64,000 nucleotides of DNA from Candidatus Enterousia intestinigallinarum (GTDB lineage Bacteria > Pseudomonadota > Alphaproteobacteria > Rs-D84), in NCBI GenBank assembly GCA_018716885.1, contig DVJI01000012.1:175065-239064 (forward strand), written 5' to 3'. How positions within the stretch are numbered: the first letter of the stretch is position 1; every line of letters starts with the position of its first letter. Below the pieces are notes generated by a model. The model was not told where the DNA came from. It was given only the letters and a program-made list of their open reading frames with translations, and ran no database searches. Shown here piece after piece: positions 1 through 64,000 of this stretch. The position numbers were made by a program, and so were the translations under genes.

Positions 1-624
1 CGTGTTGTTACACGTTCTGCCACCGGCACCGCCACAATGGCTGGAACTGCTGCATCACGCACATCACGTGGCGATGGTGTCACATCAACCGTGCGCCAGT
101 CATCAGGCGTCACGTACACATCCACGGGCGAAGCGATATCGTCGGCACGCTGTATGGCGGATTATACAGATTGTATGAACGACTATTGCGAACGCGCGGA
201 TACGGAATATAACCGCTGTTACTGCAGTGCGCAACTGGCACAAATAAATGCTCAATACAAACCGGCAATAGATACACTGATTAAACAAATTCTGACCCTG
301 AAAAGTGAAAACTACTGGACAGAGGAAGAAATGAACGAATACTGGATGGATACAATTGGTAAATACACGGGTGACAATTCGTGGGAAAATTTAGACGATG
401 CACTGGATATCGACTGGTCCAGTACAGAAAGCACCGTACGTGGCCAACAGGCATTTGCCATTGGGCACCAGTATTGTGTTCAGCATTTGACGGGCTGTGC
501 TTATATGCAAACAAATATGCGGGACGCATATCGTTCAGAAATTGCGCGTGATTGTGCGACATATGAATCATCACTACAGAAATTAAAAAATGCAGCTGAA
601 AGTATAGTAGAGGCATATAAATGA
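1..624 (+). CDS. hypothetical Cys-containing protein, 5'-partial (Thr/Ser/Arg-rich linker then CMxxYC..RCxCS domain)
   Basis: Frame is open from position 1. CMNDYCERADTEYNRCYCSAQ resembles CMDEFCANKDSQLKRCACSAR of the 50401-53694 protein. Confidence 0.75.
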   Translation, partial: RVVTRSATGTATMAGTAASRTSRGDGVTSTVRQSSGVTYTSTGEAISSARCMADYTDCMNDYCERADTEYNRCYCSAQLAQINAQYKPAIDTLIKQILTLKSENYWTEEEMNEYWMDTIGKYTGDNSWENLDDALDIDWSSTESTVRGQQAFAIGHQYCVQHLTGCAYMQTNMRDAYRSEIARDCATYESSLQKLKNAAESIVEAYK

Positions 625-1466
625 AAAACATAATGGGTATAGAATACGGACGCGGCGCCACAGCCGCGATTGTTATTGATGGTGGACCAGCATTGGCACC
701 AGCGGCGGTAAAACAGATGTATCCAGACGCCGACTGGACAACCGTTGTGGCCGATCCATACGATGCAAAATTATGTGAATCCGATCGATTCGGCGAAAAT
801 TTCCAGATTCAAAAAAAGATTGTTGCGGCCACGCCGTTTGAACCCCATATAATGATTGGCGGTGATCATTCCGTAAATTTTGGACACTTTGCCGCATTGG
901 CGGATCGTATGCCCGATGAAGATTTATGTCTGATATATATTGATGCCCATTTGGATATACACACGCCCGAATCATCCCGGGCTGAAGCATCTGGTGCCCC
1001 ACACGGCACAAACGTTCGCGCCCTGTTGGGTGACGGCGATTCGCGTTGGCTGTCGTTGCAGACACGCCGCCCCGCCCTGTATCCTGAAAATATATTTTAC
1101 CTGGGCACACGATCGTTTGAACCGTCGGAAATAAAATTTGCACGGGATAAAAATATTTATATCCGACCCGCGAACGAGCTGCAAACATCGGACGCCTGGG
1201 CAAATGCGGTTGATGAAATCAGACGCAAAATTGGTACGCGTCAATATGTTGTGTCTTTTGATTTTGACGCGATTGACCCACAAGTATTTCACGATGTTCT
1301 GGTACCGGAATCAAACGGAATCAGTGTCGATGCCGCCGAATATTTTGTACGCGCATTTGCCCCCGACGCACACAGTTTTGAATTCGTGGAATACGCCCCA
1401 ACCGGCGACGTACGCAGCGTGGAAATTGTAAAAAAACTGGTTGGTATCGCATTGGATATGGAATAA
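621..1466 (+). CDS. arginase/ureohydrolase family protein
   Basis: GGDHS, DAHLD, HG and SFDFDAIDP metal-binding motifs. Confidence 0.9.
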   Translation: MKNIMGIEYGRGATAAIVIDGGPALAPAAVKQMYPDADWTTVVADPYDAKLCESDRFGENFQIQKKIVAATPFEPHIMIGGDHSVNFGHFAALADRMPDEDLCLIYIDAHLDIHTPESSRAEASGAPHGTNVRALLGDGDSRWLSLQTRRPALYPENIFYLGTRSFEPSEIKFARDKNIYIRPANELQTSDAWANAVDEIRRKIGTRQYVVSFDFDAIDPQVFHDVLVPESNGISVDAAEYFVRAFAPDAHSFEFVEYAPTGDVRSVEIVKKLVGIALDME

Positions 1467-1520
1467 ATCCCCCACACACAACCAAGCAAAGAAACAATCC
1501 CCAAATAAATTGGGGATTGT

Positions 1521-2408
1521 TTAATAAAAACAATGACTATCAAGTTCAAAAGTTCCTTCGGTAGCATTAATAGTCGCATTGCTTGAAATATAACAACCTG
1601 TTATAGATGTATCTCGTGCTAAACGTTTTATATAACCGTCGCCGTATTTTCCTTGATACAACGGACATTTAATGCAACTGGTTGGGCCAAAACCTGAAGA
1701 AACCGGACCATTATAATATCCTGGATTATCATCACACCGATACTCATAAGAACATTTACCTGCTTCGGTACAGGTTACCACTTTTAACAAGCCAGGTTTC
1801 TTATCAGGATCTACGGGCGTGCCCCCCACGACCCATCCTTCACACTGGCTCGCCCGGGTACATTCTCTCGTGTCCTCACAATAAGCCCCCTCAAACGGTC
1901 CATTTATGCATCCATTTATTTCCACATTTTGCAAAACTTGCTTATAACCCGTTTGGCATACATCACAATATTCTATGGGGCCCACCCAACCAAAGTTGTT
2001 TGTACTTAACCATCTGCGTTCACCACTGACACAACCATTTTCATTAGAAATAGGTTCAGTATATCCCCACTCATCATAGCATATATCAGTAGAACTATCA
2101 TTAGCCACACATTCATAGTATTTTAAATCGCCACAGTTTTGCCCCGGCAAGGTTCCGCTGAGTTTCTTGCTATAACCCAATGTACACTCAGCACATTCCC
2201 GATATGCAATGGTTGGTTTTCCGATGCCCGTACCATAACATCGACGGGCAACATCTGGTTTTTCACCAACATTTTGTACCGCACAATTTGCGGGTTCAAG
2301 TGGGCCAATTGTATGAATAGATTCTGGGCACGAGTTCCCATATTGATTTGTTTCCAAACACATCAAAGCATTTGCATTGCTTGCCATACCTAAATACAAA
2401 CACAAACC
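1521..2408 (-). CDS. Cys-rich secreted protein body lacking its own RBS/ATG; completed in frame by inversion of cassette 2409-2494
   Basis: Many Cys. Begins with a signal-peptide h/c region (GLCLYLGMASNANA). C-terminal GCY...EGTFELDSHCFY motif. Confidence 0.8.
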   Translation of the reverse strand, partial: GLCLYLGMASNANALMCLETNQYGNSCPESIHTIGPLEPANCAVQNVGEKPDVARRCYGTGIGKPTIAYRECAECTLGYSKKLSGTLPGQNCGDLKYYECVANDSSTDICYDEWGYTEPISNENGCVSGERRWLSTNNFGWVGPIEYCDVCQTGYKQVLQNVEINGCINGPFEGAYCEDTRECTRASQCEGWVVGGTPVDPDKKPGLLKVVTCTEAGKCSYEYRCDDNPGYYNGPVSSGFGPTSCIKCPLYQGKYGDGYIKRLARDTSITGCYISSNATINATEGTFELDSHCFY

Positions 2409-2494
2409 ACCGTTTTATTTCGGCAAAAATGGAGGATAAAAAAATGCAGAAATCTGGGATTTTTACAAAAATAAAAACACCGATTTTAATCGGT
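2409..2494 (+). promoter_or_regulatory. putative invertible 86-bp RBS/start/signal-peptide cassette, copy 1 (OFF orientation)
   Basis: GGAGG 2431-2435 and ATG 2444 encode MQKSGIFTKIKTPILIG antisense to the gene. Inverted repeat AAACCACCG 2404-2412 / CGGTGGTTT 2491-2499. Near-identical copies at 5587-5672 and 60625-60710. Confidence 0.8.
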
Positions 2495-2517
2495 GGTTTA
2501 TTTTCAGCATTTTTTAT

Positions 2518-2546
2518 ATTATATCCAATATTTCTATATATCGCAA
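2518..2546 (-). promoter_or_regulatory. sigma70-type promoter TTGCGA-17-TATAAT pointing into cassette 1
   Basis: Consensus-like hexamers with 17-bp spacer immediately outside the cassette. Confidence 0.6.
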
Positions 2547-2551
2547 GCAGT

Positions 2552-2746
2552 TTATTCGCCCGCAAATTCCGCGCATAATAAATTATGCCGATAGATATTA
2601 CGCGCCAAATCATCACTGATAACGTACCAGTCATTGGCGCGCCCATAAATCGGCACACACGGCGGGCACGAATTATTCTGCAATGGTGTATTTTTCGCGC
2701 AGGACGCGACGAATATCACACACACCGGTATTAAAAGTTTTCTCAT
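2552..2746 (-). CDS. small lipoprotein, o-spanin (Rz1)-like
   Basis: Lipobox VASC, Pro/Cys-rich, overlaps the 3' end of the upstream TM protein in another frame. Confidence 0.55.
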   Translation of the reverse strand: MRKLLIPVCVIFVASCAKNTPLQNNSCPPCVPIYGRANDWYVISDDLARNIYRHNLLCAEFAGE

Positions 2747-2903
2747 TTATCGCCCCCATTGTTTTTATAATTTCTTGGTTTTGTTTGACGGCAACTTCTG
2801 CGGCACGCGCATTACATTTTTGCGCTGCAACGCGTCCCCCCGCCCAGTACGCACCCACTGCCACAACAACGCATATAAAAAATAAAAAAATATACAGTTT
2901 CAT
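2673..2903 (-). CDS. small membrane protein, i-spanin (Rz)-like
   Basis: N-terminal TM helix followed by an Ala/Gln-rich helical region; overlapped by a lipoprotein gene. Confidence 0.55.
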   Translation of the reverse strand: MKLYIFLFFICVVVAVGAYWAGGRVAAQKCNARAAEVAVKQNQEIIKTMGAINEKTFNTGVCDIRRVLREKYTIAE

Positions 2904-2963
2904 ATCAGATATAAAAAATCCCGCATAGCGGGATTACATTAAATGTTATAAGTTCAAATTGAA

Positions 2964-4232
2964 TTATTGATTCATTGCCGCAAAGAAATCAGCATTTGTT
3001 TTTGTCAGGCGTAATTTATCCAACAGGAATTCCATCGCTTCCAGCGTGCCCATTGGATTGATTATACGGCGCAGGACATACATTTTTGCCAATGTATCCT
3101 TGCCAACCAGCAAATCTTCCTTGCGCGTGCCGGATTTAGTAATATCGATTGCCGGATAAACACGCTTGTCAGACAATTTTCTGTCCAAAATGATTTCGCT
3201 GTTGCCGGTGCCCTTGAACTCTTCAAAAATAACTTCGTCCATTTTTGAACCGGTATCAACCAATGCGGTCGCAATAATGGTCAGCGAACCGCCGCCCTCT
3301 ATATTACGAGCCGCACCAAAGAAACGCTTTGGTCGCTGTAACGCATACGCGTCGACACCACCGGTCAGAACCTTGCCACTGGACGGAACAACCGTATTAT
3401 ACGCACGCCCCAGACGTGTTATAGAATCCAACAGAATAACCACATCCTGGCCGGCTTCTACCAAACGTTTGGCCTTTTCAATAACCATTTCGGCAACCTG
3501 GATATGGCGCGCGGCGGGCTCGTCAAATGTTGACGATATGACTTCGCCCTTTACACTGCGCTGCATATCGGTAACTTCTTCGGGACGTTCATCAATCAAC
3601 AAAACAATCAACTTTACGTCCGGATAATTTGTCGCAATCGAGTGTGCAATATTTTGCAACATAACGGTTTTACCGGTACGCGGGGGCGCAACAATCAAAC
3701 TGCGCTGGCCTTTTCCCGTCGGCGCAATCAGATCGATAACACGTGCGGACAAACTGCGCCCCTTGTCCTTGTCGTCAACGACCTCCATCTTCAGCATTTC
3801 GTCTGGGTACAACGGCGTCATATCATCAAAAGACACACGATGACGCAATTTTTCCGGATCACCACCATTTACACGTTCTATCGTTTCCAACGCGAAATAG
3901 CGTTCAGATTCATTTTGCGGTGCCTGAATTTGTCCCTCGATATAATCACCAGTTTTCAGACCATATTTTTTTATCAGCGCCGGCGACACATACAAATCGT
4001 CCGGGCCAGCCAAATAATTGCTTTCCGGCGCACGCAGGAACCCAAAGCCGTCCGGCATACGTTCCAAAACACCATCACCAATCAAAGTGACCTTGTTATC
4101 TGCGGCAAAGACCCGCATAACCGCAAATCGTAACTGTTGAACATTTAACTGCGCCGGATTTTCAATACCCATATCTTCGGCCATTTTCAACAACTGTTGC
4201 GGCGATTTTGCCTTCAATTCATTTATATGCAT
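2964..4232 (-). CDS. rho: transcription termination factor Rho
   Basis: [41 protein letters not shown] motifs. Confidence 0.99.
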
Positions 4233-4441
4233 AAAAAATCCTTTTTGGAAACGGGGTATAGTGCGAGAATTCGCCCCCCTTGTTGATTTACCCGCTTATT
4301 ATACGCCTTTTTTGACAAAAAGTCAAGTATTGGCAACAAACAATATAAACACAATCGGCAGTACACCGAAACTATTTTCCTTGCATTTTACGGGTTTTAT
4401 TGCTCAAATGATATATAAGATTATAAACAAAGGAAGCGACA

Positions 4442-4906
4442 ATGGCAGGCAGCATAAATAAAGTAATCTTGGTTGGCAACGTGGGTCAGGATCCCCAGGT
4501 TCGCACAATGCAAAGCGGACAGAAAGTGGTCAGTTTTTCACTGGCGACATCAGACCGCTGGCGCGACAGACAAACGGGCGAGCAAAAGGAACAAACCGAA
4601 TGGCATCGTGTTGTAATATTTAACCCAAATTTGGTTGATGTTGCCGAACGTATGTTACAAAAAGGAACGAAGTTGTATCTGGAGGGTTCCCTGCGCACAC
4701 GCAAATGGCAAAATCAACAGGGTATCGACGTTTATACAACCGAAGTTGTTCTGAATCAATTTGCGGGTCAAATGGTAATCTTGGCTGGCGCCAAGAGCTT
4801 GGACGGCGCAGCATCTGGTGGCGATTATGGTCAGCCAGCGGCACCTGCATCAGCCCCACGTGAAGAAATCTCCGTTGCCGACATCGGTGACGACATCCCA
4901 TTTTAA
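4442..4906 (+). CDS. ssb: single-stranded DNA-binding protein
   Basis: INKVILVGN...TEWHRVV, C-terminal DDIPF. Confidence 0.99.
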   Translation: MAGSINKVILVGNVGQDPQVRTMQSGQKVVSFSLATSDRWRDRQTGEQKEQTEWHRVVIFNPNLVDVAERMLQKGTKLYLEGSLRTRKWQNQQGIDVYTTEVVLNQFAGQMVILAGAKSLDGAASGGDYGQPAAPASAPREEISVADIGDDIPF

Positions 4907-4980
4907 TGGAATGGCATCATTATTTAATAATGATGATTTATAATTACACTTATAAAAATCCTGCGAATGCGGGATTTTTA

Positions 4981-5586
4981 TTATTCAGAATAATAACACT
5001 TTTGGGTTAAATCATATATTCCTGTTTCATCGTATATCCCAGTTCCTGGTTCCATATAACAGCCCGTTATATCATCCAAATTGGCTTCACTGCTGGTTGT
5101 TCTATACTGCGACCCCCACAGGTCAATAAAACTGGGGCACTCTTTGCAGCCGATATCCGTACCACCAATGGAAGGCTCATAATAAGTTACATACCATCCT
5201 GATGCACAGGCCCGATCGTCCCCTATTTGAGAAACGGTGCAATATTTTTCCAAATATCCACCAGTAAAAACAAAATGCTTTTTTCTGACCACGCCATCCA
5301 AATATGGATCTGCTTCCCAGTCATATATTGGGAAATTATATTCGCACATGCACACAGAACAACCGGTTTCTTCTGCTTCATAACTGGCTCGGTATACAAA
5401 GGTGTCTTCAGTTGCGGACACAATACAACTAGTATCACTGGAACTGGTGCACATATCCAAGTTATTATATAAAACATTCCATTCTTTATAATCACTGCCA
5501 CAGTTGCAAGTATACTCGGTTGGTTCGTTTGGTGCAGCATTAGACATATTGCATATAAATATTAATGCAATTGCAGAACATAATTG
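4981..5586 (-). CDS. Cys-rich secreted protein body lacking its own RBS/start; completed by inversion of cassette 5587-5672
   Basis: Frame extends 5' of ATG 5547 as QLCSAIALIFICN (h-region) but meets an in-frame TAA inside the cassette. C-terminal GCY..PG...DETGIY....CYY. Confidence 0.8.
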   Translation of the reverse strand, partial: QLCSAIALIFICNMSNAAPNEPTEYTCNCGSDYKEWNVLYNNLDMCTSSSDTSCIVSATEDTFVYRASYEAEETGCSVCMCEYNFPIYDWEADPYLDGVVRKKHFVFTGGYLEKYCTVSQIGDDRACASGWYVTYYEPSIGGTDIGCKECPSFIDLWGSQYRTTSSEANLDDITGCYMEPGTGIYDETGIYDLTQKCYYSE

Positions 5587-5672
5587 ACCGATTTATTTCG
5601 GCAAAAATGGAGGATAAAAAAATGCAGAAATCTGGGATTTTTACAAAAATAAAAACACCGATTTTAATCGGT
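5587..5672 (+). promoter_or_regulatory. putative invertible 86-bp RBS/start/signal-peptide cassette, copy 2 (OFF)
   Basis: GGAGG 5609-5613, ATG 5622; inverted ends ACCGATT 5587-5593 / AATCGGT 5666-5672. Confidence 0.8.
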
Positions 5673-5700
5673 GGTTTATTTTCGGCATTTATTTGATTCT

Positions 5701-5730
5701 ATTTTACCCCAATTTCCACGCCCACGTCAA
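5701..5730 (-). promoter_or_regulatory. promoter TTGACG-18-TAAAAT pointing into cassette 2
   Basis: Same hexamers and GAAATTGGGG spacer end as at 60567-60596. Confidence 0.6.
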
Positions 5731-5814
5731 TTATATTTTTAACATTTTACCCCACCTCACCATGGACAACTTTTTCATCTTGCTTTGCTCAGACACACGC
5801 GGTAACATAATTTT

Positions 5815-6059
5815 GTCGACGGGTGTTCCGTCGATGGGGTGTGGAAACCTCTGCCTAAGCGTCTGAATATAAAAACGCAATGCGCCAAAATGTGCGCACG
5901 TTTTGCAGTATTACGACGAAAAACAAATCTCCTGATTTTCGGGTCAGGAGGGTCGCGAAATACCCAATACGCGGCACAATTCTTAGGATTGTTTCCAACC
6001 TCCTGACCACCAAAGATTTGGTGGTTTTTTGTTTCAACAAAAAATCAGGAGATTGAACT
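5815..6059 (+). ncRNA. c4/CI-like structured leader (antisense-attenuator), copy A
   Basis: Homologous to 14149-14378 and 19764-19960. 5' hairpin, GGAAAC/GTTTCC and CCTAAG/CTTAGG complementary boxes, GGTCAGGAGG/CCTCCTGACC stem, ACCACC/GGTGGT+T terminator; promoter TTGCTT-17-TAACAT at 5780-5808. Confidence 0.65.
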
Positions 6060-6665
6060 ATGAAACATTTTTTACCCTTACTTACCGTCGCCACAATTTC
6101 GGCCGCGTCAGTCATATCTAATGCGTCAGGTATCGTCACCGCCTGTGTTGGAACCCCTGTGTGCCCCACTGGGGCGGGAACCTGTGTGATACTCCGAGCG
6201 CAGGAGCCAACGTGTACATTAGGCGTGATGAGATACTATGACACAACTGGAATATTCTCGTGCAGTCGTTGCGAAACAGGATACGAGCTGACTCAACAAA
6301 GAGCCACTGTTCCAAACTGCTCAAACGAAATATTGTTTAATGTGTGTCGCAAATCTTGTGACGGCACGTGCAGCGATTGTACAACATCGGCCTGGACGGC
6401 CGGCAATACCGGATATCAAAAACGCACATACGCCAGTTGCAATACGGCAACCTGTGTATGCACAAAAAGAACTCAATACCGGTGTGCCGCTGGATATTAT
6501 GGCACATCCAGCAATGGTACGTCCGGGTGCAGCCGCTGTCCCAGTAACGGTTCATCCACTGCGGGCGCAACGGCAATCACGTCGTGTTATTTGCCGTCCG
6601 GCACCACCGGCAGCGACAGTACCGGTTCATATACATATACGTCTAATTGTTATTACAGTAACTAG
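6060..6665 (+). CDS. Cys-rich secreted protein
   Basis: Signal peptide, CAAGYYG/CSRCP motifs, C-terminal SCYLPSG...DSTGSY...CYY. Confidence 0.85.
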   Translation: MKHFLPLLTVATISAASVISNASGIVTACVGTPVCPTGAGTCVILRAQEPTCTLGVMRYYDTTGIFSCSRCETGYELTQQRATVPNCSNEILFNVCRKSCDGTCSDCTTSAWTAGNTGYQKRTYASCNTATCVCTKRTQYRCAAGYYGTSSNGTSGCSRCPSNGSSTAGATAITSCYLPSGTTGSDSTGSYTYTSNCYYSN

Positions 6666-6696
6666 CAACAAAAACGGGGCATATGCCCCGTTTTTA

Positions 6697-9600
6697 TCAG
6701 AACCGATACGATCCTGTTACCTTTATATTATGCAACTGTATCGCGTCATTATATTGATAACGATAATCGATACCGAACTGCAGCCCCACCGCTGACAAGA
6801 ATTCGACGCCGCCACCGATATTAGCCCACAGCGGGTCAATATCAACATCATACTTGGTGTATGTATGTGCCGGTGCGAATTTGTACTTTACGAAGTCCGG
6901 CGCGCCCAACACATCGTATTCAACCCCAATCGACGCATACGGGCGAATCTGGAACCAGGCCGACGGATATATACGCTTTTGTGCAATCAACGAATAACCC
7001 GGTGTCAAAATCAGATATCCATCGGATTGCATATCCATATAATCCTGGCCGGCGGCGTGTTCGGTAACATCAAATCCGAAATTATATCCGACACGCGCAT
7101 ACGCATTGCCGACAATGTACTGATTCAACCAGTCGTGCAGCAAACCCCATTCACTGATAAAGCTGAACGCACTGCCACTGCCGTCGATATGCGACATAAA
7201 TGTCTGGTCGCGTGCGGTATCCAACAAATGGATATCCAGGAACGCGTTTCCATACAGACGCGTCTTTTCGCCCAGAATCTTCATCAAATACCCGCCCAGG
7301 CCGATATTCAAATCATCAACCGTCACATCAACCGTTCCCAACAGCGACTTTCCCGGCAGATACCCCAGTTCAACCGCATCGGAATTATCACTGGACGAAT
7401 TGGATACGCGCGCGGTCAATCCCAGAATCAACGTTTCGGAATCCTGCCAGTCAAAACCGCCGGCAATGCTAAAACGATTACCCTTGGCACGTTTGCCGTC
7501 GGATACGTCCTGGCTAAACATACCGTAATCCGCATCCAACCAGGCCTTTTTCAAATTACGGTTACGATTCCAAATGAATTCGTCGAACATACGGTCTTCG
7601 AAATCACGGAAATTGGTGTGTTCGTTTAACGAAATGTTACCCGCAATTTGTTCCAATTCACGTGCCTGGAACAGACGGCTGAACCGCGCCAATGGATCAC
7701 GTTCACCAGTCATATTATAGTATTCCATACGGTCATACAGTTCATTTGCCATTGTCGCAAAGTTTGTTCCGCGGAATATTTCCGGAATCAATTCAATCGG
7801 CGTATCGTTATAGAATTTTGTATTCAACAACTGACCCGCAATCAAATTGTCCAATGCACCGGCGGAGACATATTCGCCCGTCGTATGATCGGCAACTTCG
7901 GCAACAATCGGCTGAATCTTAAATACTTCAACCGGCCCACCGAAGCGTGGATCAAACACGATATACAAACTGTCTGCGACACCGTCACCGTCCGTATCCC
8001 GTTCCGACAGATATATCGGCAAATCAGAATCGGTTCCATTAAACGCATCAGACGGACGCAATGTATCGGCATAGTCAATGCAAATCGAACCGTCGCCATT
8101 ACAGAACTTTACATCCAAATTGCGCAGTTTATCAAAGCCATCCGAAACATCGATACCCTCTTCTGCGTGCAGCAACCAAATCGCCGTACCGGTATCAACG
8201 GTGTCAAACAGCGTTATCCCAACCTGTGGCTGTGACGCAGCTGAACCATTCACAACACCGGAAACATTTGAAACAAATTTTTCCCCAACGGTAATCATCG
8301 CGGCACCACCAGCGGCATTTGTTATTTCGCCAACTTTGTTGTCGCCGGTAACCTCAACCGTGGACCAATAATTTTGTTTTGATGTATTGCCGGTACCCTC
8401 TTCGTCATACGGCATAATGGCCGCCCACAGGTCGCTGTCATTATTAAACGTATATGTTCCCTTGATATCCAAGCGTTTCAGTCCCCAGAAATCAACCCCG
8501 CCGGAAACATTTCCGTCGATTGTTGCATCAATCCAGGAATCGGGACTGGCCGGATTTTTGGCAAAGCGCAAATCCAACGCGGTCACATCACCCGCAACGT
8601 TTATATCACTGGCATTTATTTGCATACGCCCAGAAACCTGATTTACGCCGGCGACATTAAATTCAGATGCGGTAATTGTATAATCGTCAGAATCAACATT
8701 TACCTCGCCCGCGGAAAGGGTCCCTAAATAATTCTGGTACAGCACGGTATTCTGTGTTGTGAACACGCCATCCGTGGTCAATCCAGCCCCCATCAGTGTT
8801 ATAGTCCCCGCACCCCCCACGGCAAACGTATCAACCGTTGTCACGCCTGCACCGGAATCCAGTGTCAAATTGCCGGTATTTGTAACCTGGGCCAACGTAA
8901 TACCATTATCACTGTGCAGCGCCAATGTGCCGTTATTATCCAAATTAGTTGCGGTAATACCGTCGCCCCCCATATTCAGTTCGGCATCTGTTGCAACCGT
9001 TATATTGCCACCAACTGTAATTGGGCCAGCCACTTCAAACAATGCACTGCCCGCCGTCGCATCATAATTTCCGGTAATGGTAAGCGATTCGGCCGCAAAT
9101 GTCGTATCTGTTGCCAGTAAATTTAATGCCCCGGCCTGCGTGCCCTGTGAAACGTCACCAGTGACAACAACATTTGTCGCGGCAACATTAGCAGTCGCAT
9201 CCGAATCAATATTTACAAATGCACCATTTGCAATATTCAGGCCGCCTATTTGAATATTCGGCAATCCCGTACCATTTGCAGTAATGTTCAGTGTTCCAGA
9301 ATTGGCCATAACATTGCCCATAACCACACGCTGATCCGCGGTCAGGGTTGCTGTTCCAGAATTTGTAACATCACCCAGTGTGATATTTTGCGCGTTTGCA
9401 TTTAATGTACCGGCCGTCAAAACCGCGCCACCAACCGTAACAGCTGACTTTTCCGCGATCAGCTTCAATGTACGCCCAGTGCCCAAATCCAACGCGCCAC
9501 CAATTTCAACCTGAGCCGTATCGGATTTTAACGTTAAATTGGTTGTATCCGCTTCGACAATCAGGCCGTTGTCTGGTTTGTCGGTCAATCCAGTTGCCCC

Positions 9601-11700
9601 GAACCACAAACCATCGGCAAAATCTATTGCACCCTTTGTGGCGGTTATCTGCGTGCCGCGCGCGACCAAGGTACTGCCCGCGCCAACATTCAACGAACCA
9701 ACATTTGCATCATCTGATACAATCTCTATCGTGGCGCCGCCTGTTGCACTCATATCGCCCGCCACTGTCAGTTGGTTTGACGCACTGCCACCAAACACCA
9801 GTTTGTTATTCGCGCCACTGGCCGTAACCGATTCGCCAATCTCGATTATATTCGCAACAAACGTCGCACTACGTGAACCGGCCGATGTCGCCAAAACAGA
9901 GCCGTCAATCTTGATATTGCCGTTTGTCGACGTCATAACAAAGCCCTGACTTCCAGTCGCCGCAATGTTGACATTGCCATTGCCAGACGCAGCAACATCG
10001 CTTAGCGTCATATCGCCGTTTATTTGTATTGTCTGGCCCGCGGTCAGTGAATGCGTTGACCCGTCAATATTCATCGCACCGTCGCCGGTAACATTTATCG
10101 CCCCGTCAACATTGACACCACCAATCAACGCGGTTAAATCAACCACGCCACCAGAAACATCAATCGCACCAATTTGCAAATCACTGCCGTCAGTGTCAGA
10201 ACCGTCAATTATAGTTGAACCGGCCAGATTAGACAGCGTGCCGCCGATGACAATATCCTTGGCATTTATAAGTGTATTTCCGGAAACATTTGTAACATTG
10301 CCAGAAATATTTATTTCACCAATATCGTTCGTCAGTGACGTAATATCCAATTCACCGCCATCATTTGAAACATTTGCTAATTCAACGCGTGTTCCGTTCA
10401 ACGACATAGTCCCACGATTGGACACGTCACCCTGAACCTGCAAAACCGCCGCCGAGTGTATATCGGTATCAGAGCCCTCGAACCCTTCGACACCACCGGA
10501 AATAACGATACCGTCACCGTCGATTTCGGTTGCGGTCATCACCAATTTATTACCACGGTTTGTTACAGAATCGGCGGTAATCGCCTGGGCTGTAATGGTC
10601 ATATTGGCGTTTTCATTATATTGCTGCGTATCAGAATTTATCAGTCCATTTATAACATCAGCGGCAATATTCAAACTGTCGTTTGTTATGTTCAACGTGA
10701 ACTGATTTAACTTATTTGAAAATACATTCAGCCATCTGTCCGTATTTGCACCTGACCCAAATGTCAGCTTACCAGTCGTCAGTGAAAATGTATTATCAAT
10801 CCCCATTGCACTGATATCAAACCCATATTCCAGATTTGTAGTACCAGTTACATTTATGGTCAAATTTCCACTGTTCACAAACGATGCCTCGTTCGTGTTG
10901 CCGCCGGACACGGTCAGATTATCGGCATTCAAAACCATATTGCTGGTGGCGGAATCGTTTTTAACGGTACCACTGACAGTAATATCCCCACCGGCCGTTA
11001 TATTCATTGTTCCACTGGAATTATAAATATTTCCGGCCTTCAGTGTTCCACCGGTTGTAATCGTCATATTTCCGGCACCATCGGTGTTTTCTATATCGCC
11101 ACCGGCCACATCAATAGATTTATCCGCCGAAATTTGCGTTGTTCCGTTTCCAGAATTATGAAAACCACCCATCTTCAACGCAACGTCATCACCAGTCAAC
11201 GCACCAGCAACATCCAAAACCGTATCGCCCCCGGTAACATTTATTGCACCGGTCTGCATAGTTTTGGCCGTAACCGACAGGCCGTTCGCGGCGGCGATAC
11301 TGCCGTCAACCTTGAACAGGTCCGCATCACGCACGGTCAGACGTCCATCGGCGTTTATCGACGTGAACGACATATTTATATTATTGTTTTGTGTATTTTG
11401 CAGATTTAACGAATAGCCGTCGTTAATATACAATGCGCCGCCGGTAATATCCGCATAAGACGTTATTGTAAAATTATCACGAATAATATTCGTGCCAGCA
11501 TACAGCGTATTCGGTTCCAATGGACTGGGGATGTCAACACCGATATTCATCCCAACAACATTAATTCCGTCACTGGCGACATAGCCGTACGAATTATCGC
11601 CACTTATGCTACCCGCGCCAATCACGCCGCCGGTAAAGGGTGCCGCCTGTACCCCCAGCGGAGCCAGGCACAACATAAAAAATATTGTCTTTTTCATCAT
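6697..11700 (-). CDS. large autotransporter-like surface protein (Gly/Asn/Thr-rich beta-helical passenger, C-terminal beta-barrel)
   Basis: 1667 aa, signal peptide, repetitive G/N/T-rich passenger, amphipathic C-terminal strands ending YRF. Confidence 0.8.
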   Translation of the reverse strand: MMKKTIFFMLCLAPLGVQAAPFTGGVIGAGSISGDNSYGYVASDGINVVGMNIGVDIPSPLEPNTLYAGTNIIRDNFTITSYADITGGALYINDGYSLNLQNTQNNNINMSFTSINADGRLTVRDADLFKVDGSIAAANGLSVTAKTMQTGAINVTGGDTVLDVAGALTGDDVALKMGGFHNSGNGTTQISADKSIDVAGGDIENTDGAGNMTITTGGTLKAGNIYNSSGTMNITAGGDITVSGTVKNDSATSNMVLNADNLTVSGGNTNEASFVNSGNLTINVTGTTNLEYGFDISAMGIDNTFSLTTGKLTFGSGANTDRWLNVFSNKLNQFTLNITNDSLNIAADVINGLINSDTQQYNENANMTITAQAITADSVTNRGNKLVMTATEIDGDGIVISGGVEGFEGSDTDIHSAAVLQVQGDVSNRGTMSLNGTRVELANVSNDGGELDITSLTNDIGEINISGNVTNVSGNTLINAKDIVIGGTLSNLAGSTIIDGSDTDGSDLQIGAIDVSGGVVDLTALIGGVNVDGAINVTGDGAMNIDGSTHSLTAGQTIQINGDMTLSDVAASGNGNVNIAATGSQGFVMTSTNGNIKIDGSVLATSAGSRSATFVANIIEIGESVTASGANNKLVFGGSASNQLTVAGDMSATGGATIEIVSDDANVGSLNVGAGSTLVARGTQITATKGAIDFADGLWFGATGLTDKPDNGLIVEADTTNLTLKSDTAQVEIGGALDLGTGRTLKLIAEKSAVTVGGAVLTAGTLNANAQNITLGDVTNSGTATLTADQRVVMGNVMANSGTLNITANGTGLPNIQIGGLNIANGAFVNIDSDATANVAATNVVVTGDVSQGTQAGALNLLATDTTFAAESLTITGNYDATAGSALFEVAGPITVGGNITVATDAELNMGGDGITATNLDNNGTLALHSDNGITLAQVTNTGNLTLDSGAGVTTVDTFAVGGAGTITLMGAGLTTDGVFTTQNTVLYQNYLGTLSAGEVNVDSDDYTITASEFNVAGVNQVSGRMQINASDINVAGDVTALDLRFAKNPASPDSWIDATIDGNVSGGVDFWGLKRLDIKGTYTFNNDSDLWAAIMPYDEEGTGNTSKQNYWSTVEVTGDNKVGEITNAAGGAAMITVGEKFVSNVSGVVNGSAASQPQVGITLFDTVDTGTAIWLLHAEEGIDVSDGFDKLRNLDVKFCNGDGSICIDYADTLRPSDAFNGTDSDLPIYLSERDTDGDGVADSLYIVFDPRFGGPVEVFKIQPIVAEVADHTTGEYVSAGALDNLIAGQLLNTKFYNDTPIELIPEIFRGTNFATMANELYDRMEYYNMTGERDPLARFSRLFQARELEQIAGNISLNEHTNFRDFEDRMFDEFIWNRNRNLKKAWLDADYGMFSQDVSDGKRAKGNRFSIAGGFDWQDSETLILGLTARVSNSSSDNSDAVELGYLPGKSLLGTVDVTVDDLNIGLGGYLMKILGEKTRLYGNAFLDIHLLDTARDQTFMSHIDGSGSAFSFISEWGLLHDWLNQYIVGNAYARVGYNFGFDVTEHAAGQDYMDMQSDGYLILTPGYSLIAQKRIYPSAWFQIRPYASIGVEYDVLGAPDFVKYKFAPAHTYTKYDVDIDPLWANIGGGVEFLSAVGLQFGIDYRYQYNDAIQLHNIKVTGSYRF

Positions 11701-11802
11701 ATTTTCTATTTCTTTCCAACCAATTTTATGATTATATTATTGCACAATTCGTCGAATAAGACAAGACGGAACTGTAACGAAAGTGAATATTTTTAGGAAT
11801 AA

Positions 11803-13077
<1,275 letters not shown>

Positions 13078-13088
13078 AAACCAAACAA

Positions 13089-13298
13089 ATGATGATAACA
13101 GCGTCTGATGTTTTGCTGATAATAAAATACGTACTGGCCGCGCTTATTGTCATTGGCGTCATACTGGCGCCGGCGTGGCTGGCACGGCAAACCGGCAAAA
13201 GCAAACAGGATATGATTCTGGTACGACTGGCCAGTTGGATTTTCGGCTGGACGGGAATCGGATGGCTGTGGTCATTATTTTGGTCGTCAAAAAAATAA
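13089..13298 (+). CDS. superinfection immunity protein (T4 Imm-like) small membrane protein
   Basis: P..LA...K....I.....FGWTGIGWLWSLFWS pattern typical of Imm_superinfect. Confidence 0.7.
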   Translation: MMITASDVLLIIKYVLAALIVIGVILAPAWLARQTGKSKQDMILVRLASWIFGWTGIGWLWSLFWSSKK

Positions 13299-13333
13299 AA
13301 ATCCCCCATTTTTGGGGGATTTTTATTATTAAA

Positions 13334-13714
13334 TTATGGCAATGGTCTAATAACTTGTCCGCCACCTATAACGGGCAAACCACCAGAAACGCCGTCCGTC
13401 ATTGGACACGCCTGGGTAAAAACGTATGAACCGGTCCGGTCGCTGTATGTAGTATTTGCCGGTGCATACATTATGCACGCCCCCGCGGGTGATGATACCA
13501 GACAACTGTCCGCAGTACCGGCAGATACATACCCAGTGGGACACGCACTGTCCGCAATTGTCATATATTCTTCTTCTATTGCTATATAGCCATCTGGGCA
13601 AGATGTAGACGGCGAGCTAACCAATTGTACAGGTGGTTTAACCTGTATCGCCATTGCCGGCATTGTCGCGTACAATGCAAATAAAATCAATATTCGTTTC
13701 ATCGCAATCACCAT
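13334..13714 (-). CDS. small Cys-rich secreted protein (paralog of 19050-19328); start may be 13702
   Basis: PSTSCP.GY....EEYM.IADS.CP.GY.SAGTADSCLVSSPAG.CIMYAP shared with the paralog. Confidence 0.8.
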   Translation of the reverse strand: MVIAMKRILILFALYATMPAMAIQVKPPVQLVSSPSTSCPDGYIAIEEEYMTIADSACPTGYVSAGTADSCLVSSPAGACIMYAPANTTYSDRTGSYVFTQACPMTDGVSGGLPVIGGGQVIRPLP

Positions 13715-14148
13715 CAGTCAGACAGATTGGAAAATAATGCATTCCTAAAATCATCATTAAACGACAAATACCTGGAACAGGTCGCAGAGCACATATCACT
13801 ACTATTTGTCGTATAATATGCATACACCCATTTTGATACGGCTGGGCTTATCATTTTGCACCAGCAATACAATCTATTACTGCTACTGGGTGCAGAATTT
13901 GTTTCTTTTATTGAATCTTTTGTTTCCCCTTCACTTGTACCCCTTGTACTGGATAAACTACCAACAATTTGTACATCCACAGATGTGCCATTCGTTGTAC
14001 ACGTTGCATTTACCACAACATTTCCGCTTGTTCCATCACCAGTATCACACGTTGTATTTGAATTTAATGCCACGCATTTGGTAACGGCGGCGGCCGGCGG
14101 GATTATGGTCACGCAAACTAGGCCGGCAATTAGTAAAGTTTTTTTCAT
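13714..14148 (-). CDS. Cys-rich secreted protein (paralog of 19341-19763)
   Basis: RBS AGGAG, MKKTLLIAG signal peptide, VTKCV.L, YCWCKM.SPAVS.WV, FR.ALFS.LSD. Confidence 0.85.
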   Translation of the reverse strand: MKKTLLIAGLVCVTIIPPAAAVTKCVALNSNTTCDTGDGTSGNVVVNATCTTNGTSVDVQIVGSLSSTRGTSEGETKDSIKETNSAPSSSNRLYCWCKMISPAVSKWVYAYYTTNSSDMCSATCSRYLSFNDDFRNALFSNLSD

Positions 14149-14378
14149 TTTCAAACTCCTGTTTTTTCTGTATGAAAAAACCACCAGTTTTACTTGGTGG
14201 TCAGGAGGTTCGAAACAATTACCAGAATTGTGTCACTTATTTGATATTCGTGACCCTCCTGACCAAAAAATCAGGAGTTTGTTTTTCGTCTTAATAAAAA
14301 TGGCACAATACGCGCCAATATTTATTCCGACGCTGGTACAGAGGTTTCGACACCCCATTGACGGAACACCCGTCAACA
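14149..14378 (-). ncRNA. c4/CI-like structured leader, copy B
   Basis: Homologous to 5815-6059; boxes CGAAAC/GTTTCG and TACCAG/CTGGTA; promoter TTGCAA-17-TAATAT at 14412-14384. Confidence 0.65.
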
Positions 14379-14421
14379 TAATAATATTACCGCGTTAGTT
14401 TTTTTATTGCAAGGAATAATA

Positions 14422-14893
14422 GTTACGAGTCACGAGTAACAAGCAACGAGTCACGAGTAACAAATTTGTCATTGCGAGGGAGTGTAACGACCGTGGCAAT
14501 CCAGGTAATTGATGTCTGCGCATACGCGCAGTACTTTTTTTTATTTACTGGATTGCTTCGCGTTGCTCGCAATGACACAGGATTATAGTATTACAAAAAA
14601 ATACGAGTATCGAGTAACGAATAACGAGTCACGAGTAAACCACCCCGCCGACTTGTCACCCCGTGGCGCGTGGTGCTGGTTGCCCACTTTCCCTTGTCAT
14701 TCCGGGGCTTGACCCCGGAATCTAGGTAATAAAAAAGTACTGCGGGCATAGCCCGCAGACATATATAACCTGGATCCCGTGGTCAAGCCACGGGATGACA
14801 CAGAGTTTTGAGTTTTTTTATAAAAAATACGAGCAACGAATAACGAGTAACAAGTCACGAGTTACGAGTAACTAGTATCGAGCACCGAGTAAC
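14422..14893. repeat. cluster of two REP/RPE-like palindromes (14468-14576, 14696-14799) separated by degenerate 7-mer arrays (ACGAGTM)n
   Basis: GTCATTGCGAG...GGCAATCCAG/CTGGATTGC...CTCGCAATGAC and GTCATTCCGGGGCTTGACCCCGGAATC/GATCCCGTGGTCAAGCCACGGGATGAC; heptamer runs at about 14422-14463, 14602-14638 and 14829-14893. Confidence 0.8.
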
Positions 14894-14945
14894 AAAAATG
14901 CGGGGAAAATCGTCCCCGCATTAAAATATTCAACAATAAGAAAAC

Positions 14946-15101
14946 TTATTTTTCATTCTGGGTATTATGCACATTTACACCGCGCGCCATAAATTCGGCC
15001 GCCAAATTTACCGCCGCAATACCCTTTTTATATCCGGCACCGTGCGATTTTCCCTGTAATGTCGCCGTTGCCTTTGCAAACTTGTTCGTGTTTTCCGTCA
15101 T
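14946..15101 (-). CDS. small hypothetical protein (51 aa, MTENTNKFAK...)
   Basis: ATG preceded by AGAGG, TTGACA-type promoter upstream, below the ORF-track cutoff. Confidence 0.45.
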   Translation of the reverse strand: MTENTNKFAKATATLQGKSHGAGYKKGIAAVNLAAEFMARGVNVHNTQNEK

Positions 15102-15198
15102 ATTCAATGCCTCTTTACAAACATCTCTCTGACAAGGCCAATATATACTAATAATTATTTTTTGTCAAGTATTTTTATATATTCCCCTGCCCGACAAA

Positions 15199-16779
15199 TT
15201 ATTGTGTACAGCCGTACATACCGCATACCGACGCATCATCCGGCGCAACATATTCTTCAACCACGGCAATAGGAACCTGGACTTGCTTGCCTGGTTCTTC
15301 GGTATAGTGCACTTCTTTGACCACACGGACACGGCGGTTTGCGGCCTTGGCTACACCGTCGCCCGTCTGGACGGCCAAACCTTCTTCACCGGCGGAAACC
15401 GCGACAATCTGGCTGGCCGGGATACCATATTTAATCAGCATTTTCTGAACCGCTTCGGCACGACGTCCGCCCAGGGCATAATTGTAATCCTTGCTGCCCA
15501 TTGTATCAGTGTGCCCGACAACAGAAACCTTGATATTCTTGCTGCCCTGTGTCGCAGTGGCCAGTTGTTTAATAATTTCTTCGTATTCTGGTTTGATTGT
15601 CGCCTTGTCAAAGTCGAACATAATTTCGAACACTTCTTCCATCACGTGCTGTTTCGGTTCCAATGGAATCTGTTGCACTTTGATAAATGTTTTTTCGTAT
15701 GTTTTTTCATTTGCACTGGCCTGCAATTTATCCAGCCGTTCATTTATCGCCGCCAATTCCGCACGCATAGCCATCATCATATTGATAAATTCTTCGCGTG
15801 TGACCAATTCATCACTGATTTGTGGAATTTCCTGGGTTGCGGTTGTATCGGTGGCCGCCGGCGTTGTCGCGCTTGGCACGCAATTCACATCGCCACGTGT
15901 GCATTCGGTAACACTGCTGTCATTGACATTATTGCTGTCACTGATTGTTTTGTCACCACCATAAATATTCTGGTTAAAGACCATCGGCTGAACAGGCACC
16001 GGATTTATCAAGTGTTCCGGCACATTGACGTTATTTACGATAATCACGCCTTCGCGCGCTTTGCCCGTACCGTTCATAGCCGACATATTACGTGTATCCG
16101 GATAATAAGTTTGCGCTGTTGGCGTGGCACCACGTTCAACCGCAACCATAACATCACCGTTTGTGGTCATAGTTGTCTGGGTTGTTTCAGTTGTCGTTTC
16201 AGACGTTGTTTTTACAATCTTGCCACCAGTGCAGTCGCGCAACGCGGTCATAGTTTTATAATATCTGTCGCGGCATTCGTTCGCGGTACCGGTCTGACCA
16301 CTGGCCGACGCCGACAACCAACAGTCATATTTTGCCTGTGCTTCGGCCGCCAATTCTGGATTAGTCATACTGGCGTCATTTTTCAACTGATCCAGCAATT
16401 CATTATATGCGGTGTACAGTTCAAAAGATTCCTGTTCATCCGCCACGGGCCAGTTATCCAATGCCTCTGGGAAAGGCAATTCACCTGAAAACGCAGCAAC
16501 CGCTTTTTGTGCGAAGTATTCGCCCATATCAGGATACCCACTGGTGCGCGCATTATAAATTGCATACGAACGATAATTCATCGCCAACTGATTCAAAAAG
16601 GAATCCTGATGCGGTGCGGAATAGACATCCAAGCTTTCCACATAATCGACGGTTGGCGTTGATGCACCGGCGTATTCCGTGTTATCACCACTGCCCGCAC
16701 AGGCCGCCAAAGTCGCAACCGACACAATGGCCAGCACACGTGAAATAACAAATGTTGACGTCAAAGATTTGTTTTTCAT
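15199..16779 (-). CDS. OmpA-family peptidoglycan-binding lipoprotein
   Basis: Lipobox LAAC; C-terminal FDFDKA...VGHTD...YN..L..RRA..V...NRRV domain. Confidence 0.9.
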   Translation of the reverse strand: MKNKSLTSTFVISRVLAIVSVATLAACAGSGDNTEYAGASTPTVDYVESLDVYSAPHQDSFLNQLAMNYRSYAIYNARTSGYPDMGEYFAQKAVAAFSGELPFPEALDNWPVADEQESFELYTAYNELLDQLKNDASMTNPELAAEAQAKYDCWLSASASGQTGTANECRDRYYKTMTALRDCTGGKIVKTTSETTTETTQTTMTTNGDVMVAVERGATPTAQTYYPDTRNMSAMNGTGKAREGVIIVNNVNVPEHLINPVPVQPMVFNQNIYGGDKTISDSNNVNDSSVTECTRGDVNCVPSATTPAATDTTATQEIPQISDELVTREEFINMMMAMRAELAAINERLDKLQASANEKTYEKTFIKVQQIPLEPKQHVMEEVFEIMFDFDKATIKPEYEEIIKQLATATQGSKNIKVSVVGHTDTMGSKDYNYALGGRRAEAVQKMLIKYGIPASQIVAVSAGEEGLAVQTGDGVAKAANRRVRVVKEVHYTEEPGKQVQVPIAVVEEYVAPDDASVCGMYGCTQ

Positions 16780-16870
16780 AAAAACTTCCTTTCTGTAATC
16801 CCTTACATTATACGATTTTTTGACATATGAGTAAAGTGAAAAAGTACACCCGAATAACGGGCGTTTTTTA

Positions 16871-17689
16871 TTAGTTTGCAAATAACGATGTTGCAAATGC
16901 ACCAATGGAACCAACCGATGATGTCACCCCACCGCCCCCGGATATTCCGGACACTACATCCATTATAGAACTGGTATTTGTTGGCTGCCCCAGTGAATTT
17001 ATTGTTCCCGTCAGGAATTCACCCCACATTTCGCGCTTTTTCGCCGACAATCTGGAATAAGAACAGGATTCTATTTTAGACATCAATCGTCCCGCCATTG
17101 TCAATTCGGACGGCGCATAATCTTCTTCGCTAAAATCTACCAAGTTGAAAATATCGTAAATATTGGAAACGGTCACCTTGTTTTTTTCGGAACACGAAGA
17201 CGCAGGTCCGCCATCGGAACAATATGTCGCCACCCCAACCTTTGGGAAGTTTTCCCATACCATACCCGCGTTCCCGTCACCACCGAAATAGTCATAACAT
17301 ATCGTTTCATCTAAATCGGTTCCGGCGGCAATTTCAACCGAACTCTGATATCCACCGACGGCAACACTGCAACGTTCACGCCCCAGTCGTTTTTTTACCT
17401 CGTCCGCGGTCATTGCACCGGTTTTTGCCCATTCCTTGACAATATTATCAACAAAAGCTATTTCCTGGCTGCTGGGGATACATCCCGCGGTCAGTTCTTT
17501 TTGTTTTGCACTCAACTGCTGAACACTGCTGATTAAATTCAGAACGGTTGGTACCAAACTGGTCGCGCTGCCAGACGCAGATGATTCCACGGGTGCGACG
17601 GGCGCGGCCTTGTTTATCGTGACCGCCCCGGCCGTTGTACCGGCCAAGCATACAAATCCACCGACAAAAAGCAGTAAAAACTTTTTCAT
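16871..17689 (-). CDS. hypothetical secreted protein
   Basis: 272-aa ORF with signal peptide and several Cys. Confidence 0.75.
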   Translation of the reverse strand: MKKFLLLFVGGFVCLAGTTAGAVTINKAAPVAPVESSASGSATSLVPTVLNLISSVQQLSAKQKELTAGCIPSSQEIAFVDNIVKEWAKTGAMTADEVKKRLGRERCSVAVGGYQSSVEIAAGTDLDETICYDYFGGDGNAGMVWENFPKVGVATYCSDGGPASSCSEKNKVTVSNIYDIFNLVDFSEEDYAPSELTMAGRLMSKIESCSYSRLSAKKREMWGEFLTGTINSLGQPTNTSSIMDVVSGISGGGGVTSSVGSIGAFATSLFAN

Positions 17690-17769
17690 CTCTCTTGGGA
17701 TAAATTATAGCATAAAAAAAGTTTAGAATAAATATAAAAATTGCTTTTTTATTATAGGCGCGCTAAACT

Positions 17770-18255
17770 GTGCGCGTGCAAGGCGATAAACGCAATTTTA
17801 TAATATTCACAAAACACAGACGGTTAAAGCGTCTGTGGCAATTTTTCTTTACCGGCTGGGGTCTGGTTATGGTGGCGGCGTTGATTGCAGGTTCGCTGTT
17901 CACGCGCCAGTTGCTGTGGACGCCAATATCTGCGATAAATATGACCGACATTGTCAGTAACCAGTTCAAAATGTCAAACGCATCTTTTTCTGGCACTGAC
18001 AAAAACGGCGAACCGTTTCGTATTCACGCGCGCAGTGGCCGCCAGGAATACGACCGTCCAAACGTAATTTTACTGGAATACGTTTCGGGCACAACAACGC
18101 GAATATCCAACGGCCAGAAAATAACAGATAACATAACCGCCGACGCGGGCGAATACGATCGCGTGAACAAAACAATAACCCTGACGGACAACGTACACGT
18201 TGATTCCAGCAACGGCGATAAAATCAGAACAGACGAATTGGTGATAAAACTATGA
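17770..18255 (+). CDS. lptC: LPS export protein LptC-like
   Basis: N-terminal TM, FSGTDKNGEPFRI.A, beta-jellyroll pattern; overlaps the start of lptB. Confidence 0.75.
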   Translation: MRVQGDKRNFIIFTKHRRLKRLWQFFFTGWGLVMVAALIAGSLFTRQLLWTPISAINMTDIVSNQFKMSNASFSGTDKNGEPFRIHARSGRQEYDRPNVILLEYVSGTTTRISNGQKITDNITADAGEYDRVNKTITLTDNVHVDSSNGDKIRTDELVIKL

Positions 18256-18980
18256 AACAATCGGTACTGCGTGTTGAACACTTATCCAAATCATACGGCA
18301 AGCGTATGGTTATCAAAGACATTTCGATGGAGGCGCACCAGGGCGAATCGGTCGGCCTGTTGGGTCCGAACGGCGCGGGCAAAACAACCGCGTTTTATTG
18401 CATAACGGGTCAGTTGAGTGCCACCGGCGGACAAATATTCTTAAATTCCCAGGACATAACCCACCTGCCGTTTTATCAGCGCGCACGCCTGCACATTGGA
18501 TATTTACCCCAGGAAAACAGTGTTTTCCGCGGATTGACGGTTGAACAAAACATTATGGCAATTTTAGAAGTTGTCGAACCCAGCAAAAAAAAGCGTCAAA
18601 AAAAATTAGATGCATTACTGGACGAATTTTCTATAACCGCCCTGCGCCGCAGTCCGGCAACCGCACTGTCGGGTGGCGAACGTCGCCGCGTTGAAATTGC
18701 GCGCGCACTGGCAAACGACCCGAAATTTATATTGTTGGACGAACCGTTCGCCGGAATTGACCCGATTGCCGTGAACGAAATTCGTGACTTGGTGTCCCAG
18801 TTAAAAAATCGTGGTCTGGGCGTTATAATAACCGACCATAACGTACGTGAAACATTGGGTATTACAGACCGCAGTTATGTTCTGCACGACGGCAAGATAC
18901 TAAAACACGGCACAACCCCGGAAATCGTCAAAGACGAAATGGTGAAAAAGGTCTATCTGGGCGAAGATTTCGTTATGTAA
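18252..18980 (+). CDS. lptB: LPS export ABC transporter ATP-binding protein
   Basis: GPNGAGKTT, LSGGERRRVEIARAL, LDEPFAGIDP, ITDHNVRETL. Confidence 0.97.
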   Translation: MKQSVLRVEHLSKSYGKRMVIKDISMEAHQGESVGLLGPNGAGKTTAFYCITGQLSATGGQIFLNSQDITHLPFYQRARLHIGYLPQENSVFRGLTVEQNIMAILEVVEPSKKKRQKKLDALLDEFSITALRRSPATALSGGERRRVEIARALANDPKFILLDEPFAGIDPIAVNEIRDLVSQLKNRGLGVIITDHNVRETLGITDRSYVLHDGKILKHGTTPEIVKDEMVKKVYLGEDFVM

Positions 18981-19049
18981 CCACGGCAACTCACAACTGA
19001 AATGTTTATCTTGCGGGGTTTGGTCCCGCTTCAATGCGGGACACCCCAT

Positions 19050-19328
19050 TTATTCCAACGGACAGGCGGATGTAAATTCATATGAACCTGTGTCATCTGT
19101 ATATGTTGTATTCGTTGGCGCATACATAATGCACGAACCGGCGGGTGATGACACCAGACAACTGTCCGCCGTACCGGCGGATGTATATCCAGCGGGACAC
19201 GTGCTGTCCGCGATTTCCATATATTCTTCCACCACGGTAACATAACCCGTGGGACACGAAGTGGACGGCGCGGCGGCAAATGCGCCAATCGGCGCAATCG
19301 CCATAATTAAAATAAATATTCGTTTCAT
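19050..19328 (-). CDS. small Cys-rich secreted protein (paralog of 13334-13714)
   Basis: Signal peptide; near-identical core to 13334-13714. Confidence 0.8.
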   Translation of the reverse strand: MKRIFILIMAIAPIGAFAAAPSTSCPTGYVTVVEEYMEIADSTCPAGYTSAGTADSCLVSSPAGSCIMYAPTNTTYTDDTGSYEFTSACPLE

Positions 19329-19340
19329 ATTCGCCCCCGT

Positions 19341-19763
19341 TTAGTCAGATAGTCCACTAAACAGCGCCGACCGGAAAGCGGAGGGGTACCGAGCGTTGGA
19401 CGCACAGTTGTACGCGCAATAGCTCGCGCAACGGCCGGCGGACGTGGAAGAGATGACGAACACCCAAGACGAAACCGCGGGCGAAACCATTTTGCACCAG
19501 CAATATTTGTTATCGTCGATGGTTGAACTGATCGTGACAGATTCGGTTGTTGCACCAATTGAACCACCATTTTGAGAACCGCAAAATGCAACACCCTGAA
19601 TTTCTATACCGCCACAGGTTATTGACCAATTTGACTGATCATACGCACCAGAGTGACTTGTACACGTTGTTGACGACGTTAGTTTTACGCATTTTGTGAC
19701 TGCATACGCTGGTGGAATTGATGCCGCACAAATTATGCCGGCGATTATTAAATGTTTTTTCAT
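19341..19763 (-). CDS. Cys-rich secreted protein (paralog of 13714-14148)
   Basis: RBS AGGAGG, MKKHLIIAG signal peptide, YCWCKMVSPAVSSWV. Confidence 0.85.
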   Translation of the reverse strand: MKKHLIIAGIICAASIPPAYAVTKCVKLTSSTTCTSHSGAYDQSNWSITCGGIEIQGVAFCGSQNGGSIGATTESVTISSTIDDNKYCWCKMVSPAVSSWVFVISSTSAGRCASYCAYNCASNARYPSAFRSALFSGLSD

Positions 19764-19960
19764 TCTAAACCTCCTTTTTTTCATTGCGAATGAAAAAACC
19801 ACCAAAATATTTCAGGTGGTTGGAGGTTCGAAACTATGCAAGATAGTGTTGCTTATTCGATATATTCGCAACCCTCCAACCAAAAGTGGAGGCGATATTT
19901 TATGTCATCTCTGACACTTGCACGGGTTTCGACACCCCATTGATGAAATACTCATCAACG
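19764..19960 (-). ncRNA. c4/CI-like structured leader, copy C
   Basis: Boxes CGAAAC/GTTTCG and TGCAAG/CTTGCA; stem GGTTGGAGG/CCTCCAACC; ACCACC/GGTGGT+T terminator. Confidence 0.65.
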
Positions 19961-20050
19961 TTTTTTATGTTACCACAGGCATCAATTAAATCAACAGCAA
20001 AGTTTTACACTTTGGGCTTTCCAAATAAAAAACCGGGATTTACCCGGTTT

Positions 20051-20614
20051 TTATTCTTCTTCGTCTTCATCATCATCGTCGTCGTCAATGTCAACGGCGT
20101 TCAAGTCAATTTCTTTTGGAACACCCAAAATATCTTCTATCTTTTCGGATGCGGCGTCAATATCAATTTTATGCAAAACGGCAAATTCTTGCGCCATACG
20201 TTCCAAGGCGCGCAAATACAACTGGCGCGCAGAAAACGTCATTGTATCCGTCGCATTACGACGCTGCAGGTCACGTACCACTTCGGCCAACTTCATCGGA
20301 TCGCCAGAATTTATATTTTCTTCATACTGCGCCGCACGTCGCGCCCAAATCATACGCTTGGCACCGGCCTTACCCTTGGCGGATGCGATTGCTTCATCCA
20401 TTTTCTTGATGGATGTCAGTGGTCGCAAACCAGAAATTTCCGCACGTTCCACTGGCACGCGCAATGTCATATGGTTGCGTTCAAAATCAATGACCAGCAT
20501 TTTTATTTTTTGTCCGGAAACGGTCTGTTCTTCCACACGGACAAGTTTTCCAACCCCCTGGGTCGGATACACAACATACTGACCCGTCTTAAAATCTAAT
20601 TTCTTGCTTGGCAT
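20051..20614 (-). CDS. CarD/CdnL family transcriptional regulator
   Basis: FKTGQYVVYP.QGVG, L.VP, GLR.L, W.RR..Y...INSGD..KLAEVVRDL. Confidence 0.92.
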   Translation of the reverse strand: MPSKKLDFKTGQYVVYPTQGVGKLVRVEEQTVSGQKIKMLVIDFERNHMTLRVPVERAEISGLRPLTSIKKMDEAIASAKGKAGAKRMIWARRAAQYEENINSGDPMKLAEVVRDLQRRNATDTMTFSARQLYLRALERMAQEFAVLHKIDIDAASEKIEDILGVPKEIDLNAVDIDDDDDDEDEEE

Positions 20615-20741
20615 AATTCGGATACCCTTTTACGGTTGCCATTCTCTCTGTCCCACTTATTATAGCACAAAAAACGCAAAAAACAAATACCGCACACAAA
20701 AATAAAACTGCCCCCAAAATGGGGGCATTTATTCACATAAT

Positions 20742-21302
20742 TTACGGAATTACACGTCGCAGCGACCCAGATGTACGGCGCACACTGGATCCACGCCCAC
20801 CGGTTGTCGTTCCCGTGGAAACCGCACACACCCATTCACCATTTTGGACAACGGCGGTCTGGCCGTCCGGGCAATCCGGCTTCCCCAGATTCCAGGCAAA
20901 GCAACTGCCCCGCTGATACGATGAATACGTGGCATTATCCGCCCCGCCATACGTATATGCGCCATATTCGGGATTCCAATATCCCTCTGGCTGGCCACTG
21001 CACCATTTGCGGTCACCAAAGCATTCTATGCAATTTCCATTTGCGTCACACAATTCCATTGGATACGCGGTTGTTTTATATCCAGTATTGGCACGATCAC
21101 CACTGCCCATCGTTTTACCAGTTTCCAAATCGCGACACCATAACTTTTGGCATTCCATTGCATCAATACCGTCAATATCACTGTGTGATACCAATATATA
21201 TCCCGGTCCACAGGAAAAATCCGAATTTGACGTGGCAGCATATGCGCCCGCAAAAATCGTAAAATTTGCAAACAGTATGGAAAATAAGATACGTTTCATC
21301 AT
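20742..21302 (-). CDS. hypothetical Cys-rich secreted protein
   Basis: Signal peptide, about 10 Cys, Arg/Ser-rich tail. Confidence 0.75.
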   Translation of the reverse strand: MMKRILFSILFANFTIFAGAYAATSNSDFSCGPGYILVSHSDIDGIDAMECQKLWCRDLETGKTMGSGDRANTGYKTTAYPMELCDANGNCIECFGDRKWCSGQPEGYWNPEYGAYTYGGADNATYSSYQRGSCFAWNLGKPDCPDGQTAVVQNGEWVCAVSTGTTTGGRGSSVRRTSGSLRRVIP

Positions 21303-21363
21303 CTACAATTCTCTTTTGTATTTATTTTACACGTTTTTCATAACTTTTGCAAACACCTTTTAA

Positions 21364-21795
21364 TTACTGTCCCAACCCCGCGGGTGAAAAGCGCCCGACA
21401 TTGTTGAACAATTCCTGGATGGCGTTCAATTCGATTGCGGCCGGTATAGGCGTTTCATCTTCGGAAATCATAACATCAGGCAAATCGGCATCATACAGAA
21501 CCTTGATATCCGTGACCTTGTTTCCGTTCACCCACGCCAACAAAACCGTCTTGTTATCATACGTCAATGGCAACGGCCCGCGATAGTTTTCATCCGCGCC
21601 ATAGTAAATCCAAACTTCATCCCCATATATGGTTTTAACCTGGGGCGAACCGATTTCACGTGTCAACTGCGCGGTTGTTTTAATATCCGCAACAACCGCA
21701 TCCAAATCAGGCGGAAAAACATAGCCACGGTGTTTAACCTGGAACGTGCACGCCCCCAACATCACCACGCTCAAAATCAACAATAATTTTTTCAT
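21364..21795 (-). CDS. bamE: outer membrane assembly lipoprotein BamE (SmpA/OmlA)
   Basis: Lipobox LGAC, HRGYV, IGSP...W.Y pattern. Confidence 0.75.
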   Translation of the reverse strand: MKKLLLILSVVMLGACTFQVKHRGYVFPPDLDAVVADIKTTAQLTREIGSPQVKTIYGDEVWIYYGADENYRGPLPLTYDNKTVLLAWVNGNKVTDIKVLYDADLPDVMISEDETPIPAAIELNAIQELFNNVGRFSPAGLGQ

Positions 21796-21881
21796 ATTCC
21801 AAATGTACACTAAACCGCGCCCCACACGCAACAAAAAATTATTCATCACATTGCCAAAAAACGGGACAAAAGTCCCGTTTT

Positions 21882-24800
21882 TTATCCTTCGCCGTTTTCT
21901 TTGACCGCGGGCGAATTCATCATCGCAAAGTGTGCAATATACTTTTTCAATTCACTGCGATAATGATTGTTTTCCTTGGCCATTTCAACCAGACGATCAA
22001 AATGCGGATTTGCCGCACGCGCCGCACCAAAACGACTTTCCGTTTTCAGGAAATCTTCCAACGGTGTTGTTGCGTCAACGTTTGAATCCATCGTCAGCGG
22101 ACTGTGCCCGTCGATAATCAATGACGGATCAAACCGATACAACGGCCACGCACCCGTGCTGACCATTTGCATCTGGTGTTCAACACCGTTTTGCAGTGCA
22201 AACCCGTGTGCAATACACGGCGCATACGCCAATATGATTGACGGACCCGGAAATGCGGCCGCTTCACGAAATGCGCGGATTGCCTGGGGCTGATTCGCGC
22301 CCAACGCGATTTGCGCGACATATGCACCGGACATCATCGCAATCATACCCAAATCCTTTTTGGCGTGTTCTTTACCGCCAATCGCAAATTTCATACTGGC
22401 GCCGAACGGGGTCGCCTTGGACTGCTGGCCACCGGTGTTGGAATATCCCTCGGTATCCAGAACCAGGATATTCACATTTTCGCCGCTGTGCAGTATGTGA
22501 TCCAAACCGCCATATCCGATATCGTACGCCCAACCGTCACCGCCGATTATCCATACGACTTTGTCAACGATTTCACCGATTAAACTGCGCGCCATTGCCG
22601 CACGCGGTGAATCGATTTTTTCCAACTGCGCACGCAGTGATGTTTCGATTTCGCGCTGCTTATCCGGATTACGTTCCGCGAACATTTCTTCTACATTAGG
22701 AATATTCATCTCGAACAGCAACCCTTTCAACGTGTCGCGTTTCTGATTCAGCGCAATACGCATCCCCAGACCATATTCGGCATTATCTTCGAACAGCGAA
22801 TTTGACCACGCTGGCCCACGACCATTTGCATCCGCCGTCCACGGCGTTGTCGGCAGATTCGCCCCATAAATGGACGAACATCCCGTCGCGTTCGCCACAA
22901 CCATACGGTCGCCAAACAGGTGCGCCATCATTTTTATATACGGCGTTTCGCCACATCCCGCGCACGCACCCGGAAATTCAAAATAATGCGGCAGCAATTC
23001 CACGTGCTTTGGAATATTCAGATTCAGTTTTTCACGCGGGATATCCGGAATTTTCTGTGCGGCATCAAAACGTTTCTGTTGATCGCCGGAATCTTTCAAT
23101 GCAATCATAGACAACGCCTGAACCGGACAGTTTTTCACACAAACACTGCAACCCGTACAATCAGCTGGCGAAATGTTCAGTGTATAATACATATCGGGTC
23201 CCAGTTCCGGCGTTTTCATCGGAACGACTATCACACCGTCTGCACGGGCACGTTCGGCCTGGTCCGCGGTCATCGCCTTGATACGAATCGCCGCGTGCGG
23301 ACACAAAGTTGAACACTTTCCACACTGAATACATTTTTCTAAATCTACGGACGCAATGCGTTCGGAAATCGCGCGCTTTTCATACTTGGCGGTTCCGACC
23401 GGGTACTGCCCCGCCCCAAATTCACCGTCAACACGAAAACGAGATACCGGAATCGCATCGCCACGCTGCGCCGCCATTTCACCCAATGTACCGGCAATTT
23501 CCACCGGCGCATCAGCCGTCATCGCAGGCACAAAATCAGGCGCAAAATTAGACACAGACGACGGCAACGTGTACTCGTGCAAATAGTCCGCCGCTTTATC
23601 CACCGCGGCCCAGTTTGCCTGGACGACATCCATACCTTTCTTTTTATATGTTTTTTCGATTGCAACCTTGGCACTTTTTGCGGCGACATCCGGGTCAATA
23701 ACACGTGTCAGGTTAAAGAAGTTCAACATAATGAACGTATTGATTCGGTTGCCCAGTCCCAATTCTGCCGCCGCCGCATTTGCGTTCAAAAAGAACACAC
23801 GCGCGCGCATACGAATTAAATGTTCCTGTGCGTCGCGTGGCAGATTTGCAAACGCCACATCTGGTGCCATAGACGTATTTATCATCACCGTTCCGCCCGG
23901 ACGCAGACCTTTGAACACATCAAAACGCTGGGCAATCATAAAGTTCGAAACACTAATAAAATCCGCAACCTCTATCAAATACTGGCTTTGAATTGGCTTG
24001 TCAGAAAATCTGATATGCGACGCGGTCAGTCCACCAGATTTTTTGGAATCGTACACGGCGTATGACTGCGGATACAGGTCGGAATTTTCACCAACAATTT
24101 TTACAATATTTTTAACCGCACCAACCGTTCCGTCGGAACCGATACCATACAAAATTGCCGTTTTGAAATTCGAATCTTGAACAGCAAAAGCCGGATCTGT
24201 TTTCAATGACAAGCCCGTCAAATCATCTTCTATGCCGACGGTAAAGTTATGATGCAATGTTCCGCGCATCAGGTTTTCGTACACGGCCTTGACATCGCGG
24301 GGTTTGAATTCCTTGGACCCCAGGCCATAGCGTCCACCAAACACCTCTGCACTGTCGCCAACAACGGTTTTAACATCCTGGTACAGCGGTTCACCCAAAC
24401 TGCCTGGTTCCTTGCATCTGTCCAAAACAGCGATACGCTTTACCGACTTTGGCAACGCCGCCAAAAACGCATCACGCGGGAACGGACGATACAGATGAAC
24501 CTTTACCAATCCCAGCCCCGCCGGCAGATGTGCCATTGTTTCTTCGATTGTTTCACAGGCGCTGCCCATTGCGACAATAACATTTTCTGCATTTTTATCG
24601 CCGACATAGTCAACCAAGTGATACTGACGCCCAGTCAGTTTGGCGAATTTATCCATACATTCTTGGACAATTTCCGGCGTTTTTGCATACAGCGGGTTTG
24701 CGGCTTCACGTCCCTGAAAGAAAACGTCCGGATTTTGAGCAGTACCACGAACGGTCGGCTTGTCCGGTGTCATACCACGCGCGCGGTTTTCCAAAACCAG

Positions 24801-25388
24801 CGCATCAGGAATCATTTCACGTAACACATCGTCGTCAATTCTTTCCAAACGGGATTCTTCGTGACTTGTGCGGAATCCGTCAAAGAAATGCAGGAACGGC
24901 ACGCGTGCGCGCAATGTCGCCGCGTGCGCAATCGCCGCCATATCGTGTGCCTGTTGCACATTGTGACTGGACAACAATGCAAAACCAGTTGAACGCACGG
25001 ACATCACGTCACTGTGATCGCCAAAAATAGACAACGCGTGTGTTGCCAGCGCACGTGCCGCCACGTGCATAACAAACGGCGTCTGTTCACCCGCAATCTT
25101 GTACATATTTGGAATCATCAATAATAATCCCTGGGACGCGGTGAACGTTGTCGCCAACGATCCCATTTGCAACGCCCCGTGCATAGCACCCGCGGCGCCA
25201 CCTTCGGATTGCATTTCAATAATCTGTGGGATTGCGCCCCAAATGTTCTTTTTATGCTGAAACGACCATTCGTCTGCCAATTCACCCATAGTACTGCTGG
25301 GGGTAATCGGATAAATAGCCGCAAAATCAACGCATCTGTACGCGACATCTGCCGCAGCCCAGTTGCCATCAACAATTAAATTTGCCAT
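21882..25388 (-). CDS. nifJ: pyruvate:ferredoxin (flavodoxin) oxidoreductase
   Basis: YPITPS, MQSEGGAAG, two 4Fe-4S CxxCxxC motifs, GACAGCGE, GGDGWAYDIG. Confidence 0.98.
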   Translation of the reverse strand: MANLIVDGNWAAADVAYRCVDFAAIYPITPSSTMGELADEWSFQHKKNIWGAIPQIIEMQSEGGAAGAMHGALQMGSLATTFTASQGLLLMIPNMYKIAGEQTPFVMHVAARALATHALSIFGDHSDVMSVRSTGFALLSSHNVQQAHDMAAIAHAATLRARVPFLHFFDGFRTSHEESRLERIDDDVLREMIPDALVLENRARGMTPDKPTVRGTAQNPDVFFQGREAANPLYAKTPEIVQECMDKFAKLTGRQYHLVDYVGDKNAENVIVAMGSACETIEETMAHLPAGLGLVKVHLYRPFPRDAFLAALPKSVKRIAVLDRCKEPGSLGEPLYQDVKTVVGDSAEVFGGRYGLGSKEFKPRDVKAVYENLMRGTLHHNFTVGIEDDLTGLSLKTDPAFAVQDSNFKTAILYGIGSDGTVGAVKNIVKIVGENSDLYPQSYAVYDSKKSGGLTASHIRFSDKPIQSQYLIEVADFISVSNFMIAQRFDVFKGLRPGGTVMINTSMAPDVAFANLPRDAQEHLIRMRARVFFLNANAAAAELGLGNRINTFIMLNFFNLTRVIDPDVAAKSAKVAIEKTYKKKGMDVVQANWAAVDKAADYLHEYTLPSSVSNFAPDFVPAMTADAPVEIAGTLGEMAAQRGDAIPVSRFRVDGEFGAGQYPVGTAKYEKRAISERIASVDLEKCIQCGKCSTLCPHAAIRIKAMTADQAERARADGVIVVPMKTPELGPDMYYTLNISPADCTGCSVCVKNCPVQALSMIALKDSGDQQKRFDAAQKIPDIPREKLNLNIPKHVELLPHYFEFPGACAGCGETPYIKMMAHLFGDRMVVANATGCSSIYGANLPTTPWTADANGRGPAWSNSLFEDNAEYGLGMRIALNQKRDTLKGLLFEMNIPNVEEMFAERNPDKQREIETSLRAQLEKIDSPRAAMARSLIGEIVDKVVWIIGGDGWAYDIGYGGLDHILHSGENVNILVLDTEGYSNTGGQQSKATPFGASMKFAIGGKEHAKKDLGMIAMMSGAYVAQIALGANQPQAIRAFREAAAFPGPSIILAYAPCIAHGFALQNGVEHQMQMVSTGAWPLYRFDPSLIIDGHSPLTMDSNVDATTPLEDFLKTESRFGAARAANPHFDRLVEMAKENNHYRSELKKYIAHFAMMNSPAVKENGEG

Positions 25389-25503
25389 TTCTTTATTCCC
25401 TTAAAAAAATCATACGGGCTATATGATACCCCGAAATTTATCACAAGGCAAGATTTATCAAAATTCTTGACAAAACAAGAAACGGGGCAACGCCCCGTTA
25501 TTT

Positions 25504-26940
25504 TTATTTTTTATCGGATTTTTCAGAATCTGATTTTTCCGAATCTGCCGCTTCCCCTTCTGCGGCCGCGGCATCCTGGGCGGCCAGCTCTTCGGCTGTG
25601 GCGGGGACAAATGATTCGCGCGCCTGTAATTTTGACATTGCGCGTACCATATCCATTGCACGCTGTAACTGATAATCCAGCGCGTCTTTTTCCGCATCAG
25701 TCAATTCATCGGCTTCGTCATCGGAATCTTTTTTAGATTTCTTTTCTGCCTCTTCATTTTTCAGGGCGTTTTTGAACGACGCTTCGGAATATAAACTTTC
25801 ACGACGTTCCAGAACCTCGACCTTGCTCTGCAAGACTTCTATATCCGGTGTAATGCCTTCGTTCTGAATAGAACGTCCGGACGGGGTATAATAACGTGCA
25901 ATCGTTATATGAATTGCGGTTCCGTCCCCCAATGGCTTTTGCTGTTGCACGCTGCCCTTGCCGAACGATTGCGACCCCATAACCAACGCGCGCCCATTAT
26001 CCTGTAACGCGCCGGCCACAATTTCGGATGCCGACGCCGACCCGTGATTTATCAGAACGACAACCGGCTTGCCATTGGCCAAATCACCCGGCTTTGCAAA
26101 GTTGCGTTCTATATCCGTTTTGCGCTTGCCACGGGTGGAAACTATTTCGCCCGCATCCAAAAACGCATCAGACACGTCAATCGCCGCGGTCAGGTATCCG
26201 CCCGGATTATTGCGCACATCCAGAACATATCCGATAACGTCCTTTTTCTCTAATTTTTCCAATGCCTTGTTCAATTCTTTGGCCGTTGTTGCGCCAAAGT
26301 CGGAAATACGGATATATCCGATTTTGTCCGCATCTTCATCTTCTTCCATACCGGCCAATTTCTTTTCTTCATATTTTACAGATTCAACTTTTATAACTGC
26401 ACGTTTCAGGGTTATTGTACGCGGTTCTTCACCTTCGGACAAGACAGTCAGTTTTACTTTTGTTCCCGGACGCCCCTTCATTTTCTTTGTCGCCTGGTTC
26501 AGCGTCATATCAAACACCGGCTCATCATCTATATGGGTAATGTAATCACCGGCCTTGATTCCCGCCTTTTCCGCGGGGGTATCGTCAATTGGTGAAATAA
26601 CGCGCACGGCGCCACGATCACTGGTAATCTGAATGCCCAGTCCACCAAATTCACCCAGTGATTTATCATTAAATTCCTTGAAATCATCGGCCGACAGATA
26701 TGACGAGTGCGGATCCAACGCCTGCAGCATACCGTTCATTGCGGCTTCCAACATCTTTTTTTCATCGGCTTCTTCTACGAAATTATCACGCGCCACTTCA
26801 AACACCAAGGCCAGCTTTTTCAACTGTTCATAAATCTGTTCATCTGTCAGATGTTCAACAGGTTCATCCTTTGTTTTATCCGCGCCGAACGCCATTATCG
26901 GCGTAATCAATGCCGCCAAAACCAACAATCTTTTCAGCAT
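25504..26940 (-). CDS. S41 family carboxy-terminal processing protease
   Basis: LDPHS, PDZ GLGI, DVRNNPGG, SASASEIVAGALQD, GKGSVQ. Confidence 0.95.
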   Translation of the reverse strand: MLKRLLVLAALITPIMAFGADKTKDEPVEHLTDEQIYEQLKKLALVFEVARDNFVEEADEKKMLEAAMNGMLQALDPHSSYLSADDFKEFNDKSLGEFGGLGIQITSDRGAVRVISPIDDTPAEKAGIKAGDYITHIDDEPVFDMTLNQATKKMKGRPGTKVKLTVLSEGEEPRTITLKRAVIKVESVKYEEKKLAGMEEDEDADKIGYIRISDFGATTAKELNKALEKLEKKDVIGYVLDVRNNPGGYLTAAIDVSDAFLDAGEIVSTRGKRKTDIERNFAKPGDLANGKPVVVLINHGSASASEIVAGALQDNGRALVMGSQSFGKGSVQQQKPLGDGTAIHITIARYYTPSGRSIQNEGITPDIEVLQSKVEVLERRESLYSEASFKNALKNEEAEKKSKKDSDDEADELTDAEKDALDYQLQRAMDMVRAMSKLQARESFVPATAEELAAQDAAAAEGEAADSEKSDSEKSDKK

Positions 26941-27111
26941 TATTTTTTCCTTTCGTAAAAATATTAAAAATTCGTTTGAAATAACCATAGAACAAAAACC
27001 CACACCCCGCAAGCCCGTTTTTATATAATAAAGACATAAAATTAGCAAAAAATCTTGACAAATTTATTTTAAGGGTTATATTTATATCAAGGGTAAATAG
27101 CAGATAAACAA

Positions 27112-27837
27112 ATGACAAAGACACCGAAGTTCAAAAAGCAGATTGAAGAAAATCGTAAAACGATATCCAAGATGTTATCGGGTGCCGATACTGTCAAACG
27201 CCTGAATAATCTGAATTGGATTCGTCACGAAATTTCGTACACAGAACCCAGAACGCTGTTCTATATTCCCAACCGGGAACAACAGCCATACCTGGACTAT
27301 AATTCAATGAAAAACCTGGGCGAAGCATATGATTATATCGTCGCAAACCCTAAAAAAATCATTGATATTACAGAAATCTGCAAAATTCACAGTACGTTGT
27401 GCACCGGAACACATATTCAGGGTGGTCTGTTTCGCACATCACCAAAGATAATTGAAATCACGGTCAACGGTCATCGCCTGCACGCGCCTGACGCGTCACA
27501 GATTTTGCCAAAAATGAACGAGATTGTTTTCAAATTAAACAACACCGACACTTGTCCACTGCATCGCGCATTTGGCATACATTATGATTTGATTACTTTA
27601 CAACCGTTTGACGATTTCAACAAACGCACGGCGCGCCTGATTATGAATTGGGTTCTGATTCAAAACGGATATCGCCCCATTGTTTTCAACCAACGCACCG
27701 ACAAACAAAAATACAAAGACGCGATTACAGCATACGCGAGCGGCAAACCAAAGGAATATATTTCCTATATGTCGTCCTGTCTGGTTCGCACACAGCGGGA
27801 AATAATATCGCTGCTGCAAAATTCAAAAATGTTATAG
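27112..27837 (+). CDS. Fic/Doc family protein with non-canonical motif
   Basis: QPFDDFNKRTARL in place of HPFxDGNGRxxR; IH...G.FR upstream. Confidence 0.8.
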   Translation: MTKTPKFKKQIEENRKTISKMLSGADTVKRLNNLNWIRHEISYTEPRTLFYIPNREQQPYLDYNSMKNLGEAYDYIVANPKKIIDITEICKIHSTLCTGTHIQGGLFRTSPKIIEITVNGHRLHAPDASQILPKMNEIVFKLNNTDTCPLHRAFGIHYDLITLQPFDDFNKRTARLIMNWVLIQNGYRPIVFNQRTDKQKYKDAITAYASGKPKEYISYMSSCLVRTQREIISLLQNSKML

Positions 27838-27848
27838 GGACTGTGACA

Positions 27849-28775
27849 ATGGCGGATTTGATAAAAAATCTTAAAAATCACGGTCGCGAAACATACGCGG
27901 TGTACTATGGCGATGAATTTGTATTGAAACGCCCGCTGCCGACTTTTAACGATGCTGCAAAAAATGCGTGGCTGGCAAAACAGCACAAAACGAAATCCAT
28001 AATTGATGATATTCGTGCCATTGATAATCCCGTGTACAACGTTCCGGCAATGAAGTTCATAAATGATGACGAATACCAGATTCTGGAAGAACGCGCCCCT
28101 GGCGAACCGTTGACTGCCGAATTGTATAATAAGTTGTCCAAACGCCAACAATTTGAAATTATAAACAGCATTGCCAATTTTCTGGTCGATATGAACGAAT
28201 TACGCCCAATTGGCGACCTGAAACTTCACAAAATTCAATACGAATTAAAATTTTCACGTCTGGATAAGTTCATAGACACAAAAATGCCAATTTGGTTCAC
28301 CAAGGCCGAAGTAAAACAAATGTCGCGTATTCGTGACGAAATCGGCACATTTGAATACGAAACACGCCAGGCCTGGTCACACGGCGATTTGAACCCTGGC
28401 AACGTTTTATATGACCCGTCTTCCAGTAAAATATCTTTCATTGATTTTGCCGAAGCAGATTACAAATATATCTATCGCGACATATTTGCCCCGCTGCAGA
28501 TAGAATTAGACATATACAAACGCGTATATGAAACTTATTGCCAGTTACATAACAAAAACTTATACACGATGCCCAGCATAAAGAACGAAAACCTGCGCGA
28601 AATTATGAAATATCGCATTATGGTGGTATGGTTGCGCCGCTTTATCAAGGCGGCTGACGACCTGCGCGTTACACCCGCCAGTCAAAAAAGCGCCAACAAT
28701 AATATGGAAAAGATATTCTTTATGCGCCGCCAGATGCAAAACTTTACTAATCTGGAAAAACAATTCTCAAAATAA
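27849..28775 (+). CDS. aminoglycoside phosphotransferase/kinase-like protein
   Basis: FVLKRP, HGDLNPGNVL, IDF motifs. Confidence 0.85.
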   Translation: MADLIKNLKNHGRETYAVYYGDEFVLKRPLPTFNDAAKNAWLAKQHKTKSIIDDIRAIDNPVYNVPAMKFINDDEYQILEERAPGEPLTAELYNKLSKRQQFEIINSIANFLVDMNELRPIGDLKLHKIQYELKFSRLDKFIDTKMPIWFTKAEVKQMSRIRDEIGTFEYETRQAWSHGDLNPGNVLYDPSSSKISFIDFAEADYKYIYRDIFAPLQIELDIYKRVYETYCQLHNKNLYTMPSIKNENLREIMKYRIMVVWLRRFIKAADDLRVTPASQKSANNNMEKIFFMRRQMQNFTNLEKQFSK

Positions 28776-28778
28776 GTT

Positions 28779-29879
28779 TTAGTCGTCTTCACGGAACAAA
28801 CGAGCCGGATCAACGGCTTTATCACCGCGTCTGACTTCCAAATACATTTCCGGTTTGTCCGAATCCATACGTCCAATGGGTTCGCCAGCCAAAACTTCCT
28901 GCCCCAGCATAACATTTATTTCACCCAGGTTGGTCATAACCGTGTTATACCCGTTTTTGTGGGACATAATAACAACCTTGCCAAATCCCTTGAAATTATC
29001 AGCAAATTTTACAGTACCGTCCGCCGGTGCCATAACCAATGCATTTCCACGAACACGAATATGCCATCCGTCGGACTTTAATCCCAGTGCTGTTTGTTCG
29101 GCAAAATGAACAACGACATTTCCACGAACCGGTTTGTTTAACTTGCGAATAGAAAAACGCGAATCAGACGACATTTCTGAACTCCCCACGCCGGCGGATA
29201 ATTCTGATATTGTTTTAGCGCGCGCCGACAGTTCGCGCAATTTTTTCTGTAATGCGGATTGCTGTGTACGCAATTTTTGATTCTGGGCAGAACGGGTACG
29301 CAATAACTTATCCAATTCATCTTTTTCATCGGCGTAACGCTTTGCGGTTCTGTCCAACTTTTCTTTTTCTATTGCGCGTTCTTCACGTATTTTAGCCAAC
29401 TGGTTTATTTGTTCAGTTGCAGTTTGAATTTCCGCATCAAAAGAATCCGCCGCCCCAGACAAAATCGCAGACGTCAAAACATATTCACGCATATTTTCAG
29501 AATCAAAACTGGGGTGCGACGCAACAAATAAAATAGTCGACGCAGCATCGGCAATTCGTTCCTGGTTTTTCTGTAATTCTTTTTCCAGTTTATCGCGTTG
29601 CGCGTCCAGTTCCCTAATTTTTTTTGCAACGGCGCCACGTTGTTCTTCCAACGTGCTGACCCGGTCAGCCGCACGAACCAGTTTCTTTTTTGTGGATTCA
29701 ACTTCTTTATTTGATGAATCCACCTGTTGCGCCAGTTTTTTATTCTGCTGTTCTGTTTTTTTTATCTGTGCCTGGATATTAGCCAACTCGCTGGCGGCAT
29801 AAGACGGCGTCGCGGGCGCACACAGCACAACCGCCCAGATACAAAATATCCGTCCAAAAATATGCAACCAACCTTTCAT
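28779..29879 (-). CDS. murein hydrolase activator EnvC-like (coiled coil + degenerate M23)
   Basis: Long coiled coil; APADG.V.FA..F.GFG.VVI..H, LYLEVR-like C-terminus. Confidence 0.85.
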   Translation of the reverse strand: MKGWLHIFGRIFCIWAVVLCAPATPSYAASELANIQAQIKKTEQQNKKLAQQVDSSNKEVESTKKKLVRAADRVSTLEEQRGAVAKKIRELDAQRDKLEKELQKNQERIADAASTILFVASHPSFDSENMREYVLTSAILSGAADSFDAEIQTATEQINQLAKIREERAIEKEKLDRTAKRYADEKDELDKLLRTRSAQNQKLRTQQSALQKKLRELSARAKTISELSAGVGSSEMSSDSRFSIRKLNKPVRGNVVVHFAEQTALGLKSDGWHIRVRGNALVMAPADGTVKFADNFKGFGKVVIMSHKNGYNTVMTNLGEINVMLGQEVLAGEPIGRMDSDKPEMYLEVRRGDKAVDPARLFREDD

Positions 29880-29955
29880 TTTAATATTATTGTAGCAAAA
29901 TTGCCTATAATTGCAAACGCCTTAAAAATAAAAAAACGGGCACAATGCCCGTTTG

Positions 29956-31170
29956 TTATTTCCGTTTTACACGCAGGAACGTTTTCTTGCCCTTTTGCAC
30001 CATAACTTCATCAGCGGGTGCAATATCACATTTCCAATCGGTGATTTTATTGCCGTCGATTTGAATGCCGCCCTGCTCTATCATACGGCGCGCCTCTGAC
30101 TTGGACGGAAACAGTTTTGTTGCAACCAGAAAATCAACAATGTTCATCGGTGCCGAAAAATCCAAATCAATACTGGGCACATTGTCCGAATTGGCACCAC
30201 CGGCAAACAGTGCATCGGCCGCACTTTCCGCCGCCACCGCCGCATCACGACCGTGTGCGATTTCCGTTGCGGCAAACGCCAAAATCTTTTTTGCAGTGTT
30301 CAATTCAGCACCCTGCAGTTTAGACAGTCGTGCAATTTCATCCAACGGAATTTCCGTAAATATTTTCAAGAATTTTTCCACCAAATCGTCCGGAGTATTA
30401 CGGAAGTATTGATAGTATTCATATGGGGACGTTTTATCTTCGTTCACCCATACAGCATTACCCGCAGATTTGCCAATTTTTTCGCCACGCGCATCCGTAA
30501 TCAGCGACGTGGACAGGACAAATGCCTCTTTGCCTAATTTTTTACGTATCAGTTCTACGCCCATAATACTGTTACCCCACTGGTCAGCACCACAGAACTG
30601 CAACGTACACCCGTATTTCTTATACAGCGTCAGGAAATCAACCGCCTGGAAAGTCATATAGTTAAATTCCAAAAACGTCATCCCGTTTTCCAAACGTCTG
30701 CGCACACTTTCCATAGACAACATACGCGGCACAGTAAAATCAGTACCAAATTCGCGCAGAAATTCCATATGCCCGTAATTTTTCATCCAATCGTTGTTAT
30801 CAACCATAACGGCATCGGTTTCACCATCACCAAAGTGTATAAACTTTGAAATAGATCTACGCAGCCCCGCACAATTATGTTCAATCTGTGCATCAGTCAG
30901 CATTGGACGTCCCTTATCCCGGCCGGACGGATCACCAATACGCCCCGTCGCGCCACCAACCAGCGCAATCGGACGATGTCCGTATTTCTGGAACCAACGC
31001 ATCAGCATCAACGACGCCAAATGCCCCACGTGCAACGAATCACCCGTTGGGTCGGTACCCCAATATGCTGTAACCCGCCCCGCGTTCAATGCATCGTTCA
31101 ACCCGTCCAAATTAGACGACTGATTTATAAAACCGCGTGCTTCCAATTCCCGCAACAATTCATTTTGCAT
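29956..31170 (-). CDS. tyrS: tyrosine--tRNA ligase
   Basis: DPTGDSLHVGH, GADQWGN, KIGKS, C-terminal S4 domain. Confidence 0.98.
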   Translation of the reverse strand: MQNELLRELEARGFINQSSNLDGLNDALNAGRVTAYWGTDPTGDSLHVGHLASLMLMRWFQKYGHRPIALVGGATGRIGDPSGRDKGRPMLTDAQIEHNCAGLRRSISKFIHFGDGETDAVMVDNNDWMKNYGHMEFLREFGTDFTVPRMLSMESVRRRLENGMTFLEFNYMTFQAVDFLTLYKKYGCTLQFCGADQWGNSIMGVELIRKKLGKEAFVLSTSLITDARGEKIGKSAGNAVWVNEDKTSPYEYYQYFRNTPDDLVEKFLKIFTEIPLDEIARLSKLQGAELNTAKKILAFAATEIAHGRDAAVAAESAADALFAGGANSDNVPSIDLDFSAPMNIVDFLVATKLFPSKSEARRMIEQGGIQIDGNKITDWKCDIAPADEVMVQKGKKTFLRVKRK

Positions 31171-31184
31171 ATTCTAAATCCCCT

Positions 31185-31568
31185 TTAACGTGTTTTGTTA
31201 CTGTGCAAAAACAATCGCAAATTATTTGTACTATTCATTGTCGGCGTAATACCGCGCCCCCACAGTGCCCGCGCCAACGCGTATCGAAAATATATACCGT
31301 CACAAAATCCAAACCTGTCTGAAATAAAATTTTTAATTCTGTACTCGCTAACCGGTTCTATAGTTAAATTCAAACGACCGCGATATACCCAGGCCGTCGG
31401 AATTATAAAATCTTTCGCCCCCAAGCCACACACAACATCGCCACGCCGCATCCCATCCGTAAAACACAATGGAAAAACCTGTCTGTACACAAAACCACGT
31501 CCACGCTTTAATAACACCGCGTTTCCCAAAAAATTTTCTTTTATATCATCAACAACGTACTTTTTCAT
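31185..31568 (-). CDS. hypothetical protein
   Basis: ORF with AAGGA RBS before MKKYVV. Confidence 0.55.
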   Translation of the reverse strand: MKKYVVDDIKENFLGNAVLLKRGRGFVYRQVFPLCFTDGMRRGDVVCGLGAKDFIIPTAWVYRGRLNLTIEPVSEYRIKNFISDRFGFCDGIYFRYALARALWGRGITPTMNSTNNLRLFLHSNKTR

Positions 31569-31669
31569 ATAAAAATCCTTATTATAGAAAATACCACCAG
31601 ATATGCGAATTTTCCACAAAATAATAACGGGGGCCATCTTGCCCCCGTTATATGTTACATTATTTACAT

Positions 31670-32473
31670 TTAGTTTGCGGTCAGTTCGTTTATGGCACTG
31701 ATTGCATTCAACGTACGCGGATATCCGATATACGGCACCAACTGCGTTACTGCATCAACCATAACATCGCGCCCATTTCCAACGTTCAGATTGCCTGCAA
31801 CGTGACCACGAACCTGTGCGTCCGCCCCACCCATAGACACCAACAGCACCAGCGTCAGCAATTCACGTGTTTTGAAATCCAAGCCATTTCGTGAATAATA
31901 ATCACCAAAGCAATTCTGGGTCAGGAAATCTTCAATATGCGCCAAATCTGGCAAAGCCGCCGCGTGACGCGCCGCAACCGCATCAGGCCCACCGATTACG
32001 GCCCCCTGGGTCTGGGTACCCGCCGTCATACGCGCATCTGTATCAGACGACACAGTCGCCTGGGACGCCAACGGCAGTTTTATTCCACGTTCTGCAAAAA
32101 CTTCGTTTGTCAAAACTATGGAATCATAAACCTTGGCCAGGCCGACATACGGTATCGCGTGATAGACAACTTCCTTGATGGCAACTGGATCAATTCCGTC
32201 GTCCAACGCACTGTTTATCTGCGCACGCAATCCATCACGCGATTGTGTCGCAACGTGGGCGCCAATCACAATATAATGGCGCATATCCCGGCTTAAATTG
32301 CCGCGTGTTTCAACATCATTTTTTATAAAATTATCCAAAACTGCAGCAATATCTGGATCTGTTTGTTTTATATCTGACATTTTACTTTTCCCCCCACAGT
32401 TAAAACCTATTACAACGCCGACGGCAACCGCCGCCACAACTGCGATAATTCCCCACAACCATTTCATTTGCAT
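31670..32473 (-). CDS. carboxymuconolactone decarboxylase family protein with N-terminal membrane anchor
   Basis: Two CMD-like repeats (PYVG; FGD.YSR.GLD.KTRELLT...H...NL.VGN...PYIGYPRTLNA). Confidence 0.9.
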   Translation of the reverse strand: MQMKWLWGIIAVVAAVAVGVVIGFNCGGKSKMSDIKQTDPDIAAVLDNFIKNDVETRGNLSRDMRHYIVIGAHVATQSRDGLRAQINSALDDGIDPVAIKEVVYHAIPYVGLAKVYDSIVLTNEVFAERGIKLPLASQATVSSDTDARMTAGTQTQGAVIGGPDAVAARHAAALPDLAHIEDFLTQNCFGDYYSRNGLDFKTRELLTLVLLVSMGGADAQVRGHVAGNLNVGNGRDVMVDAVTQLVPYIGYPRTLNAISAINELTAN

Positions 32474-32479
32474 CCCCTT

Positions 32480-32593
32480 TTACTTATACTGTTCATCAGT
32501 TACTGGATCTTGCCAGGTAACCTGATTGTTCGGAATATTCGGTTCAAAAGATAGTGCCAACCCAAAGAATACGGGTATTTTGAAGTGTTTCAT
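32480..32593 (-). CDS. small hypothetical peptide (37 aa, MKHFKIPVFF...)
   Basis: Strong RBS GGGGAGG; lies between the MerR-type promoter and the CMD gene. Confidence 0.45.
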   Translation of the reverse strand: MKHFKIPVFFGLALSFEPNIPNNQVTWQDPVTDEQYK

Positions 32594-32619
32594 TATATCC
32601 TCCCCTGAATCCGTGGACA

Positions 32620-32653
32620 ATTATAAACCCTTGACCTTTCTCTAGGTCAAGGG
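32620..32653 (-). promoter_or_regulatory. MerR-family type promoter/operator (TTGACC-19-TATAAT with dyad)
   Basis: 19-bp spacer and palindrome CCCTTGACCT-N6-AGGTCAAGGG overlapping the -35. Confidence 0.65.
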
Positions 32654-32670
32654 CTTTTTTTGCTTTTATT

Positions 32671-33423
32671 TCAAAATTCATAGCGAATTGCGAACATTAT
32701 CTCGTGTTCGGAAAAATCGCGTCGGGTTGTTCCGATAGAATACTGTCCCAAATCAGTATACCTGTATGCTACATCAATATTTGCATCTGGCGTCAATCCA
32801 AAACTAATCCCGGCGCCAGCAGCATATATAAAACGATTTACAGACGATGTCACACTTTCATAAAGCGGATTTCCACCCCACGCCATTGCCGTATTTATCT
32901 CAACAGCCGCATTTTCACGTATATGCCCAGTTCCTATTCCACCAGTTATAAATACAGAATTATGACAACACGGTTCAACAAGATCTATATCTGTGTACAT
33001 AGAATGCGTATAACGCGTACAGAACTGAAATACATCATAATAGGCATTTGCCATAAATGTTTGAACACGGCTTTTCAAAGTATATGTTGACGGATAACTT
33101 AAATTATGCGGATATGATCCACTAACACCATTTTTAGTATTCAATGCCCAATTACCAGAAATGGCATAATTACCATATCCATATTCTGCTTCGATACGCA
33201 GGTTGCCAAATCGCCATCCAATTGCCGCCCTGTATGCCGCATTTATATCATCTATGCGTCCGTCAACAATAGTTGATCTGTATGCATCGGGCGTATGATA
33301 CATATATTGATCTGTATCAACAACAAAGTCCGCAACGCCAATTTTGCCGGAAACATACGGATTCGCAAACGACGTCCCTGTAATCAACGCACATCCAATC
33401 ACAGTAATAATTATTTTTTTCAT
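32671..33423 (-). CDS. outer membrane beta-barrel protein (Opa/porin-like)
   Basis: Signal peptide, R.EAEY, FMANAYYD, DVAYRY.DLG, terminal YEF. Confidence 0.85.
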   Translation of the reverse strand: MKKIIITVIGCALITGTSFANPYVSGKIGVADFVVDTDQYMYHTPDAYRSTIVDGRIDDINAAYRAAIGWRFGNLRIEAEYGYGNYAISGNWALNTKNGVSGSYPHNLSYPSTYTLKSRVQTFMANAYYDVFQFCTRYTHSMYTDIDLVEPCCHNSVFITGGIGTGHIRENAAVEINTAMAWGGNPLYESVTSSVNRFIYAAGAGISFGLTPDANIDVAYRYTDLGQYSIGTTRRDFSEHEIMFAIRYEF

Positions 33424-33547
33424 ATTTTTCCCCCTATACTTTGTATATTCACATTGTTCTTTTTCTGACGAAATAAAGCACTAGGAACAAAAACAATAAA
33501 AAAGCCCCGCACATCCGCCGGGGCATATTAGTAACAAACAGGTAATG

Positions 33548-33943
33548 CTATTTTTGATTTTGTTCGTGCAAACGTATCATTTTCTGACACAAAGAACCGC
33601 GCATACTTATCCCTGACTTACGCAACGCAGAACGCAACGCGCGCCGAAATCTGACACGATCAAAACTTAAATTACGCAGTCCCGGCAACGACGAATATGC
33701 CGCATACGCGTGCATATGATCATACGGCGACATTGCAAAATACAAATTATCGCCAAATTTATACGCAACACGCATTTCGTTATTTCCCCAAACGGAAAAC
33801 ACACCGACACGCGTACCGGGGGATAATACCTGTGCGAATTTTATCGGGAACGCCACACCCAATATTTCATTTCGTTTGACCATATTCACGTGCACAATTT
33901 GATTACCAACAGTAAAAGTTGATTTAATCGTATATTTTTCCAT
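33548..33943 (-). CDS. hypothetical protein
   Basis: 131-aa ORF flanked by terminator-like hairpins. Confidence 0.55.
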   Translation of the reverse strand: MEKYTIKSTFTVGNQIVHVNMVKRNEILGVAFPIKFAQVLSPGTRVGVFSVWGNNEMRVAYKFGDNLYFAMSPYDHMHAYAAYSSLPGLRNLSFDRVRFRRALRSALRKSGISMRGSLCQKMIRLHEQNQK

Positions 33944-34104
33944 ATCTTTTTCACTTTTTATCAGACAAAAAATCCGGGGATTTATCCGCCGGATTTTTTT
34001 TAGTTTTTATTACGGTGTCCCGAACCGATTGTCAGATTCGCCCGTTGCATAACGCCGGCCACACGCGCGAAACAGTCGCCGCCGCATTCGGACACACAAT
34101 CGTT

Positions 34105-34974
34105 TCAAGACAACATTTTTGCAACTTCATCGGCCAGATTGTCTTCGCGTTTCTGGATGCCTTCGCCCAGAACGAAGTACGCAAAGCCCGCCAATTTACC
34201 GCCGGCTTCTTCGACAACCTGCTTTACCGTCTTGGACGGATCCATAACGAAGGGCTGTTCTTCCAAAACAGTTTCCGCATAGTATTTGTGAATACGACCC
34301 TGAACCATTTTTTCGACAACCTGTTCAGGTTTGCCCGCTGTCGCGCCAGATTCGATGAACACTTTTTTCTCGCGTTCAACTGCGTCTGGATCAACATCTG
34401 CAATCGTCATATATTCCGGCTTGTTTGCAGCAATATGCATTGCAACCTTGTTACCGATTTCATCAATCTTGTCAGAATCACCGTTGATTGCAACAACAAC
34501 ACCAATCTGTCCCATACCCGGAACCAACGCATTGTGAATATAAGAATAAATGTGATCACCAGAAACCTTGGCAATACGGCGCAGATTCATATTTTCGCCA
34601 ATCGTTGAAATTGTCGCGGCAATATCATCTTTGACAGCTTCCATTGTCGCGTCAAAATCGCCCTTCAATTCAGCGGCCTTGGCGGCAATATCAGCAACCA
34701 ATTTCTGGAACTTGTCGTTTTTCGCGACAAAGTCAGTTTCGGCATTTACCTCTACCACACAGCCCATATCATCGCACTTTACAACCGTGACCAAGCCAGA
34801 TGCAGCAACACGTCCTGCCTTGGACGCGGCCTTTACAATACCCTTTTGGCGCAGCCAGTCGGCCGCCGCTTCGATATCGCCATTTGTTTCGACCAGGGCC
34901 TTTTTGCAATCCATCATACCCGCGGATGTTTTTTCGCGCAGTTCTTGAATCAGTTTTGCGGTTATTTCTGCCAT
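34105..34974 (-). CDS. tsf: translation elongation factor Ts
   Basis: LREKT.AGMMDCKKAL, EVNAETDFVAKN; downstream of rpsB. Confidence 0.98.
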   Translation of the reverse strand: MAEITAKLIQELREKTSAGMMDCKKALVETNGDIEAAADWLRQKGIVKAASKAGRVAASGLVTVVKCDDMGCVVEVNAETDFVAKNDKFQKLVADIAAKAAELKGDFDATMEAVKDDIAATISTIGENMNLRRIAKVSGDHIYSYIHNALVPGMGQIGVVVAINGDSDKIDEIGNKVAMHIAANKPEYMTIADVDPDAVEREKKVFIESGATAGKPEQVVEKMVQGRIHKYYAETVLEEQPFVMDPSKTVKQVVEEAGGKLAGFAYFVLGEGIQKREDNLADEVAKMLS

Positions 34975-35067
34975 TGTATTTCCCCTATAAGTTATGTTTT
35001 TATTTGGTGTCCGCCACGCCATTTGACGTGGCGATCACCGATTTATATCCGCATTTTATTTCAGATA

Positions 35068-35928
35068 TTATTTGTCCGCCTTTTCGGCCTTTTCCATCAG
35101 TTTGCCGCGACGTTCGGCGCGTGCTTCTGATGTTTTGGACTTTTGACGCGCTTCTTTTTCTTTGACATCGGATTCGAAATCTTCGGCCGCAGCGTCCGCC
35201 ATATCGGATTCGACCTTTTTACCGGCCGCACCGCCCAGACGCTTTTCAATACCGGACAAAATCGCGTCAACGAATAAATCGCAGTACAACTGTGTCGCAC
35301 GTGCAGCATCGTCATTGCCCGGCACAGGATAGTCAACCAATTCCGGATTTGCATTTGTATCGCAAATCGCAACGGTCGGAATATCCAAGATTTTTGCTTC
35401 GCGAACGGCGTTGATTTCACGCGGAACGTCAATAACAATCATCGCCTGGGGCGTGCCGTGCATTTCCAAAATACCGCCGAAAATATCGCGCAGTTTTTCA
35501 ACTTCCTTGGTCATAACGCCGACTTCTTTCTTGGTCAGGCCCAATTTTTCAGCGTTTTCAATATCGGATTCCATCTTTTTCAGACGACGGATTGACTGTG
35601 AAACAGTTGTCCAGTTGGTCAACATACCACCCAACCAACGATTATTCACATAGAACTGGCCACAACGTTCAGCGGCGTCCTTGACAATATCTTTGGCCTG
35701 ATGCTTGGTTGCAACAAACAGGATTTTTCCACCCGCGGCGGCGATTGCCTCCAACGCGACCAACGCACGATGCAACAACGGCGCGGTTTTGTTCAAATTG
35801 ATAATGTGGATTTTATCTTTTACCCCGTAAACATACGGTGTCATCAACGGATTCCAGCGACGTGTATGATGTCCAAAATGTACGCCGGCTTCCATCAACT
35901 GCTTCATTGTAAATGTTGGCAGAGCCAT
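35068..35928 (-). CDS. rpsB: 30S ribosomal protein S2
   Basis: EAGVHFGH, RWLGGMLTN, DTN..P..DYPVPGNDD. Confidence 0.99.
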   Translation of the reverse strand: MALPTFTMKQLMEAGVHFGHHTRRWNPLMTPYVYGVKDKIHIINLNKTAPLLHRALVALEAIAAAGGKILFVATKHQAKDIVKDAAERCGQFYVNNRWLGGMLTNWTTVSQSIRRLKKMESDIENAEKLGLTKKEVGVMTKEVEKLRDIFGGILEMHGTPQAMIVIDVPREINAVREAKILDIPTVAICDTNANPELVDYPVPGNDDAARATQLYCDLFVDAILSGIEKRLGGAAGKKVESDMADAAAEDFESDVKEKEARQKSKTSEARAERRGKLMEKAEKADK

Positions 35929-36160
35929 TTGTATATCCTTTGTTTTCTGTTGTTATCCTCGTCGTTCGGAAAAACCAAATTTTCATTTGGACAGAAAATC
36001 GTTTACTGAACGACTGTGTTCTTCACGTAAAAACGTGTAGCCCGATAATAGACCAAATACACATAAAAATCAAGGAAAAATTGGCATTTTTCAAACAAAT
36101 AAATTCCTATACTAAAATTTGACAAATTTATAAATTGTATTACTATAATTTAGACAAAAA

Positions 36161-37996
36161 ATGAAAATTGTACGTACATTTTTAATATTTTGCGCTATCG
36201 CAGTGACCGCATCAAATGCGGGCGCGTTTCAAATTTCGCCACAAACGTCTAATAAAAACTGTACTGACACGGAATACAGAAGACAGCACCCAGAAAAATG
36301 CCCATCTTTTTTGTACACTGCGGCACCGATATTATCGGGTGCAACCGTACTGGGTGGCGCGATCGCACTAATTGGCTTGTCTGGGGCTGCGGGTGGAAGC
36401 GACAGTGCCACGGAATATTACCAGCCCACCCTGGCCGCACCGGACTATGTAGGTGGCGACGTAAGTTCATTACAACTGGCCGCGGTAACATCGGCACCAG
36501 AATACGAAAAAAATCTGACACAGTATAACGACATACGTCTGGCGTATTCTATTGCACGCGGATACACAGGACGCGGCACAATAATTGCCGTTTTGGACGC
36601 TGGTCTGGATTCTTGGCACGGGGCGGCCGTCACGGCCGTGGCCGGTGGTGCCATTGCACCAAACGCAATCGTAAATTCATATAAAATCGCCAATAATCTG
36701 GATTTCGTTTCATACCGTGAAATTGGTGATGCAATCGGACACGCGACAGACGCAAACGTATATAACGCCAGTTGGTCTGTGCCAATGCGTGCAAATGATT
36801 TGCGGTCGCGCAATCAACTGTCAAATCTGACCGATGCAAATTTTGTGAACCAAATGTCCGCGGCAGCCGCGCGCGACGCAATATTTGTATGGGCCGCTGG
36901 CAATGATTCCGACAAACAAAGCAGTGCCCTGTCCGCGATACCAGTTGTAATGCCTGAAATGCGCGGTCACTTTATAAACGTTGTTGCCTGGGACAGCGCA
37001 ACGGGCGCCCTGGCCGAATACAGCAACGCGTGCGGTATAACCGCCAACTGGTGTATAACAGCCCCGGGCAGCAACATAGACACCGGCGCATCAATCGCCA
37101 ACGGCACCAGTTTTGCCACCCCGATAGTATCTGCCGCCGTTGCCGTAATACGCGAAGCATTTCCCTATATGACCGCGCCCCAGATAACAAATTTATTGTT
37201 TGAAACAGCGCGCGATTTGGGCACGCCCGGCGTTGACGCCGTCTACGGTCACGGAATGCTGGATTTGGAACGCGCAACGCGCCCGGTTGGCGCGCCCCTT
37301 GTACCCATAGATGGCGGCGCAATGCAACCATTACAAACGGCGCGTGTATCTGGTGCGATTGCACATAACATAATGGACGCCAACCCGAAATTTGCATACT
37401 TTGACAAATACGGGCGTGCATTTGACGCAAAATTATCAGATGTTATTGAAATAAAAAATCCGGGACTGGGATTTCAGCGTCTGCGCGCAACAGAAGACAT
37501 AAAAATTGCAGAAATTGGAAATTTTGAAATGGGACTGGCCAACAGCGATATCGCCATCGGCGACGGATTTTTGCAAATACGCGACAATAATCTGTTTGGA
37601 TTTGTCGGCACACAAAATGATTTTGAAATCGGGCAATTAAAATTGACCCAGCGCGCCCGCCTGGCGTTCGGGGCGCCACGCGCATCACAAAATTCGATGA
37701 TAAGCAACCTGTCGAACATATATACCGCGTCAATCGATGTATCTGCCAATATCGGCGACTGGTCATTCGGCATATCTGTTCCGGACACGATAATTGGTGG
37801 CACAATGAATTTACACCTGCCAACGGGGCGCGCGGACAACGGCGCCATAATATATAATGATTACGCAGTTGATATGCGTACGCGTCCATCAATCGAATAT
37901 TCTGTATCATATCGAGCTTTTACCGCCAGTTTTGTTGACAATCCATACGGCACGGATGAATTTTTCATTATGACCCGCGGCCGTATAAAGTTCTAG
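36161..37996 (+). CDS. S8 (subtilisin-like) secreted serine peptidase
   Basis: Triad motifs VLDAG, HG, GTSFATP; AAGN oxyanion hole; YGHG.LD. Confidence 0.92.
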   Translation: MKIVRTFLIFCAIAVTASNAGAFQISPQTSNKNCTDTEYRRQHPEKCPSFLYTAAPILSGATVLGGAIALIGLSGAAGGSDSATEYYQPTLAAPDYVGGDVSSLQLAAVTSAPEYEKNLTQYNDIRLAYSIARGYTGRGTIIAVLDAGLDSWHGAAVTAVAGGAIAPNAIVNSYKIANNLDFVSYREIGDAIGHATDANVYNASWSVPMRANDLRSRNQLSNLTDANFVNQMSAAAARDAIFVWAAGNDSDKQSSALSAIPVVMPEMRGHFINVVAWDSATGALAEYSNACGITANWCITAPGSNIDTGASIANGTSFATPIVSAAVAVIREAFPYMTAPQITNLLFETARDLGTPGVDAVYGHGMLDLERATRPVGAPLVPIDGGAMQPLQTARVSGAIAHNIMDANPKFAYFDKYGRAFDAKLSDVIEIKNPGLGFQRLRATEDIKIAEIGNFEMGLANSDIAIGDGFLQIRDNNLFGFVGTQNDFEIGQLKLTQRARLAFGAPRASQNSMISNLSNIYTASIDVSANIGDWSFGISVPDTIIGGTMNLHLPTGRADNGAIIYNDYAVDMRTRPSIEYSVSYRAFTASFVDNPYGTDEFFIMTRGRIKF

Positions 37997-38628
37997 GCAA
38001 CTTCATTATTCGCCACCTGTTCTGGTATATCGGACACCAAACCGCGTTCTTCAATAAACTTTGACAAAGTATCCCGATGCACCCGCAAACGCCGTGCAAT
38101 TTCCTTTTTTTTACTGCCGTCGGCTAATTTTTGAACAATATATTTCTCACGTCCTTCTAACTTGCAGGCATTGCGACTGCCCTGGGGGCGGCCGACACGT
38201 TTACCTTCGGCACGAACACGGGCCAATGCTTCCTTGGTTCGTTGCGAAATCAAATTGCGTTCAATTTCCGCAGACAACCCGAACGCAAAGGCCAAAACTT
38301 TACTGGTTATATCAGACCCCAACCGATAATTATCCTTTATCGTCCATATTCGCGCACCAATGTTCATACAATGATGCAAAATACTCATTATTTGTAATAA
38401 ATTACGCCCAAGCCGTGACAGCTCGGACGCAATTATTAAATCATCTTTTTGAATTCTTTTTATCAACCGTCCTAATTTTCTTTTATTCAGGTCTTTGGTC
38501 GCGGAAATAGTTTCTTCTATCCAACAATCGATTACCAAGTCCTGCTTTTCACAAAACTTTTGGATTTCAAATCGCTGATTTTCCGTTGTTTGGTGGTCAG
38601 TCGACACACGTATATAGCCATATATCAC
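37993..38628 (-). CDS. serine DNA invertase, Mpi (multiple promoter invertase) family
   Basis: YGYIRVST catalytic motif, Q..ENQRFEI, SELSRLGRNL, WTIKDNYRLG.DI.SKVLAFAFGLSAEIERNLISQRTKEALAR (recognised as Mpi-like), C-terminal HTH; GTG start with AAGGAG. Confidence 0.9.
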   Translation of the reverse strand: MIYGYIRVSTDHQTTENQRFEIQKFCEKQDLVIDCWIEETISATKDLNKRKLGRLIKRIQKDDLIIASELSRLGRNLLQIMSILHHCMNIGARIWTIKDNYRLGSDITSKVLAFAFGLSAEIERNLISQRTKEALARVRAEGKRVGRPQGSRNACKLEGREKYIVQKLADGSKKKEIARRLRVHRDTLSKFIEERGLVSDIPEQVANNEVA

Positions 38629-38806
38629 GATACACTCCTTTGGCTGTTTGGCAGATACACGTATCTCTCCCCCGCGAATGCGGCACCCTGTTGCTTATGA
38701 CAAAAATCCTAAAGTTAAAAATCGCAGTCGCAAAAATTTAATTATTTATCTTGTAATATTGACCAGCCCCGTCTATGATTGCTGTATCAACAGGAAGGGG
38801 TATTTT

Positions 38807-41800
38807 ATGCAACGCAAAATGCAATCCAAAACAATCCGAAAAAATGCTGCTGCACGCACATCGCGTCCACGTGTTACGAAACAAAACACGCATCGTATAT
38901 GGCGAACCGTCGCCTGGATTGCGGGTGCGATTGCACTGATTGGAATAATTGCGCTCATTTGGTGGCGCGCCAGTACATCGGAAACAGACGTCACAAAACT
39001 GACGGCGACGGCAACCGCGCCGGCGGTTCAAACGTTCACCGATGACAACACTATGTTTTTTGCAACCCAAAACAGCATCCCAGACGTGAATAATGACCGT
39101 GAACTGACCCCGCCAGCAGACGCAATGATTTCATACACGCTGGAATCTGGTCCGTATGCACCAGCATTCAAAATGAACCTGGTTGATGCGGATTTGTCGG
39201 ACCAGGTAAAAATTACCCCGTTTATACGTGGCACGTGGCATTTTCGCGGATCTAATAATTTATCATTTGCGCCGGACGGCACCTGGCCAGCGGGAACAAA
39301 GTTCACAGTTCGAATAAATCCGGCCTTGATAAACGACGATGTGCGTGATGCACCAACACGCTTTACTTTCACTACACCGGATATCACAGCCACGGTTGAT
39401 AACTTTAACCTGTATCCTGCCCTGGACGACGCCAAATCGGTTATTGGTGTTGCGGTAATATCGTTTGATTATGAAATTGATACGACTGATTTCGCGGATA
39501 AAGTATCAATGAAACTGGACGACAAGAAACTGGACTTTACTGTAAAGTTCGACCGCTTTCGCCGTACTGCGTTTATAATATCAGCACCAGTAAAAATAAC
39601 CAACAACGCGCAGATTATGCGGGTAAAACTAAATCGCATACCTGCATTGGACGGCGATTCCAAAACACAAAAATTGACCGCAAATGTAACAGTTGATGCT
39701 GCCGACAATATTTTCAAAATATCATCGCTGGACACGACTGTTGCCGATGACAATGACGGCAACGCACAACAGTTGATATTGCTTGACACCACGACGGCCG
39801 CGCGTGATAACACCGATTGGTCACAATATATCACTGTATATTTATTACCGACTTACCGTGACGACGAAGAACGCACCGCACAGCGTGTGCATATATGGGC
39901 TGACGATGAAATAACAGAAGACGTATTATCAGAATCAAAAAAACTGGATATAAAACAGATGGATTTTGCCACCGCACGCGGTGTTTATCAGTATGCTTTT
40001 TCATACGATGTATCCGACAAGCAAACACGATACATCTATGTTGATGTAAAACCTGGGGCTTTATCTGCAACTGGATTTGAAATGAAAAACGGCGACACAT
40101 CCGTAATGCGTGTTCCATATCCGACCGCATCTGTTCAGATTGCCGGGTCCGGCGCACTGTTGTCATTGGCCGGCGGACGCGAATTGGGAATTGTCGCCCG
40201 TGGCGGTGTCGATACGGCGTACGTGAACCTGTACAAAGTAAAATCCGAAGAAATAAATCACCTGATATCCCAAACATACAATGTGTTTGCATCAAATATG
40301 GAATTTAAGTCCTGGGCATTTGGCGTATATGATATGTCTGTGGTGTTTCAAAAGCGAATTTCTTTTGTAAATCCGTCTATGAAATCAGCTAATTATGCAT
40401 CTATTGACCTGGGCGATTATCTGGACAGAACATACGGTGACAATACCGGCATATTTATAATCCAGACCGGCACATCAGAAAATGCCGCTGAATATAACGA
40501 CAAACGTTTAATACTGCTGACTGATTTAGGAATTATACGCAAAGTAAATATGGATAATTCATCCGTGGTATTTGTGTCAAACTTATCAACTGGCACACCG
40601 GCGGCGGATGTGGAAATTTCTGTTCTGGGACGCAACGGCAATAATGTTTGGGCCGGTCGCACTGATGCCAACGGGCGCGCGGAAATTCCGGCACTGCCGT
40701 GGTCAGAATATCGTAACGCGCGCGAACCCGTCGCAGTTGTTGCACGACGTGGCGATGATATTGCGTTTATACCATACAATGCATATAACCAGCACGTAGA
40801 ATATTCAAAATTTGATGTTGACGGCGTGTACGCATCAGCATCAACACCACTGAACGCATTTATGTTTTCAGACCGCGGAATTTACCGTCCGGGTGAACAG
40901 TTAGTCCTGGGCGGAATTGTAAAAAACAAATCTTTCAAATCACTTGCTGGGATTCCAGTACGTCTGCAAATGCGTGACGCACGCGGTCGCATTACATTAG
41001 AAAAAACATTTTCACTGACCGCGGACGGCTTGTTCGATATAGAATATAAAATTCCAGATGATGCGACACTGGGAACCTGGAACACATATTTATACTCGCT
41101 GACCGCAAATGACAAATTGGCTGATATGCTAGGTACCGTAACTTTCGACGTTCAGGAATTTGTCCCTGACACAATGAAAATAACGGCCAATATTGCGGGC
41201 GCATCAGAAAACGGCGGTTGGGTTGCACCGTCAAACCTGCGGGCAACTGTATCATTGCGCAATTTGTTCGGTACACCGGCAACAAATCGACGCATTGCCG
41301 CACGCGCAACATTGACGCCGGTCGAATATTCTTTTGATAATTTTGCCGGATATAAATTTACGCCTAACTTTATTTCTGATACTGGGCTGTCAACAAATAC
41401 GGCACGCCGTATCCAGACATATTCTGTTGAACTGCCTGATATGCGAACGGACGACAACGGCGCCGCAACACTGGACATACAATTCGACAGAATTATACCA
41501 TCGGGTACATACACACTGGCACTGAACGTACGCGGATTCGAATCGAATTCTGGCACCAGTGTCCAAACAAATATCACCACCCGCGTATCCGATGCAAAAT
41601 ATCTGGTTGGTTGGCGTGCTGATGGCGACACATCATATATAAACAAAAACACCGTACGCAAAATCAAACTGATTGCTGTTGACCACACCGCAACACCGAT
41701 TGCAGCGGACGGGTTAAAATTGCGCATACTGCGCCGCGAAAACCAAACCACACTGGTCAAAGATTATAATAACTACTATAAATACCAGACCGTATCCCGC

Positions 41801-44614
41801 GACAAAACCGTTTCGCAAACCGCACTGGATATACCCGCGGATGGCGCAACAGTAACACTGGACACAAAAACTGGCGGAACATATTTTATGCAGGTTTTGG
41901 ACGCCGCGGATAAAATTCTGGCCAGTGCTGAATATTATGTTGCTGGTGGCGAAAACGTATCAATGACTTCAGATACGCCCGCCGATTTACAAATAAAACT
42001 GGACGCATCAGAATATGCCCCTGGCGATGATATCGCGGTCAGCATAACCGCCCCGTACACAGGTGCCGGATTGATAACAATAGAACGCGACAAAGTGTAC
42101 GCTTACAAATGGTTTAACACAAAATCCACATCTTCGGTTCAGCATATAACCGTTCCCGCCGGATTTGAAGGCACTGGGTACGTCAACGTATCGTTTGTTC
42201 GTGATATAAACAGTCGTGACATATTCACCACGCCATATGCATACGCCGTCGCGCCATTTTCGGCCGACACATCCGCACGAAAAATAGATATAAAGTTGAA
42301 TACGCCGGATGTCGTACGCGACAATAAATTGACCGTGCAATACACAACAAACCGTGACGTACGCATAATGCTGTTTGCCGTCAACACCGGAATCTTACAG
42401 GTTGCAAATTACCAGATTCCAAACCCGCTGGCACACTTTTTCCAGAAATCAGCATTACAGGTGAACACATATCAAATACTGTCACTGCTGTTGCCGGAAT
42501 ACAAAATTCTGCGCGAATATGCCAAAACCGGCGGTGGCGACTATGGTGGCGACGGTGCCGTAAACCTGATTCAAACAAATCCGTTTGGACGTCGCACCCA
42601 GGCACCCGTTGCGTTCTATTCAAAAATTTTGAACGCACGCGCAAACACAACGGACAGCGTAACGTTCGATATTCCCGAATACTTTAACGGCGCGGTTCGT
42701 GTGTTTGCAGTTGCCGCAAACACCAGCGCGGTCGGCGCGGCAGATACTGAAGTATATGTACAATCACCGATTGTAATATCAACGTCCGCCCCACTGTTTG
42801 CGGCTCCAAACGATACGTTTGAAATAAACAGCGTCGTAACAAATATGACCGAAAACAGCGGCGCCAACGCAAAAATATCACTGGCGGCGACGACATCTGG
42901 TGGGCTGAATTTAACTGGTGCCACAACTATGTCTGATACAGTTGCAGAAAATGCGGAAAAATTATTTACTTTCCCTGTTCGCGCAACAGACACATTGGGC
43001 AACGCAGAAATCAAATTGAATGCCACATTAAACACGGATGACAAAACATTGGCCACACGTGAAAATACAACAACATTGTCCGTGCGTCCGATAACGACAT
43101 ATACAACAAATATAACGTCTGGTATTGTGGATTCACGCGATACAACCGTGTCCGATTTTAATATTGATATGTATCCGGAATTTGCGACACGACACCTGTA
43201 CGTATCGCACGGTGCGGGCGCAATGGCAATGCCGTTGTTTGAATATCTGGCACATTACGATTATCCCTGTACTGAACAACTGGTATCGCGCGCAATTCCA
43301 TATGCGGTAATGCCGGATAATAAAATACTGGGGACAACACGTTCAGAATCCGCCAAAAAAATCGCGGACACCGTGAACACCCTGCGTAATCGCCAGAACG
43401 ATGACGGGTCATTTGCATTGTGGTCTGGTGGCGCAACAACACGTGATAACCGATTCGATTCGGATACGGCGTATCTGACCGCATATGTAACGCAATTCCT
43501 GATCATTGCGCGTGACGCTGGATTTACTGTTCCAACACAAATGCTGTCACGGGCGGTGGATTTTCTGCGCACATTTGCGGGTGGCAATATAATTGACGCC
43601 GAATATGCCCGTGCCGCCGCATACGCAATATATGTAATTTCCGAAAATGGATATGTTACGACCAGTTACATAGACGCCCTGACCCAGTACGCAGATGAAA
43701 ACATCAAAAACTGGCGCGAAACATTGACTGGGGCATATATCGCTGCGGCGTATAAAATCCTGAAACAGGATGATTTGGCACGCGATTTGATATCGGAATA
43801 CGGCACATCGCGCAACACACGTTTTGAATACAGTGCAATGTTTGACAATAATGTTGCAAACGACGCAATGTATTATTACCTGACCAACAAATTATTTGCG
43901 TCACAGAATCCAACCGAATCCGATGTCTTGCGTGAATATGTCAAATCTGGGACATTTGACGCGTACACATCCGCCGTGGTAATTATGGCACTGGCCGGCG
44001 ATTCGACCGCCGCGGTCAAAACAGGTGACATCACAGTTACAACTAATTCACAAATTGTACCAGTTGTAACAGACAGCGCGGACGGCGTTACGGCCAAAAT
44101 CCCCGCCGATGCAACCAAAATCAATATCACCTGTGCCGAATGCAACGATGCAACACGTATGTATTATACCCTGGTACAACAAGGTTATCCGACGGAATCG
44201 CGCGCCGCGACAAACGGTTTGGATATAACACGCGAATATTACAACGCTGACGGCGACAGAATAACACAAGCAAATATCGGCGACATTGTAACAGTGCGCA
44301 TATCGGCCCGTACACGCGGCGGCACTGATATTGCGGAAAACATTGCGATTACGGACCTGTTACCCGGCGGATTTATTGCAAACGCGGATTCTGTCACTGG
44401 CACCCCGGAATATTTCGAGGTTCGCGAAGACCGCGTCCTGATATATGCCGACCTGACACGCGAAGTCACAGAATTCACCTATACAGTTCAGGTTGGCGCG
44501 TCCGGTACATTTGCAATTCCAGCAATTTCCGCGGAATCTATGTATAATCCACAGATACGCGCCACCGGACACACAGGAACATTTACGGTATTAAATGAAA
44601 CATCTGAAAGATAG
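38807..44614 (+). CDS. bacterial alpha-2-macroglobulin
   Basis: SDRGIYRPGE, QEFVPD, thioester CTEQ, QN.DGSF.LW, DLLPGG, REDRV; followed by pbpC. Confidence 0.95.
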   Translation: MQRKMQSKTIRKNAAARTSRPRVTKQNTHRIWRTVAWIAGAIALIGIIALIWWRASTSETDVTKLTATATAPAVQTFTDDNTMFFATQNSIPDVNNDRELTPPADAMISYTLESGPYAPAFKMNLVDADLSDQVKITPFIRGTWHFRGSNNLSFAPDGTWPAGTKFTVRINPALINDDVRDAPTRFTFTTPDITATVDNFNLYPALDDAKSVIGVAVISFDYEIDTTDFADKVSMKLDDKKLDFTVKFDRFRRTAFIISAPVKITNNAQIMRVKLNRIPALDGDSKTQKLTANVTVDAADNIFKISSLDTTVADDNDGNAQQLILLDTTTAARDNTDWSQYITVYLLPTYRDDEERTAQRVHIWADDEITEDVLSESKKLDIKQMDFATARGVYQYAFSYDVSDKQTRYIYVDVKPGALSATGFEMKNGDTSVMRVPYPTASVQIAGSGALLSLAGGRELGIVARGGVDTAYVNLYKVKSEEINHLISQTYNVFASNMEFKSWAFGVYDMSVVFQKRISFVNPSMKSANYASIDLGDYLDRTYGDNTGIFIIQTGTSENAAEYNDKRLILLTDLGIIRKVNMDNSSVVFVSNLSTGTPAADVEISVLGRNGNNVWAGRTDANGRAEIPALPWSEYRNAREPVAVVARRGDDIAFIPYNAYNQHVEYSKFDVDGVYASASTPLNAFMFSDRGIYRPGEQLVLGGIVKNKSFKSLAGIPVRLQMRDARGRITLEKTFSLTADGLFDIEYKIPDDATLGTWNTYLYSLTANDKLADMLGTVTFDVQEFVPDTMKITANIAGASENGGWVAPSNLRATVSLRNLFGTPATNRRIAARATLTPVEYSFDNFAGYKFTPNFISDTGLSTNTARRIQTYSVELPDMRTDDNGAATLDIQFDRIIPSGTYTLALNVRGFESNSGTSVQTNITTRVSDAKYLVGWRADGDTSYINKNTVRKIKLIAVDHTATPIAADGLKLRILRRENQTTLVKDYNNYYKYQTVSRDKTVSQTALDIPADGATVTLDTKTGGTYFMQVLDAADKILASAEYYVAGGENVSMTSDTPADLQIKLDASEYAPGDDIAVSITAPYTGAGLITIERDKVYAYKWFNTKSTSSVQHITVPAGFEGTGYVNVSFVRDINSRDIFTTPYAYAVAPFSADTSARKIDIKLNTPDVVRDNKLTVQYTTNRDVRIMLFAVNTGILQVANYQIPNPLAHFFQKSALQVNTYQILSLLLPEYKILREYAKTGGGDYGGDGAVNLIQTNPFGRRTQAPVAFYSKILNARANTTDSVTFDIPEYFNGAVRVFAVAANTSAVGAADTEVYVQSPIVISTSAPLFAAPNDTFEINSVVTNMTENSGANAKISLAATTSGGLNLTGATTMSDTVAENAEKLFTFPVRATDTLGNAEIKLNATLNTDDKTLATRENTTTLSVRPITTYTTNITSGIVDSRDTTVSDFNIDMYPEFATRHLYVSHGAGAMAMPLFEYLAHYDYPCTEQLVSRAIPYAVMPDNKILGTTRSESAKKIADTVNTLRNRQNDDGSFALWSGGATTRDNRFDSDTAYLTAYVTQFLIIARDAGFTVPTQMLSRAVDFLRTFAGGNIIDAEYARAAAYAIYVISENGYVTTSYIDALTQYADENIKNWRETLTGAYIAAAYKILKQDDLARDLISEYGTSRNTRFEYSAMFDNNVANDAMYYYLTNKLFASQNPTESDVLREYVKSGTFDAYTSAVVIMALAGDSTAAVKTGDITVTTNSQIVPVVTDSADGVTAKIPADATKINITCAECNDATRMYYTLVQQGYPTESRAATNGLDITREYYNADGDRITQANIGDIVTVRISARTRGGTDIAENIAITDLLPGGFIANADSVTGTPEYFEVREDRVLIYADLTREVTEFTYTVQVGASGTFAIPAISAESMYNPQIRATGHTGTFTVLNETSER

Positions 44615-47006
44615 TTTGCACGGTGCACGCAAACGTGTGGCGACGCATATGCGTCGCCACAGGATTTTGTATTGCCTGGTATTCGCGTTACTGGTTATAT
44701 ACGCAATTATAAAAATATTTTTCACCCCGCCGCTGCTATCAGATACTCACTTTGGCCGCGCATATTTTGACAGAAACGGCAACCTGATGCGTATAACATT
44801 GTCCGCCGATGACAAATACAGATTGTTCACCCCCCTATCCGATATCAGCGAATATGTCCAACGTGCGACAATATTGTACGAGGATAAATATTTCAAATTT
44901 CATCCCGGTGTCAATCCAGTGGCACTGGTACGCGCCGCAAAAAATTATTTCACATCTGGCGCGCGTCCGGTTGGTGCATCAACTATAACAATGCAGGTCG
45001 CACGTATAAAATATGACCTGGACACGCGGAAAATCCCAGGGAAACTGATACAAATTGCCGCGGCTATTTATATAGATTTGTTCTATTCCAAGGACGAAAT
45101 TTTAGAAGCATATCTAAACCTGGCGCCATATGGCGGCAATATTGAAAGCATTGGCGCGGCATCATTGATATATTTTGGCAAACCAGCGCGCGACCTGACC
45201 AAGATAGAGGCGATAACTCTGTCAACAATTCCACAAAATCCGACAAAACGCGGACTGAACACCGATGCGGGACTGGCCAATATAATGAATATGCGTGGTG
45301 ATTTGGTTCGTCGTTGGATAGATATAAATCCCACAGACGCCGGATTGGAAACATTGGCCAATATGCCACTGAACGTACGCACAACACGAGATTTACCGTT
45401 TTATGCGCCGCATTTTATAAATTATAAAATATCACAACGACGCAACTATTGGAACGATTTGGGTGCACGGGATTCTGTTGTAAATACGACACTAGATTTG
45501 AACCTGCAGCGTGCGATGGAACGCACATTGCAAAACCAGATAAATTCGCGCGCCCATCTGGGCATACATAATGCCGCCGCAATATTGGTAAATTATAAGA
45601 CAATGGAAACATTGGCGTATATCGGATCGGCAAATTATTTTGATAAATCTATTTACGGCGAAAACGATGGGGTTCACGCGCGCCGCAGTCCGGGCTCTAC
45701 ACTGAAACCGTTGATTTATGCCACAGCGGTGGATATGGGGTATATTCACGGAATGACGCTGTTAAAGGACGCAAAAATCAACTTTGGCGTGTATGTCCCT
45801 GAAAACGCAGACAGTGAATTTTACGGTCCGGTGTTGGCACGTGATGCCCTGACCCATTCGCGAAATATTCCGGCGATAAATTTATTACGGAAAATCGGAA
45901 CCAGAAATTTTTATAACATACTGGCGGCATCCGGGGTAACAAACCTGAAATCGCCAGAATGGTACGGAATATCCGTCGCCCTGGGCGGAGCCGAAGTTTC
46001 AATGTTCGAACTGGCCGATATTTATGCGACTATGGCAAATCTGGGGATGCGTTACGATATTATAACGAATACAGACACACCGCGTGGCGACGGGAAACAA
46101 ATTCTGACGCCAGAAGCATTTTTTATCACCCTGGATATGTTGGCACGCCAATCGACCCCGACAAAGAACATTCCGTTTGCACGCAAACAAACAGAAACTT
46201 TACGCCACTATTGGAAAACAGGAACATCTTCATCATTTCGCGATGCGTGGACTGCGGGAATATTTGGCGATTTTGTACTGGTTGTATGGGTCGGAAATTT
46301 TGACGGCACACCAAACAATGCATTCAGCGGAGCCAAAGCCGCGGCGCCGATATACTTTTCATTAGCCGAAACGGTTGAAAAATATTACGCCGCGAACGGC
46401 ACACCACTGCATAACAATAACTTTATACGGGATAATTTGAACATATCGGAAATAGAAATGTGCGACGGGGTCGGGGGCCTGGCCGGGAAATATTGTCCTA
46501 AAACCGTGCGCGCGTATTTTATTCCCGGCAAATCGCCGATTGAAACATCGTCCGTCTATCGCGCCGTTCCCATAGACAACGCAACCGGACTGCGCGCGTG
46601 CACATATGACGCCGCAACCACCCATATGGCCGTTTTTGAATTTTGGGATGCTGAATATCTGGATATGTTTCGTCGTGCCGGAATCACACGCAACACCCCG
46701 CCCCCGTTTATGCCGGGATGCGACCTGGACGATATAGTCGAAACACGCGCCGCACCGGTAATCACATCCCCGCTGGATGGAACACGCGCGGTAATAGTAT
46801 CGGATAAAAACCACGAACCCATCGCTTTCCAGGCAGTATCGGATATGGCAACCGCAAAAATATTCTGGTTTTTAGACGATGAGATGATTGGTACTACATT
46901 ATCGGGGCAAACATTTACCCATCACGTTTCAATCGGCACGCACACCGTTCGAATAACAGATGAAATGGGTGGTGGTGCACGTATAAACTTCAGTGTAGTA
47001 AAGTAA
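44595..47006 (+). CDS. pbpC: penicillin-binding protein 1C
   Basis: EDK.F..H.GV, GASTITMQVAR, SPGSTLKP, SRN, KTGT; downstream of A2M. Confidence 0.95.
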   Translation: MKHLKDSLHGARKRVATHMRRHRILYCLVFALLVIYAIIKIFFTPPLLSDTHFGRAYFDRNGNLMRITLSADDKYRLFTPLSDISEYVQRATILYEDKYFKFHPGVNPVALVRAAKNYFTSGARPVGASTITMQVARIKYDLDTRKIPGKLIQIAAAIYIDLFYSKDEILEAYLNLAPYGGNIESIGAASLIYFGKPARDLTKIEAITLSTIPQNPTKRGLNTDAGLANIMNMRGDLVRRWIDINPTDAGLETLANMPLNVRTTRDLPFYAPHFINYKISQRRNYWNDLGARDSVVNTTLDLNLQRAMERTLQNQINSRAHLGIHNAAAILVNYKTMETLAYIGSANYFDKSIYGENDGVHARRSPGSTLKPLIYATAVDMGYIHGMTLLKDAKINFGVYVPENADSEFYGPVLARDALTHSRNIPAINLLRKIGTRNFYNILAASGVTNLKSPEWYGISVALGGAEVSMFELADIYATMANLGMRYDIITNTDTPRGDGKQILTPEAFFITLDMLARQSTPTKNIPFARKQTETLRHYWKTGTSSSFRDAWTAGIFGDFVLVVWVGNFDGTPNNAFSGAKAAAPIYFSLAETVEKYYAANGTPLHNNNFIRDNLNISEIEMCDGVGGLAGKYCPKTVRAYFIPGKSPIETSSVYRAVPIDNATGLRACTYDAATTHMAVFEFWDAEYLDMFRRAGITRNTPPPFMPGCDLDDIVETRAAPVITSPLDGTRAVIVSDKNHEPIAFQAVSDMATAKIFWFLDDEMIGTTLSGQTFTHHVSIGTHTVRITDEMGGGARINFSVVK

Positions 47007-47030
47007 ATACTGGAACAAATTGACGCGGCA

Positions 47031-47930
47031 TTACAACAGAAAATCAGTAATATAATTAAAAGATATTCCAAATATCAGGTTGCTGCCATAATGTTCTGCG
47101 CCACGCGCACGCGCCAACCTGTATTGGGCATATGGTCCCATTGTAAAGTTACCCCACAAATTCGTATCAAATCGGATAACCGCGCTTAAATCACGTTCCA
47201 GGTCGGTTGATACATATTCGGAATAAGAAAAGTATTCACGATAATATCCGTCCGATGATAATTTAACACCCGGCCGTATGGTATATTCCAAACGCCAACC
47301 AAATTCAGCACCGATTTTACTGTTCTGGGCACCCGCATATGTAAAATCATATTCGTGTATTCCGGTCAAATACAAACTTTTTATAATTGTATGGTCAAAC
47401 AGCGAAATACCAGCACTGTTACGAATAATATTCTGGCGCGGGGAATCATCACTGTCCGCAAATTGTGTTTCATATGCCGCACGAACGGTGGGACCAAATT
47501 TCAATCCAGCAAATTCCCAACACTCATAAGATAAATCACTGGAAAACAGAATTTTATCGGCGTTTTCATCGGTTGTCGCCGGCGCATTATACGGTTTCAG
47601 GGTCGTTTTACCGTATTCCATAAACAAACTGTTGTCCCATTTGAACTTGTTTTTTGTATATTCCAAAATGGTATCAAAAACGCCCTTGATATAATCCTGG
47701 CTGGTGGCATTCAGGGCAGACACGGGTGAATCCTGATATTCTTCGGCATTTTGTACCTGGGTTTTTGACCAATCCAGCCCGATGCGCCGCACCGACAGTT
47801 GTAATTTCTGGGCATCGTGTGAAATACCGAATAATGCGTCTTTATCATCAGCATCAGCGGCCAACGCCCCAACCGGCACAGTCAAGCACATAAAAATCAG
47901 AAAAAGTTTTTTCAAAATCAGTCCCGCCAT
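47031..47930 (-). CDS. probable outer membrane beta-barrel protein
   Basis: Signal peptide and alternating aromatic beta strands. Confidence 0.65.
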   Translation of the reverse strand: MAGLILKKLFLIFMCLTVPVGALAADADDKDALFGISHDAQKLQLSVRRIGLDWSKTQVQNAEEYQDSPVSALNATSQDYIKGVFDTILEYTKNKFKWDNSLFMEYGKTTLKPYNAPATTDENADKILFSSDLSYECWEFAGLKFGPTVRAAYETQFADSDDSPRQNIIRNSAGISLFDHTIIKSLYLTGIHEYDFTYAGAQNSKIGAEFGWRLEYTIRPGVKLSSDGYYREYFSYSEYVSTDLERDLSAVIRFDTNLWGNFTMGPYAQYRLARARGAEHYGSNLIFGISFNYITDFLL

Positions 47931-47936
47931 AAAAAA

Positions 47937-48551
47937 CTATTTTATTATATGCAACACCCCGTTTTGGTCGGCGTATCGCCATCCGGCCTCGCGTATGGCG
48001 ATGGTAAAAGCACTGCGACTGGCAACGGGAACTTCGGCGGTGATTTGATTACCGTTTATGTATTTTGTTGATAAATCAATACCTTCATCCCGGGCGATAC
48101 GGCGCAATTCCATCCATCCGGCCAACTTGTCCGTCATAACAATCTGGACAACAAATCTGTCGCCCGCGTTACCGTCGGTCAGCCAATTTTGAATATTGTT
48201 TTCCGTCATCCACGCACGTGCCGCATCCCTGTCTATGGTCATAGATATATTTGCGGAATACGTGGTATCCGACTGCTGTTCGCCGTCAATAGATGACGCA
48301 GCAATCAGATTCATCAAATCCGCGGACTTTGCGTTTTTCACAACATCATTTAACTGGTCTGGTATTGAATACTGCCCCAGAACATCCGTAATGATTTGAC
48401 GCCGCGCCTCGTCAAAGGCCATATCTTTGGCCGCGGCAGCAGTATCACTGGTAACATTTACCGATGCCACGCCCGACAAATCCGACGCGTGCGCCGCGAC
48501 ACAAAATACCACGGCGCAACAGGCGAACAAAAATTTTTTCATACTCGTCAT
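47937..48551 (-). CDS. hypothetical exported protein
   Basis: Signal peptide; V.V...T.AAAKD.A..EA.R pattern. Confidence 0.7.
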   Translation of the reverse strand: MTSMKKFLFACCAVVFCVAAHASDLSGVASVNVTSDTAAAAKDMAFDEARRQIITDVLGQYSIPDQLNDVVKNAKSADLMNLIAASSIDGEQQSDTTYSANISMTIDRDAARAWMTENNIQNWLTDGNAGDRFVVQIVMTDKLAGWMELRRIARDEGIDLSTKYINGNQITAEVPVASRSAFTIAIREAGWRYADQNGVLHIIK

Positions 48552-48565
48552 ATTTAACCAACTGT

Positions 48566-50026
48566 CTAGAACTTTGCGTTGATTCCGACGCGAATTCCCA
48601 TTGACTTATAGAACGATTCTATTTCGCCACTGGTCGAACATACCCAGCCCGGACATTGTTCTTCCAACGCCTTGATATTTATTGCTGTTGGATCACCGGT
48701 ATCCGGATTCAACATAGCGGTTTCGTCACCGTTCCATTTGGTAGAATTCAGAATCATATTATACCAATCGTTATAATATGTACCGTTCAGATAGGTTTTC
48801 GCATCAGCCCCGCTGACCGTATAATAATCATACGTCAGTCCAATCGATAATGCAATAGAATCCGTTATCGCCGTTTGCCAGTTGGCGCCCAGCCCGAAAT
48901 GAATTGCGCTGAACATACCAGCATCGTCTTCGACACTTTTCGGATGCGCCCAGTCAAAGCGGTACGGTTGGTCGCCGGTGGAATTATATCCGGGGAATCC
49001 CAACTCTATACGCCCATTTACAGAATTATTCTGATTTATCAAATAATCCATATCCAGCGCGATATACGGCCCGGCCCAGGTTGTTTCATACGAATGGCTG
49101 GTTCCCGGCTGATGATAATAATACGTGCTGCCAGTATTTATACTGCTGGCATTACCGGGCACGTCCATTGAACCGTCAATACTGTCACGCCAGATAATTT
49201 GTTGTTTGCCATCCGACAGATTTACAATAATCGCCGGGTCACATTGAATTTCATCGCTGCCCTCAACCCGGAAACAGGCGGTCGTATCGACCGACAACCC
49301 ATAATTATTTTCTGTTTCCAGTTTATATTTTAAGTAACGATACCCAACAGATGGCGTCAATGTAACATTACCTATTTTGAAAATATCCGTCAGGCCAAAC
49401 CCAACATTAAAACCCAACATATTTCCACCCTGGCTGGTACCGATTGACATTGCGTGGCCAATCTGATCACCAATTTCGGTATCATCGTTGGCATTTATCC
49501 AGGTTGTAACCAAGAAACCGCCATTTGTAATATCGTCGTCGTACATAGTGGATTCGCCCCACTGCATACCGTATTTCAAACCGGCATCGATCTGTAAAGT
49601 CGTACTGCCAACATCAAACGCATATCCACCACTGACATCCAGAACGTTCCAGCCGACATTATCATAACTCAATATACTGCCGGACTGGGCCATTTCAAAC
49701 TGCCACTGGGCCATTTCGTGACTTATGCCGGCATCCAGCCAAAATCCAGATTTTTTATTTGCAGATGTGGTCGCCTGATTTGACGTGGCGGTATTTTGCT
49801 GCTGCGCAGATGTGGCGGTGTTATTATTATACCTGGACGCATATGATGTATTATACGCATTATTATATCGGCTGGCATAGCCAGTCTGACGTTGGGCGTA
49901 TGTCTGCGTGGAATAACGTGTTTGTGGCGACTGATACGCATTTGTATATCCAGAATAATACGTTCCGGCCGCATTTGCCACGATTGGCATCAACAACATC
50001 AACGCAAATAAAGAAACCTTTCTCAT
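48566..50026 (-). CDS. probable outer membrane beta-barrel protein
   Basis: Signal peptide, Tyr/Gln-rich N-terminus, LTPSVGYRY, terminal GINAKF. Confidence 0.7.
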   Translation of the reverse strand: MRKVSLFALMLLMPIVANAAGTYYSGYTNAYQSPQTRYSTQTYAQRQTGYASRYNNAYNTSYASRYNNNTATSAQQQNTATSNQATTSANKKSGFWLDAGISHEMAQWQFEMAQSGSILSYDNVGWNVLDVSGGYAFDVGSTTLQIDAGLKYGMQWGESTMYDDDITNGGFLVTTWINANDDTEIGDQIGHAMSIGTSQGGNMLGFNVGFGLTDIFKIGNVTLTPSVGYRYLKYKLETENNYGLSVDTTACFRVEGSDEIQCDPAIIVNLSDGKQQIIWRDSIDGSMDVPGNASSINTGSTYYYHQPGTSHSYETTWAGPYIALDMDYLINQNNSVNGRIELGFPGYNSTGDQPYRFDWAHPKSVEDDAGMFSAIHFGLGANWQTAITDSIALSIGLTYDYYTVSGADAKTYLNGTYYNDWYNMILNSTKWNGDETAMLNPDTGDPTAINIKALEEQCPGWVCSTSGEIESFYKSMGIRVGINAKF

Positions 50027-50198
50027 TTATTGTCCCCTACATTATTATTTAGATATCGCATATATTGTATCATAAAAAGGTTGAAAATAAAAATGCTTCT
50101 TGCAAGAATTGCAAAGAAAAAATATAACCTTGGCGGACGTGGCGGCGACGGTCGAAGCGAAGTGCCGCCGGGACGTAAAACATTGTGTTGTACATACT

Positions 50199-50284
50199 GC
50201 GGACGTGGCGAAACGGTAGACGCACAGCACTAAGGATGCTGTGGATAATAATCCGTGGGGGTTCGATTCCCCCCGTCCGCACCA
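50199..50284 (+). tRNA. tRNA-Leu(AAG)
   Basis: Acceptor GCGGACG/CGTCCGC+ACCA, anticodon arm CAGCA-CT-AAG-GA-TGCTG, long variable arm, GGTTCGATTCC. Confidence 0.9.
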
Positions 50285-50291
50285 TCACACC

Positions 50292-50340
50292 TCTGTTCTC
50301 TGTTATCTGTTCTCTGTTATCTGTTATCTGTTATCTGTTC
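50292..50340. repeat. heptamer tandem repeat (TCTGTTM)x7
   Basis: Seven consecutive TCTGTTC/TCTGTTA units directly after the tRNA. Confidence 0.9.
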
Positions 50341-50400
50341 TCTAATAAAAACCCTTGCCCGACTTTTCAAAATTTTGCTAACATTACGATATAGCAAGGA

Positions 50401-53400
50401 ATGAAAGGACTTAAACGGCTTTTTATTGGTTGCCTGGCGGTATTTATATGTGCGGCTACGTGCGGCGCATTTGCTGACGATTCGTCAGATGTTGCGCGTG
50501 CCGCAACACGACGTGGTGCAACGACAACCGTGACCCGTGCACAATCTGGCAATGACACCGCCGAAGCGCAACCGACAATTACGTCCGGCATATCGCGTTC
50601 AACGAATTTATCTGCAACTGGCGTATCTGTACGCGACAGAACAAAGTCCGGCACAACAACGCGCACTAATGTTGTTGTCCGCGATACAACTGGTGCGCGC
50701 AGTGCGACCGATACGTCGCAAACCGTATCCGCCCGCACCACTTCGACCGTTATGCCGCGGGCGGGCACGACAAATGCTGCGACCGTTGTTTCTGCCCCAT
50801 CGCGCAGCGCAATCACCACGCGCAGTACAACCCCGACTGTTTCACGCACTGCGACAACTGGCGGCACAACAATATCACGTGGCACAGTGACACAATCATC
50901 CACGGCACGCGGTACGGCATCCACATCTGCCGCGGCACGTGCGGCAATCAGTCGCGCCGCCGCCGGCACCACGACATCCGCCACAACCGCGCGGCGCGCA
51001 ACCGGCACCAATTCTTCGCGCATATCACGCGCTGGCACTGTCACCGCCGAAGAAATAATGAACCGCGATTACACCACCTGTCGCGAAGTTTATTACAGCT
51101 GTATGGATGAATTTTGCGCAAACAAGGACAGTCAATTAAAGCGCTGTGCCTGTTCTGCACGTGTGAACGAATTTGATTCCGTAAAACAGCAACTGACCGA
51201 AGTTGAAGATAAACTGTTGGACTTTAATCAACGGTTGCTGACTGTAAATATGGACAAAGAAGATGCCGAAGCGATATTCCAGGCAACCGAAGGCGAACTG
51301 GCATTTCAACAAGAAGACACAACCGCGTCCAAAGAATTATTGGACGAAATTTCTGATAAATTAAATTCGACATTTGACACCAGTTCTATGGATTCTAATC
51401 TGGCGCCAATTTCATTATCGTTAAATGTAGACGCCGCATTTGACAGTGTTGATTCACTGGCTGGCGCGTCAACAACGACAAAATCTGGTACAGAATTATA
51501 CCAGGCCGCCCTGCCCGTTTGCCGTGAAATGGCATTGGAAGTATGCACCCAGGATGCATTGGACATCGTGGAAAGTGGATATCAGATGGCAATCGAACAG
51601 GACTGCAACACCGTATCCAAGACATACCAGACGCAACAGGATCTGGCACGTGAAAAAATTCGTGAGGGCAGCGCCCTGCTGGACATATCGCGACTGGATA
51701 TATATCAACAGCGTAATTCCGATGATATTTTGACCTGTAAAAAGAAAATGTTGGATATGCTGACCAACACGTCGGTATGCGGCACCGATTTGCAAAAATG
51801 TTTGGACATCAGCGGTCAGTATATCGACCCATCCACGGGTGAAGCAATCCTGACGTCAAACCTGGTAAATTTGGCCACCCTGATAACCCGGCCACAGGGG
51901 AATCAAACCTGGACCAGCGCACCGGGCAACGAAAAATTTGTTTCATATCTAAATTCGAAAAAGCAATATTTGGAATCCGCGACAGAAAACTGCCAGGATA
52001 TTGCCGACTATGTATGGGACGCATTTATTGAAGACGCGTTGGCACAAATCAAACTGGCCCAGGAAAGCAAACTGGAAGACGTCCGTCAAAGTTGTACAAC
52101 ACTGACGACCCAGTGCTTAAATGACGCCGCCGATTCCCTGGAAGATTTCGATGCCCGCGCCCTGTCTATTTTCGGGGTTGAAGCAGATAAAACCGTAAAT
52201 CAAATGTGTTCCGAGGTTCAAATGGCCTGTACCGCACTGCTGGATACGGTCGATGGCGGTACCGACTGGTCGTCTGGTATGACGGAAATTGCCACCGACA
52301 AAACATACGAAACAATTCTGCAGACCTGCCGCGAAGTTGGTCGCAACTGCATCATACAGTCGTGCAAATCCATTTCCGGCAACTTTGGCTTGTGCGAAGA
52401 TATTCAAACGTCCGTCAATAGAAAGGCGATTATCAATCGTACCGCCTGTTGGGACGAAGTCGTGAACTGTGTTGCATCCGCCGGAATTAGTTCTATAAAC
52501 AAGATAACCGAACTGCAGGACTCATCAATAGACGATATCAACGGTTCGTTCTATTCAATGCTGTACGGTAGTGTATATGACATAACCAACGACGAACTGG
52601 AATCAGGTTTTACCGATGCATCGTGCATAATTGATACCGAAGACGAAGACGGCAACCCGATAACCAACAACTGCATATATGATATATGCTCAAACGAATG
52701 CGGTTGGGACGCAGGAACCGGCGAATATTCACGTATATCGTCTGATGAATGCCAGGTATGCCGCCTGGCGGAACAAATCTGGGGTAATTGTGAAACCCAT
52801 CCGTCCGTCAATCTGCAGGCAGACAACTCTCATAACAAAATTAAAATCCCGGTTGGGGATGCACCAGAAACCCTGCTGTCTTGGTTTGCGAAAAACACAA
52901 ACACCGAAGACGTTCTGGACAGTTGTCGTGACACGTCGTGTGGTCCTGGATACATATCATATTGGGACAGCGACAAGCAGGCATCCGTATGCGTTTCACG
53001 TACGGATATATCGGATGATGGTCAGATATGCCCATTAGACAAACTGTGGCGCGTAAAAATCGGTGATTACTATAATTGTTGCAAACTGGATGACAACAAA
53101 TCGGGCACCCGTGATGCATTTGGAAACTGCTGCCTGCTGGGTGAAACCACCAGCAACAGCATCACCGGCGTTGATTGGTCGGTTACGAAGGGCTATTGGG
53201 ATTCAAACCGCACTTCGAACCCCATCACGCCAAATGTACAGGCAAGTGACGCAATGGGCAACGGTACCGTTCCAGATGCCAAGGGTCTGTGCCTGCCGGC
53301 CGATGCAACGTTTGTTATGGCGTTCCCTTTAAGTGGCGGATATTATGGCTCTGGCATTGGATTCCTGTTCTGTAACGGCATCCCCAGCGCCGGTGATGAT

Positions 53401-53694
53401 AAAGCCGATCCATATCCTGGCGGAAAAACGGTTCAGTGCACTGGTAACTATATTGTCGTGACAAAGTCCGGAAATTATATGACACCGCAATACACCCAAA
53501 ATGCAAACGGCGACGCATTTTCTGGAACCATAACCCAAATACCAGCCAGTTTCTATCTGGAACAATCTGAAACGCAAAACATTTCGCAATGCAACAAAAC
53601 ATATACAAATGCGTGGCAATGGTTGAAAACGGTTGGTGATGCAGAACCAACTGCCTGTGAACCGCCAGACCCGGCCAACTGGTTGATACGATAA
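50401..53694 (+). CDS. large secreted Cys-rich protein with Thr/Arg/Ser-rich N-terminal region
   Basis: 1097 aa, signal peptide, low-complexity T/R/S/A region of about 200 aa, many Cys. Confidence 0.85.
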   Translation: MKGLKRLFIGCLAVFICAATCGAFADDSSDVARAATRRGATTTVTRAQSGNDTAEAQPTITSGISRSTNLSATGVSVRDRTKSGTTTRTNVVVRDTTGARSATDTSQTVSARTTSTVMPRAGTTNAATVVSAPSRSAITTRSTTPTVSRTATTGGTTISRGTVTQSSTARGTASTSAAARAAISRAAAGTTTSATTARRATGTNSSRISRAGTVTAEEIMNRDYTTCREVYYSCMDEFCANKDSQLKRCACSARVNEFDSVKQQLTEVEDKLLDFNQRLLTVNMDKEDAEAIFQATEGELAFQQEDTTASKELLDEISDKLNSTFDTSSMDSNLAPISLSLNVDAAFDSVDSLAGASTTTKSGTELYQAALPVCREMALEVCTQDALDIVESGYQMAIEQDCNTVSKTYQTQQDLAREKIREGSALLDISRLDIYQQRNSDDILTCKKKMLDMLTNTSVCGTDLQKCLDISGQYIDPSTGEAILTSNLVNLATLITRPQGNQTWTSAPGNEKFVSYLNSKKQYLESATENCQDIADYVWDAFIEDALAQIKLAQESKLEDVRQSCTTLTTQCLNDAADSLEDFDARALSIFGVEADKTVNQMCSEVQMACTALLDTVDGGTDWSSGMTEIATDKTYETILQTCREVGRNCIIQSCKSISGNFGLCEDIQTSVNRKAIINRTACWDEVVNCVASAGISSINKITELQDSSIDDINGSFYSMLYGSVYDITNDELESGFTDASCIIDTEDEDGNPITNNCIYDICSNECGWDAGTGEYSRISSDECQVCRLAEQIWGNCETHPSVNLQADNSHNKIKIPVGDAPETLLSWFAKNTNTEDVLDSCRDTSCGPGYISYWDSDKQASVCVSRTDISDDGQICPLDKLWRVKIGDYYNCCKLDDNKSGTRDAFGNCCLLGETTSNSITGVDWSVTKGYWDSNRTSNPITPNVQASDAMGNGTVPDAKGLCLPADATFVMAFPLSGGYYGSGIGFLFCNGIPSAGDDKADPYPGGKTVQCTGNYIVVTKSGNYMTPQYTQNANGDAFSGTITQIPASFYLEQSETQNISQCNKTYTNAWQWLKTVGDAEPTACEPPDPANWLIR

Positions 53695-53936
53695 TGATTG
53701 GCAAACACTTGACAATTTATAAAATTCGTCATATATTTATAAATGAACGAACAAGCGGTACAAAAATATTGGTCAGTAAAAACAAATGATTGGTGAAAAC
53801 AATCTTTATCGTTTTTATTCGGGTGGCACACCTGATTGGCCACCGTGTGACGCGTGTCACGCGGGGGGGATAACGGGGGATGAAATTTCACCGAAATCAA
53901 CTGTTGCTGATGATAATTTTGTGTCAGAACAAGGAT

Positions 53937-53968
53937 AAAAGTCCGGGAATTTTTCCGGGCTTTTTTGT
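53937..53968 (+). terminator. intrinsic terminator upstream of the lipoprotein gene
   Basis: AAAAGTCCGGGA/TTCCGGGCTTTTTT hairpin with T-tract. Confidence 0.6.
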
Positions 53969-54027
53969 ATTTATCGGGAAAAAATCCTAATAAATACATT
54001 GCCCAACAACAACCAAAGGAGGCAACA

Positions 54028-54456
54028 ATGCAGTTCAAAAAAACGATACCATACAAACTGAAAAGAATAATCCCGATGTTGGGTATTGCGGGCGCATCAC
54101 TGTTTATGGGCGGCTGCGAGAAAGAAGAACCATTGCGTGATGTAGAATTATATTTTTCAGATAACAATTTTGAAATATTTGATACAAATGCGATTCAAGA
54201 GGCCATAGACCAACAAGATGTCCGCACAGTTTATTTAGTTGCAACAGGTGGGTGGGAAACTATGTGGAAAAATAATATTAAAATATTTGTAGAATCAACG
54301 TTACGCCCATCAATAAATATGTCACCAAAGGTTCGTGGCAAGGGAGATTTTAACTTTCGTCCAGGCCAAGCATCACTGGTACCAGAGGATAGTTTATGGA
54401 TAACCCAACAAGGTTGGACGATAAACAAATATCGTTCGCCAAAAGAGTACCAATAA
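54028..54456 (+). CDS. hypothetical lipoprotein
   Basis: RBS AAGGAGG; lipobox MGGC followed by EKEEP. Confidence 0.75.
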   Translation: MQFKKTIPYKLKRIIPMLGIAGASLFMGGCEKEEPLRDVELYFSDNNFEIFDTNAIQEAIDQQDVRTVYLVATGGWETMWKNNIKIFVESTLRPSINMSPKVRGKGDFNFRPGQASLVPEDSLWITQQGWTINKYRSPKEYQ

Positions 54457-54591
54457 GAAAAATCCGGCATTATGCCGGATTTTTTATGCCGAAAATAACC
54501 ACAGTTTGGTTTTGTTGCTTTTATCATTTGACAGTACGGCGAGAAACGTGCAAAAATTTAATCATAAAAGCGCTATACGGCGGGGGAATAA

Positions 54592-55848
54592 ATGAGAAAG
54601 ATTTTATTTTTAATACCATTATTGGTTATTTGTGCAATTCCAACGCATTCATATGCCATTACCGAGGCCGAGTGCAGCACCAAAGAAACCCAGGAAGAAT
54701 GTCCCGCTGGCTGCTATTGGGATCGTACGGGTTGCAAAGTGTGCGGGGTTGGTGAATATACGACAAAGGCTGGTCAAACAGAGTGTACACAGTGTTCCCA
54801 CCCAACCAAGGGCTCTTGGGAATGGGCGGACGAATCAACTGGACATACGGCTAATGATTGCCCTTGGACTACAACATGTGAATATAATGAATATTGGGAT
54901 ATATCTGGTATTATTAACGGCAGTAACTTTGGTTGCGAACCGTGTGGCGAACATTATAATTCCACACAAACAAATAGCTATCCAATATCTGGTGCAGGTA
55001 TAATATCTACCGATGGGCTACAATATCTAAAAGACGCCGTTTGCGTTGGCAAGGTTTATAAACTGGATTTACAGCGGAACACCTGGTTTCTTCCAAACCA
55101 ACATAAACAAGCATATGTAAAATTTGACGAAGGTTTTGCAGCCAACGCAAATTCAGGTGACTGGGATGAAAACTATTTGCCACAAAGTGCCGTACCAGGC
55201 GACAGACCAATAAAATCATTCAAAGGATATAATTCAAATAAAGATTGCAACGACATAATGTTTTTCACCAGGGAAGAATCGAACGGTACAATAAAAGCAA
55301 AATTTAATCAAAACTGGAACAGATTGTTTAATTTAAAAGATTCTGAAGAAAATACCAAACAATTATTTATGTGCTGGGAAAACTTAGAGGCAACAATAAA
55401 TTATTTGAACCCCTCAGGTGGTACTTGGAAACAGGACAAATATACAATGGATGATGACAAACCAGATAGTTATTATAAAATACTGCAATATGGGGGTTCA
55501 GTCCCCGACGGGGGTATGTTTAGCCACTATACTTGTACATACATTGATGCGGCAGGCACTGAAAAAACGTGTACAAAAAGTACAGTCACACCAGAAACTA
55601 CAGATTTTGTCCCAGATGGTACAACAGTCAACCTAAAACCAAATTTTGGCGATTGTCCGGATGGCTATTGGTGTAAAAGTGGTAGCAAAAACCCCTGCCC
55701 GGCCGGCACAACCAGCGCGGGTGGTGCGGCCAGCGAAGAAAATTGCTATATGGTGCGCGGGAACAACGGTACCAGATTTTGTGACAGCAATGGGTGTTTC
55801 TTCCTGCCGGGTAGTGGTAACATTTCTTTTGCCCCAGATACCCCATAA
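54592..55848 (+). CDS. Cys-rich secreted protein
   Basis: Signal peptide; CPAGCYW, CPDGYWC...PCPAGTTS...CY motifs. Confidence 0.85.
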   Translation: MRKILFLIPLLVICAIPTHSYAITEAECSTKETQEECPAGCYWDRTGCKVCGVGEYTTKAGQTECTQCSHPTKGSWEWADESTGHTANDCPWTTTCEYNEYWDISGIINGSNFGCEPCGEHYNSTQTNSYPISGAGIISTDGLQYLKDAVCVGKVYKLDLQRNTWFLPNQHKQAYVKFDEGFAANANSGDWDENYLPQSAVPGDRPIKSFKGYNSNKDCNDIMFFTREESNGTIKAKFNQNWNRLFNLKDSEENTKQLFMCWENLEATINYLNPSGGTWKQDKYTMDDDKPDSYYKILQYGGSVPDGGMFSHYTCTYIDAAGTEKTCTKSTVTPETTDFVPDGTTVNLKPNFGDCPDGYWCKSGSKNPCPAGTTSAGGAASEENCYMVRGNNGTRFCDSNGCFFLPGSGNISFAPDTP

Positions 55849-55862
55849 TAAAATACGCCAAC

Positions 55863-56384
55863 CTAGAACAATTTTATCCGTGAAATTGCATCATTTATTG
55901 CCGACATTTCTGCGTCTGTAAATTTACCCAAAACCCAGTCCGCTGGATCAATCGGTAATCCCAAATCACGCGGGTGACCTATGCCGATGCGTATTCGCCG
56001 ATATTCCGAACCAACCGCGGAATCTATGGATTTTATACCATTATGACCCGCACTGCCCCCGCCGACCTTTTCCCGCAGGGTGCCCGTCTTCAAATCCATA
56101 TCGTCGTGAATCACAACCAGGTTTTCAATCGGAATTTTATAAAATCGCATCAGTGCCCCAACCGCCGCACCACTGTTATTCATAAACGTTTGCGGCAATG
56201 TAAATATAACACGGTGGCCTTTTATATTATCTGAATACGTCAACGCGTTGTGTTCCGTACGCCACGTGGCATCATCTGGTACAAAATGCCGCACCGCGAT
56301 AAATCCGACATTATGCCGTGTGCGTTCATACTGTATCCCCGGATTGCCCAGACCAACTATCAAAATCGGTTTATTTTCTTGCAT
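55863..56384 (-). CDS. pth: peptidyl-tRNA hydrolase
   Basis: VGLGNPG..Y..TRHNVGF, FMNNSG, HDDMD, GHNGIKS. Confidence 0.98.
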   Translation of the reverse strand: MQENKPILIVGLGNPGIQYERTRHNVGFIAVRHFVPDDATWRTEHNALTYSDNIKGHRVIFTLPQTFMNNSGAAVGALMRFYKIPIENLVVIHDDMDLKTGTLREKVGGGSAGHNGIKSIDSAVGSEYRRIRIGIGHPRDLGLPIDPADWVLGKFTDAEMSAINDAISRIKLF

Positions 56385-56429
56385 ATATGTCTCTTTTTTT
56401 TATTATAATATCATATAAAGGAGAAAAAT

Positions 56430-56969
56430 ATGAAATTAAAATATGCGGGTATACTAACCGTTGTTTCCATTTTGTTTGCTGGCACATCTGCAAATGCCGG
56501 CGCGTTGTTTGATGTATATGCTGGTGCGACAATCGGCGTTGGTGCCGCAACTATGTTCGCCGATGACAAAGACGTTACTCATTCCGCCCAATCGTATGGC
56601 GCAGTGGTCGGATTGGATATCCCGGTTTTTCGCTTTGAACTGGAATATGATTATCTGCAGGCGGACAGTATTGAAATGCACCTGGGGATGATAAACGCAT
56701 ATGCAAAAATGCCCCTGCCCGTGGTTAAACCATATCTGGGTGTTGGCGTTGGTAATGTATTCAGTGGCAAAGATAATGATTTTGTCGATATTGATTCCGT
56801 TATCGCGTACCAGGGTATGCTGGGTGTGACATTTGACATACCGGTTCTGCCGATTGATGTTGACGTCGAAGGCCGCGTTCTGTACGCCGCAGATATTTAT
56901 GACGTTGCAGGTATAAAGCCGGACTTTTTACAGTACGAAGGTCGCCTGAAACTGCGCTATGTGTTCTAA
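56430..56969 (+). CDS. outer membrane beta-barrel (porin family) protein
   Basis: Signal peptide, RFELEYDY, KPYLGVGVG, terminal YVF. Confidence 0.85.
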   Translation: MKLKYAGILTVVSILFAGTSANAGALFDVYAGATIGVGAATMFADDKDVTHSAQSYGAVVGLDIPVFRFELEYDYLQADSIEMHLGMINAYAKMPLPVVKPYLGVGVGNVFSGKDNDFVDIDSVIAYQGMLGVTFDIPVLPIDVDVEGRVLYAADIYDVAGIKPDFLQYEGRLKLRYVF

Positions 56970-56993
56970 ATGGGCAACATAACAGGATAACAA

Positions 56994-59777
56994 ATGCTGA
57001 CGCTGATTGATGGTAATTCCATATTATTTCGTGCATACTATGGCGTGCACAGTCGCCTGACGCGCGCGGACGGCACGCCGACCGGTGCGGTGTACGGATT
57101 TTTTAATATGGTTTTACCAATATTAGCATCGGCGTCGGCAAATGATTCTTTTGTATGCGTATTTGACGCATCGCGCATATCTTTCCGCCAGGATATTTAC
57201 CCCGCGTACAAGGCCAATCGCACGGAAACACCCGCCGACCTGATATCGCAATCGTACCTGGTACGCGAAGGTGTCGCCGCAATGGGAATACCGGTTTTGT
57301 GTATCCCCGGGGTTGAGGCAGACGACGTCATCGCAACTTTGGCACGTGAAAACTGCACCGGCATTGATGCAACACGCATTATCACCAGTGACAAGGATTT
57401 AATGCAACTGGTATCCGACTGCGTATTTTTATACGACGGTATGAAACAGCGTGAAATCCGCACGCCCCAGGTTGTAGAGAAATTCGGTGTCACCCCCGAC
57501 CGAGTTATTGATGTGCAAAGTTTAATGGGCGATTCGTCCGACAATGTACCTGGTGTTCCCGGCGTTGGCCCCAAAAAGGCCGCCGAACTGATAAACCAGT
57601 TTGGGTCACTGGACGGACTGTATGAACATTTGGACGATGTAAAAAACGAACGTACGCGAAATCTGCTGCGCGATAATCGCGACAGCGCGTACATATCGCG
57701 CCAACTGGTAACACTGAAAACGGATGTAGATTTAACGGGACTGAAAATTACGCCGTTTATATTTAATACCCCGGCGGCACTGGCATTTGTTCGCGATAAA
57801 TTGGAAAGCAATTCATTGGCCGCAAAAATTGAAAAACTGTTCCCAATGGATAAATTCAACGCCGGTCCACGTCCGGAACTGTTTGAGTACGCCGGTTCAA
57901 ACTGTGAAATCAATACTGGCGATGACACCAAAACGGCATCGACCACCGCGACAATGAAAAAACTGACCTGGGAAACAATTACAACCCCTGATGCGCTGGA
58001 CAGATTCTTGGCAACCGCAACCGACAAAATTGCAATAGACACCGAAACAACGGGGCTAAACTATCTGGATGCGCAACTGGTTGGGATATCGCTGGCAACA
58101 AACGATACGCACGGCGCATATATACCGATTCGCCACCGCAGCGCGGGCGACGATTTGTTTGCAGAAAATAAAATCGCCCCCAATCAATTAAATATAGATA
58201 TTGTGCGTGAAAAACTGTGGCCTATATTCACAAATAAAAATATTATAAAAATTGGTCATAACCTGAAATATGACCTGCATATATTTGAAAATGCGGGCTG
58301 GAATACCGACCAAATTACACCGATTGATGATACAATGCTGTTGTCATATGCACTGCACGGGACACTGCACGGACACGGTCTGGACGAATTGGCGCAAAAA
58401 TATCTGGCCCACACTAATATATCGTTTGCGTCGCTTTTCCCGCCAAAGACGCGTGACGCGGATATGCACTTTGACGCATTGGATATTGATGCCGCCGCAC
58501 CATACGCGGCCGAAGACGCAACTATCACAATGGCGCTGTATAACCTGATGCGGCCCCAGTTGAATAAAAACGAAAAATTACGCGAACTGTATGAAACGTG
58601 CGATTTGCCACTGATGCCAATTTTAATGCATATGGAACGCGCAGGCGTGCTGGTGAACAAAACTGGCCTGCAACAGTTGTCAAATGTGTTTCACGAACAA
58701 CTGACGAAATTAGAATCTGAAATCTGGAATCTGGCCGGACACGAATTTAATATCGCCAGTCCAAAACAACTGGGCACTGTTTTGTTTGATGAACTGAACC
58801 TGCCCGCTAATCGCAAGCGTTCAACTGACGCAGAAACCCTGAACGAATTGGTTGACGTTCACCCAATAATTGAAAAAATATTAAATTGGCGTTCAATCGC
58901 AAAGTTGGCGGGCACATACGCCGACGCATTGCCGCGACAAATCGCACCCGACGGACGTATTCACACAACATATCTGCAGACCAGCACCAATACTGGCCGC
59001 CTGTCCAGTCGTGACCCGAACCTGCAGAACATACCGATAAAAACCGAACTGGGCGAAGAAATACGCAAATGTTTCATTGCGCCGACGGGTCGGGTTCTGA
59101 TATCGGCGGACTATTCCCAGATTCAACTGCGCCTGTTGGCGGATGTGGCTAATGTTAAAACATTTCGCGAAACGTTTAATTCCGGGGCTGACATCCACGA
59201 ACAAACCGCACGCCAGATATTTGGAATTGCCGCCGACGCACCGGTTCCGCGTGATTTACGCCGGGCGGCCAAGACCGTGAACTTTTCAATTATATATGGA
59301 ATATCGTCGTTTGGGCTGGCGGGTCAACTGGGTATATCGCGTGGCGCCGCATCGGAAATAATAAATTCGTATATGGCGGGACTGCCGGAAATACGCGACT
59401 ATATAGAATACATAAAAAATTTTGCAACGGCGCACGCGTGCGTCTATACCCCGTGGGGGCGCAGAATTGAATTGCCCGAAGTAAAAAATCCACGCACCCG
59501 CGCATACGCACTGCGTGCCGCGGTCAATGCGCCAATTCAGGGATTTGAAGCAGACCTGATGCGTCGCGCGATGGTTGATATAGAACGTGATATTATGCGC
59601 CCAAACGCGGATAAAATACGTATGATAATGCAGGTTCACGATGAAATAATATTTGAGTGCGATGAAACCGTGGCCACGGACTTTGCCACCCGTATCGAGG
59701 CCGCAATGGAAAACGTCGCTAAACTATCCGTTCCCCTGGCGGCGGATTATACAATCGGCAAATTCTGGGGCAAATAA
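56994..59777 (+). CDS. polA: DNA polymerase I
   Basis: 5'-3' exonuclease (LIDGNS, EADDVIATL), DTETTG, TGRLSS.DPNLQNIP, ADYSQI, QVHDE. Confidence 0.99.
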   Translation: MLTLIDGNSILFRAYYGVHSRLTRADGTPTGAVYGFFNMVLPILASASANDSFVCVFDASRISFRQDIYPAYKANRTETPADLISQSYLVREGVAAMGIPVLCIPGVEADDVIATLARENCTGIDATRIITSDKDLMQLVSDCVFLYDGMKQREIRTPQVVEKFGVTPDRVIDVQSLMGDSSDNVPGVPGVGPKKAAELINQFGSLDGLYEHLDDVKNERTRNLLRDNRDSAYISRQLVTLKTDVDLTGLKITPFIFNTPAALAFVRDKLESNSLAAKIEKLFPMDKFNAGPRPELFEYAGSNCEINTGDDTKTASTTATMKKLTWETITTPDALDRFLATATDKIAIDTETTGLNYLDAQLVGISLATNDTHGAYIPIRHRSAGDDLFAENKIAPNQLNIDIVREKLWPIFTNKNIIKIGHNLKYDLHIFENAGWNTDQITPIDDTMLLSYALHGTLHGHGLDELAQKYLAHTNISFASLFPPKTRDADMHFDALDIDAAAPYAAEDATITMALYNLMRPQLNKNEKLRELYETCDLPLMPILMHMERAGVLVNKTGLQQLSNVFHEQLTKLESEIWNLAGHEFNIASPKQLGTVLFDELNLPANRKRSTDAETLNELVDVHPIIEKILNWRSIAKLAGTYADALPRQIAPDGRIHTTYLQTSTNTGRLSSRDPNLQNIPIKTELGEEIRKCFIAPTGRVLISADYSQIQLRLLADVANVKTFRETFNSGADIHEQTARQIFGIAADAPVPRDLRRAAKTVNFSIIYGISSFGLAGQLGISRGAASEIINSYMAGLPEIRDYIEYIKNFATAHACVYTPWGRRIELPEVKNPRTRAYALRAAVNAPIQGFEADLMRRAMVDIERDIMRPNADKIRMIMQVHDEIIFECDETVATDFATRIEAAMENVAKLSVPLAADYTIGKFWGK

Positions 59778-59829
59778 AAATCCGGCCACATATGGCCGGA
59801 TTTTTATTAAATTTATACCGCTAAAATAA

Positions 59830-60510
59830 CTATTCCTCATAATGGCAATTACCATTTACAATCTGAAATTTTCCATTGCTGTCACCAGAATATGTATTTA
59901 CTGGTATATAGCAAGCCCCAATATTCAATGGACATAAATTTGGATCTGTCATACCTGGTATCATCATCATAATTCCACCTTCTGGTTGAGAATACCTTTT
60001 ATAATTCGGGCATTCTGGACAAGTGTATTCTGTTATCATTCCTGTCAATCCGGGGGCCATATAAGTATTTGTTACAGGATAATGCATTACATTGCAGCAG
60101 ACACTTACACCATCTGAACAAGTTGCATTTTCTGGACATTCAGCACACCGCATAGCCGACCCGCCACCGACACTGGTTCTATAGTACCCATCGGGATTAC
60201 AGCGATATACACACGTTCCATCTTCGGCAGCTGAATCACATTGCGTTTGTAATCCATTACCAATGTCTTTCCAGGATGGTCCAAAATATCCCTCGCAAGA
60301 TTGCCCTTTGCACGCAGTAATAATAACGCTGCCGCCACCGCAATACGCATCACACTGGCTAGACGATGGCGCACAACACACATCCTGGCCAATTTGTACT
60401 GTACCGCAGACCACCCACCCAATACCAGGACAGTTATTCAGGGATGTCGTCGCCATTGCACCAGATGTAATCATTATACCAGCAAATAAAATAAACCATT
60501 TCATAACCAT
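59830..60510 (-). CDS. Cys-rich secreted protein
   Basis: RBS GGAAAGGA, signal peptide, C-terminal ACYIP.N...DSNGKF....NCHY. Confidence 0.85.
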   Translation of the reverse strand: MVMKWFILFAGIMITSGAMATTSLNNCPGIGWVVCGTVQIGQDVCCAPSSSQCDAYCGGGSVIITACKGQSCEGYFGPSWKDIGNGLQTQCDSAAEDGTCVYRCNPDGYYRTSVGGGSAMRCAECPENATCSDGVSVCCNVMHYPVTNTYMAPGLTGMITEYTCPECPNYKRYSQPEGGIMMMIPGMTDPNLCPLNIGACYIPVNTYSGDSNGKFQIVNGNCHYEE

Positions 60511-60566
60511 ATTCCTTTCCCTTTGCGCCGAAAACAAACGGTCGATAAGGAACGTCAAAAATGGTG

Positions 60567-60596
60567 TTGACGCAGACGCAGAAATTGGGGTAAAAT
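60567..60596 (+). promoter_or_regulatory. promoter TTGACG-18-TAAAAT pointing into cassette 3
   Basis: Conserved with 5701-5730. Confidence 0.6.
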
Positions 60597-60624
60597 GAAA
60601 TTAAACAAATGCCGAAAATAAACC

Positions 60625-60710
60625 ACCGATAAAAATCGGTGTTTTTATTTTTGTAAAAATCCCTGATTTCTGCATTTTTTTACTCCCCATTTTTGCCGAA
60701 AAAAATCGGT
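60625..60710 (-). promoter_or_regulatory. putative invertible 86-bp RBS/start/signal-peptide cassette, copy 3 (OFF)
   Basis: Minus-strand GGGGAG + ATG (60675) encoding MQKSGIFTKIKTPIFIG; ends ACCGAT 60625-60630 / ATCGGT 60705-60710. Confidence 0.8.
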
Positions 60711-61595
60711 CAGTTTTGTACGGCATTTATTTCGGGATTATTGATTACATCAACCAGTATTGCGACCCCCGGTGTTACAGATGCTGGCCAGTATAGTAAT
60801 ACCTGCGAACAGCAAACTTGCGATGTTATTACCCATCCACAACAAGATACTTCGGGTACCCTACCCGCAAGTATCGTCGAATGTGCAACCGGGACAGATC
60901 TTTGCTATTCATCCGGTTATATGGGGAATTTAAGTGGCCACAGAAAAACATCTTGTACCAGTTGTCCATCTGGCTATGAGTTAAAAGAAGTATCTGGCGT
61001 ATCAACAAAGCAACGTGATTGTCGCGTAACATATAATATATGCGTTGCCGAACCAGAAGATCCATTGGAAAACTGTCCATCAAATTGCAAATATGCAACC
61101 TGGACCACCGACACCAGCCAGGTCGGTCGTCAAAAACGCTGCAATACAACAAATGGCAAGTGTGAATACAGATGCATTCCGAATTTTTATGATGCGTCCG
61201 CACTTACTGGTGGAACATATTGCCGCCCGTGTCCAGATAATGTGCTGGCCGAAGCTTGTTCAGGATATGATGTAGAATACGGTACATTATGCTGTGAACG
61301 TGGGTATTATATGCAGACCGAAGAAAAATCTACATCATCTGGCGGCATTATAATAGGTACAAGATATTATGACGTTACTTGCCCGCGTTGTCCGTCGTTG
61401 GGCGGAGTGTACGGAACGACACCGATAAATACGTGTGTAAGCTCTGTTACTGCCTGTTATATACCGGCAAACACGTCGATTCGTGACACAGTCGGCACAT
61501 ATCAGTTCACCAGCAACTGTAGATATACCACAACCGGAACAAGCACAGGTACCATAACACCAGTTCAACCAGGTACAGTTGTCGGAACAAATTAG
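60711..61595 (+). CDS. Cys-rich secreted protein body; completed by inversion of cassette 60625-60710 (ORF-track TTG start at 60693 has no RBS)
   Basis: Begins QFCTAFISGLLITSTSIA (h/c region); C-terminal ACYIPAN...DTVGTY....CRY. Confidence 0.8.
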   Translation, partial: QFCTAFISGLLITSTSIATPGVTDAGQYSNTCEQQTCDVITHPQQDTSGTLPASIVECATGTDLCYSSGYMGNLSGHRKTSCTSCPSGYELKEVSGVSTKQRDCRVTYNICVAEPEDPLENCPSNCKYATWTTDTSQVGRQKRCNTTNGKCEYRCIPNFYDASALTGGTYCRPCPDNVLAEACSGYDVEYGTLCCERGYYMQTEEKSTSSGGIIIGTRYYDVTCPRCPSLGGVYGTTPINTCVSSVTACYIPANTSIRDTVGTYQFTSNCRYTTTGTSTGTITPVQPGTVVGTN

Positions 61596-61664
61596 TAAAT
61601 ATGGAGCATTTCCCTTTACCGGGCTGGTATAGAAAAACTACTCTCTACTTATACCATCCCGACC

Positions 61665-61825
61665 CCACAAAAAAAACACCCCGATATTGCGGGGTGTTTT
61701 ATTTCTGGTGACAAATCACCCACAAAATTTTCAATTTTGCGGGGCCTGATTACTGGTCGGCCTCTTTCTCGTCCGACCTGGGCCACAAAAACACCCCGAC
61801 GTTGCGGGGTGTTTTATTTCTGGTG
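61665..61825. repeat. direct repeat of tRNA 3' tip + terminator (61665-61710 and 61783-61825)
   Basis: CCAC-A(n)-CACCCCGA..TTGCGGGGTGTTTTATTTCTGGTG occurs twice. Confidence 0.8.
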
Positions 61826-61905
61826 GCCCTGGTCGGACTCGAACCGACACTCCTTGCAGAACTTGATTTTGAGTCAAGCGCGTCTACCAATTCCGCCACG
61901 GGGCC
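61821..61905 (-). tRNA. tRNA-Leu(CAA)
   Basis: GGCCCCGTGGCGGAATTGGTAGACGC, CTTGA-CT-CAA-AA-TCAAG, GGTTCGAGTCC, CCA end. Confidence 0.95.
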
Positions 61906-61926
61906 AAAGGGCGAACCCACGACAAA

Positions 61927-62301
61927 TTATTTTGCCGCGGCTTTGCGTGCCTCAACCTTTTTTACCAGACGGGCACTGCGATTTGCCTTGTGCACCGGCT
62001 TTTTTGCTGGTTTTTCGGCCGCACCGATTTTCTTGTTTATCGCCTTTTTAATCGCCGCCATTTCCGGGGTCAGACGGGACGGGGACTTTGACATAACATA
62101 CGCGTCCAATCCGCCGTGCTTGGTCAATGTACGCAAACCCGCCGTAGAAATACGCAGTGAAAAATCGCGATTCAAGATATCGCTGTGAAACTTTAATTTT
62201 TGCAAATTTGGCAAGAAAGTACGCTTTGTATGGCGCATAGAGTGGGAAACGTTCATCCCAACCTGTGTTTTCTTACCTGTAACTTTACATACGCGTGGCA
62301 T
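61927..62301 (-). CDS. rpmB: 50S ribosomal protein L28 with Lys/Ala-rich C-terminal extension
   Basis: MPRVCKVTGK...GMNVSHS...TKRTFLPNL, LRT..KHGGLD. Confidence 0.95.
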   Translation of the reverse strand: MPRVCKVTGKKTQVGMNVSHSMRHTKRTFLPNLQKLKFHSDILNRDFSLRISTAGLRTLTKHGGLDAYVMSKSPSRLTPEMAAIKKAINKKIGAAEKPAKKPVHKANRSARLVKKVEARKAAAK

Positions 62302-62373
62302 ATTATAATCCTTTTAACTCGGCATAATTTATACTAAAATTCCGCAAAAGTCAAGCAATGTTTTCATCTTTTA

Positions 62374-63813
62374 TCACACATTGATGTGTGGCGCACTCAA
62401 CAGGTCGGCCACAACCTTTACCGGGGTAAATGTTGTGGGCGGAACTTCTATAAATACCGTGTTCCATCCGGCCATTGCGCCGTTCCATAATCCAGGACGT
62501 TCCATTGCACGCAATGGGCGGCCACCCGCGGACTTTTCCGATATGAATCCGGTATTTTCATCAACAAACTGTATTAAATCAATATGTCGTCCCGACGCAT
62601 CACGCGTTGCACAAACTAAATCCACCGGGTTAAAGTATTGCGACGTATTCATTATATCGCGTGCGTCTGGTGCAATTTGTGCCGATTCCACAATTTGCAG
62701 CGATACCGTCCCGTCCGCCGCCCGCACCCAGAACGGCCCGCCACCCGGTGCACCGGTATTGCGCACAACACCACACACACGCAGTGGTCGGCCTAAAATC
62801 CGATTGCAATCCGCACGGGTTGCGTCACGTGACAAACGCACCCCCAGGTTGTCGTTTATAAACCGTATAACATCGCCCAACGGCGCAGTTGTGTTATTCA
62901 GATAATCAAATATTTTCGACTGCAGCATAACCAAATATCCGGCCAGCGCAGATTTATATTCAATCGTATCACCACGGTGTGACGCCACACATACATTGTC
63001 TATGTTTTTTATAAATATCAGGTCGGCGTCTATTTCGTTCAGATTTTCTATCAGCGCGCCGTGTCCCGCGGGCCGGAACAGCAGTCGGCCGTCCGCGTCA
63101 CGAAACGGCGTATTATCAGGATTTACCGCAATGGTATCCGTCGAACTTTTCTGATATGACAATTCTATATTATATTGTACGCCATACCTTGCGGAATATT
63201 CCGGAACCAGGCGGAGCAACAATTCTTCAAACCCGGCGCGATGTTCCGGCGAAACGGTAAAGTGTATATTTACCCCATCCGCACCACGCGCGTATTCGGC
63301 GCCTTCGTCCAAATGTTCCGCCAACGCCGTGCGCGCACCGTCTGCATAGTGATGAAATTTTATCAGTGCCTTTGGCATATGGCCGTAATTCAATCCGGCG
63401 TCCGTAACAATGCGTTCTATGATATCTGTGTCGGTCGGCGTATCTGGTAAAATTTTTTTCAAATCGGCATAAAACGCAAAACGGGATAAATTGTTTAGCA
63501 CAGCATCTGTCACCGTATTTCGCGCACCGGTATTCAAAAATTCAAACAGGTCACGAAACATACGCGTTGCCGCACCAGATGCTGGCACAAATTTCACCAC
63601 ACTGTGCGTACGTCGATATTGTTCATAGATATCAATATAATGACGGCGCATTTCCGCGTCTAATTGTATAACGCCGTCACCGTCCGTGGCGGGTGCGACA
63701 ATATCTGAAAACGCAAATCCGCGCGCAAACGCGTCCAGTTGCGCCGCCACCGCATCTGGTGTCAAACCGTGTTGTTCTATTTGTAAAATATCATCATTTG
63801 AAAATTCAATCAT
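62374..63813 (-). CDS. DUF4301 family protein
   Basis: KFVPASGAATRMF, HFTVSPEH, FRPAGHGALIENLN, FIKNIDNV, PGGGPFW, PGLWNGAM. Confidence 0.9.
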   Translation of the reverse strand: MIEFSNDDILQIEQHGLTPDAVAAQLDAFARGFAFSDIVAPATDGDGVIQLDAEMRRHYIDIYEQYRRTHSVVKFVPASGAATRMFRDLFEFLNTGARNTVTDAVLNNLSRFAFYADLKKILPDTPTDTDIIERIVTDAGLNYGHMPKALIKFHHYADGARTALAEHLDEGAEYARGADGVNIHFTVSPEHRAGFEELLLRLVPEYSARYGVQYNIELSYQKSSTDTIAVNPDNTPFRDADGRLLFRPAGHGALIENLNEIDADLIFIKNIDNVCVASHRGDTIEYKSALAGYLVMLQSKIFDYLNNTTAPLGDVIRFINDNLGVRLSRDATRADCNRILGRPLRVCGVVRNTGAPGGGPFWVRAADGTVSLQIVESAQIAPDARDIMNTSQYFNPVDLVCATRDASGRHIDLIQFVDENTGFISEKSAGGRPLRAMERPGLWNGAMAGWNTVFIEVPPTTFTPVKVVADLLSAPHINV

Positions 63814-63947
63814 TGTGCCCTGCCCCCTGTTGTTATAGTCCAGGATAATATAAAAAAGAACGTCGGGAAAGTTTTATTTCCTGTATCTTGAAAACCCGAA
63901 AAATGCTATTATATATACTGAAAAATAAGCAAGGAGACATAAATACA

Positions 63948-64000
63948 ATGAATCCAGAAGAAATGCAGGAAACGCCTGAACAGGCGATTGCAAAATATAC
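63948..64000 (+). CDS. start of a CDS running off the window (MNPEEMQETPEQAIAKY...)
   Basis: AAGGAG RBS and open frame to the window end. Confidence 0.5.
   Translation, partial: MNPEEMQETPEQAIAKY

Follow-up and report, generated by a model that had tools for sequence, protein, structure and literature searches.

Candidate 86-bp invertible modules that would supply translation starts and signal-peptide n-regions to start-less genes in Candidatus Enterousia

Introduction

Several described DNA-inversion systems come close to the locus analysed here. In Bacteroides, a single trans-acting invertase, Mpi, acts on many dispersed invertible promoters of capsule and other surface loci, with combinatorial ON/OFF states, as set out in the accessible part of that report (PMC10403206). 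For the surface-protein gene cwpV of C. difficile, the accessible text places the promoter upstream of the invertible region, has the OFF orientation form an intrinsic terminator in the leader and the recombinase encoded elsewhere, and describes an invertible region that contains no part of an ORF (PMC2784873). Inversion within coding sequence is known from M. pulmonis vsa and Ureaplasma mba/UU172, where, according to the excerpts available, an RBS and an N-terminal part are joined to silent 3′ bodies of surface genes (PMC2268961, PMC3047005). Finally, surveys of partial-intergenic and intragenic invertons report, in the portions at hand, elements with one repeat inside a gene and the other outside, whose inversion alters the CDS (10.1101/2023.03.11.532203, PMC9881135).

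Here we analyse a stretch of 64,000 nucleotides from Candidatus Enterousia intestinigallinarum (hereafter the window) that holds three copies of an 86-bp cassette, with emphasis on the third. Its similarity to the Bacteroides Mpi system, as far as the available account of the latter goes, lies in short modules dispersed upstream of surface-type genes in a gut bacterium that encodes an invertase of the same NCBIfam family; it differs in that a promoter inverts there, whereas here an RBS, a start codon and 16 codons would do so, with one of the two sites lying within coding sequence. The host, moreover, belongs to an unrelated genus with genomes of ~0.9 Mb, and Bacteroides Mpi invertible regions are roughly twice as long as 86 bp. 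With cwpV, again as partially accessible, it shares a promoter outside the module (32/44 modules against 0/44, see below) and perhaps, judging from a motif scan, a terminator in the OFF transcript; unlike cwpV, the module (L-module) holds a Shine-Dalgarno sequence (SD), an ATG and 16 codons, and variants of it that lack the ATG are the closer analogue. RecV, which operates the cwpV switch, is a tyrosine recombinase.

As in vsa and mba/UU172, a 5′ coding part would be joined to silent gene bodies. In the excerpts describing those systems, however, a single promoter-bearing site with hundreds of coding bases takes part in large inversions made by tyrosine recombinases, whereas here, by comparison with vsa, each gene has its own 86-bp cassette that would flip locally, a promoter outside it and a candidate serine invertase. 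The presence of one site within a gene, so that inversion alters the coding sequence, is common to this design and to the partial-intergenic and gene-altering invertons; the latter, in the accessible survey text, are mostly shufflon-like, longer than intergenic invertons, and swap downstream gene parts or introduce stops. A compact cassette made up of RBS, start and signal n-region was not described in the accessible text of the literature that we searched, and the supplementary tables of the surveys might list cases. We think it quite probable that the third cassette copy belongs to a genus-wide family of ~86-bp invertible modules (mini-invertons) that act as phase switches of start-less genes.

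Results

Anatomy of the three cassette copies in the window

Copy 3 of the L-module, which is assembled OFF and proposed to invert, spans 86 bp from core dinucleotide to core dinucleotide (60625–60710; core AC at 60625–60626, core GT at 60709–60710), with its leader on the minus strand. Its cargo is an SD and an ATG, followed by 16 codons for the n-region of a secretion signal. The SD, read from the sequence as GGGGAG, is at 60683–60688 on the minus strand, and the leader ORF as assembled runs from 60675 down to 60601 (ATG plus 23 codons, then a stop); its first 17 codons, ending at GGT, constitute the transferable leader. Copies 1 (2409–2494) and 2 (5587–5672) are on the plus strand, are also OFF, and adjoin the minus-strand target ORFs 1521–2408 and 4981–5586, with flipped frames of 312 and 218 aa respectively; the promoter TTGACG-18-TAAAAT of copy 2 is located on its constant-arm side. 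All three copies measure 86 bp core-to-core, as an earlier sequence-only reading had stated for copy 3, and the differences which that reading had listed for copy 3 (TCT>TCA, TTA>TTT, the SD and the inner arm) match exactly those that we observed. Thus, copies 3 and 2 differ at six module positions: 8 (A>T within the inner half-site), 24, 26 and 27 (changing the SD from GGAGGA to GGGGAG), 46 (TCT>TCA, synonymous for Ser) and 79 (TTA>TTT, Leu to Phe); relative to copy 1, copy 3 has the same six differences and one more at position 4.

A repeat search of the window paired 2399–2524 with 5577–5702 (92% identity) and copies 1 and 2, inverted, with 60551–60728 and 60599–60719 (85–88%), that is, the three copies are 85–92% identical across 121–178 nt. 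This identity, together with nine strong copies in the genome and a constant 84-bp spacing of their site centres, shows that the cassette is not a product of chance: it is a real, non-random and well organised feature.

Adjoining copy 3 is the body of gene A (60711–61595, plus strand), which lacks both an SD and a conserved start, and which opens with a hydrophobic h-region and a cleavage-like site followed by a Cys-rich protein (24 Cys, 8.1%). The only in-frame start candidate for gene A is a TTG inside the module, at 60693. We rejected it as an OFF-state start because it has no SD and because copies 1 and 2 have TAA in the equivalent frame. We also rejected the idea that the 24-aa leader ORF is an independent gene, given its unconserved tail and variable length: in the module survey, leader ORF tails beyond the arm, as assembled, are unconserved and extend over 20–84 codons. 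When the 86 bp of copy 3 were inverted in silico, a 311-aa frame resulted that enters the ORF 60693–61595, in agreement with the in-frame fusion anticipated from the window sequence.

Start-bearing modules and in-frame fusions across the genus

The host genome (919 kb in 13 contigs, 98% complete) encodes LptC, OmpA and a Pom-like porin, and hence the host has an outer membrane; the stretch occurs in public runs from bird and chicken gut metagenomes. It contains nine L-type modules (strong copies). A covariance model of the module, built from 27 aligned modules, matched 62 of the 151 genomes in the genus (counting G000), with up to 28 module matches per genome among those scored. From these we assembled a survey set of 52 distinct start-bearing modules from ~30 species, consisting of 47 of the 63 cmsearch matches (56 loci; 7 duplicate places and 9 secondary matches below 25 bits were dropped) plus the nine of this genome, minus four without a start.

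Six of the 52 modules (L038, L056, L059, L090, L049 and the copy of this genome at C10:245,0xx) are assembled in a fused (ON) arrangement with long genes that have a hydrophobic h-region, and the other 46 are not fused. Flipping the latter in silico, with an in-frame product of at least 95 aa as the criterion for fusion, produced in-frame ORFs of 95–519 aa in 41 of 46 cases (binomial P of 5e-15 versus a chance of 1/3), compared with 3/46 and 2/46 when the junction was shifted by one or two bases. The five failures were L046, L075, L054, L098 and a decayed copy at C10:44k. In this genome the flipped frames are 312, 218, 311, 160, 210 and 324 aa long, versus 22–44 aa as assembled, and the C13_74k module gives 188 aa when flipped. 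Since the target ORFs, despite being start-less, stay open over 95–519 codons, they are presumably expressed in some state.

The fused products fit the pattern of Sec-type signal peptides, with cleavage sites judged by eye: the 46 unique leaders are basic (median K+R of 3, median D+E of 0), and the mean hydropathy of residues 18–32 is positive in 39 of 41 fusions, the exceptions (L091 and L041) being in frame but lacking a hydrophobic h-region. No Pfam family matched the target proteins, even at E≤5, and an Atlas structure search with them returned no usable match (TM scores <0.35 to Cys-rich repeat proteins). Five module variants have no ATG; all five adjoin genes with their own SD and start, and their central region is kept as a perfect palindrome.

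Coding and DNA-level constraint on the leader

The sequence-only reading had taken the pattern of divergence among the copies as a sign that the antisense leader is under coding constraint. Several observations favour such constraint. In-frame stops are absent from the 46 unique leaders (0/46) and present in 43/46 and 21/46 in the other sense frames, and the stretch from ATG to core is free of indels in 26 of the 27 aligned modules. Ser4 is kept in 42 of 46 leaders, by way of different codons (TCT in 19, TCC in 12, TCA in 10), and is the one codon with a clear coding signature. The argument from divergence is itself weak, as entropy shows no excess at the third codon position (0.62, 0.82 and 0.79 over the three) and pairwise dN/dS has a value of 0.78 for the leader frame and values of 0.84 and 1.30 for the others.

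The best-conserved codons, 2–5 (QKSG), overlap the central motif GCAGAAAT, which is common to a non-coding module described below (P-module); GCAGAAAT is an 8-base block at the exact module centre that corresponds to codons 2–4 in the L-module and to the promoter spacer in the P-module. The entropy, the dN/dS values, this homology between the two module types and the palindromes of the ATG-less variants argue that much of the conservation that had been noticed is DNA-level constraint on half-sites, central motif and A/T runs, on top of which the peptide keeps its frame and its basic character. That the reverse-strand RBS and leader are functional, as had been concluded from copy 3, is nonetheless strongly supported by the 41/46 flip fusions, the 6/52 natural fusions and the 0/46 stops, and the check for out-of-frame fusions at other loci came out the same way (41/46 in frame, 3/46 and 2/46 when shifted). 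The earlier conclusion therefore holds by evidence other than that on which it was based, its own reasoning being weakly supportive.

Recombination sites

The putative recombination sites are 28-bp pseudo-palindromes with two 12-bp half-sites around a 4-bp core (12-4-12). Cores in this genome are mostly CACC or GACC at one end versus GGTG or GGTC at the other, and a whole-genome pattern search found the site centres to be complementary (AC at one end, GT at the opposite end) and spaced by exactly 84 bp at all nine L-type and four P-type modules. Three such sites delimit two adjacent 86-bp modules at the copy 3 locus: s4 (60528–60555, core GGTC), which bounds the P-module at its far end and adjoins the 5′ UTR of a divergent gene B; s3 (60612–60639, core CACC), common to the P- and L-modules; and s1 (60696–60723, core GGTC), whose outer half codes for the start of the gene A signal-peptide h-region. 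Sites s3 and s1 form the extended imperfect inverted repeat that had been noted around copy 3, and the coding role of the outer half of s1 strongly supports the proposal that a recombination arm doubles as signal-peptide code.

Core centres vary among species (AC, AA, GA, GT, CC). The ends are complementary in 48 of 52 modules, a count that is partly circular because the rule for placing the left core in other species rewards complementary centres. Between partner sites, the central ACC is often all that is identical (CACC versus GACC), and at locus L038 of a related species the site is perfectly palindromic except for the core.

A neighbouring module with a promoter

The P-module (60541–60626, plus strand) comprises 86 bp between inverted cores and holds a promoter-like site of the sigma-70 type, TTGACG-18-TAAAAT (60567–60596, plus strand; 10/12 consensus matches), which faces the L-module and reads into it and into gene A. 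The P- and L-modules of copy 3 are homologous in register: 45 of 86 positions are identical, compared with 21.8 ± 3.9 in shuffled sequences (maximum 35 in 2000). On the other side of the P-module is gene B (59830–60510, minus strand), which encodes a divergent Cys-rich secreted protein and has its own SD and ATG.

The four P-modules of this genome are all flanked by inverted cores at a spacing of 84 bp (4/4), and beyond the far core of each is a gene for a secreted protein that has an SD and an ATG of its own, ~20–38 nt from the core. At a paralogous locus 6 kb past the end of the window, the promoter faces the gene with its own start, and the leader-type gene there is fused. The presence of intact genes that face the promoter-less end of a P-module suggests that P-modules may flip as well, and at copy 3 such a flip would redirect transcription to the divergent gene B, making this locus a two-layer switch. 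Five close species were compared, and none showed a P-module in both orientations at one orthologous locus. Of 44 L-modules, 32 have a promoter-like site that is aimed into the module from the side of the constant arm; from the side of the gene, no module has one (0/44).

The candidate recombinase

At 37993–38628 (minus strand) the window encodes a serine recombinase of 211 aa that belongs to the Mpi master DNA invertase family. It contains PF00239 (8e-32) and an HTH, and scores 307.9 bits against NCBIfam NF009949, 'master DNA invertase Mpi family' (cut-off 272), with its residues 1–197 aligned to profile positions 1–198 of 203. Its best relative of solved structure is the DNA invertase 4m6f (2.5e-15), with the N-terminal Ser-containing motif of which its residues 2–13 align. 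It is the sole small serine recombinase of this kind in the genome at E≤1e-10, the other serine recombinases being a 531-aa protein on a contig of lower GC and a 111-aa fragment. In a draw of 150 genomes of the genus, orthologues (E≤1e-90) were present in 37 of 38 genomes with strong modules (match at E≤1e-6) versus 10 of 112 without, a co-occurrence that is supportive only, because relatives share ancestry and are not independent.

Serine recombinases make a 2-bp staggered crossover, and tyrosine recombinases use a 6–8-bp identical overlap. Sites of the 12-4-12 type whose central dinucleotide is not palindromic fit the former, and the Mpi-family serine invertase is the likely flipping enzyme, judging from its family, its sites and its distribution. 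We consider it rather unlikely that the switch is real but flipped instead by a tyrosine recombinase, that is, by an XerC/XerD-like pair. The genome does encode two tyrosine recombinases (PF00589), one of them (C13:101149–101649) 1.2 kb from a module-like element at C13:102900, and mycoplasma Xer-like recombinases drive comparable surface-gene inversions, according to the available part of PMC2268961; but the two proteins score best against the XerD and XerC models and hence look like the housekeeping pair, an asymmetric 4-bp centre whose partners are often identical only in ACC suits a 2-bp serine crossover better, and it is the Mpi-family gene that accompanies the modules in 37 of 38 genomes.

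Orientation of the modules and evidence for inversion

Both orientations occur among loci and species (6 ON, 46 not). In genome G017, the constant arm that lies downstream of the OFF modules L048 and L053 recurs as its reverse complement upstream of the ON module L038, and this swapping of arms is what exchange at the core predicts. Inversion probably takes place in living populations.

The assembled contigs of four of the 23 public runs, from four studies, stop at the switch (4/4): left contigs end at 60568, 60579, 60627 and 60610, and right contigs begin at 60682, 60696, 60671 and 60677. Such breaks are equally expected from a multi-copy repeat and so give no verdict on inversion. None of the three contig joints listed changes strand. 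An exact scan of metagenome contigs with 31 bases of the gene A arm had no matches, in a collection from which near-identical records are possibly omitted by design. Two runs have a contig joint from 60719 back to 60607 that is absent from the assembly.

These data bear on the possibility that the cassette is a static duplicated 5′ region, in which a divergent leader or small ORF was copied along with paralogues and does not invert, the ON and OFF arrangements being old, fixed rearrangements. That the OFF relation to the gene is common to the three window copies and, over the whole set, to 46 of 52 modules would be in keeping with such a region, as would the run contigs, among whose listed joints no strand changes, and five close species, among which we found no orthologous locus in the opposite orientation, gene content turning over too fast. 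A static region would, however, leave unexplained that in 41 of 46 cases a start-less ORF of 95–519 codons has stayed intact and shares its frame with the leader, that 13 modules of this genome retain inverted sites at a spacing of exactly 84 bp, that ends stay complementary (in the partly circular count) even as cores differ between species, that ON and OFF modules coexist in G017 with the predicted swap of their arms, and that the leader ORF tail past the arm is unconserved over its 20–84 codons. We therefore judge a static region to be very unlikely and invertible modules to be the better account. That a MITE-like mobile element spread upstream of genes in the manner of Correia elements and resembles a switch by chance is scarcely credible, since its short length, terminal inverted repeats, up to 28 scored copies per genome and promoter- and terminator-like parts would suit such an element but start-less genes, an arm drawn from the gene's own signal-peptide codons, 41/46 in-frame fusions and co-occurrence with one invertase are not predicted by it.

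A terminator-like hairpin in the OFF transcript

A terminator-like hairpin with a T-run (60624–60651, plus strand; 7-bp stem, 4-nt loop) is predicted in the transcript of the OFF orientation only, its T-run being antisense to the leader's Lys-rich codons. In a motif scan, terminator-like motifs were found in 24 of 39 OFF transcripts (8/8 in this genome) and in 12 of 39 simulated ON transcripts; they were absent from 15 of the 39 OFF transcripts and from the natural ON modules of relatives (0/5). Transcription may hence terminate within modules in the OFF state.

Discussion

Most likely, the cassette represents a new variant type of phase-variation switch, and we propose that it works as follows. 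A promoter outside the module, on the side opposite from the gene, would transcribe through it. In the OFF orientation the transcript would carry the module in antisense, with no RBS or start and, in this genome, with a hairpin followed by a U-run. The neighbouring gene has no start of its own, its first codons (h-region and cleavage site) being also the outer half of a recombination site, and inversion at the AC/GT centres would join SD, ATG and leader to it in frame, thereby completing a pre-protein. The Mpi-family serine invertase encoded at 37993–38628 would act in trans on all of the dispersed sites.

A broader scheme can be put forward tentatively, as a possibility about which we are more doubtful than confident. 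The promoter, translation-start/leader and ATG-less leader modules might make up a toolkit of homologous 84–86-bp mini-invertons, strung as multi-layer switches between divergent surface-protein genes and all flipped by one Mpi-like invertase. A length of eight helical turns and the motif at the exact centre might then mark a new compact synapse that needs a central bending factor, and the same bases might serve as recombinase site, terminator, RBS and signal-peptide code.

If the proposed switch is borne out, it would represent a distinct phase-variation design: instead of a promoter, a tiny invertible cassette would supply translation initiation and a signal n-region, and it would do so at up to dozens of genes in each genome of a gut lineage that is uncultured and has genomes of ~0.9 Mb. 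Surface-protein ORFs that look 'start-less' or truncated in such MAGs would then in many cases be silent alleles and not pseudogenes or annotation errors, and inverton finders tuned to promoters or long repeats would miss such modules. A compact flipping part with RBS and start could also serve in recombinase-based circuits, and the 84-bp spacing would raise the testable question of the minimum loop length of a serine invertase. As a recombination loop, 84 bp is very short, which we counted against a switch. Two observations on individual loci may be added: the fused product of L041 resembles the N-terminus of a glycosyltransferase, and in genome G088 a different switched gene adjoins polA.

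Homology of the promoter and leader modules

The 86-bp promoter-bearing segment (promoter module, window 60541-60626) and the adjoining 86-bp proposed invertible leader cassette (leader module, copy 3, 60625-60710), which carries an SD, an ATG and 16 codons, are homologous in register: they are identical at 45 of 86 positions, compared to a maximum of 35 in 2000 shuffles, and share GCAGAAAT at the exact centre of each. A paralogue of this locus, ~6 kb past the end of the window (contig C10 of this genome, 244700-245500), shows the opposite state: there the leader, with a degenerate inner half-site, forms a fusion with a 286-aa gene, and the promoter module is oriented the other way, toward a gene with its own start.

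At copy 3, contigs assembled from two public runs (X1 and X5) contain a direct same-strand joint, 60719 to 60607, of the kind that a tandem 113-bp unit would give; the depth of these contigs is about that of the chromosome, and the junction is absent from the assembled genome. Shortly 3' of gene A, the start-less Cys-rich ORF at 60711-61595, lies a tRNA-Leu(CAA) gene (61821-61905), around which contig depth rises several-fold in all four runs.

Variation among modules in the genus

Flipping the module in silico at locus L041, from the genome of a relative (G029), joins the leader to a protein whose N-terminus, judged by eye, resembles that of a cytoplasmic family-2 glycosyltransferase more than that of a secreted Cys-rich protein. 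ATG-less variants of the module were found at L031:3246-3336 (~102894-102984 on contig C13 of the present genome), at L112:1299-1387 and at loci L092, L100 and L051. They have a perfect palindrome at the centre, with an A-run on one side and a T-run on the other, and in all five the neighbouring gene, 19-33 nt away, comes with an SD, an ATG and a signal peptide of its own; these variants may act purely as leader switches or terminator switches.

Genomic neighbourhood

The invertase gene (37993-38628) is directly adjoined by a pair of genes (38648-47006) for a bacterial alpha-2-macroglobulin (1988 aa) and then a PBP1C-type penicillin-binding protein. Two repeat pairs in the window, 5768-5869/14323-14424 and 13404-13614/19060-19270, with identities in the range 74-82%, fall in small unannotated ORF regions, both being families separate from the modules. 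Elsewhere in the genome, contig C6 (66 kb), which may be an integrated mobile element, has a lower GC content (0.43 vs ~0.46) and encodes a 531-aa large serine recombinase.
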